A DNA stretch of 64,000 nucleotides from an uncultured Planctomycetaceae bacterium (lineage in GTDB: Bacteria; Planctomycetota; Planctomycetia; Planctomycetales; Planctomycetaceae): the NCBI GenBank assembly GCA_963976765.1, contig CAXBME010000007.1, positions 1-64,000 of the forward strand. The letters are read 5' to 3'. The notes beneath the pieces were generated by a model that was given only the letters and a program-made list of their open reading frames with translations, was not told the DNA's origin and ran no database searches. Below, piece by piece: positions 1 through 64,000 of the stretch; position 1 is the stretch's first letter; the number at the start of each line of letters is the position of its first letter. A program made the position numbers and the translations under genes.

Positions 1-100
1 CTCCTTGTGCCCCAGCTTGTGCTCCAAAGGCAGCTTCATGTGCAGCTCCTTGTGCCCCAGCTTGTGCTCCAAAGGCAGCTTCATGTGCAGCTCCTTGTGC
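1..100 (+). repeat. 45-bp perfect tandem repeat (2 copies plus a partial)
   Basis: ctccttgtgccccagcttgtgctccaaaggcagcttcatgtgcag at 1-45 and 46-90; partial copy at 91-100. Confidence 0.95.
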
Positions 101-320
101 ATCAGCCTGTGCTCCTAAGACGAGCTGCTGCGTTGCTCGCTCTGGCTGCTGCGAAAAGAAGTGCTGGAGCATGCCTAAGTTGAGCCTTCCTAAGCTCAGC
201 ATGCCAAAGCTTTGTCTGCCAAAGCTGCCAAAGTGCAGCCTGCCTAAGCTTCGCCTGCCAAGCTTCGGTGGCAACAACTGCTGCGGAAGCTGCAGCTCTT
301 GCGGTGCCTGCGGACACTAA
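1..320 (+). CDS. Cys/Pro/Ala-rich repeat protein, 5'-truncated by the window edge
   Basis: Frame from nt 3 reads PCAPACAPKAASCAA x2, PCASACAPKTSCCVARSGCCEKKCW, several xxPKL-type units, then FGGNNCCGSCSSCGACGH and TAA at 318-320. A terminator follows. Not in the ORF track because the start lies outside the window. Confidence 0.85.
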   Translation, partial: PCAPACAPKAASCAAPCAPACAPKAASCAAPCASACAPKTSCCVARSGCCEKKCWSMPKLSLPKLSMPKLCLPKLPKCSLPKLRLPSFGGNNCCGSCSSCGACGH

Positions 321-334
321 TCGACGATGATTCT

Positions 335-374
335 CAGCCCTCGGTTGTTTTGACAATCGAGGGCTGTTTGTTTT
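335..374 (+). terminator. Intrinsic terminator
   Basis: cagccctcg...cgagggctg stem followed by tttgtttt, 14 nt after the TAA. Confidence 0.8.
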
Positions 375-724
375 CCCCACCATAGCTGCCTGTCACATTT
401 TCTTTTGACAATTCTGGCAGCCCCTTCTGACGGATTCTGCCCACTCGATTGACACCTGCGTACGGTCAGCGAAAGCTGTCGTCAGAAACAAGCTCATCAA
501 CACTCGCGGCGGCTGATCAAACGAATGATCAGTCGCCGTTTCTCATTGGCCTCGCACAGATTGTCGAGGTTTCAGGCGAAAGCGGCTGAGTGCTTCATTC
601 TGGCAGAAGAATCGGTTATCAAGGATGTAGCTCGCGGGGCAAATGCCGCTGGCCAGCCCCTCAGAATTGATGAGCCCACCTGCGTCGATTCCGCCGTTCG
701 CCCTGAACGCTTTTTGAGGTCTCT

Positions 725-3181
725 GTGCAAGTCCGATTTCCAATCACAGTTTGCACCCTGGTTGCTTGTGCCGTGCAGAGTTCGTTCGGCGTTGCGTCGG
801 ACTTTGACAAGGATGTGCTTCCGATTCTGCAGCGTCGGTGTGTGTCCTGCCATGGTCCTGACGACATCAACGGCAATGTCCGACTCGACACGCTTTCGAC
901 AAATCTAGTGAAGGATTCAGCTGCTGCGGAAACCTGGCACGACGTTCTGAATGTGCTGAACCTTGGAGAAATGCCACCCGAAGACGAAACGCCGCTGACC
1001 ACCAGAGAACGCGAAGTTCTGGCTGGCTGGATCACCGAGCAGATCGAACACGCTGTGCAGGTTCGCAGAAGCACCGGTGGCCAGGTTGTCATTCGCCGGC
1101 TCAACCGAACTGAATACCGCAACACGATGCGCGATCTGCTGGGGCTCGACCTGAAGTATGGCCCCAATCTGCTGCCAGATAGTCCGGGCGAAGACGGGTT
1201 CACGAACAACGGTTCAGCGCTGGGGATGTCGGCTCTTCAGCTGGAGAGTTACCTGGAGTCAGCTCGCAGCGCGTTAAGTCGGGCGATCGTCACTTATGAC
1301 AAGCCGGTCATTGTCGACGGCATGGCCACCGAAACAACTACCGACAAAATCAAGGGCAACTGGACCAGTATTCTGGGACGATCAGGTACGTTCGTGTTTC
1401 GTTCCACCGAGTTTCCTGACGAAGGTGACTTTCTCATTCGAGTCAGGGGTCGTGCAATCCTGCCAGACAACGCCCCGTACCCTCAACTGCGAGTGGTGTT
1501 GGGTTACCGGGCGGATACGCAGACTCCATCCGAAGAAGTCGGAATCCTTGAGGTCACAAGCGAAGAGTTTCAGGACTATGAATTCCGAGGTCGGCTCGAA
1601 AACTTTCCAATTCAAAGCCGGTCGCAGAGCAAGTATCCCGGACTGTTGATCTGGCTGAACAATGCTTACAGCGACGGAAAGCCCGCACTGAAACCTCGGC
1701 AGGAAGTGATCGAAGAGCCGAACGTCGAATCCTCGAACGCGGTCACCAGCAGGAAAGAAAAAAAAGCAAAGCAGAAGAAACCGAAAACTCGGACGGTCTA
1801 TCCGCTTGATCCGAGTTTTCCGAAGATCGAAATCGAGTCCGTCAGTTTCAAAGCTCCCGTTTTTGAAAGCTGGCCGCCAGCGCACCACACTCGCATTCTG
1901 TTTTCGAGCGACTTCGCCCAAAGCGACTCAGCCGCCTACGCACGCGACGTTCTTAGGCGATTCATGCGGCGAGCGTTCCGCCGACCTGTCGCAACCGACG
2001 ACGTCGACATGATGCTTGAATACTTTCTGGAAGTGCGACCGACGTTTGCTTCCTTCGAAGAAGCCATGCGTGAAACTCTGGCGATGGTCCTGATCTCGCC
2101 CGACTTTCTTTATCTGGTCGAACCCTCGTCGGGTAAAAGTCGAACTCTGACGGATCATGAGTTTGCATCGCGACTTTCGTATTTTCTCTGGAGTTCAATG
2201 CCCGACGATCGACTGTTCGAACTCGCCAGTTCCGGACAACTTCGCGATTCAAAGAAGCTTGTTGCGGAAGTTGACCGGTTACTCGACGACGCGCGGTCAT
2301 GGGATTTCGTCGAACAGTTCAGCGATCAGTGGCTCGACCTTTCCGGTATGAATCGAGTTGCCGTTAACCCTGATTACTACCCGACGTTCCGCAACGAGTT
2401 GAAGCCTCACATGCAGCGTGAAACGCAGCACTTCTTTAACGAAGTGCTGCGCAGTAACGTGAGTTCGCTCGCGTTCCTCGACTCCGACTTCGCCATGCTG
2501 AATCAGCCAATGGCCGAGCACTATGGACTGCCCGGCCCGCGAGGAATCAAATTCGAACGGGTTGCACTGAATAAAGACCAGCGACGCGGAGGACTGCTTG
2601 CTCAGGCGTCAGTGCTTCTTGCTAACTCATCGGGCGAGGATTCGCACGCGATTCTGCGAGGCGTCTGGATCCGCAAACGGCTGCTGGGTGATCCGCCGGC
2701 TCCTCCTCCGCCGAACGTTCCCAACCTCGACCAGCAGGATCGCGACATTGCCAGTCTGCCACTGAAGGAGCAATTGAAAGAGCACCGGGAAAATGAAGCT
2801 TGTGCAAGGTGCCACTGCGGCATCGATCCCTGGGGAATTGCACTCGAAGAGTTTGATGCTGTCGGTCTGCTGCGAGACAGGATTCAACGGAAGTCGGGCA
2901 AGAAGATGCTCGAGTTCGACGTTGATGCCAAAGCGACGTTACCCGGTGGCCACGAAGTTGACGGTCTCGACGATTTGAAAAATCACTTGCTGACCGAGAA
3001 ACGCGAACAGTTTGCCCGTACGCTGGTCAGCAGAATGTTGTCCTACGCACTCGGTCGATCGCTGGAGCTGAGTGATCATGAAACCATCGACAGACTGACG
3101 GAACAGTTCATTGAGAGTGACTACAAACTTAAGAATCTGATTCAACTGATTGTCATGAGCGACGCATTCGGCTCGAAGTAA
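725..3181 (+). CDS. Planctomycete cytochrome c / DUF1592-family (PSD domain) protein
   Basis: Signal peptide, CVSCH and CARCH heme motifs, RRLNRTEY, RLSYFLWSSMPD and RGVWI motifs typical of DUF1587/1592/1588/1585 proteins. Confidence 0.9.
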   Translation: MQVRFPITVCTLVACAVQSSFGVASDFDKDVLPILQRRCVSCHGPDDINGNVRLDTLSTNLVKDSAAAETWHDVLNVLNLGEMPPEDETPLTTREREVLAGWITEQIEHAVQVRRSTGGQVVIRRLNRTEYRNTMRDLLGLDLKYGPNLLPDSPGEDGFTNNGSALGMSALQLESYLESARSALSRAIVTYDKPVIVDGMATETTTDKIKGNWTSILGRSGTFVFRSTEFPDEGDFLIRVRGRAILPDNAPYPQLRVVLGYRADTQTPSEEVGILEVTSEEFQDYEFRGRLENFPIQSRSQSKYPGLLIWLNNAYSDGKPALKPRQEVIEEPNVESSNAVTSRKEKKAKQKKPKTRTVYPLDPSFPKIEIESVSFKAPVFESWPPAHHTRILFSSDFAQSDSAAYARDVLRRFMRRAFRRPVATDDVDMMLEYFLEVRPTFASFEEAMRETLAMVLISPDFLYLVEPSSGKSRTLTDHEFASRLSYFLWSSMPDDRLFELASSGQLRDSKKLVAEVDRLLDDARSWDFVEQFSDQWLDLSGMNRVAVNPDYYPTFRNELKPHMQRETQHFFNEVLRSNVSSLAFLDSDFAMLNQPMAEHYGLPGPRGIKFERVALNKDQRRGGLLAQASVLLANSSGEDSHAILRGVWIRKRLLGDPPAPPPPNVPNLDQQDRDIASLPLKEQLKEHRENEACARCHCGIDPWGIALEEFDAVGLLRDRIQRKSGKKMLEFDVDAKATLPGGHEVDGLDDLKNHLLTEKREQFARTLVSRMLSYALGRSLELSDHETIDRLTEQFIESDYKLKNLIQLIVMSDAFGSK

Positions 3182-3213
3182 AAACTTGAAGCGACATACT
3201 TCCTGAAAATTGA

Positions 3214-3341
3214 ATCGCGGAGGACGGAGAGTAAAAAACACAGCGATCGTGGAGAGCAAATTAACAACCACGATCCGACCAGTGACTTTCGGAGCGACGT
3301 TCTCCGGCTCCTCAGCGTTAATCCTCTCCGTCCTCGGCGAT
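3214..3341. repeat. Intergenic inverted repeat (REP/MITE-like)
   Basis: atcgcggaggacggagag (3214-3231) vs ctctccgtcctcggcgat (3324-3341): 17/18 complementary. Confidence 0.6.
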
Positions 3342-3365
3342 CAAAACACCAGAAAGACCAGAACC

Positions 3366-4691
3366 ATGAAATCATGGCAACTTGACCGAAGAACACTCCT
3401 GCAGGGAGTTGGAGTTTCGCTGGCATTGCCCATGCTTAATTGTATGGGGGCAGAGGCCAGCCAGGCCTCGCGTCCCAAACGGTTTTGCGCGGTGTATTTT
3501 CCGTACGGCAGCGTCTTTCAGAACGACGACTCCGAATTCGCGAAATGGAACTGGACGCCGACCGGCGGAGGGCGTGATTTCGCCTTCGGAGAGATTCACC
3601 GTTCGATGGAGCCACTGCGGAATGACCTGATCATGGTCGAAGGCCTGTCGCATCCGAACGGGCGATCGATGGGGGGACACGACACCGCCGACATCTGGCT
3701 GACTGGCTCAAAGCTGGCCGGCAGCCGTATGAAGAACACGATGTCGCTCGACCAGCTCATCGCCGGACATTATCTCGATCAGACCCGGTATTCATCACTC
3801 GTCATGTCGACAGACGGCGGCGTGGGCGAGCCAACGCGGTCCAGCACGCTTTCCTACAATCGGAACGGGCAACCGATTCCGGCTCAGAACAAACCTCGCG
3901 TTGTGTTTGATCGATTCTTCGGAATCACGTCGGACTCTGTCGATTCTCAGCGGTCGAGCCTGCTGCGCACGGGCAGCATGCTCGACAGAGTCCTCGAACA
4001 TTCGCGAGCCGTGCGCCGCAAGCTCGGTCAGCACGATCAGAGAAAGTTTGATGAGTATCTGGCATCCGTCCGACAGATCGAGAAGGGTGTCGAGCGGTCG
4101 AAACAGTGGCTCGAAATTCCAAAGCCTCGCGTCGACGAAGTCGGCCTGAGTCTGGACGCGGATGACTCAACGCCTCGGGAACTGATTCAGACGATGTATG
4201 ACCTGATGTTCCTGGCTTTTCAGACCGATTCGACGCGTGTCGCGACCTACCAGCTTGGCAACATGAACGGCGCGACGTCGATTGCCGGCAAGTTCCCGCA
4301 GTTGCTTGGTCTGGGCAAAAATATGCACACCCTTGCTCACGGCGGAGCCAAGGGAAAAGGCGGAGAAGAACTCGGCAAGTGGCACCAGTTTCTGGTCGAC
4401 CAGATGGCCCGGTTCCTGACGCGTCTGAAATCGACCGAAGAAGGCGACGGAACCTTACTGGACCACACGATTGTCCTTTACGGCAGCAGCAACAGTCAGA
4501 CTCACCGCAACGCCAATTACCCGCTGATGCTTGCCGGTGGCCACAAACTCGGCTTCAAGCATGGCCAGCTGATCAAGTCCGACGAAAAAACTCCGCTGTC
4601 CAACGTCTACGTCACGGTTCTGAACCAGCTCGACATCAATGCCGGCTCTTTCGCCGACAGCACGGCCACACTGGACGAACTCTGTGTTTGA
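3366..4691 (+). CDS. DUF1552 domain protein
   Basis: LDRRTLLQGVGVSLALP Tat-like N-terminus, FQTDSTRVAT and GTLLDHT motifs; usual partner of DUF1592. ATG 3366 preferred over the track start 3210. Confidence 0.9.
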   Translation: MKSWQLDRRTLLQGVGVSLALPMLNCMGAEASQASRPKRFCAVYFPYGSVFQNDDSEFAKWNWTPTGGGRDFAFGEIHRSMEPLRNDLIMVEGLSHPNGRSMGGHDTADIWLTGSKLAGSRMKNTMSLDQLIAGHYLDQTRYSSLVMSTDGGVGEPTRSSTLSYNRNGQPIPAQNKPRVVFDRFFGITSDSVDSQRSSLLRTGSMLDRVLEHSRAVRRKLGQHDQRKFDEYLASVRQIEKGVERSKQWLEIPKPRVDEVGLSLDADDSTPRELIQTMYDLMFLAFQTDSTRVATYQLGNMNGATSIAGKFPQLLGLGKNMHTLAHGGAKGKGGEELGKWHQFLVDQMARFLTRLKSTEEGDGTLLDHTIVLYGSSNSQTHRNANYPLMLAGGHKLGFKHGQLIKSDEKTPLSNVYVTVLNQLDINAGSFADSTATLDELCV

Positions 4692-4882
4692 GATGCACGC
4701 TGTTCGACTCTGGTGACAGGCCCCCTTCGGATTTCAGCGCAGTCGCTGCCGGTTGATCAGAAACAAAACGGGATTGGCTGGTAGCCTGGCTGGCAACGTT
4801 GGCATCCTTCGGTCAAGTCTGCGCGTTGTGTTCAGTGGTGGCAGGCCGGTCGCGCTGGGAAGTTTGAAAAGCGAACAATGCC

Positions 4883-5992
4883 ATGAAAATTACCAATGTC
4901 CGAGCCTGCCAGCCGATGACGCTGACTTCTCCTGACGACTGGCGAACCAGTATCGGGCAGATTCTCGTTGCCGTTGATACCGACGCTGGCGTGACCGGCT
5001 ACGGAGTCGGCGGCGGCGGATTCGCAGGGATTCACGTGGTTCGGACTGTGCTGCGTGATCTGCTGCTTGGAAAGGATCCGGCGCACGTCGAGTCACTCTG
5101 GCAGGAGATGTTTGATTCGACGCTGGCGTTCGGGCAGAAGGGGCTCGTCCTGATGGCGATTTCCGGAGTCGATCTCGCGCTGTGGGATCTTCGTGGCCGA
5201 GTCGAAAATACGAGCGTCTCCAAATTGCTCGGCGGAGCAAAACAGAATCGCCTGCCGACATACATCACCGTCTGGGATAATGACGCGATGGACGATGTGG
5301 CGGCGAGTCCTCATCAGGGATTCAAGTTGCATCTCGGCGGTCAGTTGCCGGAAGAAGATGGCAGCACCGAAATGTTTGCAGACCGCGTTGCCGATCAGCT
5401 TCAACGAGCTCGGGCGGCGATTGGGCCGGATCGGGAATTGATGGCCGATGCGTGGATGAAGTGGAACCTCGAAGAAACCCAGGCCGTGATCGCACGCGTC
5501 TCCGATCTGAATCTCAGCTGGCTGGAAGAACCGCTGCCCGTTCACGACGAAGCTGGCTACGCAGAGCTTGTCGAAAAGTCGCCTGTCCCGATCGCTGGCG
5601 GCGAGCACGAATACACGTCGACAGGATTCAGGAATCTGGCCGAACGCCGATTGCATACGGTGTTGCAACCGGATGTTTGCTGGCTCGGCGGCATGACGGA
5701 GTTGATCCGAGTATACAGAATCGCAGCCGAGTTTGGCTTACGCGTTTGTCCGCACCGTGGCGCCGAGCTGTGGTCGCTGCCGGCGATTGCGGCTCTCGAT
5801 CACGGACCTGCTGAACTTTTGGCCGAGTCCGGTCGCCCGTGGATGTCGTGGGTGGTCGGGCAACCTTCCATTGAGAATGGTTTCGTTGAGGTGCCCGACC
5901 GACCAGGCTTTGGCGTCGAGATTGACGAAGCGTCGATCACCGCCTATCCCACGCCGTCCTACGACGAGTGGCGAAAGTGCCAGATCGAGTAG
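4883..5992 (+). CDS. Mandelate racemase/muconate-lactonizing family enolase (probable sugar-acid dehydratase)
   Basis: AISGVDLALWDL, KxH, MADA, WLEEP, AGGEH and QPD motifs. Confidence 0.88.
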   Translation: MKITNVRACQPMTLTSPDDWRTSIGQILVAVDTDAGVTGYGVGGGGFAGIHVVRTVLRDLLLGKDPAHVESLWQEMFDSTLAFGQKGLVLMAISGVDLALWDLRGRVENTSVSKLLGGAKQNRLPTYITVWDNDAMDDVAASPHQGFKLHLGGQLPEEDGSTEMFADRVADQLQRARAAIGPDRELMADAWMKWNLEETQAVIARVSDLNLSWLEEPLPVHDEAGYAELVEKSPVPIAGGEHEYTSTGFRNLAERRLHTVLQPDVCWLGGMTELIRVYRIAAEFGLRVCPHRGAELWSLPAIAALDHGPAELLAESGRPWMSWVVGQPSIENGFVEVPDRPGFGVEIDEASITAYPTPSYDEWRKCQIE

Positions 5993-6012
5993 GGTGGCAT
6001 TGCCCACCCTGC
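5989..6012. repeat. GTAG-type REP-like palindrome
   Basis: gtagggtggcattgcccaccctgc, overlapping the enolase stop codon. Confidence 0.6.
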
Positions 6013-6051
6013 AGATTATTAGTTGACTACGGGCTACAAATCGGACTTGAA

Positions 6052-6858
6052 ATGGTTGATCTCCCGCTGCCCGCTGTCTGCATGCTGAGCGTGCTTGGCG
6101 TTGCCAGCTTTATCGTGCTTTCTCTGGCCGCGTATCGACTGTGGCATCGCCTCCCGATCCTGCCTGGGACGGATGAGCCGCTGCCGGTGGCTCAGTCAAT
6201 TTCAGTCATCGTCGTGGCTTCGTGGATCGGGATGCAGCTTCTGACGCTGGTCGGCGAGCCAGTCAATACGGGGCGACTTCCAACGGTTGCAGATGTGCAA
6301 TTGACCTGTCAGTTCAACGTGCTTCTGTTTCTGGCGATCCTTGTTCCGATGACCTATTCAACGACCGGTGTCGAGGCGTTCGGATTTCATCTGAAAGAAC
6401 TGAGGCAACAGGTTTCTGACGGTGTGCTCGGATTTTCGGCGGCGGTCCTGCCGGTGCTGGGAGTTTGGCTGCTGACGCTGCCCTGGCGAAGTACCAGCAA
6501 TTCCCACGGTCTGCTTCAGCTCCTTGAACAGGATCGTTCTTTTACGACGTTGTTCTGGATCGTGGTCGCGGCAGTGGTTCTGGCTCCGCTGGTCGAAGAG
6601 CTGATCTATCGCGTCGTGCTGCAAACCTGGTTGCAGAGAATTGCGCCGCCGCGTGAAGCACTGTTTGCCGTTGCGGTAATCTTCGCCGCGGTGCATCGCC
6701 TGCCGGATGCCATCCCACTGCTGCCGCTTGCTCTTGTACTGGGATATGTGTATCAGCAACGACGCTGTTTTCTGAGCGTCGTTTTGCTGCACATGTTGTT
6801 TAACGCGGTGAATTTGATTCTCGCCGTGCTGACGATCCCAACGTCTTCGACGCCTTGA
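6052..6858 (+). CDS. CPBP (CAAX/Abi) intramembrane metalloprotease
   Basis: Multi-TM with EELIYR, FAAVH and HMLFN motifs. Confidence 0.85.
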   Translation: MVDLPLPAVCMLSVLGVASFIVLSLAAYRLWHRLPILPGTDEPLPVAQSISVIVVASWIGMQLLTLVGEPVNTGRLPTVADVQLTCQFNVLLFLAILVPMTYSTTGVEAFGFHLKELRQQVSDGVLGFSAAVLPVLGVWLLTLPWRSTSNSHGLLQLLEQDRSFTTLFWIVVAAVVLAPLVEELIYRVVLQTWLQRIAPPREALFAVAVIFAAVHRLPDAIPLLPLALVLGYVYQQRRCFLSVVLLHMLFNAVNLILAVLTIPTSSTP

Positions 6859-6898
6859 TTTTCACCGATTGCGTGTCCTTATCCGGAGCCATTCTTAA

Positions 6899-7693
6899 AT
6901 GGACCTGAAACTTCACGACAAAGTTGTCCTCGTCACTGGAGGCTCGAAAGGTATCGGAGCTGGAATCGTTCGATCGTTCCTGGCGGAAGGGGCTCGCGTT
7001 GCCAACGTGAATCGCAGCACGAAGGAAGGACTTGCTCTGGAAGCGGAGTATGCAGCGCTGGGCAAGGACTGCTTCTTTATTCAGGGAGACCTCACCGACG
7101 TCGATGCCTGCCGCCACGCGGTTGAAACGACGATACAGAAGTTTGGCCGCATCGACATTCTAGTGAACAACGCCGGAGTCAACGATGGCGTGGGACTCGA
7201 CGCCGGCCCGGACGCGTTCGTCGAATCGCTCAGGCGAAATCTGATCCACTGCTATGCCCTCGTCCATTACGCTCTCGACGAGTTGAAAAAATCGCAGGGC
7301 GTGATCATCAACATCAGCTCGAAGGTCAGCGTGACCGGGCAGGGTGGAACATCAGGATACGCGGCCGCGAAGGGCGGAATCGACGGACTGACTCGCGAGT
7401 GGGCTGTTGACCTCGCGGCGGACGGGATCCGGGTCAACACTGTCGTGCCTGCCGAAACGTGGACGCCGCTCTACGAAAACTGGCTGAACACGATGCCCGA
7501 TCCAACCGGCAGCCGAGCCGCCATCGAACGCATGATTCCGCTGGGGCAACGATTTACGACCGTCGAAGAAATGGCCGACATGGTTGTCTTTCTCGCCTCG
7601 CCACGTTCCAGTCACACGACCGGCCAGATCATCTATGTCGATGGCGGCTACACTCACTTCGACCGGAAATACACACCGCCAGTCGAGAGTTGA
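6899..7693 (+). CDS. SDR oxidoreductase (L-fucose dehydrogenase-like)
   Basis: TGGSKGIG, NNAGVND, YAAAK and TTGQIIYVDGGY motifs. Confidence 0.88.
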   Translation: MDLKLHDKVVLVTGGSKGIGAGIVRSFLAEGARVANVNRSTKEGLALEAEYAALGKDCFFIQGDLTDVDACRHAVETTIQKFGRIDILVNNAGVNDGVGLDAGPDAFVESLRRNLIHCYALVHYALDELKKSQGVIINISSKVSVTGQGGTSGYAAAKGGIDGLTREWAVDLAADGIRVNTVVPAETWTPLYENWLNTMPDPTGSRAAIERMIPLGQRFTTVEEMADMVVFLASPRSSHTTGQIIYVDGGYTHFDRKYTPPVES

Positions 7694-7710
7694 GAGTTCG
7701 ATGAGGCAGA

Positions 7711-9039
7711 ATGACTGACATCCAGCCAGCTCGATCATCTGGCCCGCTCGCCATCATCGGCCCGGGCTTACTTGTTGCCGCAACCGGCGTTGGCGCGGGA
7801 GATCTGGCAACCGGTGCGCTGACGGGGTCACGGCTGGGTGTCGCCGTTCTTTGGGCAGTTCTTCTCGGAGCGGTCATTAAGTTTGTGCTGAACGAGGGGC
7901 TTGCGAGGTGGCAACTCGCGACAGGTTCGACCGTTCTGGAAGGCACGGCTCGGCACTTCGGTCGCGCGGCGATTTGCACATTCCTGGTTTATCTGTGTGT
8001 CTGGAGTTTCTTTGTCGGTTCCGCACTGATGAGTGCTTGTGGCATCGCCGCGCACGCGATCCTGCCGCTGGTCGATCCATCAACTGACAAAGTGATCTAT
8101 GGAATCCTGCACAGCATCGTCGCGCTGGGGCTTGTCTTCGCAGGCGGGTATCGCCTGTTTGAAAAGGTGATGAGCGTTTGCATCGGCGTGATGTTTATCA
8201 CCGTTCTGGCGACGACGGTGGCTATTCAGCCGGACTGGGCAGTCGTCGCCAGCGGCGTGTTTATTCCGACGATCCCTCAGCTCAACGATGGCGGGCTGAA
8301 ATGGACGATCGGCCTGATGGGCGGAGTCGGCGGGACGGTCACTGTCCTTTGTTACGGCTACTGGATCCGCGAAGACCGTCGCGAAGGACTGGGCGAGTTG
8401 CGAACCTGCCGTCTCGACCTGCTGACTGGCTACGTCGCGACAGCCATCTTCGGCATGGGGATGGTCATCCTGGGCAGCCGAATCGATGTCGACTCCGGCG
8501 CGAAGGGAGCCACACTGATCGTACAACTGGCCGACCAACTGAAAACCTCGCTCGGAGCACTCGGCTCGACCGCTCGTATTGCTTTTCTGATCGGTGCCTG
8601 GGGAGCCGTCGCCAGCAGCATGCTGGGAGTCTGGCAAAGCGTCCCGTATCTCTTTGCGGACTGCCTCCGAATGGTCCGCCCCAGGGTCGCAACTCTTACT
8701 TCCAGCTCGATCGCCGCCGAAAACGACGACACGATAACGCAGGCTGCGGCTTCGTACCGAGCGGACAGCAACTCACCAATTTACCGCTGTTCGCTGGTCG
8801 CAATCGCCACCTTTCCTGCCCTCGGACTGTTCGTCAGCTTCAGCCGAATCCAGCTTGCCTATGCCGTGGTTGGAGCTGCCTTCATGCCAATCCTCGCCAT
8901 CGCCCTGCTGTTTCTGAACGGAAGCCCCAAACGCATCGGCGAAGCCGGTCGCAACACACCACTGGCAACAGCGTCCTTAATCGCCGTCGTCGCCTTCTTC
9001 GTCTGGGCCGGCGCTTACGAGATCGCTGATATGATGTAG
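7711..9039 (+). CDS. Nramp-like divalent cation/solute transporter
   Basis: GPGLLVAATGVGAGD N-terminal motif, about 11 TM segments. Confidence 0.8.
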   Translation: MTDIQPARSSGPLAIIGPGLLVAATGVGAGDLATGALTGSRLGVAVLWAVLLGAVIKFVLNEGLARWQLATGSTVLEGTARHFGRAAICTFLVYLCVWSFFVGSALMSACGIAAHAILPLVDPSTDKVIYGILHSIVALGLVFAGGYRLFEKVMSVCIGVMFITVLATTVAIQPDWAVVASGVFIPTIPQLNDGGLKWTIGLMGGVGGTVTVLCYGYWIREDRREGLGELRTCRLDLLTGYVATAIFGMGMVILGSRIDVDSGAKGATLIVQLADQLKTSLGALGSTARIAFLIGAWGAVASSMLGVWQSVPYLFADCLRMVRPRVATLTSSSIAAENDDTITQAAASYRADSNSPIYRCSLVAIATFPALGLFVSFSRIQLAYAVVGAAFMPILAIALLFLNGSPKRIGEAGRNTPLATASLIAVVAFFVWAGAYEIADMM

Positions 9040-9197
9040 AAGAGCATCTCGACCAGAAACGCCTGCCCGCTCCTTGCAATGCTTGCACGGCAGTTTCAGA
9101 ATGACGCCGCGTCGGGTCTGCATTTTCCGGCGTACGTCTGAATTGCCCACCAGCATCTCGATGCACGATCGCTTTGCATCGTTTCAGGGAGTCTGTC

Positions 9198-10229
9198 ATG
9201 AGTCGCGTTTTGTTTCTGTTACTCACCGTTCTTGTTCTGACGGAATCTCAGTCAGCGTTTGCTGCCGATGATGATGGTTCAAAAGACGCAAAGCAGAAAG
9301 AACCTCGCAAAGTATTCACGTCTCCCGAAGATGCCGGAGACGACTACCCACTCCAGGGTGAATACTCGGGGACGATCAAGTCCGGCAGCGGTGACATCAA
9401 AATCGGCGTTCAGGTAATCGCTCTGGGTGATGGCAATTTTCGAGCAGTTGCTTACCCTGGTGGATTGCCGGGCGACGGTTGGAAAAAAGAACTGCTCAAG
9501 TATCAGGCCGAAGCTAAACGAGACGGCGATACGATTCGTTTTTCCCTGCTCGGCCAGGGCAGCGGCGAACTCACCAGCAGCGGCATTTCGATTCAGAACA
9601 GCGAAGGCGTCGTCATCGGCGATATTCCTAAAGTGAATCGAAAGAGTCCGACACTCGGCAGCAAGCCTCCCGAAGGAGCCGTCGTTCTGTTTGACGGTTC
9701 AACGGCTGAGCATTTCAAAGGAGGTCGACTCACCGACGACAAGCTGCTGATGGAAGGCGTGACTTCGAAAGAGCTGTTCGACAGTTTCAAGCTGCATCTG
9801 GAATTTCGACTGCCCTTCATGCCGTACGCTCGCGGGCAGGGCCGAGGAAACAGCGGCTTGTACATGCAGGGGCGTTACGAAACCCAGATTCTGGATTCGT
9901 TTGGCCTTGAAGGAAAAAACAATGAGTGCGGCGGCGTCTATTCGATCAGTGATCCGTCCGTAAATATGTGCCTGCCGCCGCTCGTCTGGCAGACGTACGA
10001 CGTCGACTTCACAGCGGCGAAGTACGATGACAACGGCAAGAAAACCGCCAACGCTCGCATGACTGTTCTGCTTAACGGAGTGAAGGTTCACGACAACCTG
10101 GAACTTCCTCGCGGCACAACAGCCCACCCTGTCAAGGAAGGTCCAGAGCCGGGCCCCGTTTATCTGCAGAACCACGGAAACCCGGTCCGATTCAGAAACA
10201 TCTGGGTCGTCCCGACCGATGCCAGCTAA
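9198..10229 (+). CDS. DUF1080 (3-keto-disaccharide hydrolase-like) secreted protein
   Basis: Signal peptide; [24 protein letters not shown] and FRNIW motifs. Confidence 0.88.
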
Positions 10230-10302
10230 GTGCGAATTGTCTGCAGCTGGATTCAGCTGACGAAAATGAAGCTGGCTAAACGATCGTTGAAACAGGCGTC
10301 GC

Positions 10303-11160
10303 ATGACCGAGAGTAATTCTGAGACGCGGCGCAACAAGGCGACTTTGCCTCAGCTGCTGGTAAGCGTTCGCTCAGCCAACGAAGCTGCCGTTGCTCTTTT
10401 CGGTGGCTGCCAGATTCTCGACGTGAAAGATCCTTCGCGCGGGTCACTTGGTCGTGCGTCTGGTTCGGTGATTGAACAGGTTCTGCAGACTGGCCGCGCG
10501 GCGGGGATTCCCGTCAGCGCGGCACTGGGCGAAGTGACCGACTACTCAATTTTACAAAACGTTGAAAATTCGAATCTGTCGCTTCCAGAGGCCTTTGCCG
10601 GGCTTTCCTTCGTAAAGCTGGGACTTTCCGGCCTGGGGCAGGATGGCAACTGGTCTGCACGCTGGCAGGACACAATGTCGTTGCTGGCTGGCAGCATTCG
10701 CTCGAGCGATGAAAAGAGTTCACCAGACTGGGTTGCCGTGATTTATGCCGACTGGCAGGCGGCCGACGCTCCGGAACCGGACAAAATTGTTGATTGCGTG
10801 CTGTCTTCCAGCGACTCGAACAGCAACTGCATCGCCGGCGTTCTGATTGACACCTGGTCAAAAAAATCAGGACGCTTGCTCGACAGTCTTCCTGTAGAAA
10901 AGTTGCGAGAGCTGGCTGAGTCTGTCCAGCAGTCGGGCCGTTTTTTCGCGGCTGCCGGGCGTCTGACTTCAACCATGTTGCCAGCGCTGGCGATTGTCAG
11001 GCCGGACATCGTTGCTGTGCGGTCGGCGGTCTGTCGGAATGAAGACCGCAAATCATCCGTTGACGCAGACGCGGTGCGGATGCTTCGCGCCGAAATGGAT
11101 CGAACATTCGCGGTCGGAACTGTGAACGCAGCCTTGCCGATCGGAGCGTTTCATGACTGA
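10303..11160 (+). CDS. mfnB: (5-formylfuran-3-yl)methyl phosphate synthase family (UPF0264)
   Basis: LLVSVRSANEA, DVKDPSRGSLG, VSAALGE, LIDTWSK, AGRL and VRSAVC motifs. Confidence 0.8.
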   Translation: MTESNSETRRNKATLPQLLVSVRSANEAAVALFGGCQILDVKDPSRGSLGRASGSVIEQVLQTGRAAGIPVSAALGEVTDYSILQNVENSNLSLPEAFAGLSFVKLGLSGLGQDGNWSARWQDTMSLLAGSIRSSDEKSSPDWVAVIYADWQAADAPEPDKIVDCVLSSSDSNSNCIAGVLIDTWSKKSGRLLDSLPVEKLRELAESVQQSGRFFAAAGRLTSTMLPALAIVRPDIVAVRSAVCRNEDRKSSVDADAVRMLRAEMDRTFAVGTVNAALPIGAFHD

Positions 11161-12541
11161 AGATGGACCATCGACGTCGCAGGTTTCTTCGAGCTTTTTC
11201 CGCGATCGTTCGTTCTGGGGGCTGACAGTCAGCCAGCTACTGGGCGCCTTCAACGACAACATGTTCAAGCAACTGGTGCTGCTGCTTTGTCTGGAGAAAG
11301 CTCACGAGATCGCTCAGGCAACAGGTGGGCCGGTTTCCGACCGCTACCAGCCCATCGCGATGGCTGTGTTTGCAATCCCGTGGATTCTGTTTTCGGGCGT
11401 CTCCGGATTCCTCGCTGACCGACTCAGTAAGCGGCGCATCGTCGTACTTTGTAAGTCGATGGAAATCGTCGTGATGGGCTGCGGTCTGCTGGCGTTTCTT
11501 TCGGGGCAACTGTGGGGTCTGTTCGTCGTTCTGTTTCTGATGAGCACTCAAAGTACTGTCTTCGGGCCGGCTAAGTTCGGCATACTTCCCGAGCAGTTTC
11601 GCTCTGAAGACTTGCCTCGGATCAATGGCATTTTTCAGATGACGACGTTCCTGGCGATTATTTTCGGGTTCGCGTCGGCCGGAATTCTGAAAGAAACGCT
11701 GCCGGGGCAGGAAGGGCTTGCCCTGGTGAGCGTGGTATCGATCGTGATCGCCGTGGTCGGAACGGGGGCGGCGTGTCTGGTTCGGCCAACCCCCGTCGCA
11801 CAGCCGGATCTGAAGCTCACCTGGCAGGCCGTCGGCATCGACGGCCAGAACTGGAAGCTGATTCAGGACAACCGATTTCTGCTGGGAGTCTTGCTGGTTT
11901 CGTCGTTGTTCTGGTTTGTCGGAGGCGTTGTCCAGCCATCAGTTAACAGTTTCGGAGAATACGACCTGAAACTCAGCAGCGACCGGATCGGGATCCTTCA
12001 GGCGTGCATGGGAGTTGGCATCGCGTTCGGCTGTGTGATGTCGGGTCGACTTTCAAAGAACCGAATTCGTTTCGGTCTGGTCCGTGCCGGAATGCTGGGA
12101 ATGGTCGTGGGCTTTCCGGCGATGACTGCAATTTCGTACTTTCAGCCAGGAGTCGCTGCCGGGCAGGTTGCGGCTGAAGTTGCCGGGTCAGGTAATCTGC
12201 TTCTCGACGCGTCCACCGCCGAGTGGCTGGCGCGAGGCTGTCTGATCTGGCTCGGCGGTTGTGCGGGATTCTTCGCCGTTCCTTTGCAGGTTGCTCTGCA
12301 AAGTGTGCCGCCGGAATCTCAAAAAGGGCGGATGATCGGGACGATGAATCTCGTCAACTGGTTCGGAATTCTTCTCTCAGCCGTCTTTTACTTCGCTTTC
12401 GAATTCGTCCGCTCAAAACTCAATGCACACGGTTTCGAACTGAACTCTGCGACAGTCTTCACGTCGCTGGCAATCATCGCGGCGGTCGTCGCCATGATCT
12501 ACCGGCCTGACGACATCGACCTGAGCGAACCCGCGAAGTAA
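11153..12541 (+). CDS. MFS transporter (LplT/Aas-associated type)
   Basis: QLLGAFNDNMFK, GFLADRLSKR and FGPAKFGILPE motifs; about 12 TM. Confidence 0.85.
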   Translation: MTEDGPSTSQVSSSFFRDRSFWGLTVSQLLGAFNDNMFKQLVLLLCLEKAHEIAQATGGPVSDRYQPIAMAVFAIPWILFSGVSGFLADRLSKRRIVVLCKSMEIVVMGCGLLAFLSGQLWGLFVVLFLMSTQSTVFGPAKFGILPEQFRSEDLPRINGIFQMTTFLAIIFGFASAGILKETLPGQEGLALVSVVSIVIAVVGTGAACLVRPTPVAQPDLKLTWQAVGIDGQNWKLIQDNRFLLGVLLVSSLFWFVGGVVQPSVNSFGEYDLKLSSDRIGILQACMGVGIAFGCVMSGRLSKNRIRFGLVRAGMLGMVVGFPAMTAISYFQPGVAAGQVAAEVAGSGNLLLDASTAEWLARGCLIWLGGCAGFFAVPLQVALQSVPPESQKGRMIGTMNLVNWFGILLSAVFYFAFEFVRSKLNAHGFELNSATVFTSLAIIAAVVAMIYRPDDIDLSEPAK

Positions 12542-12556
12542 ACGTAACAAGCATGG

Positions 12557-14203
12557 TCAGTTCGAACGAATGTCGTAGGCGAGCAGGTTGTCCATGTCTC
12601 GCAGAAACAGCTTGCCGTTTGCGATGACCGGATGAGACCACGATGGTCGTCCGCTGCGTTGAGGCTGGTCGAAACGGCTTTTCTCTTCGTACCCGTTCGG
12701 CGTAGCTTCGACGAGCGCGACCGGGCCTTGCTCACTCCGAACATAAAGGTGGCCGTCGGCGTAAGAAACCGCGCCCTTGCCGACTGAACGGTTCTGCCAG
12801 ACGACGCGGTTACTTCGCAGTTCGATGCACTTCAGGATGCCGGGGTCGCTTGAGCCATAGAGGTAGCCATCAACGACGACCATCCCGCCGTGATGATTCT
12901 TCATTTCTTTCGTCGAGTACGCCACCTGCGAAACAGTCTGCCCGTTTCGAGTCTGAAGCTGGAATAACGAGCCGCCGGTGTCGTATCCCGATGCGGTGAA
13001 CACGTTGCCGTTATAAAAAACCGGCGTCGAGCAGTTGGCTGTATTATTAGCCGACTCACGGTGCCCCCACATGACCTGTCCATCGGACGCTCGCACCCCA
13101 ACCACTCCGCCGTGAGTGTAGTTGACGTATTGCCTCACGCCGCCGACTTCAATCGCGATCGGCGATGAGTAACTGGCTCTCGGGCTCGTCGGCACCGCAG
13201 CCGTCCAGATCACGTTGCCTGTGTTTCGATTCAGAGCGACCATCGTGGCCCGCTGACCGCCGGGCGTGCAGATAACTTTGTCTCCGTCGACAAGTACCGA
13301 TTCGCTGATTCCCCATGTGATGTTGGAACCGCCAAAATCGCGGAGAATGTTCTTTCGCCACTGTGGCTGTCCGGTCTGCGCGTCGAGGCATGACAGATCG
13401 CCGTTTGCTCCCAGCGAATAAACTTTTCCGTCAACGATTGATGGCGTTCCACGAGGGCCGTTGCCCTGACCTTCTCGATAGGCTTCTCCATTCGAAGCGG
13501 TCCAGATCTCGCGACCGCTTTCGAGATCCAGGCAAATGACTTTTTCTTCCGGCCCCACGTTGCCCATTGTGTAAACTCGCCCGTTGCTGATCGAAACTGC
13601 TGAATAGCCTTCGCCGATCCCTCGAGCCGTCCACGCCTGCGGTGGTCCCTGGTCTGGCCAGTTCGACAGCAGGTTTTGCTCTGGTGAAATGTTGTCCCGA
13701 TTCGGGCCGCGGAACTGATTCCAGTCACCGCTCGATGACTCAGCGACGGACGTTGACTCAACGGACTTCATCGGGAATCGACGACTGCGGGGCGACGTTC
13801 GGCTTTCGGTACTGGCCGATGCCGTGTCAGCTGGTTCTGATGCGGGAACCTTCGATGGTTCGGGCTTGCTGATTGCTGGCGACGTTTTCGGCGTTGCTGA
13901 TTCGACCGTCGATTTCACATTGAGTCGGGTGACGTACGAGTCGCTCACAAAAGCGTAGACGGACTGGCCCGGTTTCAGTCGACTGACAAGCCCCTTCTTC
14001 CCGTCGATCAGGATGCGGGCATCGGTCGCCAGGCGGAGTGCCCGATTTATCTCTTTGCCGCGAAGCTTGACGACCAGTCGCGTCCCTTTCGAATCCACGG
14101 AGACGATTGTTCCGGGAACAACTTCGGCGATCGCGGAATCGGAGATGACACTCAGTCCAGCAGCCGCCGCAAGAAAGCAGAAGATTCGACATCGCGTCCA
14201 CAT
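12557..14203 (-). CDS. PQQ-like beta-propeller repeat protein, secreted
   Basis: WNQFRGPNRD, GPRGTP, ASYSSP and WSHPVIANGKLFLR motifs; signal peptide and Ser/Pro linker. Confidence 0.88.
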   Translation of the reverse strand: MWTRCRIFCFLAAAAGLSVISDSAIAEVVPGTIVSVDSKGTRLVVKLRGKEINRALRLATDARILIDGKKGLVSRLKPGQSVYAFVSDSYVTRLNVKSTVESATPKTSPAISKPEPSKVPASEPADTASASTESRTSPRSRRFPMKSVESTSVAESSSGDWNQFRGPNRDNISPEQNLLSNWPDQGPPQAWTARGIGEGYSAVSISNGRVYTMGNVGPEEKVICLDLESGREIWTASNGEAYREGQGNGPRGTPSIVDGKVYSLGANGDLSCLDAQTGQPQWRKNILRDFGGSNITWGISESVLVDGDKVICTPGGQRATMVALNRNTGNVIWTAAVPTSPRASYSSPIAIEVGGVRQYVNYTHGGVVGVRASDGQVMWGHRESANNTANCSTPVFYNGNVFTASGYDTGGSLFQLQTRNGQTVSQVAYSTKEMKNHHGGMVVVDGYLYGSSDPGILKCIELRSNRVVWQNRSVGKGAVSYADGHLYVRSEQGPVALVEATPNGYEEKSRFDQPQRSGRPSWSHPVIANGKLFLRDMDNLLAYDIRSN

Positions 14204-14330
14204 GGTTCGCTACCTTTCGGTCTGAAAATCATCCAGCACTCATCACGAAACTATGAACCGTCAGGCATAACGTCTCAAGACAGTTTGTCCGACGATTCTT
14301 CCCGGATGTGTCCTGCGGAAATGCTTTGAC

Positions 14331-14367
14331 AAATAAAAAACGGGACGAGCATCTGCTTGTCCCGTTT
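14331..14367 (-). terminator. Intrinsic terminator closing the cytochrome operon
   Basis: aaacgggacgagca-tc-tgcttgtcccgttt hairpin with a T-tract on the minus strand, just past the stop at 14404. Confidence 0.75.
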
Positions 14368-14403
14368 CGTCGTTGATCAATTCGAACCAGCCACGATCAA
14401 GAC

Positions 14404-16128
14404 TCAGTCGCTGGATGCTTTGATGCTTCCGGCCAGTTCCTGGAGTTGCGTCCGGAACCACGCTGGGTCGTAGCCGCCGATCGCTTTCAGTGATTCCGGA
14501 AGCTGTTCGGCAATGACGTACTTGTCGCCAGCGGGCAAATCGAGCCGCAGCTTTTCGGTCAGTTCAAGCTGTGTCAAAAGGTCGTTGACTTTCTTCTGTG
14601 CAGCGGCCCGGTCTCCGGCTTCCCAGTTCTGGTAGACCTTCAAATTGGCCAACGCCCGGTCAATCGCTTGTTTGTCCGATTCGTCTGCCGGGGTAGCTGT
14701 GAAATTAGGCAGGTCGGTGTTCATTTCGGAAAGGACTGTCCGAATTGCCCAGACCAGCTGGCGCGCCGAATGGAAGTCAGGGTACGTTTCGGGAGGTAGC
14801 GACACGAGCGTCTGAAGGGTTCGACCGGCGTCTTCTTTACCGACAGGGCTCTTGAAGACGTCGTTCGCCAGTTGGTCGAGCCAGGCGACCAGGCCATCTT
14901 CGCCCAGGGCGACGGCCTGAATGGCTTTCGGATCTCCGAAGGGTCGGCGATCAAGCACTCGTCGAAGTTCTTCCATCTTGCCGTGGTAGGCGTCCCAGTC
15001 TTTCTGGAATGCTGCGTCATCGTCGCCAGCTCGCTGGCGGATGCCGAGCTTCACCAGTGCTTCCGGCCAGGCAAACATTTGCGGACGACCCGGCAGCGAC
15101 TTTCCATAGCCACGTTTCTGCCGCCAACTGGGAGCAGCCAGGTCGTGGTGACACGCCGAGCAATCAAACACAGCCAGCTCCGGCCACGCCTGCGAGTCCT
15201 GATCAACTGCCTGCGATGCGAACAGGTTGACGGTTTCGCGAAGAGCCATCGTGCCGCCAATGATCACCGACTTGGTCTTTGCCAGGTCGTTCAGCGGTGA
15301 ATGCTCCAAGCCTGGAAAGTTGGACTTAATGTAGTCTTCGCGGAATTTGAACTCGCCTTTTTCCTGCAGAGTTCGCCAGTGAGTTGGCATCTGCTGAGAA
15401 AAAGTTTCGATCTCGATCCCCGGCAATGGCGGATGCCCGGCGGCGTACATTTCGTGAGTGACGACTTTGCCTTCCCGCACGTTTCCGACGTGGCAGGAGA
15501 AACATTGCTGAGCACGGCGGACCGGGTTTCGAACGTCGATCATTCCATACTTCTGCTCTTTCTCCTCCGCAGAAATTTTCCGCCAGCGAGGGTCGTCGTG
15601 CGGGCCTTCCCACAACGAACTCGGACCGTGGCAGGATTCACAGGTGACGCCGAATTCGAAAAGCGGCGGCTGTTCGAAGCCTTCTTTCCAGCGATAGTTA
15701 GCATGGCAGGCCAGGCACTGCTTGTCGGTGGTGACTTTGTAATTTGCGTCGCCCTTGCTTTGCGCCAGGATTTTTTCCATGTGTTTGCCAAGGTCGCCTT
15801 CAAGAAGCTCGTACGCCTGGCGGTGTTTGTCGCTGGCAAAGATGCTGACTTCGTTGAGCACGCAGAATTCGCGGCTCATCGTGACGAACGGGTTCTTGTC
15901 ACCAATCGCCTCATTGTGGCAGGGGACGCACGATCGAAGCCCTTGAAACTGCGGCGTGGTGCTGTCGCCTAACGCGTCCTGAGCGACTGCCACTGACTGA
16001 ACCATCGGAGCTTCTGGACTGAACGCCTGAAAGGCGGCGACAGCCGAAAGTCCGGCAGCACTGGTCCAGATCACTCGTTTCATAAGCCGGAAATAAGTCG
16101 GCATCAGGCAGTCCTTTTCATACACCAC
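14404..16128 (-). CDS. Pentaheme cytochrome c (c554-like)
   Basis: CVPCH, CLACH, CESCH, CFSCH, CSACH; signal peptide. Start may be ATG 16104. Confidence 0.88.
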   Translation of the reverse strand: MVYEKDCLMPTYFRLMKRVIWTSAAGLSAVAAFQAFSPEAPMVQSVAVAQDALGDSTTPQFQGLRSCVPCHNEAIGDKNPFVTMSREFCVLNEVSIFASDKHRQAYELLEGDLGKHMEKILAQSKGDANYKVTTDKQCLACHANYRWKEGFEQPPLFEFGVTCESCHGPSSLWEGPHDDPRWRKISAEEKEQKYGMIDVRNPVRRAQQCFSCHVGNVREGKVVTHEMYAAGHPPLPGIEIETFSQQMPTHWRTLQEKGEFKFREDYIKSNFPGLEHSPLNDLAKTKSVIIGGTMALRETVNLFASQAVDQDSQAWPELAVFDCSACHHDLAAPSWRQKRGYGKSLPGRPQMFAWPEALVKLGIRQRAGDDDAAFQKDWDAYHGKMEELRRVLDRRPFGDPKAIQAVALGEDGLVAWLDQLANDVFKSPVGKEDAGRTLQTLVSLPPETYPDFHSARQLVWAIRTVLSEMNTDLPNFTATPADESDKQAIDRALANLKVYQNWEAGDRAAAQKKVNDLLTQLELTEKLRLDLPAGDKYVIAEQLPESLKAIGGYDPAWFRTQLQELAGSIKASSD

Positions 16129-16160
16129 AGGTCAGGTTGCCCTGACGAAGTCTGCACGAC

Positions 16161-17696
16161 TCAGTCAAGAAGGTCGTGAATCTTTTGCAGCTCGGTCGAG
16201 ATCACATTTGCCGGATCGGATGAAAAATTCTCAGGGCTGTCGAAGCCTTTGGGAAATTCAAGATGGCTTCGAATCAGTTCCAGCGAAGTGTTGATCTGCC
16301 GACTCCTCTCAGAAGTCTGGCCGACCGTTCCCGAGACGTCGGTAAGCCCTTGATGAATCGCGGTCAGCGACAGCCACGATTGAGTTGCTCCGTCCCAGCT
16401 CTGCTGCGAAGCAGAAGTGCCCACCACAGAAACGCCTTTCATCCAGCCGGCAATCTGCTCGGCGGTAAGCTGTTGTGAGTCGATCGTCTGAGCCGATTTT
16501 GTGAGCACGGCCTGCAAGTCCTTTGCGCTGGAAATCACCGCCTGCCGGTTCGGATAAGGACGAGCCATTTCACGAGTCAACTTCGAAAGTGGACTCTCGG
16601 CTTCTGTCAGCTTCGACGTTCCTGCCGAGTCGACGACGGTCGGAAGAATCGGAAACAGCCAGGTTCCCCAGGGGTAGCCGCCGGCATTTCGTGAGGCATA
16701 CCCGCGTTTCTGTCGCCAGCTTGGCGAGTCAAGATTGTGGTGGCAGGCGAAACACCCCGTTTCCGCAAACTCAGGCCAGACGGCTACGGTTTCGCCGGAG
16801 GGGTACTTCGCATCTTTGTCTCGAAGGGCGAAATCGTCACGAGTGTTCTCAGCTCGATGTGTCAGTAGATCCAGAGCTGCTTCTGCCGAGGCCAGCTGAC
16901 CAATCGCCCACAGCTTTGCTTCGAACGCCGACTGGTCACGACCAGGGCCGGTTCGTTGCCGGTCGTCGTTGCGGTCCCAGTGAGCGGGCATGTTGGTGTG
17001 AAAGGCCGACATCTCGAAGAACAATCGAGGATGCCCCGCTGCGTAGAGATCGTGGTTGACGTCACGACCGGGTTCTCCAACGTGGCAGTCGGCGCAGACT
17101 TTCGATCGATTCCAAAGATTTTTTGTTTCGCGAAAGCCAAGTGCTGCTTTTTCTGCGGGCGACTTCCTGGCCCAGTCGTGACGAACGTGTGGGCCGAGCC
17201 AGTCTGAGGCGGCACCGTGGCAGGCTTCGCAACTGACGCCGTCAAGTAACGCCGACAACGAACCGTGAGCATGGTTGCCAGTAAACGGAGGGTCGTTCTG
17301 CGGCGCGTGGCAGTTCAGACATAGTGCCGCCTGATGCGCGGGCTTGTCGAGCTTCAGTAGCTTCGCCATGCGTTGCGAAGTTTCGTTGTAGAGAACCGAG
17401 TAAGCCTCAGCGTGTTTGTCGTCCTGAATCCAGATGCTGTATTCGCTGCCGACGATTCCTTTTGAGCCGTCTCCACCATGACAGTTCGCAGCCGCACATC
17501 CACCAACGCCAACGAAATGCCGCCCGTCTTTTGCCAGGGGCGAATTAACGGCGGCCGTCGATGCTTCGTTCGGAGTTTGTAAGGTGAGACGATCCGTTTC
17601 GGCTGGTTCAACGCCGGATGACGTTCGGGCGAACACGGCAACGGAGGCGACCGCCGCTGCTGTGAGCAGAACTCTGAATGTCATTTTCCAGTGCAT
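16161..17696 (-). CDS. Multiheme cytochrome c (4 CxxCH plus 1 CX4CH), paralog of the adjacent gene
   Basis: CAAANCH, CLNCH, CEACH, CADCH, CFACH; shares YAAGHP and PSWRQKRGY with the neighbour; GGAGAGG RBS before ATG 17696. Confidence 0.87.
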   Translation of the reverse strand: MHWKMTFRVLLTAAAVASVAVFARTSSGVEPAETDRLTLQTPNEASTAAVNSPLAKDGRHFVGVGGCAAANCHGGDGSKGIVGSEYSIWIQDDKHAEAYSVLYNETSQRMAKLLKLDKPAHQAALCLNCHAPQNDPPFTGNHAHGSLSALLDGVSCEACHGAASDWLGPHVRHDWARKSPAEKAALGFRETKNLWNRSKVCADCHVGEPGRDVNHDLYAAGHPRLFFEMSAFHTNMPAHWDRNDDRQRTGPGRDQSAFEAKLWAIGQLASAEAALDLLTHRAENTRDDFALRDKDAKYPSGETVAVWPEFAETGCFACHHNLDSPSWRQKRGYASRNAGGYPWGTWLFPILPTVVDSAGTSKLTEAESPLSKLTREMARPYPNRQAVISSAKDLQAVLTKSAQTIDSQQLTAEQIAGWMKGVSVVGTSASQQSWDGATQSWLSLTAIHQGLTDVSGTVGQTSERSRQINTSLELIRSHLEFPKGFDSPENFSSDPANVISTELQKIHDLLD

Positions 17697-17805
17697 GAAC
17701 CTCTCCGGTAATTCCGGAACCGAACAGTCGCGTCCATGCGACCAGCCAGATGATGAAGAGACCGACTCCCGGTCCGTGCGCACGCAGAGCCGGGTGTTTT
17801 CTGAT

Positions 17806-19350
17806 CTAGTTCGTGTTTTTGTTCTTCAGAATCGCGTCAGGATTGGCCTTTGAAACTCCAAGGAGTGAATTCAGCGTACCGATAAACCTGTCTTCGCCGT
17901 GATCGTGGTAGATGTGGCATTCGACACAACCGTTGCTGGCCCCAAAATGACGCGACGGTTCGCCTGCTGGCGGTTGCTCCGGATGTCGCGAGTGGCATTT
18001 TCCGCACAACTCCATCATTGGCAGCATCACGTCACCGGTATCTTTGCTTTCACTGACAGCTCCGTGACATTCGACACAGTTCATCATCTGGTGAGCTTCG
18101 TGACTGAAAACAGCATGAGGCTCCCAACGATCAGGGATGTTCGGCGGGACGATCTGCCAGGCACCGGGCTGGTCCTGATTCTCCACGGTGTGGCAGTATC
18201 CGCAGCCTCCTTTGGCTTCGGGACCAAACAACGCATGGGTATGTCGCAACGCTTCAGTTTCAGCCGTCGTCAACTGTTCGGCCACCCACTCGACCTGATC
18301 CCTCGACAACTGCGGCCTCGATTTTCGACCGGGAATTGAACGAACCGGTGACACGTCTTTCACCGCGGCTGGATCCCGTAAGGCGGCGAGTGTGTACTTG
18401 TCGGTGAGGAATCCTCGCACAACGTCCGGTCGTTCGTGCGGCACCTGCTGACCTGGGAAATCTTTATTGTCGAAGAGCAGCGGATGGCACTTCTGGCAGT
18501 GCTGCTCGAACCGGATCGGCAGCATGTATTTGCCTTCAGTGTCCTTGACGTGGCAGGCGTTGCACGTTTGAGAGAGGTCGGTGAATCTTTCTTTACTCAA
18601 CCGCTGATCCTGCCCAATGATTCCGTAGACAAGGTTTCCCGCTTCGTCGCGTTCAGACTTCAGATGTGCCGAATGGTTAAAGCGAATTTTCGCCTTGTCC
18701 TGCCAGCCTTTTCCGTCAACAAACTCAAGTAGTTTTCGAGCCTGTTGTGCTGGTCCAACATCTCCAGGGTTCGACGAATTGCTTGCAAGAAGCCTCGCAA
18801 AAGCAAACTCCGGGTGTCCCCCTTCGCGTCCGAATTCTGTGATGGACGCTGCAAACGACATCTGTCCGTCGGTAGTCTGAATGTTCTCGTGGCATCTCAG
18901 ACAAATGTGATCTTTGACTCTAACCAGAGACTGGTTCCCCTTGTGTTCGAGATGGCACTCGGCACACGAGATGTCTTCATGAGCCGGAATCTGATTCTTG
19001 TGGTGAACAGAGCCCGGATGGCACGCCAGACAGGCTTTGTTCTCGACTGAGTAGACCTTGTGAGAAAAGTCCAGGTTGAACGCTCGTTCCAGCGGTGCCC
19101 AGGTCGTGTGACACTTCTCGCAATCATTCTCAAACATGCGATGGACGTGCGCCACGTCGCCGCCTTCGAAGATGTGATACTCGCCGCGTCCGCCTTCGTA
19201 CCCGAGCCAGACGAAGCACGCGACGCTCAGCCAGAACGCGGCCCACCACGTCCGACGACGAAAACGGTTCGGACGTTTGTGCGATTCAATTTCGACCCGT
19301 TCAGAAAGTTGACGGCTCGTGTATTGCACCGGCATAGCTGACTTTTCCAC
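17806..19350 (-). CDS. Membrane-anchored decaheme cytochrome c (c3-like)
   Basis: Ten CxxCH motifs (CEKCH, CLACH, CAECH, CLRCH, CNACH, CQKCH, CGYCH, CVECH, CGKCH, CVECH) after one N-terminal TM helix. Confidence 0.9.
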   Translation of the reverse strand: MEKSAMPVQYTSRQLSERVEIESHKRPNRFRRRTWWAAFWLSVACFVWLGYEGGRGEYHIFEGGDVAHVHRMFENDCEKCHTTWAPLERAFNLDFSHKVYSVENKACLACHPGSVHHKNQIPAHEDISCAECHLEHKGNQSLVRVKDHICLRCHENIQTTDGQMSFAASITEFGREGGHPEFAFARLLASNSSNPGDVGPAQQARKLLEFVDGKGWQDKAKIRFNHSAHLKSERDEAGNLVYGIIGQDQRLSKERFTDLSQTCNACHVKDTEGKYMLPIRFEQHCQKCHPLLFDNKDFPGQQVPHERPDVVRGFLTDKYTLAALRDPAAVKDVSPVRSIPGRKSRPQLSRDQVEWVAEQLTTAETEALRHTHALFGPEAKGGCGYCHTVENQDQPGAWQIVPPNIPDRWEPHAVFSHEAHQMMNCVECHGAVSESKDTGDVMLPMMELCGKCHSRHPEQPPAGEPSRHFGASNGCVECHIYHDHGEDRFIGTLNSLLGVSKANPDAILKNKNTN

Positions 19351-19435
19351 TGCCAGGACAGAGTCGATGGGACTCTGAAGAAGATTGCTGAAACTCGACT
19401 TGAATCGTTAACGGAAAGCGACGGTTAAAAGACCG

Positions 19436-21820
19436 TCAAAAGCGAATCGGGAAGTCCCACGGAACGACACGCAGAGCAAACACAATGTGAGCGGCCATTA
19501 GAACGAACAACGCGATCGAAAACGGAATGTGAATGGCCAGCCAGTAATGGAGCCATGCCCGGATGCGAATCTGCTCGGTAAACTGACGATGCTCTTCGCA
19601 GAACGCCTGAAGGCTTTCGAGTGTGTTGTGAAGTTCAACCGGCAATGTGCCTCGCATCTGAGCAAACGCTCGTGATGCTTCTGTGATGTCTGCCAGCCTG
19701 CCTTTTTTACCGCTGCCAGCCAGAAACGGTCGGACGGTCGTCAGGTAGAAACTGCGAAGCTCTTCAGTGCGCAGAACCGGACGCTTGACGACAGTTTTCT
19801 TTTTGACAGGAGCCGGCGGTTTCTTTGCGGCAGGTTTCGCAACCGCAGGCTTCGCCGCACCGGCGCCGGCTTTGCCCTTCATCATGTCGAGAGGCGACTT
19901 CGGCTTATCCCCGCCTGCCGCTGGTTTTGCACCGCCGGCTTTGGCTTTCATCTGCTCAAGTGGCGAGAGAGCCTTTCCACTCGCTGCGGGTTTTCCGGCA
20001 GCAGCCTTCGCCTTCATTTGCTCAAGAGGTGACAACGGCTTCCCGCCAGCTGCCGCCTTGCCAGCGGCGGCTTTGGCTTTCATCTGTTCAAGCGGCGATA
20101 GCTTCTTATTGTCAGTTGGCTCGGGCGCGGGAGCTGCCGATGCAGGAGCCGTTTTTGCAACAGTGGCCTTTTCGGCTTTTTCAGCTGCAGTCTTCTCCGC
20201 TGAACCATCCACAAACGGGCGAACCTTTTCAGCGATCTCGGTCGCTTTGCTTTCCTCGTAACCGTATTTCTCGGTGAACAGTTTTTTGACGGCAGTGACG
20301 TCAGTTTCGGGATCGGCCTTGAGGAACTCACGAGTTTTCTCTGCCGCTGACCGAGCCAGCTTGTCGTCGAAGCCGTACTTCTCTACGAGAAGCTTCTGCA
20401 CGGCTGAGATTTCAGCGTCGACATTTTCAACGATTGCAGTAACCGGTTCTGGTTTCTGAGCTTTCTTTGGGGCGGGAGCCACCTGTTTGACGGGGGCTTT
20501 GGCTGCTGGAGTGGCGGGGGCCAAAGCGGCTTTCTTTGATCCACCACTGCCAATCGCGCCTTGCTGCCGAGCCATCTCCAACGGAGAGAGTTTCTTTGCA
20601 GGGGCGGTTGGAGTGTCGTCAGAAGTGGCTGCTCCTGCGCCGCCTGCCGCCCCCATTTTGCGGGCCATCTCCAACGGGGAAACCTTCACGCCACTGGCGG
20701 CTTTGCCACCAACTTTCGGACCAGCTTTTCGAGCCATTTCGAGAGGCGAGGCAGCCTTTGCTTTATCCTTACCGCCCTGTGCTCTGGCCATTTCCAGCGG
20801 AGACTTTGGTTTGGCTTCGCTTTCGCCTTCTGCCGCTGCAACTTTGGCCTTCATTTGTTCGAGCGGCGACATCGCTCGCTGAGCCTTCATCTGATCCAGC
20901 GGTGATGCGGCTTTCTTCGCCTGCATCTGTTCGAGTGGCGACGCGGCTTTCTTACCCTTCATCTGATCCAGCGGAGAACCACCGGCTTTAGCAGCAGGCT
21001 TGCTGGTCGACGATTTACCGTCGTCACTACCGGCCGCTTTGTCGGCACCAGCCGCTGCGGGAAGTTCATAAATCGCGACGATCTGATCCGGGAAGTTGCC
21101 GATCTTGTTGATCCAGCCTTCGTTCTTGGCATGCTTCGCCAGGTCCTGAAACAGCCCGATGTCGTCAGCCGCGATTTTCTCCAGCCACTTTTCTTTTTCC
21201 TCGCCAACGGCATCTTTGGCAGCTTTCCCTTTGGCCAGCTTTTCCTTTGCCATGATCTCGGCAGCAAAGGTTCCGAGCCGCGTCAGATCCTTCTGCATCG
21301 GGTCGTCGTCGAGTGGAATCTTGCCACAGTCCACGGAGACCATTTTGTCGGCGAGGATTCGATTACGTTTTCGGATATAAGGGATCTGGACAGCGAATGT
21401 TTCGCGACCGATCCGCGAGGTCAGCAGTTTCGGCATGAAATGCTGCATCGCCAGGCCAAAGAAACCGCTCAGCCAGACGATAAAGAAAAAGCCCATCAGG
21501 ATCTGTTCGAGCAGCCCGCCAAGACCAAATCCAGCGTGAAACAGAATGAGCGGAAAGCTGAGCGTGCCGAACCAGATGTGCCCTCGAAGCCAGAACTGAG
21601 CGCTGCCCAGTCGCCAGAAGGGAAACTGTTTGCGGCCTCCAAGAAGGCCAGCGTAGATCATCATGAGTGAGCCGACGACGCCATAGATCAGCCCCATGAG
21701 GCTGCCGCCGCTGGGGCCTTTGGGGGTCGACTCCGCATAGATCACGTAAGAAACCGTCGCCACAGCCATGATGGCCGCAGAGATCAATGCCCACGTGCGA
21801 TGTGTCCTGTCAAGCAGCAC
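19436..21820 (-). CDS. Membrane protein with intramembrane His residues and a large low-complexity repeat insert
   Basis: Four N-terminal TM helices (WLRGHIWFG, LFHAG), C-terminal WLAIHIP...AAHIV helix, Ala/Lys/Pro-rich middle with 12 SPL[DE]-M repeats. Confidence 0.8.
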   Translation of the reverse strand: MLLDRTHRTWALISAAIMAVATVSYVIYAESTPKGPSGGSLMGLIYGVVGSLMMIYAGLLGGRKQFPFWRLGSAQFWLRGHIWFGTLSFPLILFHAGFGLGGLLEQILMGFFFIVWLSGFFGLAMQHFMPKLLTSRIGRETFAVQIPYIRKRNRILADKMVSVDCGKIPLDDDPMQKDLTRLGTFAAEIMAKEKLAKGKAAKDAVGEEKEKWLEKIAADDIGLFQDLAKHAKNEGWINKIGNFPDQIVAIYELPAAAGADKAAGSDDGKSSTSKPAAKAGGSPLDQMKGKKAASPLEQMQAKKAASPLDQMKAQRAMSPLEQMKAKVAAAEGESEAKPKSPLEMARAQGGKDKAKAASPLEMARKAGPKVGGKAASGVKVSPLEMARKMGAAGGAGAATSDDTPTAPAKKLSPLEMARQQGAIGSGGSKKAALAPATPAAKAPVKQVAPAPKKAQKPEPVTAIVENVDAEISAVQKLLVEKYGFDDKLARSAAEKTREFLKADPETDVTAVKKLFTEKYGYEESKATEIAEKVRPFVDGSAEKTAAEKAEKATVAKTAPASAAPAPEPTDNKKLSPLEQMKAKAAAGKAAAGGKPLSPLEQMKAKAAAGKPAASGKALSPLEQMKAKAGGAKPAAGGDKPKSPLDMMKGKAGAGAAKPAVAKPAAKKPPAPVKKKTVVKRPVLRTEELRSFYLTTVRPFLAGSGKKGRLADITEASRAFAQMRGTLPVELHNTLESLQAFCEEHRQFTEQIRIRAWLHYWLAIHIPFSIALFVLMAAHIVFALRVVPWDFPIRF

Positions 21821-21887
21821 TGCGAAACCTCATGTCGCTCAGAGTTGGTCCAGCCTCAGCAATTGTCGCCGCCAAATGAAAATGAAA

Positions 21888-24119
21888 TCAGTGCGTGTGT
21901 TCGAAAAAGAATTCCAGCGAGTTTACTCGCATTGCCGCGTCGTGAGGGCAGGCGTAAACGCAGGAAGGAGCCTTGCTGGGCAGAGAACTGCACAGATCGC
22001 AAACAACGGCCCGCTCATTAACCGTTTTGATATCTTCTCCGCCGAGTAGAGCCTGCTGACTGGCGGTGAGTTCAAGGCCACCCTCGAGCGCGTTCATCTG
22101 AATCGACCCGTACGGACACTGGTCAGCGCACAGGCTGCAACCGATGCACCAGTCACGAATTTCGATCTCGCCATTATCACCGCGATTGATCGAACCAACC
22201 GGGCATCCGATCATGCAGACAGGGTCCATGCACGAGCGGCATGACAGCGGCACGAGGTATTTTTCGAATCTTGGCCCGTCGAGGTAAAGCCGAGTTCGAC
22301 CGTCATCGTGGGCCGCGACGCAGGCATCGACACACTGGCCGCATCGCGTGCAACGATCCAGGTCGATCAGCATCAGCTTCTGACCCTGAATCAGACCGAG
22401 CTGCTCGAACTCCGGAGACTGAGACCGGACTTCAACTCGGTCGTTAATCGTGTCGCGGATAATCTTCGCTTGTCGCTGATAGTCGGCGACGATCCCGTCG
22501 ACTTTTTTCTTCAACGCGGCCGACCGGCTCGTCAGCAGCAGGAAGTCTTCCCGCGACATTTTGACCAGTTCGACGCGCGACGGGATGGCTCCGGTTCGCG
22601 AGTCAGGCAGTCGCTGGTTAGCCCCTCCGTCCGGGTGGTCGTAGGCAAAGATTGTGGCGCTTCGTAATTCCTGAGTAACGACTCCGAGTTCGCCGAAGCC
22701 TTCGCCTCGCCCCATGTATCGGAGCGTTTTTCGAGATCCCGACGACGCTGCGCGAGCTGGAATTCCCTGCGGATAAAGAAACTCGATGAGCGACCGATGA
22801 AACGTTCGCGTTTCAAGTTCTGACCACTTGGCTGTGTCGGTCGGGAAATGTTCGCAGTCGACGGCAACCTGAGGACTGTCGACGGCGACGCAGGTTTCTT
22901 CCGTTGTTTTCCCCAGAGCGGTGTGAAGGTTTCCGGTTCGAACGATCTCGTTCAATGCGTCGACTAATGCCTTCTGCATGTCCGCGCCGGGAGCATTTTT
23001 TGCGGCATCTCTGGCAGCCGCCTGGACATCGTCGGGCAGCCGTCCCCAGATTTGCGCACCAAGCATTTCCTTTTCGCTGTCAGCGAGAGACTGCCAGATA
23101 TTCTTCCAGTGATCCGGCTTGAATTCTTCGACTCTGAACAGCGTCCAGGCGTTCTTGACGATCTTCACCAGCCCGCTGCGGACGACATAGAACGAGTCGG
23201 AAGTCTCGAATTCCTCGAAGACGACCGATCCTGCTTCAAACTCGACCAGCTCAATACGGTCCTTGACTTCGGCAAAATGCTTATCTTCCAGACCTTCGAA
23301 AATCGGGAGGCGACGGACGTGTCCATCGAGTACGCGTGCCCGGTAAATTTCATCCAGTTTCTTTTTGTAGGTCGGGTCGCTGTGCAGCATGTCCAGCACG
23401 TTACGCAGCATTTCCAGCATGTAGCAGTCTTCCTCGGCCACAACCGTTGCCGAACGAGGAGCACGATTCATGCAGCTCATTTCGCCGAAAAGCTCACTCT
23501 CGTGCAGCGGAGCTTTCTTGGTCGACACATCGATATCCGCGGGACCGTCGATTGGAATGGACTTCGGATCTTTTCTCCGCGACTTCGACGCCCCGGAAAA
23601 CATCTGTCCCAGGCGGTGCAGCAGTCCTGGTCTGAATCCAGAATCCTGGCTAAGCAGCAGGTGAGCTGTCGCGACGTGTCGTTCATTCGGAGGGGTCGTC
23701 GTTTGTGAAAGTTTCTGCTTGAGTTCCGCAACTTCCTGCTGATGCTGCTTCAATGTCTGCTTCAGCTCAGCCACAGACTCGACCGCGTAGTACATGTGCG
23801 GGCCGTTGCCGGTTTTCGCTTCTTTGTCCTTGATCGCTGCTTCCAGAGACTTGATCTGGTTCTCACGAAGCTCGATGACGTCTTCCGTCGAGAGGATCGA
23901 AAACGCGGTCGCGCCAGCGTCGCCCTGGCGAACGAGTGCCCGGCCTTTGTGGCACTTCCTGAGCACCGTGGTGCCAGGAAATCTCTGAAATGAGGGAGTC
24001 TTTTTGACCTCTTCGAAGATCGACAACTCAGCCAGTTCATCGGCGATGAGCAGCTCGTCTTCCGGTTGCAGGGGATCAGTGACCTCGGCGAGTTCCGCCG
24101 GCAGCATTGCTAAAGCCAT
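21888..24119 (-). CDS. Cyclic-nucleotide-binding / 4x[4Fe-4S] ferredoxin fusion
   Basis: FGEMSC..RSATV and FGELG..RSAT cNMP cassettes; CTRCGQCVDAC, CRSCMDPVCMIGCP, CIGCSLCADQCP and CDLC...CVYACP (DmsB/NrfC-type). Confidence 0.88.
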   Translation of the reverse strand: MALAMLPAELAEVTDPLQPEDELLIADELAELSIFEEVKKTPSFQRFPGTTVLRKCHKGRALVRQGDAGATAFSILSTEDVIELRENQIKSLEAAIKDKEAKTGNGPHMYYAVESVAELKQTLKQHQQEVAELKQKLSQTTTPPNERHVATAHLLLSQDSGFRPGLLHRLGQMFSGASKSRRKDPKSIPIDGPADIDVSTKKAPLHESELFGEMSCMNRAPRSATVVAEEDCYMLEMLRNVLDMLHSDPTYKKKLDEIYRARVLDGHVRRLPIFEGLEDKHFAEVKDRIELVEFEAGSVVFEEFETSDSFYVVRSGLVKIVKNAWTLFRVEEFKPDHWKNIWQSLADSEKEMLGAQIWGRLPDDVQAAARDAAKNAPGADMQKALVDALNEIVRTGNLHTALGKTTEETCVAVDSPQVAVDCEHFPTDTAKWSELETRTFHRSLIEFLYPQGIPARAASSGSRKTLRYMGRGEGFGELGVVTQELRSATIFAYDHPDGGANQRLPDSRTGAIPSRVELVKMSREDFLLLTSRSAALKKKVDGIVADYQRQAKIIRDTINDRVEVRSQSPEFEQLGLIQGQKLMLIDLDRCTRCGQCVDACVAAHDDGRTRLYLDGPRFEKYLVPLSCRSCMDPVCMIGCPVGSINRGDNGEIEIRDWCIGCSLCADQCPYGSIQMNALEGGLELTASQQALLGGEDIKTVNERAVVCDLCSSLPSKAPSCVYACPHDAAMRVNSLEFFFEHTH

Positions 24120-24581
24120 ATCGCGTCCCTTGCTCTCCTCTCTCGGCGGTCAATCTGCGGTACCACCTGACGTCAGCATCTTTTCAATGATCCGGCGAAT
24201 CCATTTCCGAATCAAACAGGGGCACGAGTGCGTCAACGTAGCGTCTATGTTCAAAACTGACAAGAAGATCTCTCACGTCGAATGTGCCTGACCAGGCAAC
24301 AATGGGTGATTCCGCCCAATGTGGCGATCACGCAGCCTGTCGCGAACAAACCGTCTCACGACTTGCCCGGCAAAGACGTGTGATTTGATTTCGTTGATTC
24401 CGTTTGGAATCACGCCGTCCTGGCTGCTCAGCGGTTTACTGAGCCGTGCTGGCTTCAGTACGCTCCGCACCTCGGCCAACGGTCGACCATCCTGGCGATC
24501 GGTCGAGTCTGACTACCGCCATCGAAAACTCATTTTCGCCCGCACGTCGTTTCGCAACAGCGTCAAGCGAGGAGAATTGCC

Positions 24582-25274
24582 ATGCCGTTTAACGTTTCAT
24601 TTGTCGTCATGATCGTCTGCGTGTTGAGCCTGGGACTCGTCGGCTGCTCCGATAAACCTGCACCACCCAGCGACGGCTCTTCAACAACCGGTCCGGGTGA
24701 AGCAGGCTCGACGCAGGCTCCCGTCATGCCGCCCGTCGGTGTTGGTGATGAAGTCGCTCCGGCAGGGAACTCCGAACCGCCACTCTCGGACGTGACCAGC
24801 GCCGTCGATTCACTTCCTTCTGCCGACGCTGCCAACATCACCCTGCGAGCCGTGACTCCCAAAGAGTTCAACGCAATCGTCGCCCAGCACGCTGGCAAAG
24901 TTGTTTTCGTCGACTTCTGGGCAACCTGGTGCTTGCCCTGCCGCAAAGCATTCCCGCATACCGTCGCCCAGGCAGCGAAGCATCCGGACGATCTGGTCGT
25001 AATCTCGATGAGCTTCGACGATCCCGATGCCCACGAGGACGCACTCGCCTTTCTGAAAGAGCAGAACGCCACGTTCGAAAATCTTTCGTGCTCGCTTGGC
25101 GGCGGAGATGAATCGTTCGACGCCTACGACATCGGCGACGCTGGCCTGCCCTACTTCCGCCTTTACAACCGAAAAGGTGAACTGGTCCAGGTGTTCAAAA
25201 ACGACATCGATGCTGGCAAAGGCGTCGACGAAGCCGAAGTCCATCAGGCCATCGAAGCCCTGCTCGCTCAATAA
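24582..25274 (+). CDS. TlpA/ResA-like thiol-disulfide oxidoreductase lipoprotein
   Basis: Lipobox LVGC; VDFWATWCLPC motif. Confidence 0.88.
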   Translation: MPFNVSFVVMIVCVLSLGLVGCSDKPAPPSDGSSTTGPGEAGSTQAPVMPPVGVGDEVAPAGNSEPPLSDVTSAVDSLPSADAANITLRAVTPKEFNAIVAQHAGKVVFVDFWATWCLPCRKAFPHTVAQAAKHPDDLVVISMSFDDPDAHEDALAFLKEQNATFENLSCSLGGGDESFDAYDIGDAGLPYFRLYNRKGELVQVFKNDIDAGKGVDEAEVHQAIEALLAQ

Positions 25275-25339
25275 CTGCTCGCTTGGAAACTGACGACCAG
25301 AATTCTTCCCGCGCCAGTGAATCGCAAGTCGCAACGTCC

Positions 25340-27085
25340 TCAAATTCCGACTTCCAGTTTGCGGTGAGGGTCGACGGTGGTTCTGAGAAATCCCTCTGGC
25401 AGTGGCGAAAACAGGTCCGTTTTCTCGTCACCCAGCTTCAGCCGCAGAAACGCTTCCAGCTTGCGCTGCTGACCGCTGAGCCTCGGAATCGTCAACAGAG
25501 TCTGATAGGCCGACTTGACGTCGGCAGGAAACTGAGATGCCTCGCTCGGTGTGACGGGCCGAATCAGTTTCTGTGTCGGAATTGCCAGATGACAGAAGAA
25601 ACCGAGCATTGAACTCAGCAGCAAGGTGGCGAGAACTGTCTGGTGTGCGCTCGTCACTCGATGCAGAAACCTTCTCAGCGACGAAACGACGACCAGTGCG
25701 AGGCTGTAAACAATAAGGAGCGGAAGTGTCACCGCCTCGTGTCGATTCGCCAGCCAGGCAATTGCTAATCCGCCAGCAATTAATCCGGTCATTTGGAAAT
25801 CTGCGTTCTTGCCGGCTCGCAGAAACGCACCTGCAGTTGCCAGTGAAACGGCAAGAAGCAGCCAGCGATCCGTCAACCAGAACTGTAGAATCTGCACCTG
25901 GCCAGACAGCAGCGCCGACCACTCAAGGTACTCCATCGGGCCCTGGACAAGGAGCAGCCACGACCAGACGACGCTTCCAGATCCCACAATCACAGGCACA
26001 GCTTGGACTGACCGGCGCGGCGACTTTCGACAAATAAAACCCGCACGACACAAAGCGGCGATGACCGGAATGCCTGCCAGCGTCAGCCCGCGCATCCCGA
26101 AAGACAACGACGCCATCCACCAGTAATACCAGCAGCCCTGGATGTAAGAGTTGATAGCGATCGCGACGACTCCCAGCCCCCAGACAGATGCCTCCCGGAC
26201 ATGCCCGCGGTGCATTTCCCACACACACAATCCTGCAAGAGCGACGAATCCAACACCCATCAATGGGTGAGTTGGGAGCAGCCCTTTGAACGTGTCGAAC
26301 AGGACGTGCCAGAGGTAAGGACAGGAAGGATCGAGGCTCTTGAAACCGGCTCCGGAGAACGAGTATGGGGATACGGTCCAGTCGCCCGTCATCCAGTGAT
26401 GAACAATGCCGACCTGAATTACCGCGAGAATTAACGGGGCGGCAATCGCGGCGGTCGTCAGGCATAATGAACGTGTTCCGCGTTGACCGGCAATGACGAA
26501 CGCGGGGATCAGCACGGGCCACGCATACACGCCCGAATAAGGGCGGAGCATCACGAGGATCGAAGTCATCACCCCAATGAGAAGCAGGTTGACCTGCTGG
26601 CCGCGCATCAGAATGACGGTCTGACGAAACAGCACGCCTGCCGGAAGAAGACTGTAAGTTTCCGACGAGACCGCACAGCAGTAATACCCCAGCGGCGTCG
26701 CGACCAACGCGACCAGGCAGCCGGTGACCGCCGTTGCCTCATCGGACAAATCTTTCAGGCCCGAAAAAAAGTTGATCCAGAAGACGACGACGCAGACGAT
26801 GCCCACGACCAGCCCGGCTTCGCTCTCGACTTCCGCGAAACGGGAAACCCACACTATCGGTGCTGCCATTAATCCCGGTCCTGCAGACCATCGACAGAAT
26901 GGGATCTTCAGGCCGTCCGAGACTGGATTGCCAAGCCAGCTGATGTCTCCATCACACGCCGCCGACGCCCAGAAAAAGTAACCTTCATGGTCCGGTCCTT
27001 TGAATCCAGTCATGCAGCACATGGCGACGAGAATCGCCAGCAAGGCGATTGGGCCAGGCAAAACGAACTTTCTGAGGTCTGGCAT
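25340..27085 (-). CDS. Polytopic membrane protein, possible GT-C fold glycosyltransferase
   Basis: More than 12 hydrophobic segments; D..GYF...S...DGD first loop, VLFDTFKGLL...P and SFGMRGL motifs. Confidence 0.55.
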   Translation of the reverse strand: MPDLRKFVLPGPIALLAILVAMCCMTGFKGPDHEGYFFWASAACDGDISWLGNPVSDGLKIPFCRWSAGPGLMAAPIVWVSRFAEVESEAGLVVGIVCVVVFWINFFSGLKDLSDEATAVTGCLVALVATPLGYYCCAVSSETYSLLPAGVLFRQTVILMRGQQVNLLLIGVMTSILVMLRPYSGVYAWPVLIPAFVIAGQRGTRSLCLTTAAIAAPLILAVIQVGIVHHWMTGDWTVSPYSFSGAGFKSLDPSCPYLWHVLFDTFKGLLPTHPLMGVGFVALAGLCVWEMHRGHVREASVWGLGVVAIAINSYIQGCWYYWWMASLSFGMRGLTLAGIPVIAALCRAGFICRKSPRRSVQAVPVIVGSGSVVWSWLLLVQGPMEYLEWSALLSGQVQILQFWLTDRWLLLAVSLATAGAFLRAGKNADFQMTGLIAGGLAIAWLANRHEAVTLPLLIVYSLALVVVSSLRRFLHRVTSAHQTVLATLLLSSMLGFFCHLAIPTQKLIRPVTPSEASQFPADVKSAYQTLLTIPRLSGQQRKLEAFLRLKLGDEKTDLFSPLPEGFLRTTVDPHRKLEVGI

Positions 27086-27171
27086 GCAGGATTCAGTTCA
27101 GGGGCAAACAGTTTTCGTTGGAAGCCAGCCTTAATCCGAGACGACTGATGGAGACACTCTCTTGTGCAATC

Positions 27172-29106
27172 CTAAGGACGTTCAGATTCCGGCCCCGCAG
27201 ATCGCAGATCCCCATCGCGGATGGTGACTCCAATGGCGTCGAAGTATTCACACAATGGGACGGAGTATTTTCGGGTGACTTCCCAGGCGTCGCGGAGCTC
27301 GGCCATCGTAGCAGGGCCGTGGTCTTTGATCTGCTTGAGGCATCGCTGGCGGGCTTCATCGAGAGCTTCGGGGGTGTAGTAGAAACCGTCGCCGACTCGG
27401 ACCAGCATGGCGTCTTCAACCCACAGGTTCAGCAACTGCTCGACATCGGAGAACTTCAGATCGAGTGATTTTGCCAGGTCCCTGGACATCGGCGGAGTCA
27501 GCATGCCGGCGGTGATCTGGCTGAGAATTTCGTCTCGATTCTTCCGTTGCTGCTTCGTTAGTTGAACCTGCAAGTCTGCTGGTCCAAGGTTTGATCCCAG
27601 TTCAACCAGCTCTTTCTTTTTCACAAGATGTTCGAGGATAGATTCGAGCAGGTTTGCCGACGTGATCGCTCGGCAGGCCGTGAGCAGTGTCGGCTTTGGC
27701 AACGAGCGTCTGGGCTGATGTCGGATAATTTCTTCGCGAACCGTTCGCAGAACCGAACCAGCCAGAGATTCCAGACGATCGGCGTGAATCTCGATTGAGC
27801 GTTCTCCGCGGCCCAGTTGCAGCAGTTGACCGTTCTCGCGAAGTGCCAACAGAAGTTGTTGCAGTTCGTCCGGCATGACTCCGATCGAACTGGCCAGTGT
27901 CAGGTCTGAAGACGAAACCGAATCCCGCTGCCGAAGTCTTGCTGCCAGACGCTCGGCAGGAACCGGACTGGCAAGCTGTTCAGACACCGCCTGGACGTCG
28001 CGGATTCGGTGCAGGTCAGGAATGTGTGGATCGAGAATTGTGCCGCCGCCCAGCGTGATCGCCGGAGAAATCCGCCTGAGAATAAAACGCTGCCCCCATG
28101 TCGCGACGATTGGTTCGGCCAGACGAAGCTCAGCATAACCGTGTTCGCCGGGTTCCAGCCTGCGCCCTTTGAGGATGACTCGGCAGGGAATCTCTCGCGT
28201 GCCGGTGTGAAGGCCGACTTCGATCCGATTCTTCAGGCCGATCGGCGAATTGTCGAGCAGCTTCAGATCGACCAGCAGACGTTTCGTCGGTTTGAGATAA
28301 TCTGGCGTGGCAAGTTCGAAACCGCGGGAAACCTCGTCGTGTTTCAGGCTGGCCAGGTTGATCGCCGTGCGTTGTCGACTGCCCGCTGCGTCAGCCTGCT
28401 CACCATGACGCTGAACGCTGCGGACTCGAACGACTCGACCTTCCGGCCAGAGTTCCAGTGAGTCTCCCACGTGAACATCGCCACTGAGCACCGAACCGGT
28501 CACCACAGTGCCGTGGCCGGAGATCGAGAAGACCCGGTCGATGGCCATACGAAACAGCGGCAACGTTTCCGGCAACTGAATGTTGCTGCAAATTTCGAGC
28601 AGCGTCTCGCGCAGCTTTTCGATGCCCTCGCCGGTCTCCGACGAGACGGGCACGATCGGGCAGCCTTCGAGAAATGTTCCGGCCAGGTTGTCTTCGATGT
28701 CGCAGCGAGCCAGTTCGACCATGTCCTCGTCGACGAGGTCGATCTTCGTCAGCGCGACCAGCCCGACCTGAATTCCGAGCAGATTCATAATGTCAAGATG
28801 CTCGCGCGTCTGCGGCATGACGGCGTCGTCAGCCGCGACCACCAGCATCGCCACGTTGATCCCCGTCGCGCCGGCGACCATGTTCCTGACGAAACGTTCG
28901 TGGCCGGGCACGTCGACAATGCCGATCTGAAGATCGCCCGTCCGGAAATGTGCAAAGCCGAGGTCGATCGAGATCCCGCGAGCCTGCTCTTCCGGCAGAC
29001 GGTCGGTGTTGATGCCCGACAGTTTCCCAACCAGTCGGGTCTTACCGTGATCGATGTGCCCGGCCGTGCCCACGATGATTGATTTTTGAGCGGTGAGAAT
29101 CGTCAT
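27172..29106 (-). CDS. selB: Selenocysteine-specific elongation factor
   Basis: [33 protein letters not shown]-terminal winged helix with [13 protein letters not shown]. Confidence 0.95.
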
Positions 29107-29121
29107 GAAGTGACCGGATTC

Positions 29122-29178
29122 GTAGAGTGGGCACCGCCCACCAATCGATGACTATTCTGGCGGGCAGTGCCCACCCTG
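29122..29178. repeat. GTAG-type REP doublet
   Basis: gtagagtgggcaccgcccacc ... ggcgggcagtgcccaccctg. Confidence 0.7.
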
Positions 29179-29203
29179 TGTTTTCGTAGATGCCGTCGGC
29201 AGA

Positions 29204-32617
<3,414 letters not shown>

Positions 32618-33095
32618 AAGACCGATTCCAGTCAGCCAGAGTGGACAGGTCCGGCTATGTTACGCGTGTCGCTCCAGGTTTTCAGTGGAGAACCCGGAAA
32701 AGACTGCCAGAGATTGGTCTGGCTGGGGATGCGTCGCTCAGGCGTCCCTGATCATGATCGTTCTGTCAGCGTCTTATGAGTGTTGCCCGGCTGCTTGCAT
32801 CCCCGAAAGGCGAGTGGCAGAATGCATAACCCTCGAAATCTACGGGCTCCGGCATGATTAAGAGGTTGTCTGGTTGCGACTCCACAAAGCTGGAAAGGTT
32901 TTGTGCTGACGAGTGCACTGGCTCTTCTGTTTGTTCGACAGGGCGGTTGAACATCAGTCTGATAAAAGTCTCTGAGATCATTACAGACTGTTGGCTCGAA
33001 TCGGGCCGCTTTTCGCATGGTGGCAACGATTCAGTACTGGCGTCTGCAATCACAATCCGTTCACTTCAATAGCGAACTCTCGCGAAGGTACATCG

Positions 33096-34676
33096 ATGAA
33101 GCTGCTCGACGGACAAACCGTAGGTATCGACCTGGGAACGACATTCTCAACCATCGCTCAGCTGGGCGATGACGGAATGGCGCACTGCCTGAAGAATGCT
33201 GACGAGCGAGTCATCACGCCGTCGGTCGTGCTGCTGTCGGATGACGGAAGAGTTGTCGTTGGCCCGTCGAACGAACGAATCGCTATCGAGGATCCGAAAA
33301 ACGTTGTCGAGGCGATCAAACGTGAAATGGGCAACCCCGACTTTCACGTCGTGTATCAGAACAAAAAACTGACTCCTGAATTCATCTCAGCGCTGATTAT
33401 CAAGAAGCTGAAACAGGACGCAGAAAAACACGTTGGCGAAATCGCGAACGCTGTCGTCACCGTGCCGTACTATTTCAACGACGTTCGTCGCAAAGCGACG
33501 CAGGACGCCGGACGCATCGCCGGCCTGAACATCATTGACATTATCAACGAGCCAACTGCCGCGACACTGGCTTACGCCTGGGAACGTGGCGAACTCGGAA
33601 ATACCGAACTCGCTCAAACCGAGAAAACGATTCTCGTTTACGATCTCGGCGGCGGAACTTTCGACGTCACCGTCGTTCGTTACACACCGACGAATTTCAA
33701 AGTTCTGGCCACTGACGGGGACGTGATGCTGGGGGGGCTGGACTGGAGCCGCCGCATTCTTGATCACGTTTCCGAACAGTTCGCCAAGAAGCATGGCGAA
33801 GACCCGCGTGAAGATCCGGAAACCGTGCAGATTCTTTCGCAGGAATGCGAAAAGGCGAAACGTGAATTGAGTACGCGGGCTCAGGCTGCCGTCCCCGTTT
33901 ACTACAAAGGCAAGTCGCTGACGCTGTCGCTGACTCGCGGCGATTTCGAGCGAATGACTGCCGACCTGATGCAGCGAACTCGCGACACAACCGAGCTGGT
34001 GTTGCAGCAATCTGGAGTCGAGCCTGAAGGTCTTGATGAAGTCGTCCTCGTCGGCGGCTCGACAAACATGCCGGTTGTTGAACAGATGCTTGTTGAAGTC
34101 TGCAAGCGAAAGCCGAGTCGAGAAGTTGCTCCGGAAGAAGCCGTTGCCAAGGGGGCGGCCATTCACGCAGCCATTCTGGAAGCTCGAGCGACCGGCGGCG
34201 AATCCCGCATGGGTAAGTCGATTATCAATCGGCTGCGGTCGGTCACAACGTCAGACGTCAATTCACACTCTCTCGGCGTGAAAGTGACTGATCCAAACGA
34301 GCGAACTCGAAAGATCAACCACATCATGATCCCGAAAAATACGACGATTCCCTTTGAGAAAACTCAGCGTTTCGTCACCAATTCGGATAATCAGCAACGA
34401 ATTCACGTTTCCGTTCTCGAAGGTGATTCTCCTGACCCCATGGCCTGCGAGCAAATTGGCGACTTCCGAATTTACGACCTGCCCGCCGGGCTTCCGAAGG
34501 GGTCACCGGTCGAAGTGACGTACCGATATGACTCGGCTGGTCGAATTCATGTCTCGGCAAAGGAACTTGTTGGAAACACGGAAGCAGCGACCGAGATCGT
34601 TCGAGAGAACCTCGGTGGAACCGAAGAGAACATCGACGTCATGACTGGTCTCGCTCAGCAGTACGAAGTCGAGTAG
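33096..34676 (+). CDS. Hsp70-family protein (short, non-canonical DnaK paralog)
   Basis: GIDLGTTFS, INEPTAA, DLGGGTFD and LVGGST motifs; ends shortly after the beta substrate-binding domain. Confidence 0.9.
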   Translation: MKLLDGQTVGIDLGTTFSTIAQLGDDGMAHCLKNADERVITPSVVLLSDDGRVVVGPSNERIAIEDPKNVVEAIKREMGNPDFHVVYQNKKLTPEFISALIIKKLKQDAEKHVGEIANAVVTVPYYFNDVRRKATQDAGRIAGLNIIDIINEPTAATLAYAWERGELGNTELAQTEKTILVYDLGGGTFDVTVVRYTPTNFKVLATDGDVMLGGLDWSRRILDHVSEQFAKKHGEDPREDPETVQILSQECEKAKRELSTRAQAAVPVYYKGKSLTLSLTRGDFERMTADLMQRTRDTTELVLQQSGVEPEGLDEVVLVGGSTNMPVVEQMLVEVCKRKPSREVAPEEAVAKGAAIHAAILEARATGGESRMGKSIINRLRSVTTSDVNSHSLGVKVTDPNERTRKINHIMIPKNTTIPFEKTQRFVTNSDNQQRIHVSVLEGDSPDPMACEQIGDFRIYDLPAGLPKGSPVEVTYRYDSAGRIHVSAKELVGNTEAATEIVRENLGGTEENIDVMTGLAQQYEVE

Positions 34677-34802
34677 ACCTGGATTTCGCCTGTCACTTAG
34701 CAGCGGAAGCATGAATGGCATGTTTCCGCTGTCTGAGTTTGGCAGCACTGTGATTTGCTTAAGCACTTGCTCAAGAACCGCCAGCTCTCAGGAGTGATCA
34801 AC

Positions 34803-35870
34803 GTGGAACTCGATGTCTATAAAGACTGGTTGGGGATTCCTGATGGCCCTCGCCCTCCCGATCACTACGAACTGCTGCGGCTGGTCAGGTTCGAGGATAC
34901 GACTGACAAAGTCCGAAACAATTACAAAAAACTCAACGCACACGTTCGCAAGTACGCAACAGGTCAGTATTCGGTTATCTCGCAGACCCTGTTGAACGAA
35001 CTCGCGAAGGCGATGCTTTGCCTGACCGACCCGGAACGAAAGCGTGAGTACGACGAAAGCCTCGGTCGTGTCTTCGAAGAAGACGAATCAGCCGTTGTGC
35101 CGATGGAACGCGTTCTGGTCAAGCAAGGTCACATCGACCGCGACCAGATGAAAGAAGCGCAGGATTACTCAGAGTCGCACGGGTTGACGATGCGTGACAC
35201 TGTCGTCCAGATGAAGCTCGTCGACGATCAGGTCGCCACGCAGGCCTACGCGACGGAACTCAGCGTGCCCTATGTCGATCTTGAAGACATGGCTCCGGAG
35301 TTCCGGATTCTGAAGCGGCTGCCTCAGCAGGTTGCCAAACGGAATACGATCCTGCCTCTATTCATCGACGACGATGTGCTTCTGGTGGCATGTGCTGATG
35401 ACATCACACACGAACTCGAAGACGAATTACGACTCAGGTACAACCTCCCCGTCCGCCGGGCACTGGCCACACCGCGAGGAATCACGGAGGGAATCAGTCG
35501 CTACTACGCCGAAATGGACGAGATGATCGCTGCGGAAGACGCCGCCGTTGTCGTTGCCGAACGCTCGCCTGGGGCCAGGACCGGGGGGGCAAAGGAGAAG
35601 AGCCAGGCGAAGCCTGCAAAGAAAACGACAAAGCAGGGATCGACTCCCGCGTTCTCTCAACTGTCGAAGGACGAGCAGCTCGAACGCAAGAATCTTGGCA
35701 AGATATTCATGCTGTGGTCAGTGATTGGTTCGGTCCTGATCGATCAGTTCGTCGTGAAACCGCATATTCTGGGAGTTACGCAAGGACTCTTTGCGAATCT
35801 TCCCTCGATCACAACGCTGATTGTGCCTCCGATCGTGATTTACTACGTCCTCAAAGTCTACTGGAAGTAG
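34803..35870 (+). CDS. J-domain-like + GspE N-terminal (T2SSE_N) domain membrane protein
   Basis: DHYELL...LTDPERKREYD J-like helices without HPD; LSVPYVDL...LPQQVAKRNTILPL GspE_N-like segment; two C-terminal TM helices. Confidence 0.65.
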   Translation: MELDVYKDWLGIPDGPRPPDHYELLRLVRFEDTTDKVRNNYKKLNAHVRKYATGQYSVISQTLLNELAKAMLCLTDPERKREYDESLGRVFEEDESAVVPMERVLVKQGHIDRDQMKEAQDYSESHGLTMRDTVVQMKLVDDQVATQAYATELSVPYVDLEDMAPEFRILKRLPQQVAKRNTILPLFIDDDVLLVACADDITHELEDELRLRYNLPVRRALATPRGITEGISRYYAEMDEMIAAEDAAVVVAERSPGARTGGAKEKSQAKPAKKTTKQGSTPAFSQLSKDEQLERKNLGKIFMLWSVIGSVLIDQFVVKPHILGVTQGLFANLPSITTLIVPPIVIYYVLKVYWK

Positions 35871-35905
35871 TCGACGGTCAAGCATACCTGCCATATACAG
35901 CCACG

Positions 35906-37762
35906 ATGGAATACCGCATGAATGTCGGACCACAAAACGATACGGCGAACTTCGCCGAAAGTGGTCTGACATCTCGCCGCGATGTTGAATTTGATCTCGA
36001 AACGCTGTTGCAGCGTTCGGTTGCCGCCGAGTTTTACGCGTTGACTTCGCAAGGTCAGCAGCCGGTCGACGTTTTCAGTTTTGTTCATGGTAAAGCCAGA
36101 ACTGGATTGGCGCCGCAGGATTGCACCGACGCGCTGCTGCTTGATCAGCATTTGAGACATGGCACAGAAGCCGCCATTCCCGTCGAAATATACTGCGCTT
36201 TTTTGAAGAATCGAATTGGCAGATTCTCTGCCGAATTCGAATGGCAGGTCGTCGCCAGAGAATTTCTGCTGACCCTGAAAGCCAACGAAGCGGCGTCCAC
36301 TGTCATCCTCAGGAATCTGTGCGAGCGATTCCCGGACTACCAGAGTCGGCTGGTTGAACTGTCGACATCGAATCGACTTTCTGAAACGGTCATCGTTGAC
36401 CCAACCTGCTCGTTCGGAGGCGGACACGAACCAACCGTCGAACTGGTTCCCACGCAGCCAGTTGTCGCCGCCGGAGTGCCGATCGACTCGGATGCGACCC
36501 AATTGGACTTCGACGATCCAGACCAGAGTTCGCTGGCCTACCAGCCCGATTCCTTCGTTCACGATCAGTCATCATTGCTGGGTGGTACGGAGCCGTTTTC
36601 TCAGTTGCCACCCGTGATTCTGGAGAAGATCGAAGCGCGGCTGGAAGAACGGAGATTTCAGAAAGACGAACATCTCATTAATGAAGGCGATCCGGGTGAC
36701 GGTCTATACTTCCTGACCGACGGTCGAGTTACGATCCTCAGCAGCGGTCAGCTTAACGAGGATAAAGAAATCGCGAGGTGCGGCGCCGGGGCGATTCTCG
36801 GCGAGATGGCGTTACTTACGGATCAGCCTCGAACGGCAACCGTGGTAGCCGCCACGAATGTCACGGCAAAGTTTCTTCCGTCACCAGTGTTTCAGGAGCT
36901 TGCTAACAACTATCCGATTATCGGGCAGGTTTTGACCCAGTTGCTCGCACAGCGACTCGGGCAGCAGGAGCACGATGCACTCAGTGGGAAAAGTTTCGGT
37001 CGTTATCGCATCGTTCAGCGGTTGGGTCGAGGCGGCATGGCCATTGTCTACCAGGCACTTGACGAACAGACCGGTGAGATGGTCGCTCTGAAAATGATGA
37101 GCCATCGGCTCGTTTATGATGCCAACGCACTGAAGTTATTTCAGAGCGAAGCCCGCATGATCGAAGCGTTCGAGCATCCGCACATCGTTCGCATGTTGGG
37201 GCGTTTCAAAGCGTTTCGCTCATTCTTCATCGCCATGGAATTCTGCGACGGAGTTTCGCTGGACCAGATTGTTCGACAGAACGGTCCCTTGCCCGAAGAT
37301 CAGTTTCGCAAAGTCATTGCGCAGCTTGCTGACGCACTTTCGTACGCGCATTCGCAAGGCATCGTCCATCGTGACATTAAGCCGTCCAATGTCATTCTGA
37401 CATCCAGTGGCCATGTCAAGCTGATGGATTTTGGCCTCGCCAAGCCCGTCGATAATGGAGACGGAACAGCGTCCCGGCTCATTTCCGGTACGCCCCGTTT
37501 CATGGCTCCAGAGCAGCTTCAAGGCGCGCCTGTCGAAACGCCTGCCGATTTGTTTTCGCTTGGTTGTACAGCCTGGAAGATTCTGACCGGCAACGATTTG
37601 ATCAACGACACGCGTCTTTCCGACATTGAGAAACGACACAGAAACTGGCGACTCCCTGACTTGAGCGATTTTAGGCCCGAAGTTGCTGCGTTTCTGGCAT
37701 CCTGCCTGCAGGTCGATCCGGGAGAACGTTCAGTCAACCTCGCTGAGATCGCCCGCTGGTAG
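35906..37762 (+). CDS. cNMP-binding domain + Hanks-type Ser/Thr kinase
   Basis: LGEMALLTDQPRTATV; GRGGMAIVY, VALK, HRDIKPSN, DFG and GTPRFMAPE motifs. Confidence 0.9.
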   Translation: MEYRMNVGPQNDTANFAESGLTSRRDVEFDLETLLQRSVAAEFYALTSQGQQPVDVFSFVHGKARTGLAPQDCTDALLLDQHLRHGTEAAIPVEIYCAFLKNRIGRFSAEFEWQVVAREFLLTLKANEAASTVILRNLCERFPDYQSRLVELSTSNRLSETVIVDPTCSFGGGHEPTVELVPTQPVVAAGVPIDSDATQLDFDDPDQSSLAYQPDSFVHDQSSLLGGTEPFSQLPPVILEKIEARLEERRFQKDEHLINEGDPGDGLYFLTDGRVTILSSGQLNEDKEIARCGAGAILGEMALLTDQPRTATVVAATNVTAKFLPSPVFQELANNYPIIGQVLTQLLAQRLGQQEHDALSGKSFGRYRIVQRLGRGGMAIVYQALDEQTGEMVALKMMSHRLVYDANALKLFQSEARMIEAFEHPHIVRMLGRFKAFRSFFIAMEFCDGVSLDQIVRQNGPLPEDQFRKVIAQLADALSYAHSQGIVHRDIKPSNVILTSSGHVKLMDFGLAKPVDNGDGTASRLISGTPRFMAPEQLQGAPVETPADLFSLGCTAWKILTGNDLINDTRLSDIEKRHRNWRLPDLSDFRPEVAAFLASCLQVDPGERSVNLAEIARW

Positions 37763-37836
37763 ATCGATTGCCGCGCTCCCGTGCCTGGCACTGGCACAGA
37801 AGAATTCACGACGTTACAGCCAATGTGATGACGGAA

Positions 37837-39282
37837 CTAATCGTCGGCGTTGCGAGTTGCCATTTTCTGCAACACCTCGGGCGACGTCCTGTTTGAGAAG
37901 AATCGGACGTTGCCGTCTCCCAGGAGAAAGTGGGCTCCCGTCCCGGCAGCGTTTCCGAAGCTCGACAGTCGCTTGTTGAGCGGGCCTTCGATGGTTCGCC
38001 AGTTTTCAGGATCGCCCCAGGCTGGCAGTGCTCTGGCAATCTCGCCGGCAATTAACGTTTGAGACATTCCATCAGAGACCTCTTCGATTCGAACCGGCGA
38101 GTTCTTGTCGAAGATTCCTGTTGGCAACAGACCCTGTTCAGTTTGTATCAGACCGCCAACTCCGGAATAGTGCGCGGTTGCAAGTCCACGGCCTGTCGGC
38201 TCGTGAGGGGCGGAGGGAATGAGAAACGTCGGTATGGTCCGGCTCATTGCAGCTGAGTTGGCGTCGTCGTTCCATGGTTTTGAAAGGTCGATCGAAGTGT
38301 AGATTTCGGTGTAGCCCAGATAGGGCAGCAGGGAAGTCATCCAGCCGTGCATGCCGACTTCCAGTCCCTCGTCGTTAACAGCGAACGTACCACCTGCCGG
38401 GAAGCTGCCCTTCTCGATCACGTAGTCAGTCAGAGCCTTGTTGATGTTGCCAAGGTTTGACTCGATGACTTCTCTGGTTGAGCGATGACGCCACGATTCG
38501 CCGAGTTCATTCAGCCAGGCCGGCCCGGCAAAAATTCCGATCAGTCCAAGGAACATCCCGACGGGGGCGAGAATCTGCGGCATCGACTCGCGCAGTCGCC
38601 GATTGGAACCCAGCGTCTGATAGCCCAGCAGCAGAGCGTAAGCACCAACAAGTGTTGCGGGAATTCTGGCGACGAATGAGGGCAGCAGATTCAGACCAGC
38701 CAGGAGAATCGAAATGACACCAGCAGCCACGGCTCCGCTGCCTCGTGGAAGCCGTGGTGGTTTCGGCTCGTCATCGTCGAGTTTTTCATCGGGCTGCGAT
38801 TGATCGGACGCGTCAAAATCATGGAGCGGAGATTCGACTTCCCAGCCGTCTTCCTCGTCGTCATCCGCCAGCTCGAAATCATCGTCCTGATCAAAGAGCT
38901 GGCTGTCAGCGTCGACGAGGTCGCTGTCGTCCCCTTGACCTTCTTCGAATAATTCAGAATCGTCCAGTTCCTCGTGCGTTTCTGAGGTTGCTGCTTCAGC
39001 TGACGATGGAGCTTCTCTCATCATCGCCCACAAGCCACGAGGCCGTTCGGCGTGTTCGACCTGAAGATCGCTGATGGTCGTTTCTTCGGATGCAGCGTCG
39101 TCGTTCGATGACCGCCCCATCACTTCCCACAGGCTCCGAGCCGGCTCTGGTGAAGGGGCATCGCTCGCTGATTCACAGCCACATTCCGGGCATGTGAAGC
39201 CTTCCGTCGCAGAGACCGGAGCGTCCACTTCAAAAGTATGGCCGTTTCGGCAGGTGATGTGTCGAGCGTTCGAGCGGGGCAT
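37837..39282 (-). CDS. Zn-ribbon / acidic linker / TM / DUF1559-like protein
   Basis: CRNGH...CPECG; D/E-rich linker; 3 TM; NLGNI..AL..Y....GSFP, HGWMTSLLPYL, DGMSQTL..GE and GAHFLLGDGNVRF motifs. Confidence 0.75.
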   Translation of the reverse strand: MPRSNARHITCRNGHTFEVDAPVSATEGFTCPECGCESASDAPSPEPARSLWEVMGRSSNDDAASEETTISDLQVEHAERPRGLWAMMREAPSSAEAATSETHEELDDSELFEEGQGDDSDLVDADSQLFDQDDDFELADDDEEDGWEVESPLHDFDASDQSQPDEKLDDDEPKPPRLPRGSGAVAAGVISILLAGLNLLPSFVARIPATLVGAYALLLGYQTLGSNRRLRESMPQILAPVGMFLGLIGIFAGPAWLNELGESWRHRSTREVIESNLGNINKALTDYVIEKGSFPAGGTFAVNDEGLEVGMHGWMTSLLPYLGYTEIYTSIDLSKPWNDDANSAAMSRTIPTFLIPSAPHEPTGRGLATAHYSGVGGLIQTEQGLLPTGIFDKNSPVRIEEVSDGMSQTLIAGEIARALPAWGDPENWRTIEGPLNKRLSSFGNAAGTGAHFLLGDGNVRFFSNRTSPEVLQKMATRNADD

Positions 39283-39365
39283 CCGGAAAGAGCTTCAACC
39301 TCGTTGAGACAGGCGTCTGAGAAGACTGTTTCGTAACCTGCCGGGCAAGGTGAAAGCAAGTATTG

Positions 39366-40313
39366 TCACGCCGCGTTGTGCAGACGCGAGCTGACATCGC
39401 GAAGTCGGCTAACTTGCTGGATCAATCGTGGCAGGCCGTCAAGGCCCACAAGGAGAAGCATCAGGTAGCGGAAGACGGCAAAGATATCTCCGGCTTGGAC
39501 GGACGGAAGATGGCACGCTCGGAAGAGGACCGCGACGATTGCTCCCAGTATGAAACATTCCATCAGACCAAAGTTGACGGCCTCGGCGTTGGAGAGTCTG
39601 ATTCGCCAGCGGGCGACTTCGTCGAAGTGGTTTCGGACATCGATCTCGTTTTGAGAATGAATGACGTCGACTTCTTTCTCCAACTCGTCGTGCAGGCCTC
39701 GACTGAGCCGACGCGTCCATTTCGAATAGTGTTGGCTTAGCAGCGCCGCCGGGATCAGCAACCCCAGACAACACGACACGATCACCCAGTCGTACCAGGC
39801 CAGCATGATGACCGAGCCGGCGACGGAGAAAGCGACCTTCATCAGCATCGGGATGGAGCGTTCAAAGAACTCGACGAACTCACGAGAAAGGGATGCCCGG
39901 GCGGTGACGCGTGAAACGTCGACGCCGGACGCTCGTTGCGAAACAATCATCCGCGTGGCCAGATCCGAATAGATCGCTGAAAACGTTCGCGTGTCGTAAA
40001 CCTGCCGGACAAGCCCCACGACGAGATGCAGAACATGCTGACCGACCAGCACGCCGACTCCAAGCATCTGCCCGGCCAGGAGATCGTTAATCGCCCAACC
40101 CAGCGCGAATGGCTGTGCCAGTCGCAGGAGATTCTCGATCGTAAACAGTGCATACGTTGCAAGAATCCGGAGCCGATTCTCGGCGAACATCGACTTCAAC
40201 CTGAAAGTTGATGCGTCGCCGAGAGCTTGTCTTTGAAATACCGGCGGCGATTTCAGCGAAGCAGGAGCCGGACCGGCGTCAACTCGTGAGACGACTGGAA
40301 TGTCAATGGGCAC
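39366..40313 (-). CDS. ABC transporter six-TM membrane domain protein (no ATPase domain)
   Basis: Six hydrophobic segments; ENLL...QPFALGWAIN, RQVYDTRTF and SREFVEFFE motifs; AGGAGG RBS. Confidence 0.75.
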   Translation of the reverse strand: MPIDIPVVSRVDAGPAPASLKSPPVFQRQALGDASTFRLKSMFAENRLRILATYALFTIENLLRLAQPFALGWAINDLLAGQMLGVGVLVGQHVLHLVVGLVRQVYDTRTFSAIYSDLATRMIVSQRASGVDVSRVTARASLSREFVEFFERSIPMLMKVAFSVAGSVIMLAWYDWVIVSCCLGLLIPAALLSQHYSKWTRRLSRGLHDELEKEVDVIHSQNEIDVRNHFDEVARWRIRLSNAEAVNFGLMECFILGAIVAVLFRACHLPSVQAGDIFAVFRYLMLLLVGLDGLPRLIQQVSRLRDVSSRLHNAA

Positions 40314-40357
40314 GGCTCGTCCTCCTGAATTTCATTTCGTTCGCTTTGCATCAGCAT

Positions 40358-41128
40358 TCAGCTGAAAGCGATCAGCCCAACTTCGCTGCAGTCGGTCAGT
40401 GTTTCGAGCAAGGTTTCGTCGTTGAGCGACGTTGTCAGATCGAGTTGCTTCTTCAGGTTCACGAGGCGGCACGGGCCGAGATCGGCAAGTGTCTGTACCA
40501 GGGCTCGCCCTTCAGGCTCAAGGATCACTGTTCGTACTTCGGTCTGAAACGCGAAGAACAGAACTTCAACTCCGTCTGCGGGAGACTCGTTCTCGCCAAT
40601 CAGCAGGCCCGTTTCGAACACGGCTCGAGTTCTCATCGGGTTGAGGTGAATACTCAAACCGTCGTTGGAATCTAACTCAGATGCGAGCTGTTCGTTCAGG
40701 CTGACAAGTTCCTGAAACCGAACGTGGCCGAGACGGTTTCGTCGCCCAGCCTCTTCCACGGCAAATCGACTTCTGATGACCAGAACAATGTCCCGTTGTT
40801 CCGGGGTCAGCTCGATGACCGTCGGCAACCAGCGTACGAAACGGTCCGTGTCGCTGGTGCCGGTGTCGTAAGCGGCGAGGGGGATTTCCCGGATGTACCG
40901 ACTGATCAGACTCGGCAGTTCTTCCATGTTGTCTGCAAACATTTCGAGCTGGTCTTCCAGTTTGTCGCCGCGTTTGTCGAGATTTCCCGAAGTAAACATC
41001 TCGACGAGTTCATGTGACTGCCCAGCGGAGACGTCGCCGTGGACGACGTCATTCTTTGCGACGGCCAGCGATGTCGCGATGCGCGAAAGTTGTTCCGCGT
41101 AGTCTTTCAGTAGGGTGTCGTTGCTCAT
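40358..41128 (-). CDS. Putative MNIO partner protein (RRE/winged-helix-like C-terminus)
   Basis: ATGA overlap with the DUF692 stop; C-terminal beta-strands plus ILEPEGRALVQTL...LLETLTDCSEVGLI resemble a PqqD/wHTH pattern (inferred). Confidence 0.6.
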   Translation of the reverse strand: MSNDTLLKDYAEQLSRIATSLAVAKNDVVHGDVSAGQSHELVEMFTSGNLDKRGDKLEDQLEMFADNMEELPSLISRYIREIPLAAYDTGTSDTDRFVRWLPTVIELTPEQRDIVLVIRSRFAVEEAGRRNRLGHVRFQELVSLNEQLASELDSNDGLSIHLNPMRTRAVFETGLLIGENESPADGVEVLFFAFQTEVRTVILEPEGRALVQTLADLGPCRLVNLKKQLDLTTSLNDETLLETLTDCSEVGLIAFS

Positions 41129-41967
41129 GCTGGCACCTCGACCTGTTCCGCGATCTCGCGAACGCGGCGGATTTCTGATCGCCAGCCGGCTTCGTCAGGA
41201 AAGTCCTGGTCACGCTCGACGAAGACGGCGTCTACTTTTCCACGACCCTGCTCAAGTGAGAACCGATACAGATCCCAAACCGCATCAGGGATCGGTTCCG
41301 AGTGGCTGTCGATGTACATGTTCGATCGTTCGTCGAAGAAGCCTCCGGCCAGATGCATCTGCACGGCTTCCGCGTGAGGCATTACGGATTCGATGAATTC
41401 GTACGGATCGAAATTGAAGTTCGTCGCGTTGGCGTAAACGTTGGTGACGTCGAGTAACCAGCCGCAGCCCGTGCACTGAAGCATCTTTGAAACAAAGTCG
41501 GCTTCGGACATCGTGCCTTGAAACTCGAACATGTACGCAATGGTTTCGACGTAAAAGCGAGTGTCGCCGAGCCGCTTCTGAATGTGGTCAATGTTTCGGC
41601 AGGTCGCGGTGAGAGCGGCTTCGGTCCAGGGCGGCGGAGCAAAGTGTCCCATCTCGACGCCGTTGTCTCCGTCACGAGTGAAGCCGAGGTGGTCGCTGAC
41701 GGACGATGCTCCGTTTTCGATCGCGATCGCTCGGAGGGCTTCGAGGTAGTTTTGATTCGGTGGTTCCGGGCTGGCGATCGAAAGTTTCAATGCATGAACG
41801 CTGACGTGGTCGAGATCCAGATCCTGAAGGTAGCGGTCGACTCGCAGTGGATCGTCAGCACGCTCGAAGGTGATTTCGGCGGCGTTGATGGCCGGGTCGT
41901 CCATGATCGGTCGGTTCTGCTCTCGAATTGCGTATCCGATGGCTGGGGTTGTGGCAGAGTGGCTCAC
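41125..41967 (-). CDS. DUF692 family multinuclear non-heme iron oxidase (MNIO)
   Basis: VHALKLSI, SDHLGF, VET, LLDVTNVYAN, MHLAGG, IDSHSEPI and VERD metal-ligand motifs; AGGAG RBS before the GTG. Confidence 0.92.
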   Translation of the reverse strand: MSHSATTPAIGYAIREQNRPIMDDPAINAAEITFERADDPLRVDRYLQDLDLDHVSVHALKLSIASPEPPNQNYLEALRAIAIENGASSVSDHLGFTRDGDNGVEMGHFAPPPWTEAALTATCRNIDHIQKRLGDTRFYVETIAYMFEFQGTMSEADFVSKMLQCTGCGWLLDVTNVYANATNFNFDPYEFIESVMPHAEAVQMHLAGGFFDERSNMYIDSHSEPIPDAVWDLYRFSLEQGRGKVDAVFVERDQDFPDEAGWRSEIRRVREIAEQVEVPA

Positions 41968-42022
41968 GGCTGGCTCCTGTGAAATTTTTCCTGACGGATT
42001 CCTGGTTGAAGTTAGAAATCCA

Positions 42023-42077
42023 GAATCAACTGCCGGACTGACAACCGGGGTCAGGTATCAGCCCGGCAGTCGGATTC
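42023..42077 (-). promoter_or_regulatory. Stem-loop between the precursor and MNIO genes
   Basis: gaatc-aactgccgg-actga ... tcagc-ccggcagt-cg-gattc inverted repeat, 11 nt past the precursor stop. Confidence 0.55.
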
Positions 42078-42088
42078 GAGTCGCCGAA

Positions 42089-42226
42089 CTACCTTCGACA
42101 GCGGCAGCAACGGCAGCAACGACAGCAGCAGCGACTTGCAGCTGCCTTCTTCGCTCGTTCTGAAGTCCGTAGCGATTTGATTTCGCGAACGGCCTTCTGC
42201 CTCGTCTGTGTGGCTGAGTTCGTCAT
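42089..42226 (-). CDS. Putative Cys/Arg-rich RiPP precursor peptide (45 aa)
   Basis: MTNSATQTRQKAVREIKSLRTSERAKKAAASRCCCRCCRCCRCRR; GGAGAGG RBS before ATG 42226; directly upstream of the MNIO. The track over-extends it to 42367. Confidence 0.85.
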   Translation of the reverse strand: MTNSATQTRQKAVREIKSLRTSERAKKAAASRCCCRCCRCCRCRR

Positions 42227-42954
42227 GGGGATTTCCTCTCCATAGTGCCTCGGAATTCGCCCCGGCAGTGTTTTCGGGTCGGACACGACCAGGGTGATTG
42301 AGGCATGGCCTTGTTTAACGCCAGCCAGAGAACATCTCAGCCGACGCTCCGGTAAGTTCCGGATCAACGATGGCCTGAAGAAGGCACGAGCGATGCCCGA
42401 ATCGCGAAAGATGAGAATCTGTCGTGCTCTAACCTGTTTCCAAAGAAGAAGTTGCCATGTTGAAAGAAATTCTTTGTGGCACGATCGAAAAAGCCGCTGC
42501 GGTTGTCAGAGCGACCGCAGCGGCAGTCGCTCTGACGACATTTCGAGCCGTTGCTGCCGCATCGCTCGACAACTGCGGACCACGTTTATGCGATCGTTTT
42601 TGAGGCTGAGTAGAAATACGTCGCTGCTGAAATCTGCGTAGCATTCCAGCGAAACTGCGGAAACAGGAACATTCCGGGCAGATGGTGCGTGTCGAGTCGG
42701 TAATGCGACTCTGGATTTGAGTTTACACGCTTCCGGGTTCTCACTATATGTTCGCGGCGTTGCATTCGGGCAGAGACTGCGCCTGTTCCCTGGACGTGTC
42801 TGCCTGTTAATCAGAGGCTACTTTGAATGAACAGAGTCGCTGATTGGCTGGGCGGCGTTGCCTTTGGTGCAACGCTCACTTGCCTGCTCACTACCGAGTG
42901 GCAGCACGATGTGCCACCTGACGCGAATATGAACAATTCCTGGAGGAAACTCTC

Positions 42955-43185
42955 GTGGCTACTGAAGAAAAAGTAATCGGAATCGTCAGCGAACAATTGG
43001 GCGTTCCGAAAGAAGATGTCAGTCGTGAATCATCTTTTGTTGACGACCTGAAGGCGGATTCGCTGGACGTTGTCGAGTTGGTCATGGAGTTCGAAGACGA
43101 ATTCGGAATCACCATTCCCGATGACGACTACGACAAGATCAAGACTGTCGGAGACGCTATTACCTACATCGACGAGAAGAGCTAG
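42955..43185 (+). CDS. acpP: Acyl carrier protein
   Basis: [21 protein letters not shown] motif; GGAGG RBS. Confidence 0.96.
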
Positions 43186-43199
43186 ACTACCTGTTTCAT

Positions 43200-43240
43200 G
43201 AGCCGGCTGAGCCTCTCAAACAGGCATATTCAGCCGGCTC
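43200..43240 (+). terminator. Stem-loop after acpP
   Basis: gagccggctga...tcagccggctc 11-bp inverted repeat; weak U-tract. Confidence 0.45.
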
Positions 43241-43314
43241 GATTTACTGATTCAACTTTGCAATTCCGTGCTGAATTGCTGAAAAGTACGCCCAGTTTCT
43301 GAAAGAATTTCTGG

Positions 43315-44559
43315 ATGGCCAGGCGAGTTGTCATCACTGGAACAGGACTTGTCACCTCGCTCGGGTTTGAAGTTCCCGAGGTCTGGGACAAAATCTGTGC
43401 GGGCAAAAGTGGCATCGGCCTGATCGAGCGTTTCGATTGCTCCGATTTCAAAGTCGGGTTCGGTGGCGAGGTGCGAAATTTCGACCTCACCGAGCATGCC
43501 GATGTGACTTCAAAAGACGTCAAACGAATCGACCGGTTTGTTCAGTTCGCGTTCGCTGCGGCCAGCAAGGCCATTATCAGCTCGGGAATTGACCTCTCAG
43601 TGGGTGATCCCTACCGGCACGGCGTGCTCGTTGGCAGCGGGATCGGCGGTCTGAGCGAGATCGAAATGCAGCATGACGCCCTTTTTGACAAAGGGCCGTC
43701 GCGAGTCTCGCCGTTCATGATTCCCAAGCTGATGGTTAACGCCGCGAGCGGAAATATTTCCGTTCATTGGGGACTCAAAGGACCGAACAGTGCCGTGGCG
43801 ACGGCGTGTGCGTCGGCCACGAATGCCATCGGCGACGCCTTTCGACTGGTTCAGCTCGATATGGCCGATGTAATGGTTACTGGTGGAAGCGAAGCGGCGA
43901 TCACTCCCTTGGGCCTGTCCGGCTTTGCCCGCATGAATGCTTTGTCGACTCGCAGCGCGAATCCGGAAACAGCCAGCCGACCGTTCGACAAGGATCGAGA
44001 CGGATTCGTCATGGCGGAAGGGGCGGGTGTCCTCGTTCTGGAAGAGTACGAACACGCGGTCGCACGTGGAGCAAACATTCTCGCTGAAGTCTTTGGCTAT
44101 GGAATGTCTGCGGACGGAACTCATATGACCGCGCCCGATCCGGAAGGGCAGGGGGCCGCGCGAGCGATGTCTGGAGCACTTCGCGACGCGAAGATGAATC
44201 CCGACGAAATCGATTACGTAAACGCTCATGGAACAAGCACCCCGCTCGGCGACAAAGCAGAAACCGTTGCCATCAAAACAGTCTTTGGCGATCACTCGAA
44301 GACGATGGCCGTTTCCAGCACGAAGAGTCAGATCGGCCACCTGCTGGGAGCGTCCGGCGGTGTCGAATCCGTCATTTGTGTGCAGGCTCTGCTGGACCAG
44401 ACCGCTCCGCCAACGATCAACCTCGACAACCCGGACGAAGGCTGCGACCTGGACTACGTCGCCAACCAGGCTCGGCAGATGCCCATCCGCCGCATCCTGA
44501 AAAACAGTTTCGGCTTCGGCGGCCACAACGCCTGTCTGGTGTTCGGCACCGCTGACTGA
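43315..44559 (+). CDS. fabF: Beta-ketoacyl-ACP synthase II
   Basis: ATACAS, NAHGTST, GHLLGA and NSFGFGG motifs. Confidence 0.96.
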   Translation: MARRVVITGTGLVTSLGFEVPEVWDKICAGKSGIGLIERFDCSDFKVGFGGEVRNFDLTEHADVTSKDVKRIDRFVQFAFAAASKAIISSGIDLSVGDPYRHGVLVGSGIGGLSEIEMQHDALFDKGPSRVSPFMIPKLMVNAASGNISVHWGLKGPNSAVATACASATNAIGDAFRLVQLDMADVMVTGGSEAAITPLGLSGFARMNALSTRSANPETASRPFDKDRDGFVMAEGAGVLVLEEYEHAVARGANILAEVFGYGMSADGTHMTAPDPEGQGAARAMSGALRDAKMNPDEIDYVNAHGTSTPLGDKAETVAIKTVFGDHSKTMAVSSTKSQIGHLLGASGGVESVICVQALLDQTAPPTINLDNPDEGCDLDYVANQARQMPIRRILKNSFGFGGHNACLVFGTAD

Positions 44560-44605
44560 TTGCTGCGGTCATGCACGAAGATGGTTCAGTCGGATTGGAG
44601 TTCTC

Positions 44606-44995
44606 ATGTTTGAGACTGTCAGGCGTCCGATCATGTTCTCGCTGGTGATTTCGGCCGCTCTGACCTTCTTTCCTCCTTGGACTGTTCAGGTTGTATCGCA
44701 TAGATCACCGAACTGGTCAGTCCAAACGAGGTTGTATGCCGGTCGTAGTTTTCTATTCGGAGACGCCGTTTCCAAACCAGTATTTCACTCATGGCTTAAT
44801 GACCGTCGAATACACTACAGCTTTGGTTCTCAATCCATCGATATCAAGAGACTTTGCTGTGAGATCGCATTCGTCTGGTTTGCTGTTTTTGGCGTTTCTA
44901 TGGCCAGCAGAAAAACGATCCAAAATTGGTTTAAAGAGGAATCTACCAGTGACTCTAATGATACCACGGGTGACGCTGGTCGAATTCGGGAATGA
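44606..44995 (+). CDS. Small hypothetical membrane protein
   Basis: GGAG RBS; two hydrophobic segments (FFPPW..., EIAFVWFAVFGV); visibly more AT-rich than the flanks. Confidence 0.5.
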   Translation: MFETVRRPIMFSLVISAALTFFPPWTVQVVSHRSPNWSVQTRLYAGRSFLFGDAVSKPVFHSWLNDRRIHYSFGSQSIDIKRLCCEIAFVWFAVFGVSMASRKTIQNWFKEESTSDSNDTTGDAGRIRE

Positions 44996-45292
44996 AGGGT
45001 GGCACAGCCGGATTGGCTGTGTCGCGCAGCAACAAGATGCTTCATCGTCCGGGGGCGATTGAACCGAAAGCCGTTGTTTGCATCGTGCGTTCACGATGAA
45101 ACGTGCTGTGCCTGCGGCTCCAACCATTCTGGTCGGGCCACTCATTTTCAGCTGAGCTTTCAGCTGCCTTGAAACGGGTTTGGCACCTTCTACAATCCTC
45201 GCCAGTTACGCGATGGATTCCGCCTGCTTGCTCAGCGGGCGATGACGCTTTCCAGAGACCACCCTCACCAGACTGCAGAAAGAGATATTGCG

Positions 45293-45835
45293 ATGACCGT
45301 TCAGATTGGCCAGGCCGCTCCGGATTTTGAAGTTCAGGCTTACGACCGCACCAAAGATGGCACCGACGATCAGTTTTCAACGATCAAACTGTCTGATCTG
45401 AAGGGCAAATGGACCTGCCTGTTTTTCTACCCGCTCGACTTCACATTCGTCTGCCCGACAGAAATCGTTGCTTTCAACAAGGCACTCGGCGAATTTGAAG
45501 ATCGTGACTGCGTCGTCCTGACAGCCAGCACCGACAGTGTTTACTCGCACAAAGGCTGGTGCGACGCTCACGAAGATCTGGCCAGCATGGCCTACCCGAT
45601 GCTCGCCGACACGAACCACAACCTGTCGCGAGACTACGGCGTCCTGATCGAAGAAAAAGGTATCGCGCTGCGAGGCGTCTTTCTGATCGACCCGCAGGGT
45701 GTCACTCGCTGGATTTCGATCCACGATCTGGGCGTTGGCCGTAACGTCGACGAAGTTCTGCGAGTCCTCGACGCTCTGCAGACCGACAAGCTCTGCCCAT
45801 GCAACTGGAAGAAGGGCGACGAGACGATTAACTAG
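45293..45835 (+). CDS. ahpC: 2-Cys peroxiredoxin
   Basis: FFYPLDFTFVCPTE, GRNVDEVLR and LCPCNW motifs. Confidence 0.93.
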   Translation: MTVQIGQAAPDFEVQAYDRTKDGTDDQFSTIKLSDLKGKWTCLFFYPLDFTFVCPTEIVAFNKALGEFEDRDCVVLTASTDSVYSHKGWCDAHEDLASMAYPMLADTNHNLSRDYGVLIEEKGIALRGVFLIDPQGVTRWISIHDLGVGRNVDEVLRVLDALQTDKLCPCNWKKGDETIN

Positions 45836-45842
45836 AGTTGGT

Positions 45843-45918
45843 CGCAGGGGGCGTCTAGACGCACCTTTGGCCCGTTAATGAAGCCTTTGCTTCGAAGTGG
45901 TGCGTTGCGCACCCTACG
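45843..45918. repeat. GTAG-type REP doublet
   Basis: cgcagggggcgtctagacgcacc ... ggtgcgttgcgcaccctacg. Confidence 0.65.
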
Positions 45919-45929
45919 GTGAGATTGCC

Positions 45930-45963
45930 ACGGCAGGCTGATTGATTTCGGCCTGCCGTTTTT
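45930..45963 (+). terminator. Terminator-like hairpin between ahpC and the ahpD-like gene
   Basis: acggcaggc...gcctgccgt followed by tttt. Confidence 0.6.
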
Positions 45964-45985
45964 CAATAGGTATCGGAGTTATCTC

Positions 45986-46612
45986 ATGTCACGCATTCAA
46001 CCGCTGCCCGAATCGGAAGCCGAAGGCAAACTCGAACGCACGTACGGTCGCATCAAAGAGATGCTCGAAGCCGATGCCGTGCCTGAGCCATTTCTGACTT
46101 ACGGTCGTGTCGAAGCTTTCCTCCAGGACTTCTATATGAACTTCAAAAAGTTCGTGTACACCGACGGAGCTCTGGATGCGAAGACGAAAGCGATCCTCGG
46201 CTTGGCAGTCAGCGGCCACTATGGCTGCACGGTGTGGCTCGACTTTTTTACCGAGCGTTTGAAGTCGCTCGGTGCGGAGGATGGCGCGGCGGCGGACGTG
46301 CTGGCGGTGGCGTCAACTAACTCGATGTACAACTCCTTCTTCAAATTTCGAGATCTGAGTGGTTCGGAAGTCTTCGGCGGGATGTCCGTCGGTCTGCGGG
46401 CTCACACATTCATGAACACGTCGCTTGATGACAAGACGGTTGAGTTGATCAACACAGCGATCAGTAACCTGAATGCGTGCAAGCCGTGCACCTCGGGCCA
46501 CGTGACCAAGAGCCGCGATCTGGGAGCATCCGACGATCAGCTTCTGGAAGCCATCCAGTGTGCCTCAACCATGGCTGCCGGATGCAGTTTTCTGAAAGCT
46601 GCGGAAGCCTGA
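45986..46612 (+). CDS. AhpD-like alkylhydroperoxidase / CMD family protein
   Basis: MYNSFFKFR and ELINTAIS.LNACKPCTSGH (E..CxxC..H) motifs; follows ahpC. Confidence 0.8.
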   Translation: MSRIQPLPESEAEGKLERTYGRIKEMLEADAVPEPFLTYGRVEAFLQDFYMNFKKFVYTDGALDAKTKAILGLAVSGHYGCTVWLDFFTERLKSLGAEDGAAADVLAVASTNSMYNSFFKFRDLSGSEVFGGMSVGLRAHTFMNTSLDDKTVELINTAISNLNACKPCTSGHVTKSRDLGASDDQLLEAIQCASTMAAGCSFLKAAEA

Positions 46613-46730
46613 GAAACACTTCCGGTTGCGGCGGTCGATGGTTGCTCGCCCGCTTGAATGTTGGAAAGTGTTGCACAATGATGGCCGTATTCGGCTCGCG
46701 AATGAGCTGCTGATGACTATCAAACTGTAA

Positions 46731-46807
46731 CGCAGGGTGGGTTGAGAGGAGCGAAACCTGCCGCCACGACGGATTTCGTGGCTGCCGCTCCATTCGGTCC
46801 ACCCTGA
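46731..46807. repeat. REP-like doublet
   Basis: cagggtgg...ggagcg ... cgctcc...ccaccctg. Confidence 0.55.
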
Positions 46808-46850
46808 TTTCGTTTTTACACGTCGGAATGACGAACTACTTAAACGTTGA

Positions 46851-48167
<1,317 letters not shown>

Positions 48168-48195
48168 GCGTCGCCGAGTCAACTCAGCTGAATGC

Positions 48196-48237
48196 AACAA
48201 ACAGAAGCCCGCTCAATCGAGTGGGCTTCTTTTGTTT
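48196..48237 (+). terminator. Intrinsic terminator
   Basis: agaagcccgctc-aatc-gagtgggcttct followed by tttgttt. Confidence 0.85.
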
Positions 48238-48351
48238 CACCAGGTCAAAGCCGATGTGGCACGCGACCTGTATCGCGAGAATTCTTTGGTTGGATGCTCG
48301 CGGTTTTCGGTGATAACCTGCCTTGGGCTGCCACGTACTGAGCAGGGTGAG

Positions 48352-49605
48352 ATGATGGGGCTTCTTGATCGATTTGTTGGACCTCCGAGTCAGGATCAAT
48401 TCGCAAAGGCGATCATGCGCGCGTTTCGTGAGGCGGGTGATACTCGCGACTTCGAGTACCAGGCAGACCAGTTCAGACTCGTGGTGCAACGCCCGGACGA
48501 TGAGTCCGACAAGGATGACTCGCCTTCGGAAGAGATTCTCAATCTGCATAACTTTTATGCCGAACACCGCAACCTCTCCCGAGCCCAGCGAAAAGAACAT
48601 CTCAAGCAGGTTGTCCGCGGCGTCTTGCAGGGTCGGATCGAGATGCCGGACGAGTTTGCTCATGCGGCTCCAGACCTGCGGCCCCGGATCTGGCCGCGGT
48701 CAATGTTTGCGAAGCTTGAACTTCAACAACGCATCGAAGGCGGAAAAGGAGTCGATGTGCCTCGCTATCTGGTCGGCAACCATCTTTCGCTGGGACTGGT
48801 TTACGATCTGCCACATTCGATGAGGTCAATTTCCGGAGACGATCTGAAGGGCTGGGACATTTCCTGGTACGAGGCGATGGAAACCGCGAAGGGATCGCTT
48901 TCCGAAATGGAGTTTGCCGTAGCAAAGATCGGCGATCATCTTTATGCGTCGGCTTCTGGCGACAACTACGATGCCTCGCGCCTGATACTGACGGACTTGA
49001 TTCAGCAGATGGAAGTGCGGGGGGATCATGTTGCGATGGTCCCCAACCGCGACACGCTGCTGGTCACAGGTTCTGATGACGAGGCAGGCCTGCAGATCAT
49101 GGTCGACCTTGCCGAGAAAGCATTGGAGGATCCCAGGCCGCTGGGGGCGACTCCGCTCAAGCTGGTTGATGGTGAGTGGGTCGACTGGATGCCTGATGGC
49201 GGGCATCCACTGCGAAGCAGATTTCTCGAACTGGAACGGCGTTTCTATTACCTGGAGTATGCCGACCAGAAAGAGTCGCTGGAGACGCTTTACGCCAGAC
49301 AGGAAATCGACATTTTTGTTGCCACCTGCTCTGCCGTCCGTAATGAGGAAACCGAAGAAATCTTCACCTACTGCGTCTGGCCGGAAGGCATTAAGGCGAT
49401 GCTACCAGTCTGTGACAAAGTGATTCTCGGAGCTGCTGGCCAACCTGGACGTCTGGCTGACTGGGCGAGGGTTCGAGCCATCGCTGGTGAGTTACTGATC
49501 GAAGATGAAACCCTTTACCCGCCACGCTTTCACGTAGCCGATTTTCCCACACCAGCCCAGCTTGAACTCATTGGCGGAGAACCGCTTGGTTCAGATGAAG
49601 AGTGA
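48352..49605 (+). CDS. Hypothetical protein, DUF1444/YtpQ-like
   Basis: LRPRIWP, LVYDLPHSMR, DNYDASRL and MVPNRDTLLVTG motifs. Confidence 0.6.
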   Translation: MMGLLDRFVGPPSQDQFAKAIMRAFREAGDTRDFEYQADQFRLVVQRPDDESDKDDSPSEEILNLHNFYAEHRNLSRAQRKEHLKQVVRGVLQGRIEMPDEFAHAAPDLRPRIWPRSMFAKLELQQRIEGGKGVDVPRYLVGNHLSLGLVYDLPHSMRSISGDDLKGWDISWYEAMETAKGSLSEMEFAVAKIGDHLYASASGDNYDASRLILTDLIQQMEVRGDHVAMVPNRDTLLVTGSDDEAGLQIMVDLAEKALEDPRPLGATPLKLVDGEWVDWMPDGGHPLRSRFLELERRFYYLEYADQKESLETLYARQEIDIFVATCSAVRNEETEEIFTYCVWPEGIKAMLPVCDKVILGAAGQPGRLADWARVRAIAGELLIEDETLYPPRFHVADFPTPAQLELIGGEPLGSDEE

Positions 49606-49969
49606 GCATCCTTTGGTATTCGGCGATTGCTGCGGTCGTCAGCAGGCGGTCGTCAGGCTGCGAGCGAGCCAGCCAGCTTCACTGGTTGTATCGACGTGCC
49701 AGCCTGCATCGTGAGGTGTTAATAGTTTCACGGACTGGTGAGTTTCTTACTTCTGGTGTCCACCAAGTCGGGGCAAACACAATTCTGGACACATTCCCTA
49801 CCGTATCCGCCGGGCAGTTTCGACGATGTTGTTGAATCCTTTGAATTGACCGGAAAAATTGCCAGAGAAGTCGTCTCGCGGTGAATTTTGCTGGCGACTA
49901 CGATTTGCAGCCCCTCCGGAGCAGATTCCTGCTCCAACCATCCCACCTCAGATCGTGAAAGGATTCACG

Positions 49970-50641
49970 ATGATTCGCAGACGATTTCTTCAGCAATGCA
50001 GCATTGCTGGTTCCCTGCTCGCCGCATCCGTCATCTCCGGCTGTCGCGGTACTCAGCACGCTCATATTCTTGAAGACGACGACGAGAACATGGTCGGCAG
50101 CCATGAGGCCGGTGCCAGTGTCTTTGAGCCGCTTGTTCGGAAAGCCGTCCTCGATCTGCTGGCGAAAGAGTCGCCCGGTTCGATTCAGCAGGCTGGACAT
50201 AACGAAAAGGCTACCTACCCGAAGAAGGTCTGTTTCTGTGGAATTGAAAATGCCAGCGCTGAGGAACTTGGCGATTTCAAAGAGCAGATTTACGAGATCA
50301 TCGACCAGCAGATCGTCGAGGCTCAGGTTTACGAACCAATCAGTCGCCGCTTTGTCGAAGCTGGGCTCCGCGAAGGGCGGCTGCGTCCCGACGAACTGTT
50401 TCTGCCCAACAACCAGCGGACCTTCGTCGCGATCATGGAGCAGCAGGGAAACCCGTTTGACTATCTGCTCTTTGCCCGGCTGACATCCGGCACGACTCGC
50501 AGTAACGGCTCTGACTACCAGCGGGACTACCTGCTGACGCTGGAGCTGGTGAATATCCACACGGGTGTCGCTCAGAAGACTTCCGAAAAAATCCGCAAGG
50601 GTTATCACAAGTCGGTGCTCGGCAAGGCAAGGCATTATTGA
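49970..50641 (+). CDS. LpoB-like lipoprotein (penicillin-binding protein activator family)
   Basis: RRRFL Tat-like signal with ISGC lipobox; C-terminal YLLTLELVNIHTG...EKIRK. Confidence 0.7.
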   Translation: MIRRRFLQQCSIAGSLLAASVISGCRGTQHAHILEDDDENMVGSHEAGASVFEPLVRKAVLDLLAKESPGSIQQAGHNEKATYPKKVCFCGIENASAEELGDFKEQIYEIIDQQIVEAQVYEPISRRFVEAGLREGRLRPDELFLPNNQRTFVAIMEQQGNPFDYLLFARLTSGTTRSNGSDYQRDYLLTLELVNIHTGVAQKTSEKIRKGYHKSVLGKARHY

Positions 50642-50849
50642 GACGCCGTCCTGAAATTACTTTCCGATCATCTGTACCATGAATTGAACCATGGAAGGAA
50701 CCAAAAGAACCGGAATCCTCGCAAATCATATTCGCCTGTTTTCATGTGTTCCGTGCCTTTCGTGGTTTAATTCTGATCCTTGTCGTCCTTTGAGTGAAGC
50801 ACTGCATAGCTCTGCCAGCTCGTCCTCTGATCGCAGCAAGGTCGTCGCG

Positions 50850-52196
50850 TTGCACGCCATCCGTTTCAAATCGATTCTTCTGATGGTGGTTCTTGCCGAA
50901 GCACTTCTGGCTTCAGGCTGCGCGACGCATGGAGACAAGCTGGAATCGATTCGTTCGGCGTTCAACGCCGGTCGAGTTGAGCAGGCTGAGTCGATCGTTC
51001 AGCGTGAGATCGCCGCCCGCAAATCCGAAGCAGACGTGTTGAAGCTCGACCGGGCGATCATTCAACTGGCTGATGGACGACCGGCAGATGCCGAGCGAAC
51101 TCTGCGCGAAGTTCGCGATCGCTTTGATTATCTGGAACAGAAAGACGCGGGTGAGTCCGTACTCGCAACGCTGACGGATGACACAAAGCTGGCGTACGCG
51201 GGCGAAGACTACGAAAAGATCCTGATCCGCTGCTTCCTGGCTCTTTCGAACCTGATGGCCGACGGCCAGGATGCATCGGCTTACGCGTTACAGGTTGGCG
51301 ACAAGCAGCGTCAGATCATCAACGCGGAAGGTGATTCGTCCAAAGATAACCCACGGCTGGCTTACAAACGGGTCGCTCTTGGAGCGTACCTTCATGGGGC
51401 AATTCAGGAAGCAACTCACACGAATTACGACGAAGCCGCGCGAGCAATCCAGCTTGTTGCGAACTGGGAGCCGTCGTTCAAGGATGCCGGCGACGACCTG
51501 AAACGCGTCAGCACGGGCCGGCATTCTGAGCCAGGCAACGGAGTTCTGTACGTCTTCACGCTGGTCGGTCGTGGCCCGTACAAAGTAGAGCGGGCAGAGA
51601 CTCCAACGTCGACCGCATTGCTCATTGCCGATCGAATTCTGACCGCCACTTCGAAATACTCGTTACCGCCGACAATTGCGCCGATCAAAGTGCCAGTCGT
51701 TGTGCGAAGCGACAACCGGATCGACTCGATCCTCGTAGAAACGGACACCGGAGCCGCAGGCGTGACAAAAACAATCACCGATGTGGGGCAATTGGCCGTC
51801 GATCAGTACGACGCGATTTTCCCCGAAGTCATGGCGAGAGCGGTCGTTCGACGCGTCGTCAAAAAGGGGGCGATTTACGCGACCAAGGACGCCGCCAATA
51901 TCAACGACCCACTGGCAAGTTTTGCACTCGACGCCGCAGGAGTTCTTTGGGAAGCGAGTGAATCAGCCGATACTCGCTGCTGGGGATTGCTCCCGGATCG
52001 AATCCAGGTGCTGCGTCTGGAACTGCCTGCTGGAGAGCACGTCGTCAAGCTGAAACCCGCCAGCCGGAACGCTCCGATCGGAACCGCCGCCAGCCACACG
52101 ATCGGGATCGAAGACGGTCGCAACACCTACCTGATGGCGAACTTTCCGGAAGACCGTCTCGTCGGACAAATCCTTGTCAGCAACGGTCCTATGTAG
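50850..52196 (+). CDS. COG3014-like lipoprotein
   Basis: LASGC lipobox; YAGEDYEKIL and ADTRCWGLLP motifs; adjacent to the LpoB-like gene. Start uncertain. Confidence 0.7.
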   Translation: MHAIRFKSILLMVVLAEALLASGCATHGDKLESIRSAFNAGRVEQAESIVQREIAARKSEADVLKLDRAIIQLADGRPADAERTLREVRDRFDYLEQKDAGESVLATLTDDTKLAYAGEDYEKILIRCFLALSNLMADGQDASAYALQVGDKQRQIINAEGDSSKDNPRLAYKRVALGAYLHGAIQEATHTNYDEAARAIQLVANWEPSFKDAGDDLKRVSTGRHSEPGNGVLYVFTLVGRGPYKVERAETPTSTALLIADRILTATSKYSLPPTIAPIKVPVVVRSDNRIDSILVETDTGAAGVTKTITDVGQLAVDQYDAIFPEVMARAVVRRVVKKGAIYATKDAANINDPLASFALDAAGVLWEASESADTRCWGLLPDRIQVLRLELPAGEHVVKLKPASRNAPIGTAASHTIGIEDGRNTYLMANFPEDRLVGQILVSNGPM

Positions 52197-52423
52197 CGTG
52201 CGTCTTGACGACACACTCAGCAGATCGAAGCAGCGTCGAGGACACGCTGAGGCATTCGGTCGAGTTTGATTGTCGGGGGGAAGCAATGGACAGAACAGGT
52301 TGACGCAAATCGTGGTTTGTCGGCGCGGAGGTCAGTGAACAATCCTGACGATGACAAGCTCGCTCCAGTCCTCAAGCCGGCTCGTTAATTCCGGAGTTCA
52401 TTTGCTGGTCATGCTCTGTCGGG

Positions 52424-54742
52424 TTATTCGATCAGAGCATCCTTGTTTCGCTCAAGGTGTGCGTACCACCGATCGACGGCGACCTTTCTCTGGTTTGACG
52501 GGTTGATTGGTCGGTAGTCGTAACGCTGACCGGTCAGTCGATAAATCTGATCGAACGCGAGCTGCCGAATCACCAGGTTATCGTGACCGAGCCAGTCGAC
52601 CAGCAATTTTGACGTGGCCGGGTTGCGAGCGTCGTCGTCGTTGTAGCCCCAAAGGAGTCGGTAAATTGTGTCGATTTCGCCGATCGGGAAATGTTTCTGC
52701 AAGGCAGCTCGCAGAGTTTCACGGTTTTCTGGAGCCGCTGGCAGCCACCGTCGCAGGCCGGTAATTGCGGCACTGCGTGCTTCCAGAAATTCAGCTTCGG
52801 CCAAAACCTGCACCAGTTGGTCGTACATGCCGACTGTGACCATCGATTGCACAGCGAGTTCCGAGATCGCCGGAATTCGGGATTTCACAATCGACGGAAT
52901 GCTGTCTCGCAGAGGCTGTTCGATGTCGATCTCTTTTTCAAAGCGGCTGGCGTAGCGTCGCTGTGTTGACGTGATTCCTGCGTGGCTTGGATCAAGCCAG
53001 TCGGGGACAGTTAACAGTGGAGGGCGATCGCCTCTGTCAACCATTGCGCGGAGATCGACAGGAGTGAGAGGGAACCAGGACGGTCCGGTCAGAGGAACGT
53101 CGCCAGCCAGCTTTCCGACGAAATTGATTCGGCCCTCGACAACAAACAGGTTTCCGGTGTAGCGGTCTTCTCCGAGTTCTTTCTCGAAAGCGTTGGCTTC
53201 GACGGTCGTCAATTCCACTCCACACCGAGTCGTTGAGGTACGCAATGTCAGCCGGCATGGTTCGTCGATCAATTGAAGACCGATGACGACTGACTCGGTA
53301 TTGGTCTCCGGCGACCGCCGTTGCAGGCTGATTCGCCCGGACACGAGTTTCAGCGAGACGTGTTCATCTTTGGTGGCTCCGAGAAATTCGATGACCGCCC
53401 CGCCGTGAAGCTCGATTAACAGATCCAAAGAACTGACTTCCAGTATCGCCGAAAACGGTTCCAGCGTCGCAACACGGTCGCCAGGCCGGATGACGGTTCG
53501 GTGTGGCATGACGAGCCAGTTGTCCCCTGACTTGTGTGCGAGAATTCCTTCTCGGGATGTGTAGAGCACTTCGGGAGCCGGGACCGTCGGCGTGGCGGTG
53601 ACTTCTGGACTTGTTGTCGTTTCAGGTGGAATTGCCGCCGGCGTCAGCGGCGATGTTGTCGAAGGAGCAGAGACTGACGAACCGACAAGTACAGGAGCGG
53701 TTGTCGCCGTCACGGAAGCTCCTGCTGTTGGCACGGGGCGTTCGGGAAGTATTGGAACGTCTGGTTCGGGGGAAGTGCTCGCCACCTGCGTCCCCGATGG
53801 TGCCGGGGCAGTAGGATTGGGAAGCGGTGCCACCGTCGCTACGGGTCGCACGGCAGGATCAAATCCATCAAGTTCAGAAATGCTGCGAGGAGGCTTGTTG
53901 GCAGAAACGACTTCCGGATCAATCTGCTCATCAGGCCTCGGCTCAGCGATCGCGGGTGTCGTGGCGGTGCCTTGCCCGGACGATTCCGATGTCGGATTGC
54001 CAGACTGCTCGGCGCTCAATGTTTCACCAGCCGACGAGCCTGCGTCGACGGTGTTGTTGCTCTGGCCGAGCTGTGCAACGGTGTTTCCGTTGTCCGACGG
54101 CTTGCCGAATGGAGTCGTTGGATCGAGATAGACGACACACAGCCAGACCGCTCCAACCAGAACACCGACGGCGACAGGCGCCATGCGCCGCCAGAGCGGC
54201 ACTGGTCTCAGGTAGTCGGGGATCGAGCTTGTGAATGAATCGGCGTTCGAATCTTCGACCTTCGCAGGCGGACGTTTGGAGACGGTGACTGTGGAATCAG
54301 AGCCTGCTTTTGAGTTGCCTTCTGCCAGAGCGTGGCCGTTCGCCCCGGTCGGCTTTGGCGACGGCCCGAGCGCGTACATCCGCTCGCGAGTTCGCATGGG
54401 CACGTCCACCGGTTCGCCGAGCACCAGCGTCAGGATCTGATGGCTGGCGGCGACTTCGGCGAGATGCACGTCTGAGTCGAGACAGACTTTCTCGACGTCT
54501 GCAACCGCGTCCGGTTCCAGCGTGTTGTCGAGATACTCGGCGACCGAGTTTGGATCGAGCCCGCCGGATGGACTCTTAGCATCCGGAGCGGTCAGCCGTC
54601 TCCTTCGCATGACTTCTCGAATTCGGTCGACCAAAGCCGATGCGTAACCGCTTTCGCTGATCTTTTCGCCAATCTCGCGAGCCTGCGCCGGTTCGAGAAG
54701 ATCGTCCAGGTAGGCCAGCAATGTTCGAAGTGTGAGTCGCAT
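52424..54742 (-). CDS. Planctomycete single-pass membrane protein with an anti-sigma-like N-terminus
   Basis: LLAYLDD and VAEYLDNTL tandem motifs, one TM helix, Pro/Thr linker, beta-rich then helical-repeat C-terminus. Confidence 0.7.
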   Translation of the reverse strand: MRLTLRTLLAYLDDLLEPAQAREIGEKISESGYASALVDRIREVMRRRRLTAPDAKSPSGGLDPNSVAEYLDNTLEPDAVADVEKVCLDSDVHLAEVAASHQILTLVLGEPVDVPMRTRERMYALGPSPKPTGANGHALAEGNSKAGSDSTVTVSKRPPAKVEDSNADSFTSSIPDYLRPVPLWRRMAPVAVGVLVGAVWLCVVYLDPTTPFGKPSDNGNTVAQLGQSNNTVDAGSSAGETLSAEQSGNPTSESSGQGTATTPAIAEPRPDEQIDPEVVSANKPPRSISELDGFDPAVRPVATVAPLPNPTAPAPSGTQVASTSPEPDVPILPERPVPTAGASVTATTAPVLVGSSVSAPSTTSPLTPAAIPPETTTSPEVTATPTVPAPEVLYTSREGILAHKSGDNWLVMPHRTVIRPGDRVATLEPFSAILEVSSLDLLIELHGGAVIEFLGATKDEHVSLKLVSGRISLQRRSPETNTESVVIGLQLIDEPCRLTLRTSTTRCGVELTTVEANAFEKELGEDRYTGNLFVVEGRINFVGKLAGDVPLTGPSWFPLTPVDLRAMVDRGDRPPLLTVPDWLDPSHAGITSTQRRYASRFEKEIDIEQPLRDSIPSIVKSRIPAISELAVQSMVTVGMYDQLVQVLAEAEFLEARSAAITGLRRWLPAAPENRETLRAALQKHFPIGEIDTIYRLLWGYNDDDARNPATSKLLVDWLGHDNLVIRQLAFDQIYRLTGQRYDYRPINPSNQRKVAVDRWYAHLERNKDALIE

Positions 54743-55091
54743 GGTTTCAGTTCCGCATCCGCAGAAAAGTCAGAGTGTATCTGTGCCAAAACGTCGCCGA
54801 TCACGACGCTTCAGAAATAAGAGTGGGAATCTGTCACGAATTCCGTACAGGAAACTGTGACAATTTCAGATTTTTGTCAGATCCAAAGACTGACGCCGGA
54901 ATGGCACGCTGGCTCTGCTACGCTGGAAAGTCGCATGACCTGTTGTCGATGCGTTTTTTATCAGTTAACGTCTTTCAGCTTCGGCTTGCCGGATGCATCA
55001 CCTCGATACTGTTTCCAGCTCTCGCGAATTGCGAACCAGCCTCCGAGTCAGGGAGTCCTCGCGGTTCACGACTGGCCACGGAAGGTCGTTC

Positions 55092-57758
55092 ATGGCCGCA
55101 CCTGCGGACAGGCTGCAATCTCAGCGTCACTGGCAGAACCATCAACAGTCGCCGGTTGTGGTAGTGCTTCGCTCGCGGCCTTCTCCGAAGTGTGCTGATC
55201 GAGCTGGTTTGACAACGACGCTGGCCTTCCTGCTGGCAACCTTCCTGCTGACTCCTGTGGGGCCAGGGCGGGCGGTTACGGCGGCGGAACTGGCCGAATG
55301 TCGTGAAATGCTGATTCACGGCGACTACGAAACGTGCATCCACGCGACGCATGAGGCAATCACAAAGAATCGATACGGCGAATCGTGGCCGTTGATTAAA
55401 GCTCAGGCCGAAGCGGCCAGCGGTCAGTTCGATGCTTCGTTAATGACCGTCGCCAACGGGCTACGACGTTACTCATGGAGTATCCGGCTGAGATGGCTCG
55501 CGCGCGAAGCATCGCTTCGAAGCGGTCGTGTTGAACTCGCCGACGCCCTGCTGACCGAAATCCGCACGCTGGTTAAACAGTTTTCCTGGCGATACACCGA
55601 CGCGGAAGAGATCGTGATTCTCGGACTGATCGATCAGCTCGACGGTCGGGACGCGCGAGAGATCCTCGATGAGCGTTTCGAGAAAGCGAAACTTCGCAGC
55701 CGCACCAGTCGCGAGCCGTGGCTGGCGATCGGGAATCTCGCTCTCAACAAAAATGACGATGCTCTTGCGGCGGATAATTTCAGAACCGCGTTGGAATTGT
55801 TTCCCGACGATCCGGATTTAGTTTCCGGACTCGCGCGAGCGATCGCGTCTTCCGATCGTCAGGCAGCGATGGTCGGAATTGAGGCGGCTCTCAAGGCGAA
55901 TCCGAAGCACATTCCGAGTCTCCTGTTTCAGGTCGACGGCCTGATAGACGCCGAGCAGTACGATGCGGCGATCAAGTTACTCGACCGTGTTCACGCGATC
56001 GATTCTCTGGAACCGGACGCCTGGGCGTATCGAGCGGTTATCGCGCATCTGACAAACGACCTTCGAGGAGAAGTCATCTGCCGCGACAAAGCCCTCGCCC
56101 GGTGGACGACTAACCCTCGCATCGACCACCTGATTGGTCGCAAGCTTTCTCAGCATTATCGTTTCCGTGAAGGAGCGGCCTACCAGCGGAAATCGTTGGC
56201 ACTCAAGGCGAACTTTGCACCCGCTCAACGACAGCTTGCCGACGACCTGTTGCGTCTCGGTGAGGAAGTTGAAGGTTGGAAAGTTGCCCACGAGGCGTAC
56301 GATTCCGACAGCTACAACGTCGCGACTTACAATCTGCTCGAACTCCACGATGAACTTGGAAAGTTCACCACGCTGCAGGACGACTCGTTTACTCTGCGGA
56401 TGGAAACGGTTGAGTCGAAACTGTACGGAGCTGAAGTGCTCGCGCTGCTGCATCGTGCCAAACAAACTCTCTGCGCGAAGTACGGCCTTGAGTTGAAGGA
56501 TCGAGTCACGGTCGAAGTTTTTCCGAACGAAGACGACTTCGCGGTTCGTACGTTCGGCATGCCGGCTGTTTCGGGTTATCTGGGTGTTTGCTTCGGCCGA
56601 GTTATCACGGCCAACAGCCCGGCGTCGCGTCGCGATAATCCCTCGAACTGGGAAGCCGTCCTGTGGCACGAGTTCTGTCATGTTGTGACACTTGAGCTGA
56701 CTCAAAACAGAATCCCACGCTGGCTGAGCGAAGGCATCTCCGTCTACGAAGAGCTTCAGGAAAACGCATCGTGGGGACAGCGGATGGACCCTCGATCTCG
56801 CGAGCACATTCTCGATGACGGCCTCACTCCATTAAGCGAACTCAGCAGCGCCTTCATGAGGCCGGAAAGCAGCTGGCATCTACAGTTTGCGTATTTCGAA
56901 TCGGCAATGGCTGTCGACTTTCTTGTCCAGAACTTCGGCATTGAATCCTTGCGAGCGGTTCTGGGCGATCTGAAATCCGGGTTACCAGTCAACGTGGCGC
57001 TGGACCGACGCTGTGATGCACTGTCGGAACTCGAAACTCGTTTCGAAGCGTTTGCGAAGAAGCGGGCACAGTCGCTCGCGCCGGGTGCCGATTGGGAAAA
57101 GCCTGATCTGGAAAATCTGCCTGCTGAGAACGACGGAGGGCTGGAAGCCTGGGTGAAGGAGCATCCAAAGAATTTCGTCGGTCAGATGACACTGGCCCAG
57201 CAGCAGCTTGCCGCTAAGAAGTGGAGTGCCGCTGAGCCCACACTTCGACAACTGATCGAGATCTACCCAACTTACATCGGCGGTGATAATGCTTACGAGC
57301 GTCTGGCGAGCGTCTATCAGAAGCTCGGTCGTCCTGTCGACGAACGGGAAATTCTCGAACAGTTTGCATCGATCAGTGACGACGCCGTGCTGGCCAATCT
57401 GAGACTGATTGAACTTCAAACCGAAGCATCCGACTGGTCAGCCCTTGAGCAAACAGCTGCCCGACTGTTCGCGATCGATCCGCTGCTCGAACAATCACAT
57501 TCGACGCGAGCGGTCGTCGCCGAGAAACGAAACCAGCCAGCCGTCGCCGCAAGAGCACTCAGTCGGTTGCTGCTGCTTGAACCTGACGATCCGGCTGATA
57601 TCCATTTTCGACTGGCACAATCTCTGCACGCTCAAGGGAAACTGGCAGAAGCGAAACGGCAAACACTGAAGGCACTGGAAGAAGCTCCACGATACCGGGA
57701 TGCTCATCGGTTGTTGATTAAACTCGTGCGGCAGGAACAGCCGGAGCAATCGCCATAA
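55092..57758 (+). CDS. TPR-repeat protein with a peptidase MA-like (HExxH) domain
   Basis: TPR helices; VLWHEFCHV...PRWLSEGIS zincin motif. Start uncertain (54993-55209). Confidence 0.8.
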   Translation: MAAPADRLQSQRHWQNHQQSPVVVVLRSRPSPKCADRAGLTTTLAFLLATFLLTPVGPGRAVTAAELAECREMLIHGDYETCIHATHEAITKNRYGESWPLIKAQAEAASGQFDASLMTVANGLRRYSWSIRLRWLAREASLRSGRVELADALLTEIRTLVKQFSWRYTDAEEIVILGLIDQLDGRDAREILDERFEKAKLRSRTSREPWLAIGNLALNKNDDALAADNFRTALELFPDDPDLVSGLARAIASSDRQAAMVGIEAALKANPKHIPSLLFQVDGLIDAEQYDAAIKLLDRVHAIDSLEPDAWAYRAVIAHLTNDLRGEVICRDKALARWTTNPRIDHLIGRKLSQHYRFREGAAYQRKSLALKANFAPAQRQLADDLLRLGEEVEGWKVAHEAYDSDSYNVATYNLLELHDELGKFTTLQDDSFTLRMETVESKLYGAEVLALLHRAKQTLCAKYGLELKDRVTVEVFPNEDDFAVRTFGMPAVSGYLGVCFGRVITANSPASRRDNPSNWEAVLWHEFCHVVTLELTQNRIPRWLSEGISVYEELQENASWGQRMDPRSREHILDDGLTPLSELSSAFMRPESSWHLQFAYFESAMAVDFLVQNFGIESLRAVLGDLKSGLPVNVALDRRCDALSELETRFEAFAKKRAQSLAPGADWEKPDLENLPAENDGGLEAWVKEHPKNFVGQMTLAQQQLAAKKWSAAEPTLRQLIEIYPTYIGGDNAYERLASVYQKLGRPVDEREILEQFASISDDAVLANLRLIELQTEASDWSALEQTAARLFAIDPLLEQSHSTRAVVAEKRNQPAVAARALSRLLLLEPDDPADIHFRLAQSLHAQGKLAEAKRQTLKALEEAPRYRDAHRLLIKLVRQEQPEQSP

Positions 57759-57780
57759 AGACAGCAGGGGAAGAGTTAAG

Positions 57781-57838
57781 GTAGGGTGGGTACTACCCAC
57801 CACATGTGAATACTTTCTGGTGGGCAGTGTCCGCCCTG
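57781..57838. repeat. GTAG-type REP doublet
   Basis: gtagggtgggtactacccacc ... ggtgggcagtgtccgccctg. Confidence 0.7.
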
Positions 57839-57860
57839 TTTGAATTGCAACGAGGCCGCG

Positions 57861-58751
57861 ATGAACTCGTCACCCAACATGCCGCACAAGGATGGCTCGC
57901 GACCTCGTACCTCAACACCTCTCCTGGCTGTCTTAATTGTTCTGATCGTCGGCGGAACGTTTCTCTGGCAGGCCAGCGACTCGACCGAAGCTCAACCCTG
58001 GCGGCGGCGAGCCTTCGATCCGAACGCCAGGCCCGACCGTAACGGCGTTCCAGACTGGGAAGTCGATCCGCGTTTCAAAGATGACGTCTTCACTTTCGTC
58101 CGGCTGAAGTACAACGCGTATCGAGGCCGCGGCGGCGGCTGGCAAACCGACTATCCGGATGCCGATCTGAACTTCGCGTTTCGCCTGCAGCAGCTCACGT
58201 CGATGAAAGTCGATCCGGACGGAAAGATTCTTGAGATCACCGATCCCAAACTCTTCGACTACCCGTGGGTTTACATGATCGAACCCGGCGGTATCTCGCT
58301 GAGCGAAGAAGAAACAGCCACGCTGCGGCGATACCTGCTCAACGGTGGCTTCATGATGGTCGACGATTTCTGGGGCGAGGCCGAATGGTATGACTTTTAC
58401 GATGCCATCAAGCAGGTCTTCCCCGACCGGGAACCCATCGAACTTCCGTACGAGCACCCGATCTTTCACTGCGTCTACGATCTGCCGAACAAACCGCAGA
58501 TTCCGAGCCTGAATGCGGCTCAGGCCGGGCGTGCGCAGGGCATCACCTGGGAAAGACCCGACGCTCAGGAAGTCCACTACAAAGGCATCTTCGACGACAA
58601 AGGGCGGATGATGGTCATGATCTGCCACAACACAGATCTTGGCGACGGCTGGGAACGCGAAGGTCTGGACCCGTGGTACTTCAAAGAGTTCTCAGAAAAG
58701 CTGGCGTACCCGCTGGGCATCAACATCGTGTTTTATGCCATGACACATTGA
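57861..58751 (+). CDS. DUF4159 domain protein
   Basis: WQTDYPDAD, GGFMMVDDFWG, HPIFH, NTDLGDGWE and GINIVFYAMTH motifs. Confidence 0.88.
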   Translation: MNSSPNMPHKDGSRPRTSTPLLAVLIVLIVGGTFLWQASDSTEAQPWRRRAFDPNARPDRNGVPDWEVDPRFKDDVFTFVRLKYNAYRGRGGGWQTDYPDADLNFAFRLQQLTSMKVDPDGKILEITDPKLFDYPWVYMIEPGGISLSEEETATLRRYLLNGGFMMVDDFWGEAEWYDFYDAIKQVFPDREPIELPYEHPIFHCVYDLPNKPQIPSLNAAQAGRAQGITWERPDAQEVHYKGIFDDKGRMMVMICHNTDLGDGWEREGLDPWYFKEFSEKLAYPLGINIVFYAMTH

Positions 58752-58754
58752 AAC

Positions 58755-58818
58755 GAAGGGTGCGTCGTGGCGCATCAGCCGCTGCCAACACCACACGGTG
58801 CGTCGAGACGCACCCTAC
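58755..58818. repeat. GTAG-type REP doublet
   Basis: gaagggtgcgtcgtggcgcatc ... ggtgcgtcgagacgcaccctac. Confidence 0.7.
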
Positions 58819-58843
58819 AGCTACAGTACTTTGCAACAATGGA

Positions 58844-59866
58844 ATGAAAAGAATGAGTTCTGAAACTGCCGCTGACCCGGACGAACAACGACGCATTGTT
58901 GAGATGCTGCGGGGAGCTCGTACGCAGATTTTTTCTGAGCTGAGAAAAGTCATCATCGGCCAGGAAGACGTGATCGAGCAGTTGCTGCTGGCGATGTTTG
59001 CCGGTGGGCATTGCCTGATTACCGGTGCCCCGGGGCTGGCGAAGACGCTGCTGGTTCAGTCGGTCGCCGATCTGTTTCATCTGAAGTTTGCGAGGATTCA
59101 GTTCACGCCGGATCTCATGCCGGCAGACATTACTGGGACGGAGATTCTCGAACAGGATGAAAACGGCCAGCGCAGGATGGTCTTTGTGCCGGGGCCGATT
59201 TTTGCCAATGTCATCCTCGCCGACGAGATCAACCGAACGCCGCCGAAGACGCAATCGGCCATGCTCGAAGCCATGCAGGAGCACCAGGTCACGGCCGCTG
59301 GCAAACGCATGAAACTCGAAGAACCGTTTTTTGTGCTTGCCACGCAAAACCCGATCGAAATGGAGGGGACGTATCCGCTGCCCGAAGCTCAGCTCGACCG
59401 ATTCATGTTCAACGTCTTTGTCGACTACCTGCCTGAAGACGAGGAAGTTGCCGTCGTCACTCAGACGACCTCGGGCGATAAAGCGAAGCTTCAGCCGCTG
59501 TTTTCCGGAAGCGACCTCGTTAACTTTCGCTCGATCGTTCAATCCGTGCCAATCGCCGAAGACGTCGCGCGGTACGCAGTCCGGTTGGCAGCGACTTCTC
59601 GTCCGCATCAGGCGGCGACTCCGGAGTTCATCAACGAATGGGTGAGCTGGGGAGCCGGCCTTCGAGCAGGCCAGTACCTGGTGCTCGGGGCGAAGGTCAA
59701 AGCACTGCTCGACGGAAAGTCACACGTCAGTATCGACGACATCCGCTACGTCGCTCACCCGGTGCTTCGGCACAGAATTCTCGTCAACTATCGCGCCGAA
59801 GCCGACGGCATTTCCACAGAGCAGGTGATAGACCGACTCCTCGAAACCGTACAGCCACCGAGTTAG
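58844..59866 (+). CDS. MoxR-family AAA+ ATPase
   Basis: GAPGLAKT, RIQFTPDLMPAD, DEINR and ATQNPIE...YPLPEAQLDRF motifs. Confidence 0.95.
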   Translation: MKRMSSETAADPDEQRRIVEMLRGARTQIFSELRKVIIGQEDVIEQLLLAMFAGGHCLITGAPGLAKTLLVQSVADLFHLKFARIQFTPDLMPADITGTEILEQDENGQRRMVFVPGPIFANVILADEINRTPPKTQSAMLEAMQEHQVTAAGKRMKLEEPFFVLATQNPIEMEGTYPLPEAQLDRFMFNVFVDYLPEDEEVAVVTQTTSGDKAKLQPLFSGSDLVNFRSIVQSVPIAEDVARYAVRLAATSRPHQAATPEFINEWVSWGAGLRAGQYLVLGAKVKALLDGKSHVSIDDIRYVAHPVLRHRILVNYRAEADGISTEQVIDRLLETVQPPS

Positions 59867-59880
59867 AGGCTTAATAAAAT

Positions 59881-59963
59881 GCAGGCTGGAACAAGCTCCG
59901 CGCCGTTCCGGCAGAAAACCAATCGTGCCTTGCCGGAACGGCGCGGAGCTTGTTCCTGCCTAC
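59881..59963. repeat. Long REP-like palindrome
   Basis: 33-nt arms with a perfect 26-bp core ggaacaagctccgcgccgttccggca; one end is GTAG. Confidence 0.85.
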
Positions 59964-59982
59964 TTGTCGAGTCGAAATTACA

Positions 59983-60942
59983 ATGCCTTCTCAGCAATCG
60001 TCATCATTCGGACGTCACGCCGATCCCGCAGTGCTCATGCGGATTCGGTCGCTGGAGTTGCGAGTGAAGGCAGTCATGGAAGGCTTTTTCAACGGATTGC
60101 ACCGATCGCCGTTTCATGGGTTTTCGGTCGAGTTCAGCGCGTATCGGCAATACTCGGACGGTGATGACCCTCGTTATCTGGACTGGAAAGTCGCGGCCAG
60201 GTCCGACCGCTACTACATCAAACTCTACGAAGACGAAACCAATCTTCGTTGCAACCTGCTGGTCGACAACAGCCGGTCGATGAGTTTCGGCAGCCTCGGC
60301 TACACGAAGGCCGACTATGCAAAGACGCTGGCGGCGTGTCTGGCCTGGGCGTTGACTCAGCAGCGCGACGCGGCGGGGCTGATCGTGTTTGACGAGGACG
60401 TTGAAGACATTATCCCGGCTCGCTTTCGTCATGGGCAGCTGCGGCAGATTCTGGTGACGCTGGAGAAGGCAGAGCAGGGATCATCGACCGATCTGACGAA
60501 GCCGCTGGAACGAGTCGCCGGACAGGTTCGCAAACGTGGGCTGGTCGTCTTGATTTCCGACCTGCTTGCCCCCGTAGACGGACTGGAGCGAAATCTTGGG
60601 TACCTCGCGGCAGCCGGTCACGAACTGGTCGTGTTTCAGATTCTCGACCCGCAGGAACTGAATTTCGAATTCGACGCCCCTGCACTTTTCCAGGATATGG
60701 AATCCGGCCAGGAGCTTTACGTTGATCCGAACTCGGCGCGGCAGCAGTACCAGGAGCGACTTCAAAAACATCTGACACAGGTTCAAACGACGTGCGAAAA
60801 ACTCGGCGCGATCTACGAACTCTGTTCGACGGATCGGCCGCTGGAGATTGCCCTGTCTGAATTCATGCTCCGTCGTCAGAAAATGAAGGCAGGATCGGCT
60901 CGGATTCCGCAGCGACGCTCGCCAGCAGGGAGGTCTGCATGA
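59983..60942 (+). CDS. DUF58 (vWA-like) protein
   Basis: GLHRSPFHGFSVEF, RYLDWK, DNSRSM and LISD motifs. Confidence 0.92.
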   Translation: MPSQQSSSFGRHADPAVLMRIRSLELRVKAVMEGFFNGLHRSPFHGFSVEFSAYRQYSDGDDPRYLDWKVAARSDRYYIKLYEDETNLRCNLLVDNSRSMSFGSLGYTKADYAKTLAACLAWALTQQRDAAGLIVFDEDVEDIIPARFRHGQLRQILVTLEKAEQGSSTDLTKPLERVAGQVRKRGLVVLISDLLAPVDGLERNLGYLAAAGHELVVFQILDPQELNFEFDAPALFQDMESGQELYVDPNSARQQYQERLQKHLTQVQTTCEKLGAIYELCSTDRPLEIALSEFMLRRQKMKAGSARIPQRRSPAGRSA

Positions 60943-63050
60943 GCTTTCTTGCTCCGCTGTACCTTGCCGGTCTGGCCGCCATCGGACTGCCGATCCTGTT
61001 TCACATGATCCGGCGAACGCCCAGGGGCAAGGTTCCGTTCAGCACGCTGATGTTTCTCGAAGCGTCTCCGCCGAAAGTCACAAGCCGATCAAAAATCGAA
61101 CACTGGCTGCTGCTTCTGCTGCGTGCGGCCGCGTTGATTCTGCTGGCTCTGGCATTTTCCAGACCGTTCATGCGGCAGAGCGAGGAACAGACTGTCAATG
61201 CGGAAGCGAAACGCCGCGCGATTCTGGTCGACGTCAGCGCGAGCATGAGACGCGACGGACTTTGGGAGCAGGCAACTCAAAAAGTCGACGCACTTCTGAA
61301 AGACGTCAAGCCGGACGATTCGGTCGGGCTGTTCGTCTTTGATCAGGAGTTGCTGCCGCTGCTCTCTTTCGAAGAGTGGTCCGGGTTGCAGACTGGTCAT
61401 CAGATCAACGTTGCCCAGGAACGGCTTAAAGATGTGACCCCCGGCTGGATGGGGACAAATTTAGGCGCCGTCCTGCCCGAAGCTGTCGCAGCAGCGTTGG
61501 ACGAGGCCGGCGAAAAAGCGGGAAGTCGGGCGACGGAAATTGTTGTCATCACCGACCTGCAACGCGGAAGCCGTATCGAAGGTTTGCAGACTTTCGAATG
61601 GCCGGAGTCACTGACGGTCGAAATTCAACGGCTTGAGGCAAAGACGACCGGAAACGCGTCGGTGCAGGTTGTCGGAAGTATCGATCAGAAATCTGAATTG
61701 CGAGTCCGAGTCGACAATGTCGTCGATTCTCCAAACGAGCGGTTTAAGGTCGAAGCAGCCAGCGTTGCGAAGGGTGACTCAGGGGCGGAGCCGTCCCCAC
61801 TGGCCGGCAGAGTGCAGGATGTGGATGTGCCGCCGGAACAGAATCGGGTTGTCCTGTTCAAGAATGTCGTCGGCACGACGAAGCCGATTGTTGTTTCGTT
61901 AAGCGGCGACGAAGACAGCTTCGACAATCAAGCCTGGTACGTCAGGCCGCAAACGTCGCGCGTGCCGGTGCTTTATCGAGGCGACGGTTCTTCGAGTGAT
62001 CCGAACGAACTTCGTTACTACCTCGAACGGGCATTTCTGCCGACACCAGCTCGGGAAATTGACTTCTACGCCGAGAGCGATGGCAACGTTCCCGACGAAA
62101 GCTGGATGACCGGGTTGTCAGTCGTAGCGACGAGACTCGATCTGGAACAGCTTCGTAAGTCGAGTAAAGCGGTCGAGGATGGCTGGACGCTGATCGTCGT
62201 TGGCTCGTCGCTCGATCTCTGTGAGCAGGCCTTCGAGATTGCCGGGACGGCTGCCCCGGATATTTCCGAAGCGAACGTCGAAGGGTACGCGATGCTTTCG
62301 GACGTTGATCTGGAACATCCGGTCTTCCAGCCGTTCAACGACGTCCGTCTGTCGGATTTCACGAAGCTGCCGATCTGGAAGCACCGAAACATCGACAGCA
62401 ACCTGCCAGAAAACGCCAGGGTGCTGGCGTCGCTGGATGGTCGTCGGCCTGCCATCGTCGAGCTGCCTCGCGGCAACGGTCGAGTCCTGTTGTTCACTTT
62501 CGGCTGGCACGACGCAGACAGTCAGTTCGTGTTATGGTCAAAGTTTGTACCGCTGATGAATTCGCTGGTCGACGACTTCGCCGGGACCAGCATTGAACCG
62601 CCGCGAGCGATCGTTGGTGATCGTTTTCCCGTTCGCACTGTCGCTGGTTCGGCAACGGGCGAGATGATCGTCACCGCTCCGTCAGGCCTGAAACAGGGTG
62701 TTGAACTTTCGTCGTCAGCGTTTTCAGTGTTGACCGAACCGGGGATCTACAGTTTCGCCTGGACAGATCGCGACGGACCAGGAACCGCCAGCATCGCGGC
62801 CAACCTGGACCCTCTGGAAAGCCGAACTGATGCGCTCGGGCTGGACGAAATTCGAGCGTTGGGCGTACCACTTCCGGACGTCGTCGAAGCTCGTTTGACG
62901 TCCGATGAAAAAAGACAATTACTGGCTCGCGAACTGGAGTCTCGACAGAGGTTCTGGCAGTGGGTCATCCTGATAGGGATCGTTCTGCTGCTGATTGAAA
63001 CGTGGCTGGCCGGACATCTCGCCAGCGGTGCGTCCCAAAATGAACCTTAA
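60939..63050 (+). CDS. BatA N-terminal + vWA domain membrane protein
   Basis: LPILFHM...FSTLMFL...LLLLR...ALAFSRP; DVSASM, ITD motifs; C-terminal W..L..ETWL. Confidence 0.88.
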   Translation: MSFLAPLYLAGLAAIGLPILFHMIRRTPRGKVPFSTLMFLEASPPKVTSRSKIEHWLLLLLRAAALILLALAFSRPFMRQSEEQTVNAEAKRRAILVDVSASMRRDGLWEQATQKVDALLKDVKPDDSVGLFVFDQELLPLLSFEEWSGLQTGHQINVAQERLKDVTPGWMGTNLGAVLPEAVAAALDEAGEKAGSRATEIVVITDLQRGSRIEGLQTFEWPESLTVEIQRLEAKTTGNASVQVVGSIDQKSELRVRVDNVVDSPNERFKVEAASVAKGDSGAEPSPLAGRVQDVDVPPEQNRVVLFKNVVGTTKPIVVSLSGDEDSFDNQAWYVRPQTSRVPVLYRGDGSSSDPNELRYYLERAFLPTPAREIDFYAESDGNVPDESWMTGLSVVATRLDLEQLRKSSKAVEDGWTLIVVGSSLDLCEQAFEIAGTAAPDISEANVEGYAMLSDVDLEHPVFQPFNDVRLSDFTKLPIWKHRNIDSNLPENARVLASLDGRRPAIVELPRGNGRVLLFTFGWHDADSQFVLWSKFVPLMNSLVDDFAGTSIEPPRAIVGDRFPVRTVAGSATGEMIVTAPSGLKQGVELSSSAFSVLTEPGIYSFAWTDRDGPGTASIAANLDPLESRTDALGLDEIRALGVPLPDVVEARLTSDEKRQLLARELESRQRFWQWVILIGIVLLLIETWLAGHLASGASQNEP

Positions 63051-63133
63051 CTTTGCGGAAGGGTGTGTCTTGACCCTTCGCTTGAGCTCGTCAACTGATT
63101 CCAGTTTTCAAAACGATTTTCGAGGCAGTCCGC

Positions 63134-64000
63134 ATGGACCAGCACATTTCGCGACAACTTAACCACGTCGTACGTCGTCTGATTCGCCTTCGACGCTGGC
63201 GGGCACTTAGTTGGATCTGGTCGGTGACTGCGCTGGCGAGCGCGATTCTCGTCATGATTCTGCCGGTGGGCGGTGCGACTGTCACTGTTTCGAACGTGCT
63301 GCTCGGAGCCGCCGTTCTGGGGTCACTCTGGATCTTGAGGCCCCGACGAGTTTCAGAAGGTGAGCGACTCGCGACAGCCCGACTGATTGAGCAACGCTGG
63401 CCGACGCTTAACCAGGGGCTACTGACGGTCATCGAGCAAACGCCGAGTTCTGCGATCGGTGGCTTCTCGTGGTTGCAGCAGGAACTGGCGACCGAAGTCC
63501 GATCTCACTCGTACGTTCACAAATGGAACGAGGGGGTTCCATCACGAAAGATTCTGATTCGAGTGCTGACCGCGATGTGTGCGATCATTTTGACATTCGC
63601 TCTGTCCAGTCAGGTCAGGACGGATCCTGAAACGTTGCTGGCGAGTGTCGACGGCGTGGCGTCTGGCGATCAACCGGTGACTTCGGATCTGGCCGATTTC
63701 AACGTGACGATCGAACCAGGTACGACCGAAATCGAACGTGGCACCGCTCTGCTGATCACAGCGACTTTCAAAGGGCGATTGCCGTCAACGGTGACGATGT
63801 TTCTGGTGGATGATCAGGTTGTGTCGAAGTCGGAGTTCACTGAAGGCACGAACGAAGACGACGAGAAGAGCGGCGGTCGACCGATGCGTCAGAGTCTGAA
63901 GGATCCGTTGTTCGGCACGCGGTTGCCCGTCGTTGATTCTTCCTTCGACTATCGGATTCAGTTCGACGATCAAACCAGCGATACATTTCGAATCAGCGTT
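63134..64000 (+). CDS. Large membrane protein of the MoxR/BatA operon, 3'-truncated
   Basis: GAGG RBS; frame MDQHISRQLNHVVRRL... with TM segments and an ARLIEQRWPTLNQGLLT motif; runs off the window edge and is not in the ORF track. Confidence 0.75.
   Translation, partial: MDQHISRQLNHVVRRLIRLRRWRALSWIWSVTALASAILVMILPVGGATVTVSNVLLGAAVLGSLWILRPRRVSEGERLATARLIEQRWPTLNQGLLTVIEQTPSSAIGGFSWLQQELATEVRSHSYVHKWNEGVPSRKILIRVLTAMCAIILTFALSSQVRTDPETLLASVDGVASGDQPVTSDLADFNVTIEPGTTEIERGTALLITATFKGRLPSTVTMFLVDDQVVSKSEFTEGTNEDDEKSGGRPMRQSLKDPLFGTRLPVVDSSFDYRIQFDDQTSDTFRISV

Follow-up and report, generated by a model that had tools for sequence, protein, structure and literature searches.

Four genes that run in the same direction on the minus strand, at 39366..42226 of the 64,000-nucleotide stretch of DNA analysed here (the window), raise the question of whether a marine planctomycete, the host of these genes, carries the machinery for a modified peptide of a kind not described before. 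The initial annotation had proposed a new MNIO (DUF692) RiPP operon made up of a precursor, an oxidase, a partner and a membrane protein, and all four genes were found exactly where it had placed them. We consider it very probable that they form a biosynthetic operon for an enzyme-modified RiPP of a family not yet described, and we read this family as a new, leader-dependent MNIO RiPP family that is restricted so far to Planctomycetota. The same cassette recurs in many uncultured relatives of the host. Neither the type of precursor nor the gene layout, both of which had seemed unfamiliar at the outset, was found described in the literature and supplementary data sets that we searched.

Gene layout and precursor peptide

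The features of the operon are collected in Table 1. Three of the genes have a clear ribosome-binding site (GGAGAGGA, 7 nt ahead of the ATG of the precursor gene; AGGAG, 6 nt upstream of the GTG of the MNIO gene; AGGAGG, 7 nt upstream of the GTG of the membrane protein gene), while the ATG of the partner gene overlaps the MNIO stop codon as ATGA, which amounts to translational coupling, and in both respects the layout is the one first annotated. The net charges of the products are complementary, +12 for the peptide against -25 for the MNIO and -20 for the partner. A sigma-70 promoter scan of 39000..43000 returned 0 sites, and the 4 terminator-like sites in the same interval are at chance level (4.1 expected). 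Among the five genes scanned with Pfam and NCBIfam there is no ECF or anti-sigma factor gene and no DoxX gene, as had been stated.

Table 1. Features of the four-gene operon in the window.
Feature	Coordinates	Strand	Evidence
Precursor peptide gene, 45 aa	42226..42089 (including stop)	-	ORF and RBS; leader profile match
Two intergenic RNA hairpins, between precursor and MNIO genes	41995..42077	-	RNA folding
MNIO (DUF692) gene, 280 aa, GTG start	41967..41125	-	PF05114 match
MNIO partner gene, 256 aa, ATG start	41128..40358	-	AlphaFold model; fold matches
PF13748 (ABC_membrane_3) membrane protein gene, 315 aa, GTG start	40313..39366	-	PF13748 match

Between the precursor and MNIO genes lie a hairpin of about 24 bp (42023..42077), which starts 12 nt past the precursor stop codon, and another of 9 bp (41995..42022). 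The region 41960..42095 folds with -57.3 kcal/mol (z -5.67) and 0 of 200 shuffled sequences fold as well; related intergenic regions reach a z of -2 or lower in 8 of 14 loci. No canonical U-tract terminator was found at these hairpins in a consensus scan. Their role is likely to be either stabilisation of the transcript or a partial termination that would set the ratio of precursor to enzyme.

The precursor, MTNSATQTRQKAVREIKSLRTSERAKKAAASRCCCRCCRCCRCRR, is the annotated Cys/Arg peptide with its eight Cys. Its basic leader contains the motif KAVREIKSLRT and is followed by a linker of 11 residues and a C-terminal core, RCCCRCCRCCRCRR, which is of the (CCR)n type. For the family as a whole the leader motif can be written K-A-V-R-E-[IL]-x-x-L-R-T, followed by 10-13 residues and then by C-[R/H]-x triplet repeats. 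No hydrophobic segment is present in the peptide, in agreement with the earlier remark that a Sec signal is missing, and its only Pfam match is a sub-threshold one to DUF2477. The gene is single-copy in the genome, where no second match was found (next best E 0.83). A profile of the leader matches the window with E 1.1e-11 and has matches in 35 fragments of related loci as well, while a profile search of the database gave 52 cluster representatives, all 52 with the leader motif; in 49 of these 52 matches, 10-13 residues separate the motif from the first Cys. Three residues (E15, L19 and R20) are invariant among 30 distinct aligned peptides. In the core, synonymous changes are abundant and the amino acids are kept, with Cys encoded by TGC 126 times and by TGT 59 times and all six Arg codons in use. 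This pattern of substitution indicates that the precursor is a real gene under selection.

The enzyme, its partner and the membrane protein

The profile check on 41125..41967 that accompanied the initial annotation gave an unambiguous match of the MNIO to PF05114 (E 1.2e-55, 189.1 bits with a cut-off of 25, profile positions 18-262 of 263). The His/Glu/Asp ligand motifs that had been noticed in it are also borne out: H58, D92/H93, E141, D173/N176, H205, D220/H222, E251 and D253 are shared without change by 29 of 29 members of the family and line up with the corresponding motifs of 3bww, a DUF692 protein of known structure, and individual residues among them are presumably assigned to iron sites. 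Against PDB sequences the enzyme matches 3bww (1e-18), TglH (1.9e-12) and MbnB (3.9e-7). The NCBIfam models that score highest are BufB (155.8 bits, cut-off 310), HvfB (139.7, cut-off 360) and ApyH (75.9, cut-off 400), with ChrH (39.1, cut-off 600) and MbnB (31.7, cut-off 325) lower still, and these scores rule out membership of ChrH, MbnB and ApyH. MNIOs as a group bind two or three iron ions, oxidise peptide substrates and catalyse very different reactions, and since the enzyme stays below every NCBIfam equivalog cut-off, chemistry is not confidently transferable to it. As the residue that follows the catalytic Asp, 25 of 29 members have Gln, and the three CR[SNG] enzymes and the enzyme of one further locus (L072) have Ala; in FonB (Phe) and BufB2 (Asp) this position determines specificity, according to the parts of PMC13097082 considered here. 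The MNIO tree groups the loci with a Cys/His core in one clade and those with a CR[SNG] core in another, both with strong support and a long branch; the enzyme and the type of substrate core change together.

The partner, whose annotated length of 256 aa is confirmed, has no family in Pfam (E <= 1) or NCBIfam, and the DUF2063 (PF09836) signature is absent from it; precomputed Pfam domains are present in 0 of 117 clusters homologous to it. Its AlphaFold model (pLDDT 91.2, pTM 0.83) shows a helical, DUF2063-like domain at the N-terminus and, at the C-terminus, an RRE, a leader-binding domain with the PqqD-like winged-helix fold of three helices and a three-stranded sheet. When the model was compared with 48,161 chains by VIA-align, ranks 1 and 2 went to NGO1945 (3dee, Z 13.4) and TglI (8hci_C, Z 13.2, a match that spans 226 residues), and Foldseek put 8hi7_A, 8hci_A and 3dee in ranks 1-3. 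For residues ~145-256 the matches are RRE-bearing regions, namely those of TbtB (Z 9.3), MibB (8.1), ThcOx (7.8), TbiB1 (6.5), lasso B1 (6.2) and PqqD (6.1). Nothing significant was found when the partner profile was run against PDB sequences (best E 0.09), and only the fold reveals the kinship to NGO1945 and TglI. Judged by the modelled fold, the partner represents no new protein type; it is DUF2063-like with an RRE. Its position directly after the MNIO gene, the missing DUF2063 signature and the predicted NGO1945/TglI-like fold place it among the PME-type 2 partners, a class taken here from sections of Antoine et al. 2025 (PMC12452194). A predicted complex of MNIO, partner and peptide scored 0.87, compared with 0.78 for a control in which the MNIO was replaced and 0.00-0.01 for unrelated peptides, and these scores count neither for nor against such a complex. 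Of 50 informative loci, 41 have the partner gene adjoining an MNIO gene; in nine informative loci, and in L035, partner-like genes have no MNIO nearby, which means that the partner family is not exclusive to the MNIO cassette.

The product of the last gene matches PF13748 (ABC_membrane_3) with E 2.3e-52 and 178.2 bits (cut-off 27). Its AlphaFold model has six long helices (pLDDT 77) for which Foldseek returned BmrA, TM287/288, ABCB10 and MsbA (E ~5e-4 to 1e-2), and the modelled protein folds like the transmembrane domain of a type-IV ABC exporter. The description as a six-TM, ABC-type protein is upheld by the model and by these exporter matches, although a crude hydropathy scan gave only four to five regions. 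The sequence stops after the membrane domain and holds no nucleotide-binding domain, and the next gene encodes a DUF1559 protein, not an ATPase. A complete ABC exporter, which would have such a domain fused to it or encoded next to it, is not what the operon encodes. The PF13748 clusters of the Atlas are stand-alone proteins of ~300 aa, and our finding no longer or ATPase-fused PF13748 homologues points weakly in the same direction.

A search with the MNIO gave 616 homologues. The four genes occur together in 25 of 30 loci that are informative at both ends. The check suggested at the outset, on whether MNIO homologues sit beside Cys-repeat peptides and six-TM genes, gave a leader-motif peptide in 34 of 36 related loci whose sequence extends 450 nt or more upstream of the MNIO gene and a PF13748 gene in 33 of 40 informative loci. 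This gene is present in 25 of 25 loci with a Cys/Arg core that are informative at both ends and in 0 of 3 with a Cys/His core, and its absence from the latter indicates that it is not essential to the chemistry of the enzyme. Two loci (L066 and L068) have the MNIO and the partner, with no peptide or PF13748 gene detected. The flanks of the cassette are unrelated among loci and usually convergent, and the arrangement inside it, as compared across these sequences, is evidently far beyond chance. Scans of flanking proteins, 30 of them from 20 loci and a further 6 from Cys/His-type loci, showed no recurring gene apart from CBS-domain proteins, which flank the cassette in two closely related loci. 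Nor does any protease or ATPase recur among the 30 flanking proteins of related loci, so that leader removal and the energy for export are not accounted for by the cassette. What is supported is a conserved MNIO RiPP-type cluster rather than the complete pathway of the initial annotation, with no recurring protease or ATPase and a membrane protein that has no nucleotide-binding domain.

Proposed pathway and its alternatives

Having no signal peptide, the 45-aa precursor is proposed to remain in the cytoplasm. There the RRE domain of the partner would bind the leader motif, and the partner and the MNIO would form a complex, like TglI with TglH and MbnC with MbnB. The fixed linker of 10-13 residues would bring the core at the C-terminus into the iron-containing active site, and the MNIO would oxidise the Cys of the tandem C-[R/H]-x triplets successively, possibly every one of them. 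The PF13748 protein would then export the polycationic product or shield the producer from it. With regard to the chemistry, a four-electron conversion of Cys to 5-thiooxazole, or to a related oxazolone-thioamide, is favoured because the MNIO scores nearest to BufB and HvfB; to judge from the sequence, its chance is somewhat below even. The product would in that case be a cationic, thiolate-rich metal binder, and it may serve as a metal chelator. For 5-thiooxazole, PMC13097082 gives a UV absorbance near 305 nm.

A further-reaching reading, which we think rather unlikely, is that of a new RiPP class in which the MNIO/PME-type 2 pair works down the C-[R/H]-x repeat, adjacent Cys-Cys included, and produces sulfur heterocycles that are contiguous or lie close together, or else a hitherto unseen Cys chemistry, interleaved with guanidinium groups, while the ATPase-less PF13748 protein is a dedicated exporter or immunity protein. 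Such a role would be the first functional context for the PF13748 family. The range of unprecedented peptide chemistry that comes from MNIO enzymes is growing fast, and the cassette is minimal, with four genes that are easily expressed. Its three natural core versions (CCR, CR[S/N/G] and CH[G/R]), each with its own enzyme clade, are a ready-made experiment on MNIO specificity; the family also offers a test of MNIO action on adjacent cysteines and a first handle on the function of the PF13748 membrane protein. In the product, Planctomycetota, marine members included, would have a specialised peptide metabolite of their own.

Simpler explanations have to be weighed against this pathway. In the core, the DNA repeats a short unit in tandem (TGC TGC CGN), in numbers that differ among close relatives, as would be expected if the ORF were a chance frame over a low-complexity, GC-rich repeat, but the ribosome-binding site, the conservation of the leader down to 59% MNIO identity, synonymous substitutions all along the core and the motif in all 52 representatives leave this explanation with virtually no probability; as far as sequence analysis goes, the conservation data refute it. 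It is extremely improbable that the small ORF encodes a cis-acting leader peptide, no substrate at all, on which ribosomes stall at Cys and Arg codons so that the hairpin attenuates the enzyme genes according to Cys or Arg supply. A short Cys/Arg-rich ORF ahead of structural genes, with a very stable hairpin 12 nt on and hairpins that recur in related loci, speaks for attenuation, yet the non-repeat leader is kept at the amino-acid level with invariant residues, its spacing to the first Cys is fixed, no U-tract terminator was called at the hairpin and the partner is modelled with a leader-binding domain. Moreover, a whole gene and a distance of ~1.3 kb separate the peptide gene from the MNIO gene in two loci (L009 and L010), where the leader is still kept. 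Cys/Arg-rich peptides are able to bind metals or membranes without further modification, and the peptide could accordingly be unmodified or only disulfide-bonded, a metallothionein-like or cationic antimicrobial molecule beside an MNIO pair that has another substrate. The two loci that keep the MNIO and partner with no peptide nearby would agree with this, but we give it very little probability in view of the tight linkage of peptide to MNIO and partner (the 34 of 36 loci), the MNIO clades that track core type and the fixed leader-core spacing.

It is also improbable that the operon belongs to the captophorin/bufferin class, i.e. that it yields an MNIO-made 5-thiooxazole copper peptide from an unusual precursor and is nothing new in kind. 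The captophorins, made by an MNIO with a PME1 partner, comprise bufferin, oxazolin and fontiphorin. The likeness to the Buf2 bufferins or 'Cys-Lys' captophorins (BufA2-BufB2-BufC2) lies in an MNIO with a two-domain partner, which in the model shares the helical domain plus RRE and thus the overall fold of DUF2063 partners, in a Cys-rich peptide with a Cys-then-basic motif resembling that of the 'Cys-Lys' precursors in the portion of PMC13097082 used here, and in BufB and HvfB as the best NCBIfam models. However, both scores are about half the cut-offs (155.8 vs 310 and 139.7 vs 360), the partner has no DUF2063 Pfam signature, which defines MNIO-PME1 clusters, and the specificity residue is Gln or Ala, not the Phe of FonB or the Asp of BufB2. 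The precursor is of neither the DUF2282, the Lys-Cys (EGKCG) nor the Cys-Lys type, for which a signal peptide is usual; it has a cytoplasmic leader without a Sec or Tat signal and its core is a short, Arg-rich, C-terminal tandem triplet repeat. The PF13748 membrane protein is found instead of a DoxX gene, and the core motifs and the term 'Planctomyc' were not found in those supplements of PMC13097082 that were searched.

Comparison with other MNIO systems

The leader-dependent RiPP family proposed here can also be set beside the remaining MNIO systems. Like methanobactin (MbnA-MbnB-MbnC), by analogy, it would combine a leader-dependent, signal-less precursor with a Cys-modifying MNIO and a partner, and metal chelation, known of the methanobactin product, may extend to that of the window. 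In contrast to methanobactin, the MbnB model gives the window MNIO 31.7 bits with a cut-off of 325, MbnC is a weak fold match to the partner (Z 5.3) and no MbnM/MbnT/MbnN-type genes were found among the cassette neighbours scanned. The ChrH type, the MNIO of chryseobasin, with an extra C-terminal helical bundle according to the part of PMC13056109 considered, differs from the window MNIO, which has 280 aa and stops where its TIM-barrel match does, at profile position 262 of 263.

The published MNIO surveys, as far as covered here, deal mostly with signal-peptide precursors that have DUF2063 partners and come from Pseudomonadota. The 'adjamnio' candidate precursors in the sections of Antoine et al. 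2025 (PMC12452194) that we used are likewise Cys-motif peptides beside small uncharacterised MNIO clusters, some of them without a signal peptide and paired with PME-type 2 partners. Unlike the 45-aa precursor of the window, those in Table 2 of that paper have 119 to 386 residues, and the example organisms named are Massilia, Hahella and Novilysobacter. 'Planctomyc', 'ABC' and PF13748 are absent from the main text of that paper as available to us, and RCCRCC, CCRCCR and PF13748 were not found in the searched part of its supplements.

The same sections of PMC12452194 group TglHI (pearlin/3-thiaglutamate), ApyHI and PbsCD as PME-type 2 MNIO systems. The window operon differs from TglHI in the modest similarity of its MNIO to TglH (E 1.9e-12 over residues 115-250) and in a core that is an internal poly-Cys repeat, where TglHI act on a single C-terminal residue; it also has no amino-acid-adding ligase or other pearlin gene. 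What it shares with these systems is a precursor without a signal peptide and a partner without the DUF2063 Pfam signature, with TglI among the two best fold matches to the modelled, NGO1945/TglI-like partner. A correlation between signal-less precursors and PME-type 2 partners is reported in the abstract of PMC12452194, and the operon, which has both, fits it.

Conserved cassette and precursor peptide

The window encodes at 39366..42226 four closely packed, co-oriented minus-strand genes, which the initial annotation had described correctly in every point that could be checked.

Location of the cassette genes, their neighbors and noteworthy features of related loci (L numbers)
Feature	Location	Strand	Start and upstream signal	Match
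Precursor peptide, 45 aa, MTNSATQTRQKAVREIKSLRTSERAKKAAASRCCCRCCRCCRCRR	42226..42089	-	GGAGAGGA upstream of start	ORF
DUF692 oxidase (MNIO), 280 aa	41967..41125	-	GTG, AGGAG upstream	PF05114 (MbnB_TglH_ChrH), E 1.2e-55
Partner, 256 aa	41128..40358	-	ATG overlapping MNIO stop as ATGA	no Pfam/NCBIfam match
Membrane protein, 315 aa	40313..39366	-	GTG, AGGAGG upstream	PF13748 (ABC_membrane_3), E 2.3e-52
DUF1559 protein, 481 aa, next co-oriented gene	39282..37837	-		C-terminal DUF1559 domain
Presumed peroxiredoxin-like gene, 197 aa, and following gene, 208 aa	45242..46612	+		FVCPTE motif (197-aa product)
Second MNIO of the genome, 326 aa, and following ORF, 293 aa	G000:C7:82362..84224 (L014 1411..3273)			PF05114, 360.8 bits (MNIO)
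MNIO and partner pair	L066 3503..5238; L068 1078..2857
PF13748 homologue in two pieces	L007 6773..9296
MNIO in two pieces	L040 2697..3433; L076 3765..4501
Extra gene or ORFs of Cys/His-core loci	L009 3729..4943; L010 4021..4854; L011 5797..7860			no Pfam match

Relatives were collected by three routes: an MNIO search of species-representative genomes (13 loci), a partner profile run against 401 Planctomycetota genomes (matches in 11, all of the window's own family, their loci then enlarged) and the same profile run against metagenome contigs (43 loci, one of which is 100% identical to the window). The same leader, marked by the motif K-A-V-R-E-[IL]-x-x-L-R-T, is encoded by a small ORF 5' of the MNIO gene in 34 of the 36 loci whose sequence extends 450 nt or more upstream, and all four genes are present in 25 of the 30 loci informative at both ends. 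Because the four genes co-occur while their flanks differ between loci (squalene-hopene cyclase, aminotransferase, CBS proteins, SBP56, kinases and others), the conserved unit is the four-gene cassette. The gene beyond the membrane-protein gene is convergent in most related loci. The DUF1559 protein, which has a long acidic low-complexity stretch and weak N-terminal zinc-ribbon matches, is probably outside the peptide system, since only close relatives (L001, L003-5, L008, L039, L042) have such a gene after the cassette, and it is absent from that place in L006, L007 and every distant locus. On the peptide side the divergent neighbor is what we take, from the sequences, to be an acpP-fabF pair; beyond it, about 3 kb from the operon, lies the presumed peroxiredoxin-like gene, followed 3' by a gene for a 208-aa product with a CxxC-like motif, presumably of the AhpD/carboxymuconolactone-decarboxylase kind.

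The two exceptions among the 36 loci are the metagenome loci L066 and L068, in which neither a leader-motif peptide nor a PF13748 gene was found. They retain the partner and an MNIO 68-69% identical to that of the window, have a PilT-like ATPase gene upstream and form their own MNIO clade; their precursor gene may have been lost or may lie at another site.

Several loci are near-duplicates; the 36 peptide occurrences correspond to 30 distinct peptides. Three residues of their alignment never vary (E15, L19 and R20), and two others, R14 and T21, hardly do. A peptide profile compared with 1.84 billion cluster representatives retrieved 52 proteins at E <= 0.001 (20 at E <= 1e-10), all carrying the leader motif and 49 of them with 10-13 residues between it and the first Cys; 40 cores are of CCR type, five of CH type and seven other. 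One of these seven, P0167, joins a window-like leader to a tail without any Cys. It could be argued that the precursor is only a chance reading of a DNA repeat. We rejected this explanation, since the amino-acid core RCCRCCRCCR stays constant while its codons vary freely across loci (Cys: TGC 126, TGT 59; Arg: CGC 60, CGT 50, CGG 16, CGA 13, AGG 3, AGA 1), a pattern of purifying selection on the peptide as a protein. The precursor is single-copy in the window's genome. The number of CCR repeats differs even among close relatives (two to four units), a variation consistent with slippage at the short DNA repeat while selection retains the motif. The C-terminal residue is aromatic in 22 of the 52 precursors (W 16, F 4, Y 2) and Arg in 19.

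Two hairpins, of about 24 bp and then 9 bp, separate the precursor and MNIO genes (-57.3 kcal/mol, z -5.67), and the corresponding regions of eight of 14 related loci fold at z <= -2 despite differing sequences. RiPP operons commonly keep precursor mRNA in excess by a stable hairpin 3' of the precursor gene, and by analogy the hairpins of this operon may have the same role.

Oxidase, partner and membrane protein

The DUF692 assignment of the oxidase was borne out by the PF05114 search, and the expected ligand positions are all invariant across family members. Since its NCBIfam scores all fall below the cut-offs and are highest for BufB (155.8 bits, cut-off 310) and HvfB (139.7, 360), followed by ApyH (75.9, 400), ChrH (39.1, 600) and MbnB (31.7, 325), the enzyme is nearest to the thiooxazole-forming enzymes, yet inside none of the curated families. 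Its subfamily is large, with 616 clusters at E <= 1e-10, the best 120 of which are all at least 70% identical; among the matches listed, all named ones are from Planctomycetota and annotated solely as DUF692 or hypothetical protein. The same genome has a second MNIO gene outside the window, with a much stronger PF05114 score, a 293-aa ORF directly 3' and a thiolase-like gene 5'; no Cys-rich peptide ORF was found in the 1.4 kb upstream. If the ORF is a DUF2063-type partner, the two would be a bufferin/HvfBC-type pair.

Searches with the partner gave 117 homologous 90% clusters, all unnamed or "hypothetical" and none with a Pfam domain; those with an organism name are from Planctomycetota. Its AlphaFold model (51 sequences, pLDDT 91.2, pTM 0.83), compared with 48,161 representative PDB chains, matched best NGO1945 (3dee, Z 13.4, 189 residues) and 8hci_C (Z 13.2, 226 residues), a 268-residue chain of the TglHI complex which is TglI, because chain D is the 304-residue DUF692 protein. 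TbtB, MibB, ThcOx, TbiB1, lasso B1 and PqqD, which contain the leader-binding RRE domain, follow at Z 6-9 on residues ~145-256, and MbnC at Z 5.3. Foldseek agreed (8hi7_A E 3.1e-4, 3dee 1.5e-2). Although helical models can attain Z ~13 from arrangement alone, we credit the likeness of the modeled fold, as the two chains at the top are precisely the MNIO partners already known, and the C-terminal domain has independent matches of its own. With an NGO1945/TglI fold, an RRE match and no Pfam signature, the modeled partner fits PME-type 2, described in the part of Antoine et al. covered (PMC12452194) as DUF2063-like partners that the Pfam signature misses. Partner-like genes 24-43% identical to that of the window stand alone in L030-L036, L051, L052 and L077, where no MNIO homologue was found in the about 1.6-7 kb upstream, and so the DUF2063-like/RRE family seems to include MNIO-independent members. 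Two of them (L032, L033) lie downstream of apparent flagellar hook genes.

The last gene had been called a six-TM ABC-type membrane protein, which agrees with its PF13748 match and with a model (pLDDT 77) of six long helices behind a disordered N-terminus of 36 residues. Foldseek matched this model to the membrane domains of BmrA, TM287/288, ABCB10, MsbA and PCAT1 (E 5e-4 to 1e-2, query-normalised TM-scores 0.27-0.48), a moderate predicted likeness to ABC exporters. No nucleotide-binding domain was found in the protein, in the product of an adjacent gene or in 30 proteins encoded at the flanks of related loci, nor did a search, in itself weak evidence, find a longer relative; PF13748 clusters in the Atlas are stand-alone proteins of ~300 aa, mainly from Pseudomonadota. 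Of 40 loci whose sequence runs far enough beyond the partner gene, 33 carry the membrane-protein gene 3' of it. Because it is present in 25/25 loci with a Cys/Arg core and 0/3 with a Cys/His core (loci informative at both ends), its role seems tied to the polycationic core, as export or self-protection, and not to the enzyme reaction. In L007 the homologue match is split, with query residues 39-264 and 274-311 ~1.7 kb apart, which suggests an insertion or a disrupted gene.

Core types and proposed chemistry

The three core types share the form of tandem C-[R/H]-x triplets. Most loci, the window included, have type A, (R)CC-RCC-RCC-R..., in which x is Cys; type B, FCHGCH or FCHRCHRCH, occurs in three loci labelled Pirellulales, Planctomycetia and Frigoriglobus; and type C, with seven to ten CR[S/N/G/R/V] units as in RCCRSCRSCRSCRNCRVCRSCRSCRSCRSCR of locus L029, in three genomes from a single sister genus. 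When 29 MNIOs were placed in a maximum-likelihood tree, the type B enzymes came out as one clade and the type C enzymes as another, both with 100% support and on long branches within a background of type A. Asp253 is invariant; at the next position 25 of the 29 enzymes have Gln and four have Ala, namely the three of type C and that of L072, a locus whose contig lacks the peptide region. According to the part of PMC13097082 covered, the equivalent Asp of FonB is the proposed catalytic base and the following residue, Phe in FonB and Asp in Cys-Lys enzymes such as BufB2, touches residues around the substrate Cys; we located this position by way of the ERD motif in an alignment with 3bww. Given the small sample and the kinship of the type C genomes, the co-variation with core type is a lead and not proof. 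The extra gene of the Cys/His-core loci lies between the peptide and MNIO genes in L009 and L010, while L011 has extra ORFs between the MNIO and partner genes. In the near-identical L040 and L076, where the N-terminal part of the split MNIO matches poorly, possibly through frameshift or assembly error, the core CCCRCRR is the shortest found among those loci.

A plausible route starts with a precursor that would stay in the cytoplasm, since it has no hydrophobic segment. The partner's RRE domain would bind the leader motif, and the acidic partner (net charge -20) and MNIO (-25) would hold the +12 peptide, with the fixed linker of 10-13 residues setting, like a ruler, the distance to the active site, where Cys of successive triplets would be oxidized. 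The chemistry could well be a four-electron conversion of Cys to 5-thiooxazole or oxazolone-thioamide, a tentative choice favored because the MNIO is near BufB and HvfB; the remaining weight lies on other or new Cys reactions.

Relation to published systems

No description of this leader, core or layout was found in the texts searched on MNIO/DUF692, Planctomycetota, PF13748, captophorins and PME-type 2; figures and bioRxiv supplements might include an SSN cluster with these enzymes. The main text of the MNIO landscape paper (PMC12452194) mentions neither Planctomycetota nor ABC or PF13748, and the core motifs are absent from its supplements as far as searched; two supplementary files of the captophorin paper (PMC13097082) contain neither these motifs nor "Planctomyc". 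The earlier remark that this precursor type and layout were not recognized from the characterized families holds for the literature covered. We regard the operon as a real, strongly conserved MNIO RiPP family of Planctomycetota, apparently undescribed so far and readily testable. Of the known systems, those in the covered part of PMC8692599 are gammaproteobacterial DUF692/DUF2063 clusters with six-Cys peptides, and in that of PMC13056109 small Planctomycetota clusters are mentioned within the ChrH subfamily only, to which the window's MNIO, at 39.1 bits against 600, does not belong.

Follow-up and report, generated by a model that had tools for sequence, protein, structure and literature searches.

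The locus described here raises the question of what is encoded by a 45-codon open reading frame (ORF) that lies ahead of an MNIO (DUF692) gene in a 64,000-nucleotide stretch of DNA from an uncultured Planctomycetaceae bacterium (hereafter the window), and whether this frame is a gene at all. An earlier note, made from the sequence alone, had presented the frame as an easily missed precursor with a Cys- and Arg-rich core, unusual for an MNIO substrate, whose product may bind metals or act as a cationic antimicrobial. As judged by sequence comparison, the ORF is a real gene under selection. Furthermore, we estimate at roughly 0.55 the probability that it encodes a precursor peptide of a Planctomycetaceae family of MNIO RiPPs, so far undescribed and devoid of signal peptides, whose Cys residues would be oxidised and whose products would bind soft metals. 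The frame opens a four-gene unit on a single strand, in which the precursor gene and a hairpin are followed by genes for the MNIO, its partner protein and an ABC-type membrane domain (Table 1).

Table 1. Coordinates in the window of the precursor gene, its sequence elements and the genes of the associated unit.
Feature	Position	Strand	Basis or characteristics
Precursor peptide gene P0001, 45 aa plus TAG	42089..42226	minus	Basic N-terminal leader and Cys/Arg core
Shine-Dalgarno-like GGAGAGG, 8 nt 5' of the ATG	42235..42241	minus	
Leader motif V-R-E-[LI]-x-x-L-R, residues 13-20, putative RRE recognition sequence	42167..42190	minus	Alignment
Core, residues 31-45, eight Cys, period-3 Cys-Cys-Arg repeats	42092..42136	minus	
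Stem-loop between precursor and MNIO genes	42027..42072	minus	Folding energy, covariation
MNIO (DUF692), 280 aa, cluster 18 subfamily of PMC12452194	41125..41967	minus	PF05114, 189.1 bits (cut-off 25)
MNIO partner, 256 aa, PME-type 2 (DUF2063-like helical domain and C-terminal RRE fold)	40358..41128	minus	AF2 fold match
ABC-exporter-type membrane domain, 315 aa, stand-alone	39366..40313	minus	PF13748, 178 bits

The ORF, whose product is designated P0001, was found as the earlier note had described it. Eight Cys fall within the last 13 residues (positions 33, 34, 35, 37, 38, 40, 41 and 43), the peptide contains 14 Arg/Lys against two acidic residues, the ribosome binding site (RBS) is strong, and the core employs a mixture of synonymous codons, i.e., TGC and TGT for Cys, and CGC, CGT, CGA and AGG for Arg. 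The absence of a signal peptide was likewise borne out by a hydropathy check (as distinct from SignalP), the best nine-residue Kyte-Doolittle mean in the N-terminal part being -0.26. The window contains no other place, in any of its six frames, with eight Cys in 13 codons, nor did any of 40 triplet shuffles of the window produce one, while P0001 represents the sole instance of a CC[RK]CC[RK]C-type motif in all six frames of the 8.57-Mb genome.

Selection at the level of the peptide, which the earlier note had deduced from the codon mixture, is apparent from comparison with three equal-length orthologues of the same genus, which yielded pS values of 0.50-0.63 and pN values of 0.03-0.10. In these comparisons 16-20 changes fall at third codon positions versus 3-10 at the first two, and the last 13 codons exhibit 5-8 synonymous and 0-2 non-synonymous changes. 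Differences in core length between homologues correspond to whole C-C-R codon units, the number of which ranges from one to three across homologues. In the window, three stops interrupt the aligned antisense frame of the precursor; the antisense frame with a common wobble position is open there and closed in three of eight same-genus loci. A count of open sense frames, being circular, was disregarded.

Database searches with P0001 returned no NCBIfam match and no Pfam match over the cut-off; its exact sequence is absent from a collection of 15 billion proteins, the ESM Atlas gave no usable match, and no second copy of the precursor was found in its own genome. A match to Pfam DUF2477 (17 bits, below the cut-off, in two of 63 precursors) was rejected as compositional. 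No sigma-70 site was returned by the promoter scan, which also left the hairpin unflagged. An inverted repeat is situated at approximately 42500-42540, some 280 nt 5' of the start codon of the precursor, within the long stretch that separates it from the divergent acyl-carrier and fabF genes.

From MNIO loci, 63 distinct precursors of 37-65 residues were gathered, further dispersed copies being kept out of the counts given for these 63. Their starts were set by rule, as the Met ahead of the leader motif with the best ribosome site; for L118, L128 and L162 the true start probably lies a few codons further 5'. At least four of six matches to AGGAGG were observed 5' of 60 of the 63 homologues, a count that is not independent because the starts were partly picked by RBS score. 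The strict motif V-R-E-[LI]-x-x-L-R is present in the leader of 55 homologues, and in the alignment of all 63 the residues R14, E15, L19 and R20 are at least 90% conserved. The leader segment ending in KKAAA to which the earlier note had drawn attention does occur in P0001 and proved to be a local variant, [KR]KAAA being found in only 10 of 63 homologues; the commonest tetrapeptide before the core is E-R-H-R (21/63). By alignment, the conserved element is the V-R-E-[LI]-x-x-L-R motif rather than KKAAA. As in P0001, a hydrophobic signal stretch is absent from the family, as judged by the median over the 63 homologues.

The core is the variable part. Fifty-two of the 63 are of the C-C-R type, five of the C-R-S type, and six are assigned to other types, namely a six-residue repeat, a period-4 C-x-R-G pattern, mixed C-R-x cores and those with CHGCH or C-H-R. 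CC is present in 55 of 63 homologues, and 371 of the 395 core Cys adjoin Arg, Lys or His. Counts within R-x-y-R units are 122 for CC, 38 for x-C and 19 for C-x, and either Cys of a pair can therefore be replaced. The common denominator of the family is a Cys beside Arg, Lys or His together with the leader motif. The net charge of the core is approximately +5. The earlier note had regarded vicinal Cys as unusual for an MNIO substrate; CC is indeed prevalent here, but it is not a family invariant, and the claim to uniqueness is weakened because two cysteine doublets are already described for Group III methanobactin precursors (PMC3621798). One of the 63 precursors matches TIGR04117 (Cys-Xaa-Xaa-Xaa radical SAM target; E 4.7e-5), P0001 does not, and no radical SAM gene is found among the cluster genes of the window. 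None of the 63 matches the models for DUF2282, Buf2 or EGKCG precursors.

Several loci depart from the arrangement in the window. Tandem precursor copies occur, three in L130 and three in L219, and up to eight copies per genome are found in genus g38 (L202-L217 and L230-L237), near-identical C-R-S-repeat precursor genes being dispersed over a genome that has a single MNIO. The same leader precedes a CHGCH or C-H-R core, resembling a CxxCH motif, at L031:2490-2621, L032:2801-2938 and L033:3782-3928; an extra gene separates precursor and MNIO in L031 and L032, and a long frame lies between MNIO and partner in L033. A conserved leader combined with variable, tandem or dispersed cores conforms to RiPP logic.

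Searches of 301 Planctomycetaceae genomes for the partner, the precursor and the MNIO subfamily (threshold for the latter E<=1e-70) yielded matches in 87, 54 and 57 genomes, respectively. A precursor match was obtained in 50 of the 57 MNIO genomes, all 50 of which also possess the partner, while among the 244 genomes in which the MNIO was not found, one has an apparently genuine precursor (G575, an assembly of 640 contigs). As the precursor alignment was built from MNIO-adjacent peptides, this co-occurrence is partly circular, and because, in addition, the genomes are related, no p-value is attached to it. In six genomes (G010, G472, G506, G551, G594 and G616) the MNIO has no peptide gene beside it and the precursor is located elsewhere; five of these six are outside the alignment used. 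Among the 52 strongest MNIO genomes, 50 have a precursor HMM match; of the two exceptions, G473 carries a divergent precursor found by eye, and the locus of G446 is at a contig end. These two and five weaker sister MNIOs (G157, G457, G475, G493 and G588), four of them in genomes without a partner, make up the seven MNIO genomes without a precursor match. The link to a DUF692 enzyme drawn in the earlier note holds in cis or in trans, and a lack of conservation in related loci, which that note had set as a ground for refutation, does not apply, since the precursor is conserved, under selection and tied to the MNIO.

Weak precursor matches in G013, G668 and G684 proved to be internal to unrelated frames, and those at L084-L089 and L093-L097 were also rejected. 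For the sister MNIOs of G961, G736, the second G895 locus, G157, G457, G475, G493 and G588, no precursor was present among the matches listed; two sister MNIO loci in which no precursor was found (L154 and L158) have an apparent CzcA/CusA-type efflux gene upstream, recognised by eye. Partner-like genes without the MNIO subfamily occur in 34 of the 301 genomes, none of which has a precursor match. Many of these genes (L101:4937-5665, L103:4435-5127 and others) lack about 50 N-terminal model positions and lie in unrelated contexts; a few reflect contig breaks only, and the rest possibly belong to an orphan RRE-fold family with another job. The partner was detected in 30 of 97 genomes of the family and in five of 303 other genomes of the class, and nowhere outside the family in the phylum sample. 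Genomes that bear the cluster include complete ones, e.g., G646 and G616. The contig of L034, bearing MNIO and partner, is labelled Deltaproteobacteria, the single non-planctomycete label among 13.

In the MNIO itself the expected ligand residues are conserved: H58, H93, E141, D173, N176, H205, D220, H222, E251 and D253 are invariant in 105 orthologues and, from residue 55 on, were aligned with 3bww, TglH and MbnB. We take the ligand roles of these residues to be those known for the family. The proposed catalytic Asp is retained, D253 corresponding to FonB D249 (PMC13097082) in a mapping that runs via 3bww. Against NCBIfam models the enzyme scored far below every cut-off, i.e., BufB 155.8 (cut-off 310), HvfB 139.7 (360), ApyH 75.9, ChrH 39.1 and MbnB 31.7 (325). 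Position 254, which follows the catalytic Asp, is occupied by Gln in the majority of C-C-R loci and in each of the three C-H-x loci, whereas the majority of C-R-S and C-x-R-G loci have Ala, a pattern drawn from loci that are kin and to be read beside a tree that is a quick one. In that tree the subfamily is set apart from eight ordinary DUF692 proteins with an SH-aLRT of 99, and no statement is made on how often the core types arose because its inner forks are open. Four loci (L163, L132, L050 and L081) hold broken copies, with a frameshifted MNIO and partner (G569) or an internally shortened MNIO (G604); two metagenome loci among them are frameshifted, and these copies may be assembly errors. 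Beyond the window, the genome under study has another MNIO gene, of the ordinary kind (360 bits; G000:C7:82452-83231, also L001 and L112), preceded by a thiolase gene and followed by a DUF2063 (PF09836) partner; no clear Cys-rich precursor was seen there.

The partner gene overlaps the MNIO stop codon, and in one genome MNIO and partner are fused as a single 545-residue frame (L029:4001-5635 / L127:1571-3205). The partner has no Pfam or NCBIfam match, including none to PF09836 at E 0.1. Its AF2 model (pLDDT 93.4) was matched by VIA to NGO1945 3dee (Z 13.6, rmsd 3.6, 192 residues aligned) and to chain C of TglHI 8hci (Z 13.2, rmsd 4.8, 224 aligned), with RRE domains ranking next. Foldseek placed the same entries on top, its best being 8hi7 (TM 0.58) at an E value of 1.4e-3, i.e., above 0.001. 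Matches to MbnC chains were weak in VIA (Z 5.7 and 4.6, below NGO1945 and TglI), and no MbnC HMM match was obtained.

The membrane protein carries no ATPase domain and no ATPase gene is adjacent to it. Its AF2 model (pLDDT 84.5) resembles 3qf4 (VIA Z 19.9, rmsd 3.3, 281 residues) and SbmA 9g3d (Z 16.9, rmsd 4.1, 274 residues), which makes it a candidate transporter of the product. The gene is located 3' of the partner in 40 of 59 MNIO-containing loci and is missing from 19, as counted over loci with at least 600 nt downstream, with one genome entered twice and flanks that often extend over just 1.5 kb. Among the neighbours examined, no conserved metal-transport, metal-regulator, regulatory or immunity gene was observed, nor is a protease or second tailoring enzyme conserved in the cluster. 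At a distance of 3-6 kb, the opposite strand carries AhpC and AhpD-like genes together with a frame that by eye resembles a sulfhydrylase (window positions 45242-46612 and 46869-48167); loci of the same genus likewise have ahpC in the vicinity of the cluster, which is probably plain synteny. A PF10017 histidine-specific methyltransferase (EgtD type; L098:2476-3435) is near the cluster in one g38 genome, and a frame close to L231 was judged EgtB-like by eye alone.

The stem-loop between precursor and MNIO has a folding energy of -37.7 kcal/mol (z -6.0), a stability equalled by none of 200 shuffles. Its consensus among ten close relatives comprises 19 pairs, three of which display two-sided changes, and a U-rich tail follows the hairpin in relatives. 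The z value is below -2 at 38 of 63 homologue loci, and the structure is weak at the other 25. It may act as a partial terminator or as an mRNA-stabilising element.

The enzyme belongs to a group that has been published. Orthologues MBI5761274.1 and MBM81573.1 (74-75% identical), NQV26006.1 and REJ87237.1 are placed in MNIO cluster 18 of PMC12452194, which has at least 24 members in its supplementary file 1, and orthologous partners are listed there as PME-type 2; membership of the window MNIO was assigned via these orthologue accessions. The main text of that paper names precursors for clusters 1-4, 7, 11-13, 17 and 21 and none for cluster 18, and mentions no Planctomycetota, in agreement with the preprint. 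This absence of a cluster 18 precursor refers to the main text, figures aside, and Fig. 5b and Fig. S3 may bear on novelty. In the literature searched, chiefly open-access papers, no description of the precursor family was found; two supplementary files of PMC13097082 yielded no motif or taxon match, and the portions of PMC8692599 and PMC12710340 consulted deal with other systems. The peptide very probably represents the missing substrate of this orphan MNIO group.

Of the known systems, the captophorins (the bufferins BufABC, the oxazolin HvfABC and the fontiphorin FonABC) share with the window the gene order precursor-MNIO-partner, a Cys-repeat precursor, the best NCBIfam scores (BufB and HvfB) and the catalytic Asp. 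They differ in that the family described here has no Sec signal and measures 37-65 residues versus the 80-120 reported for the BufA1 type, its partner is devoid of the DUF2063 Pfam signature that is a feature of PME-type 1, its core follows a period-3 Cys-Arg pattern versus EGKCG or Cys-Lys 5-mers, a membrane-domain gene is added, and BufB/HvfB scores reach about half of the cut-off or less. Methanobactin systems (MbnABC) likewise possess a short, signal-less precursor with a Lys/Arg-rich leader that is better conserved than the core, a dedicated transporter and, in some members (Group III), cysteine doublets (PMC3621798). In contrast, the partner is nearer to NGO1945/TglI (Z 13) than to MbnC, the MbnB score is a small part of its cut-off, the C-(G|A|S)-(S|T) core motif (PMC3621798) is absent from P0001, and no MATE or TonB-dependent transporter was seen near the window cluster. 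The system would operate along the lines of captophorins or methanobactins, yet it falls outside the definition of either.

TglHI (pearlin/3-thiaglutamate) and other PME-type 2 systems (ApyHI, PbsC) have the same partner fold and a signal-less precursor. They differ from the window cluster, from which PEARL, radical SAM, P450 and methyltransferase genes are absent and whose precursor has many internal Cys, while TglA has one C-terminal Cys. The membrane protein shares the six-helix exporter-type fold without ATPase with SbmA/BacA-type and type IV ABC membrane domains, but it belongs to PF13748 and is only 10% identical to SbmA, and full ABC exporters score as high or higher. Adjamnio-I and -IV precursors, with 119-293 residues (PMC12452194), are far longer than those of the present family, and Adjamnio-1, -2 and -7 belong with MNIO clusters 1, 2 and 7 (PMC12452194).

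The following biosynthetic route is proposed. Owing to the hairpin after its stop codon, the precursor would probably be produced in larger amounts than the enzymes. The RRE of the partner would very likely bind the V-R-E-[LI]-x-x-L-R motif and feed the core to the MNIO, by analogy with MbnC, which binds the MbnA leader (PMC8888699); signal-less precursors are known to accompany PME-type 2 partners (PMC12452194). That Cys is the target of the MNIO can be assumed with little doubt. A di- or tri-iron enzyme would then, using O2, oxidise several Arg-flanked Cys in succession, a somewhat favoured outcome by analogy being rings of the 5-thiooxazole type, each of which would entail a loss of 4 Da and retention of the thiol, with perhaps one ring per C-C-R unit. 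This chemistry and a role in metal buffering are preferred because the nearest curated enzymes, BufB and HvfB, form 5-thiooxazoles on Cu-binding peptides (PMC13097082, PMC11626156). The chemistry of captophorins is not simply transferable, since FonBC left substrates with a charged residue after Cys unprocessed (PMC13097082); at the selectivity position the window MNIO has Gln (and CRS-type loci Ala), Phe and Asp being the residues described (PMC13097082). NCBIfam scores at about half of the cut-offs or less, the placement in a small MNIO cluster and the absence of a conserved metal-related gene among the neighbours examined likewise weigh against the preferred reading, as do the loci without the membrane gene, the precursor of G575 and the sister MNIOs for which no precursor was found. 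The product would be a polycationic, thiol-dense peptide that, again by analogy, could well bind soft metals, e.g., Cu(I), and buffer metal or oxidative stress. Chances appear even that the ATPase-less membrane domain, rather than the Sec pathway, moves this product through the inner membrane. As no dedicated protease is encoded, the leader would be kept or cut by a housekeeping protease.

A possible, though clearly less probable, account retains the same precursor and enzyme pair and invokes another Cys chemistry, i.e., oxazolone/thioamide formation as in methanobactin, carbon excision as by TglH or a new cross-link, leading to a cationic antibacterial or signalling peptide and no metal buffer. 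The separate MNIO cluster with its TglI-like partner would fit this account, small MNIO clusters outside the large bufferin/captophorin cluster being expected by the authors of PMC12452194 to do different chemistry, as would the charge of the core, the signal-less and Lys/Arg-rich leader resembling MbnA, the dispersed and slightly varied copies in genus g38, and a membrane domain whose fold is also that of the peptide transporter SbmA and of the microcin exporter McjD, and which could serve export or self-protection. On the other hand, the MNIO sequence is much nearer BufB/HvfB than MbnB or ChrH, the cluster has no conserved protease, second tailoring enzyme or clear immunity gene, and the near-monotonous core repeats seem to suit a multivalent chelator over a target-specific antibiotic. 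It is unlikely that the peptide acts largely unmodified, in the manner of a metallothionein or protamine, while the MNIO works elsewhere. R-C-C-R resembles protamines, the density of Cys and Arg is very high, and the precursor of G575 without an MNIO and the 34 genomes with only the partner indicate that the parts can separate; but G575 is alone among the MNIO-less genomes, none of the partner-only genomes has a precursor, the invariant part is the Cys-free leader while the core varies, and the cluster offers no further conserved candidate for a substrate.

That the ORF is a cis-acting attenuation leader, in which stalling on Cys/Arg codons governs the hairpin and the MNIO operon, would explain why a run of such codons lies just 5' of a strong hairpin with, in relatives, a U-rich tail. 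This account is very improbable and largely refuted because trans copies exist: the precursor is far from the MNIO in some genomes and occurs in up to eight copies, while amino-acid conservation resides in the N-terminal leader, an RRE protein is encoded downstream, and the hairpin is weak at many loci. Finally, the frame could represent no gene, i.e., a simple repeat of the GCA/GCG type or the mirror image of an antisense frame rich in Ala/Thr, as the DNA pattern by itself turns up frequently (viral contigs gave at least 120 matches, all to unrelated repeats) and the antisense frames are often open (47/63 and 35/63). Among 80 viral control loci drawn from these matches, however, the core motif was found in 72 frames, none of which ends a Met-started ORF of 25-70 residues or has a leader, MNIO or partner match. 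The viral control and the pN/pS values refute this explanation, the likelihood of which is negligible, and the conserved start, stop and ribosome site and the closure of the antisense frames in several orthologues point the same way.

The preferred reading, that of an oxidised, soft-metal-binding MNIO product, involves neither a new enzyme superfamily nor new biosynthetic logic. A more far-reaching version of it, which we consider rather doubtful, holds that both Cys of each C-C pair are oxidised to directly linked bis- or tris-thiooxazoles between arginines, that one leader-guided enzyme pair serves up to eight dispersed precursors, and that passage of the product through the membrane relies on an ATPase-less ABC-fold transporter; the direct linkage of the rings, should both Cys be converted, is our own chemical deduction. 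If true, the product would be a conjugated, polycationic poly-thiol heterocycle, of which the literature consulted contains no description.

With this precursor, an MNIO cluster that is known from the literature but lacked a substrate gains a probable one, and a three-gene expression experiment becomes possible. Under one leader, nature offers a series of substrates (C-C-R, S-C-R, C-x-R-G, C-H-x and six-residue repeats) together with a co-varying active-site position, and this series could show how an MNIO chooses its Cys, what becomes of adjacent Cys, and whether thiooxazole chemistry reaches into signal-less PME-type 2 systems. Furthermore, the locus would for the first time place the stand-alone PF13748 membrane domain in a functional setting and would provide the Planctomycetaceae with a candidate stress or metal peptide.
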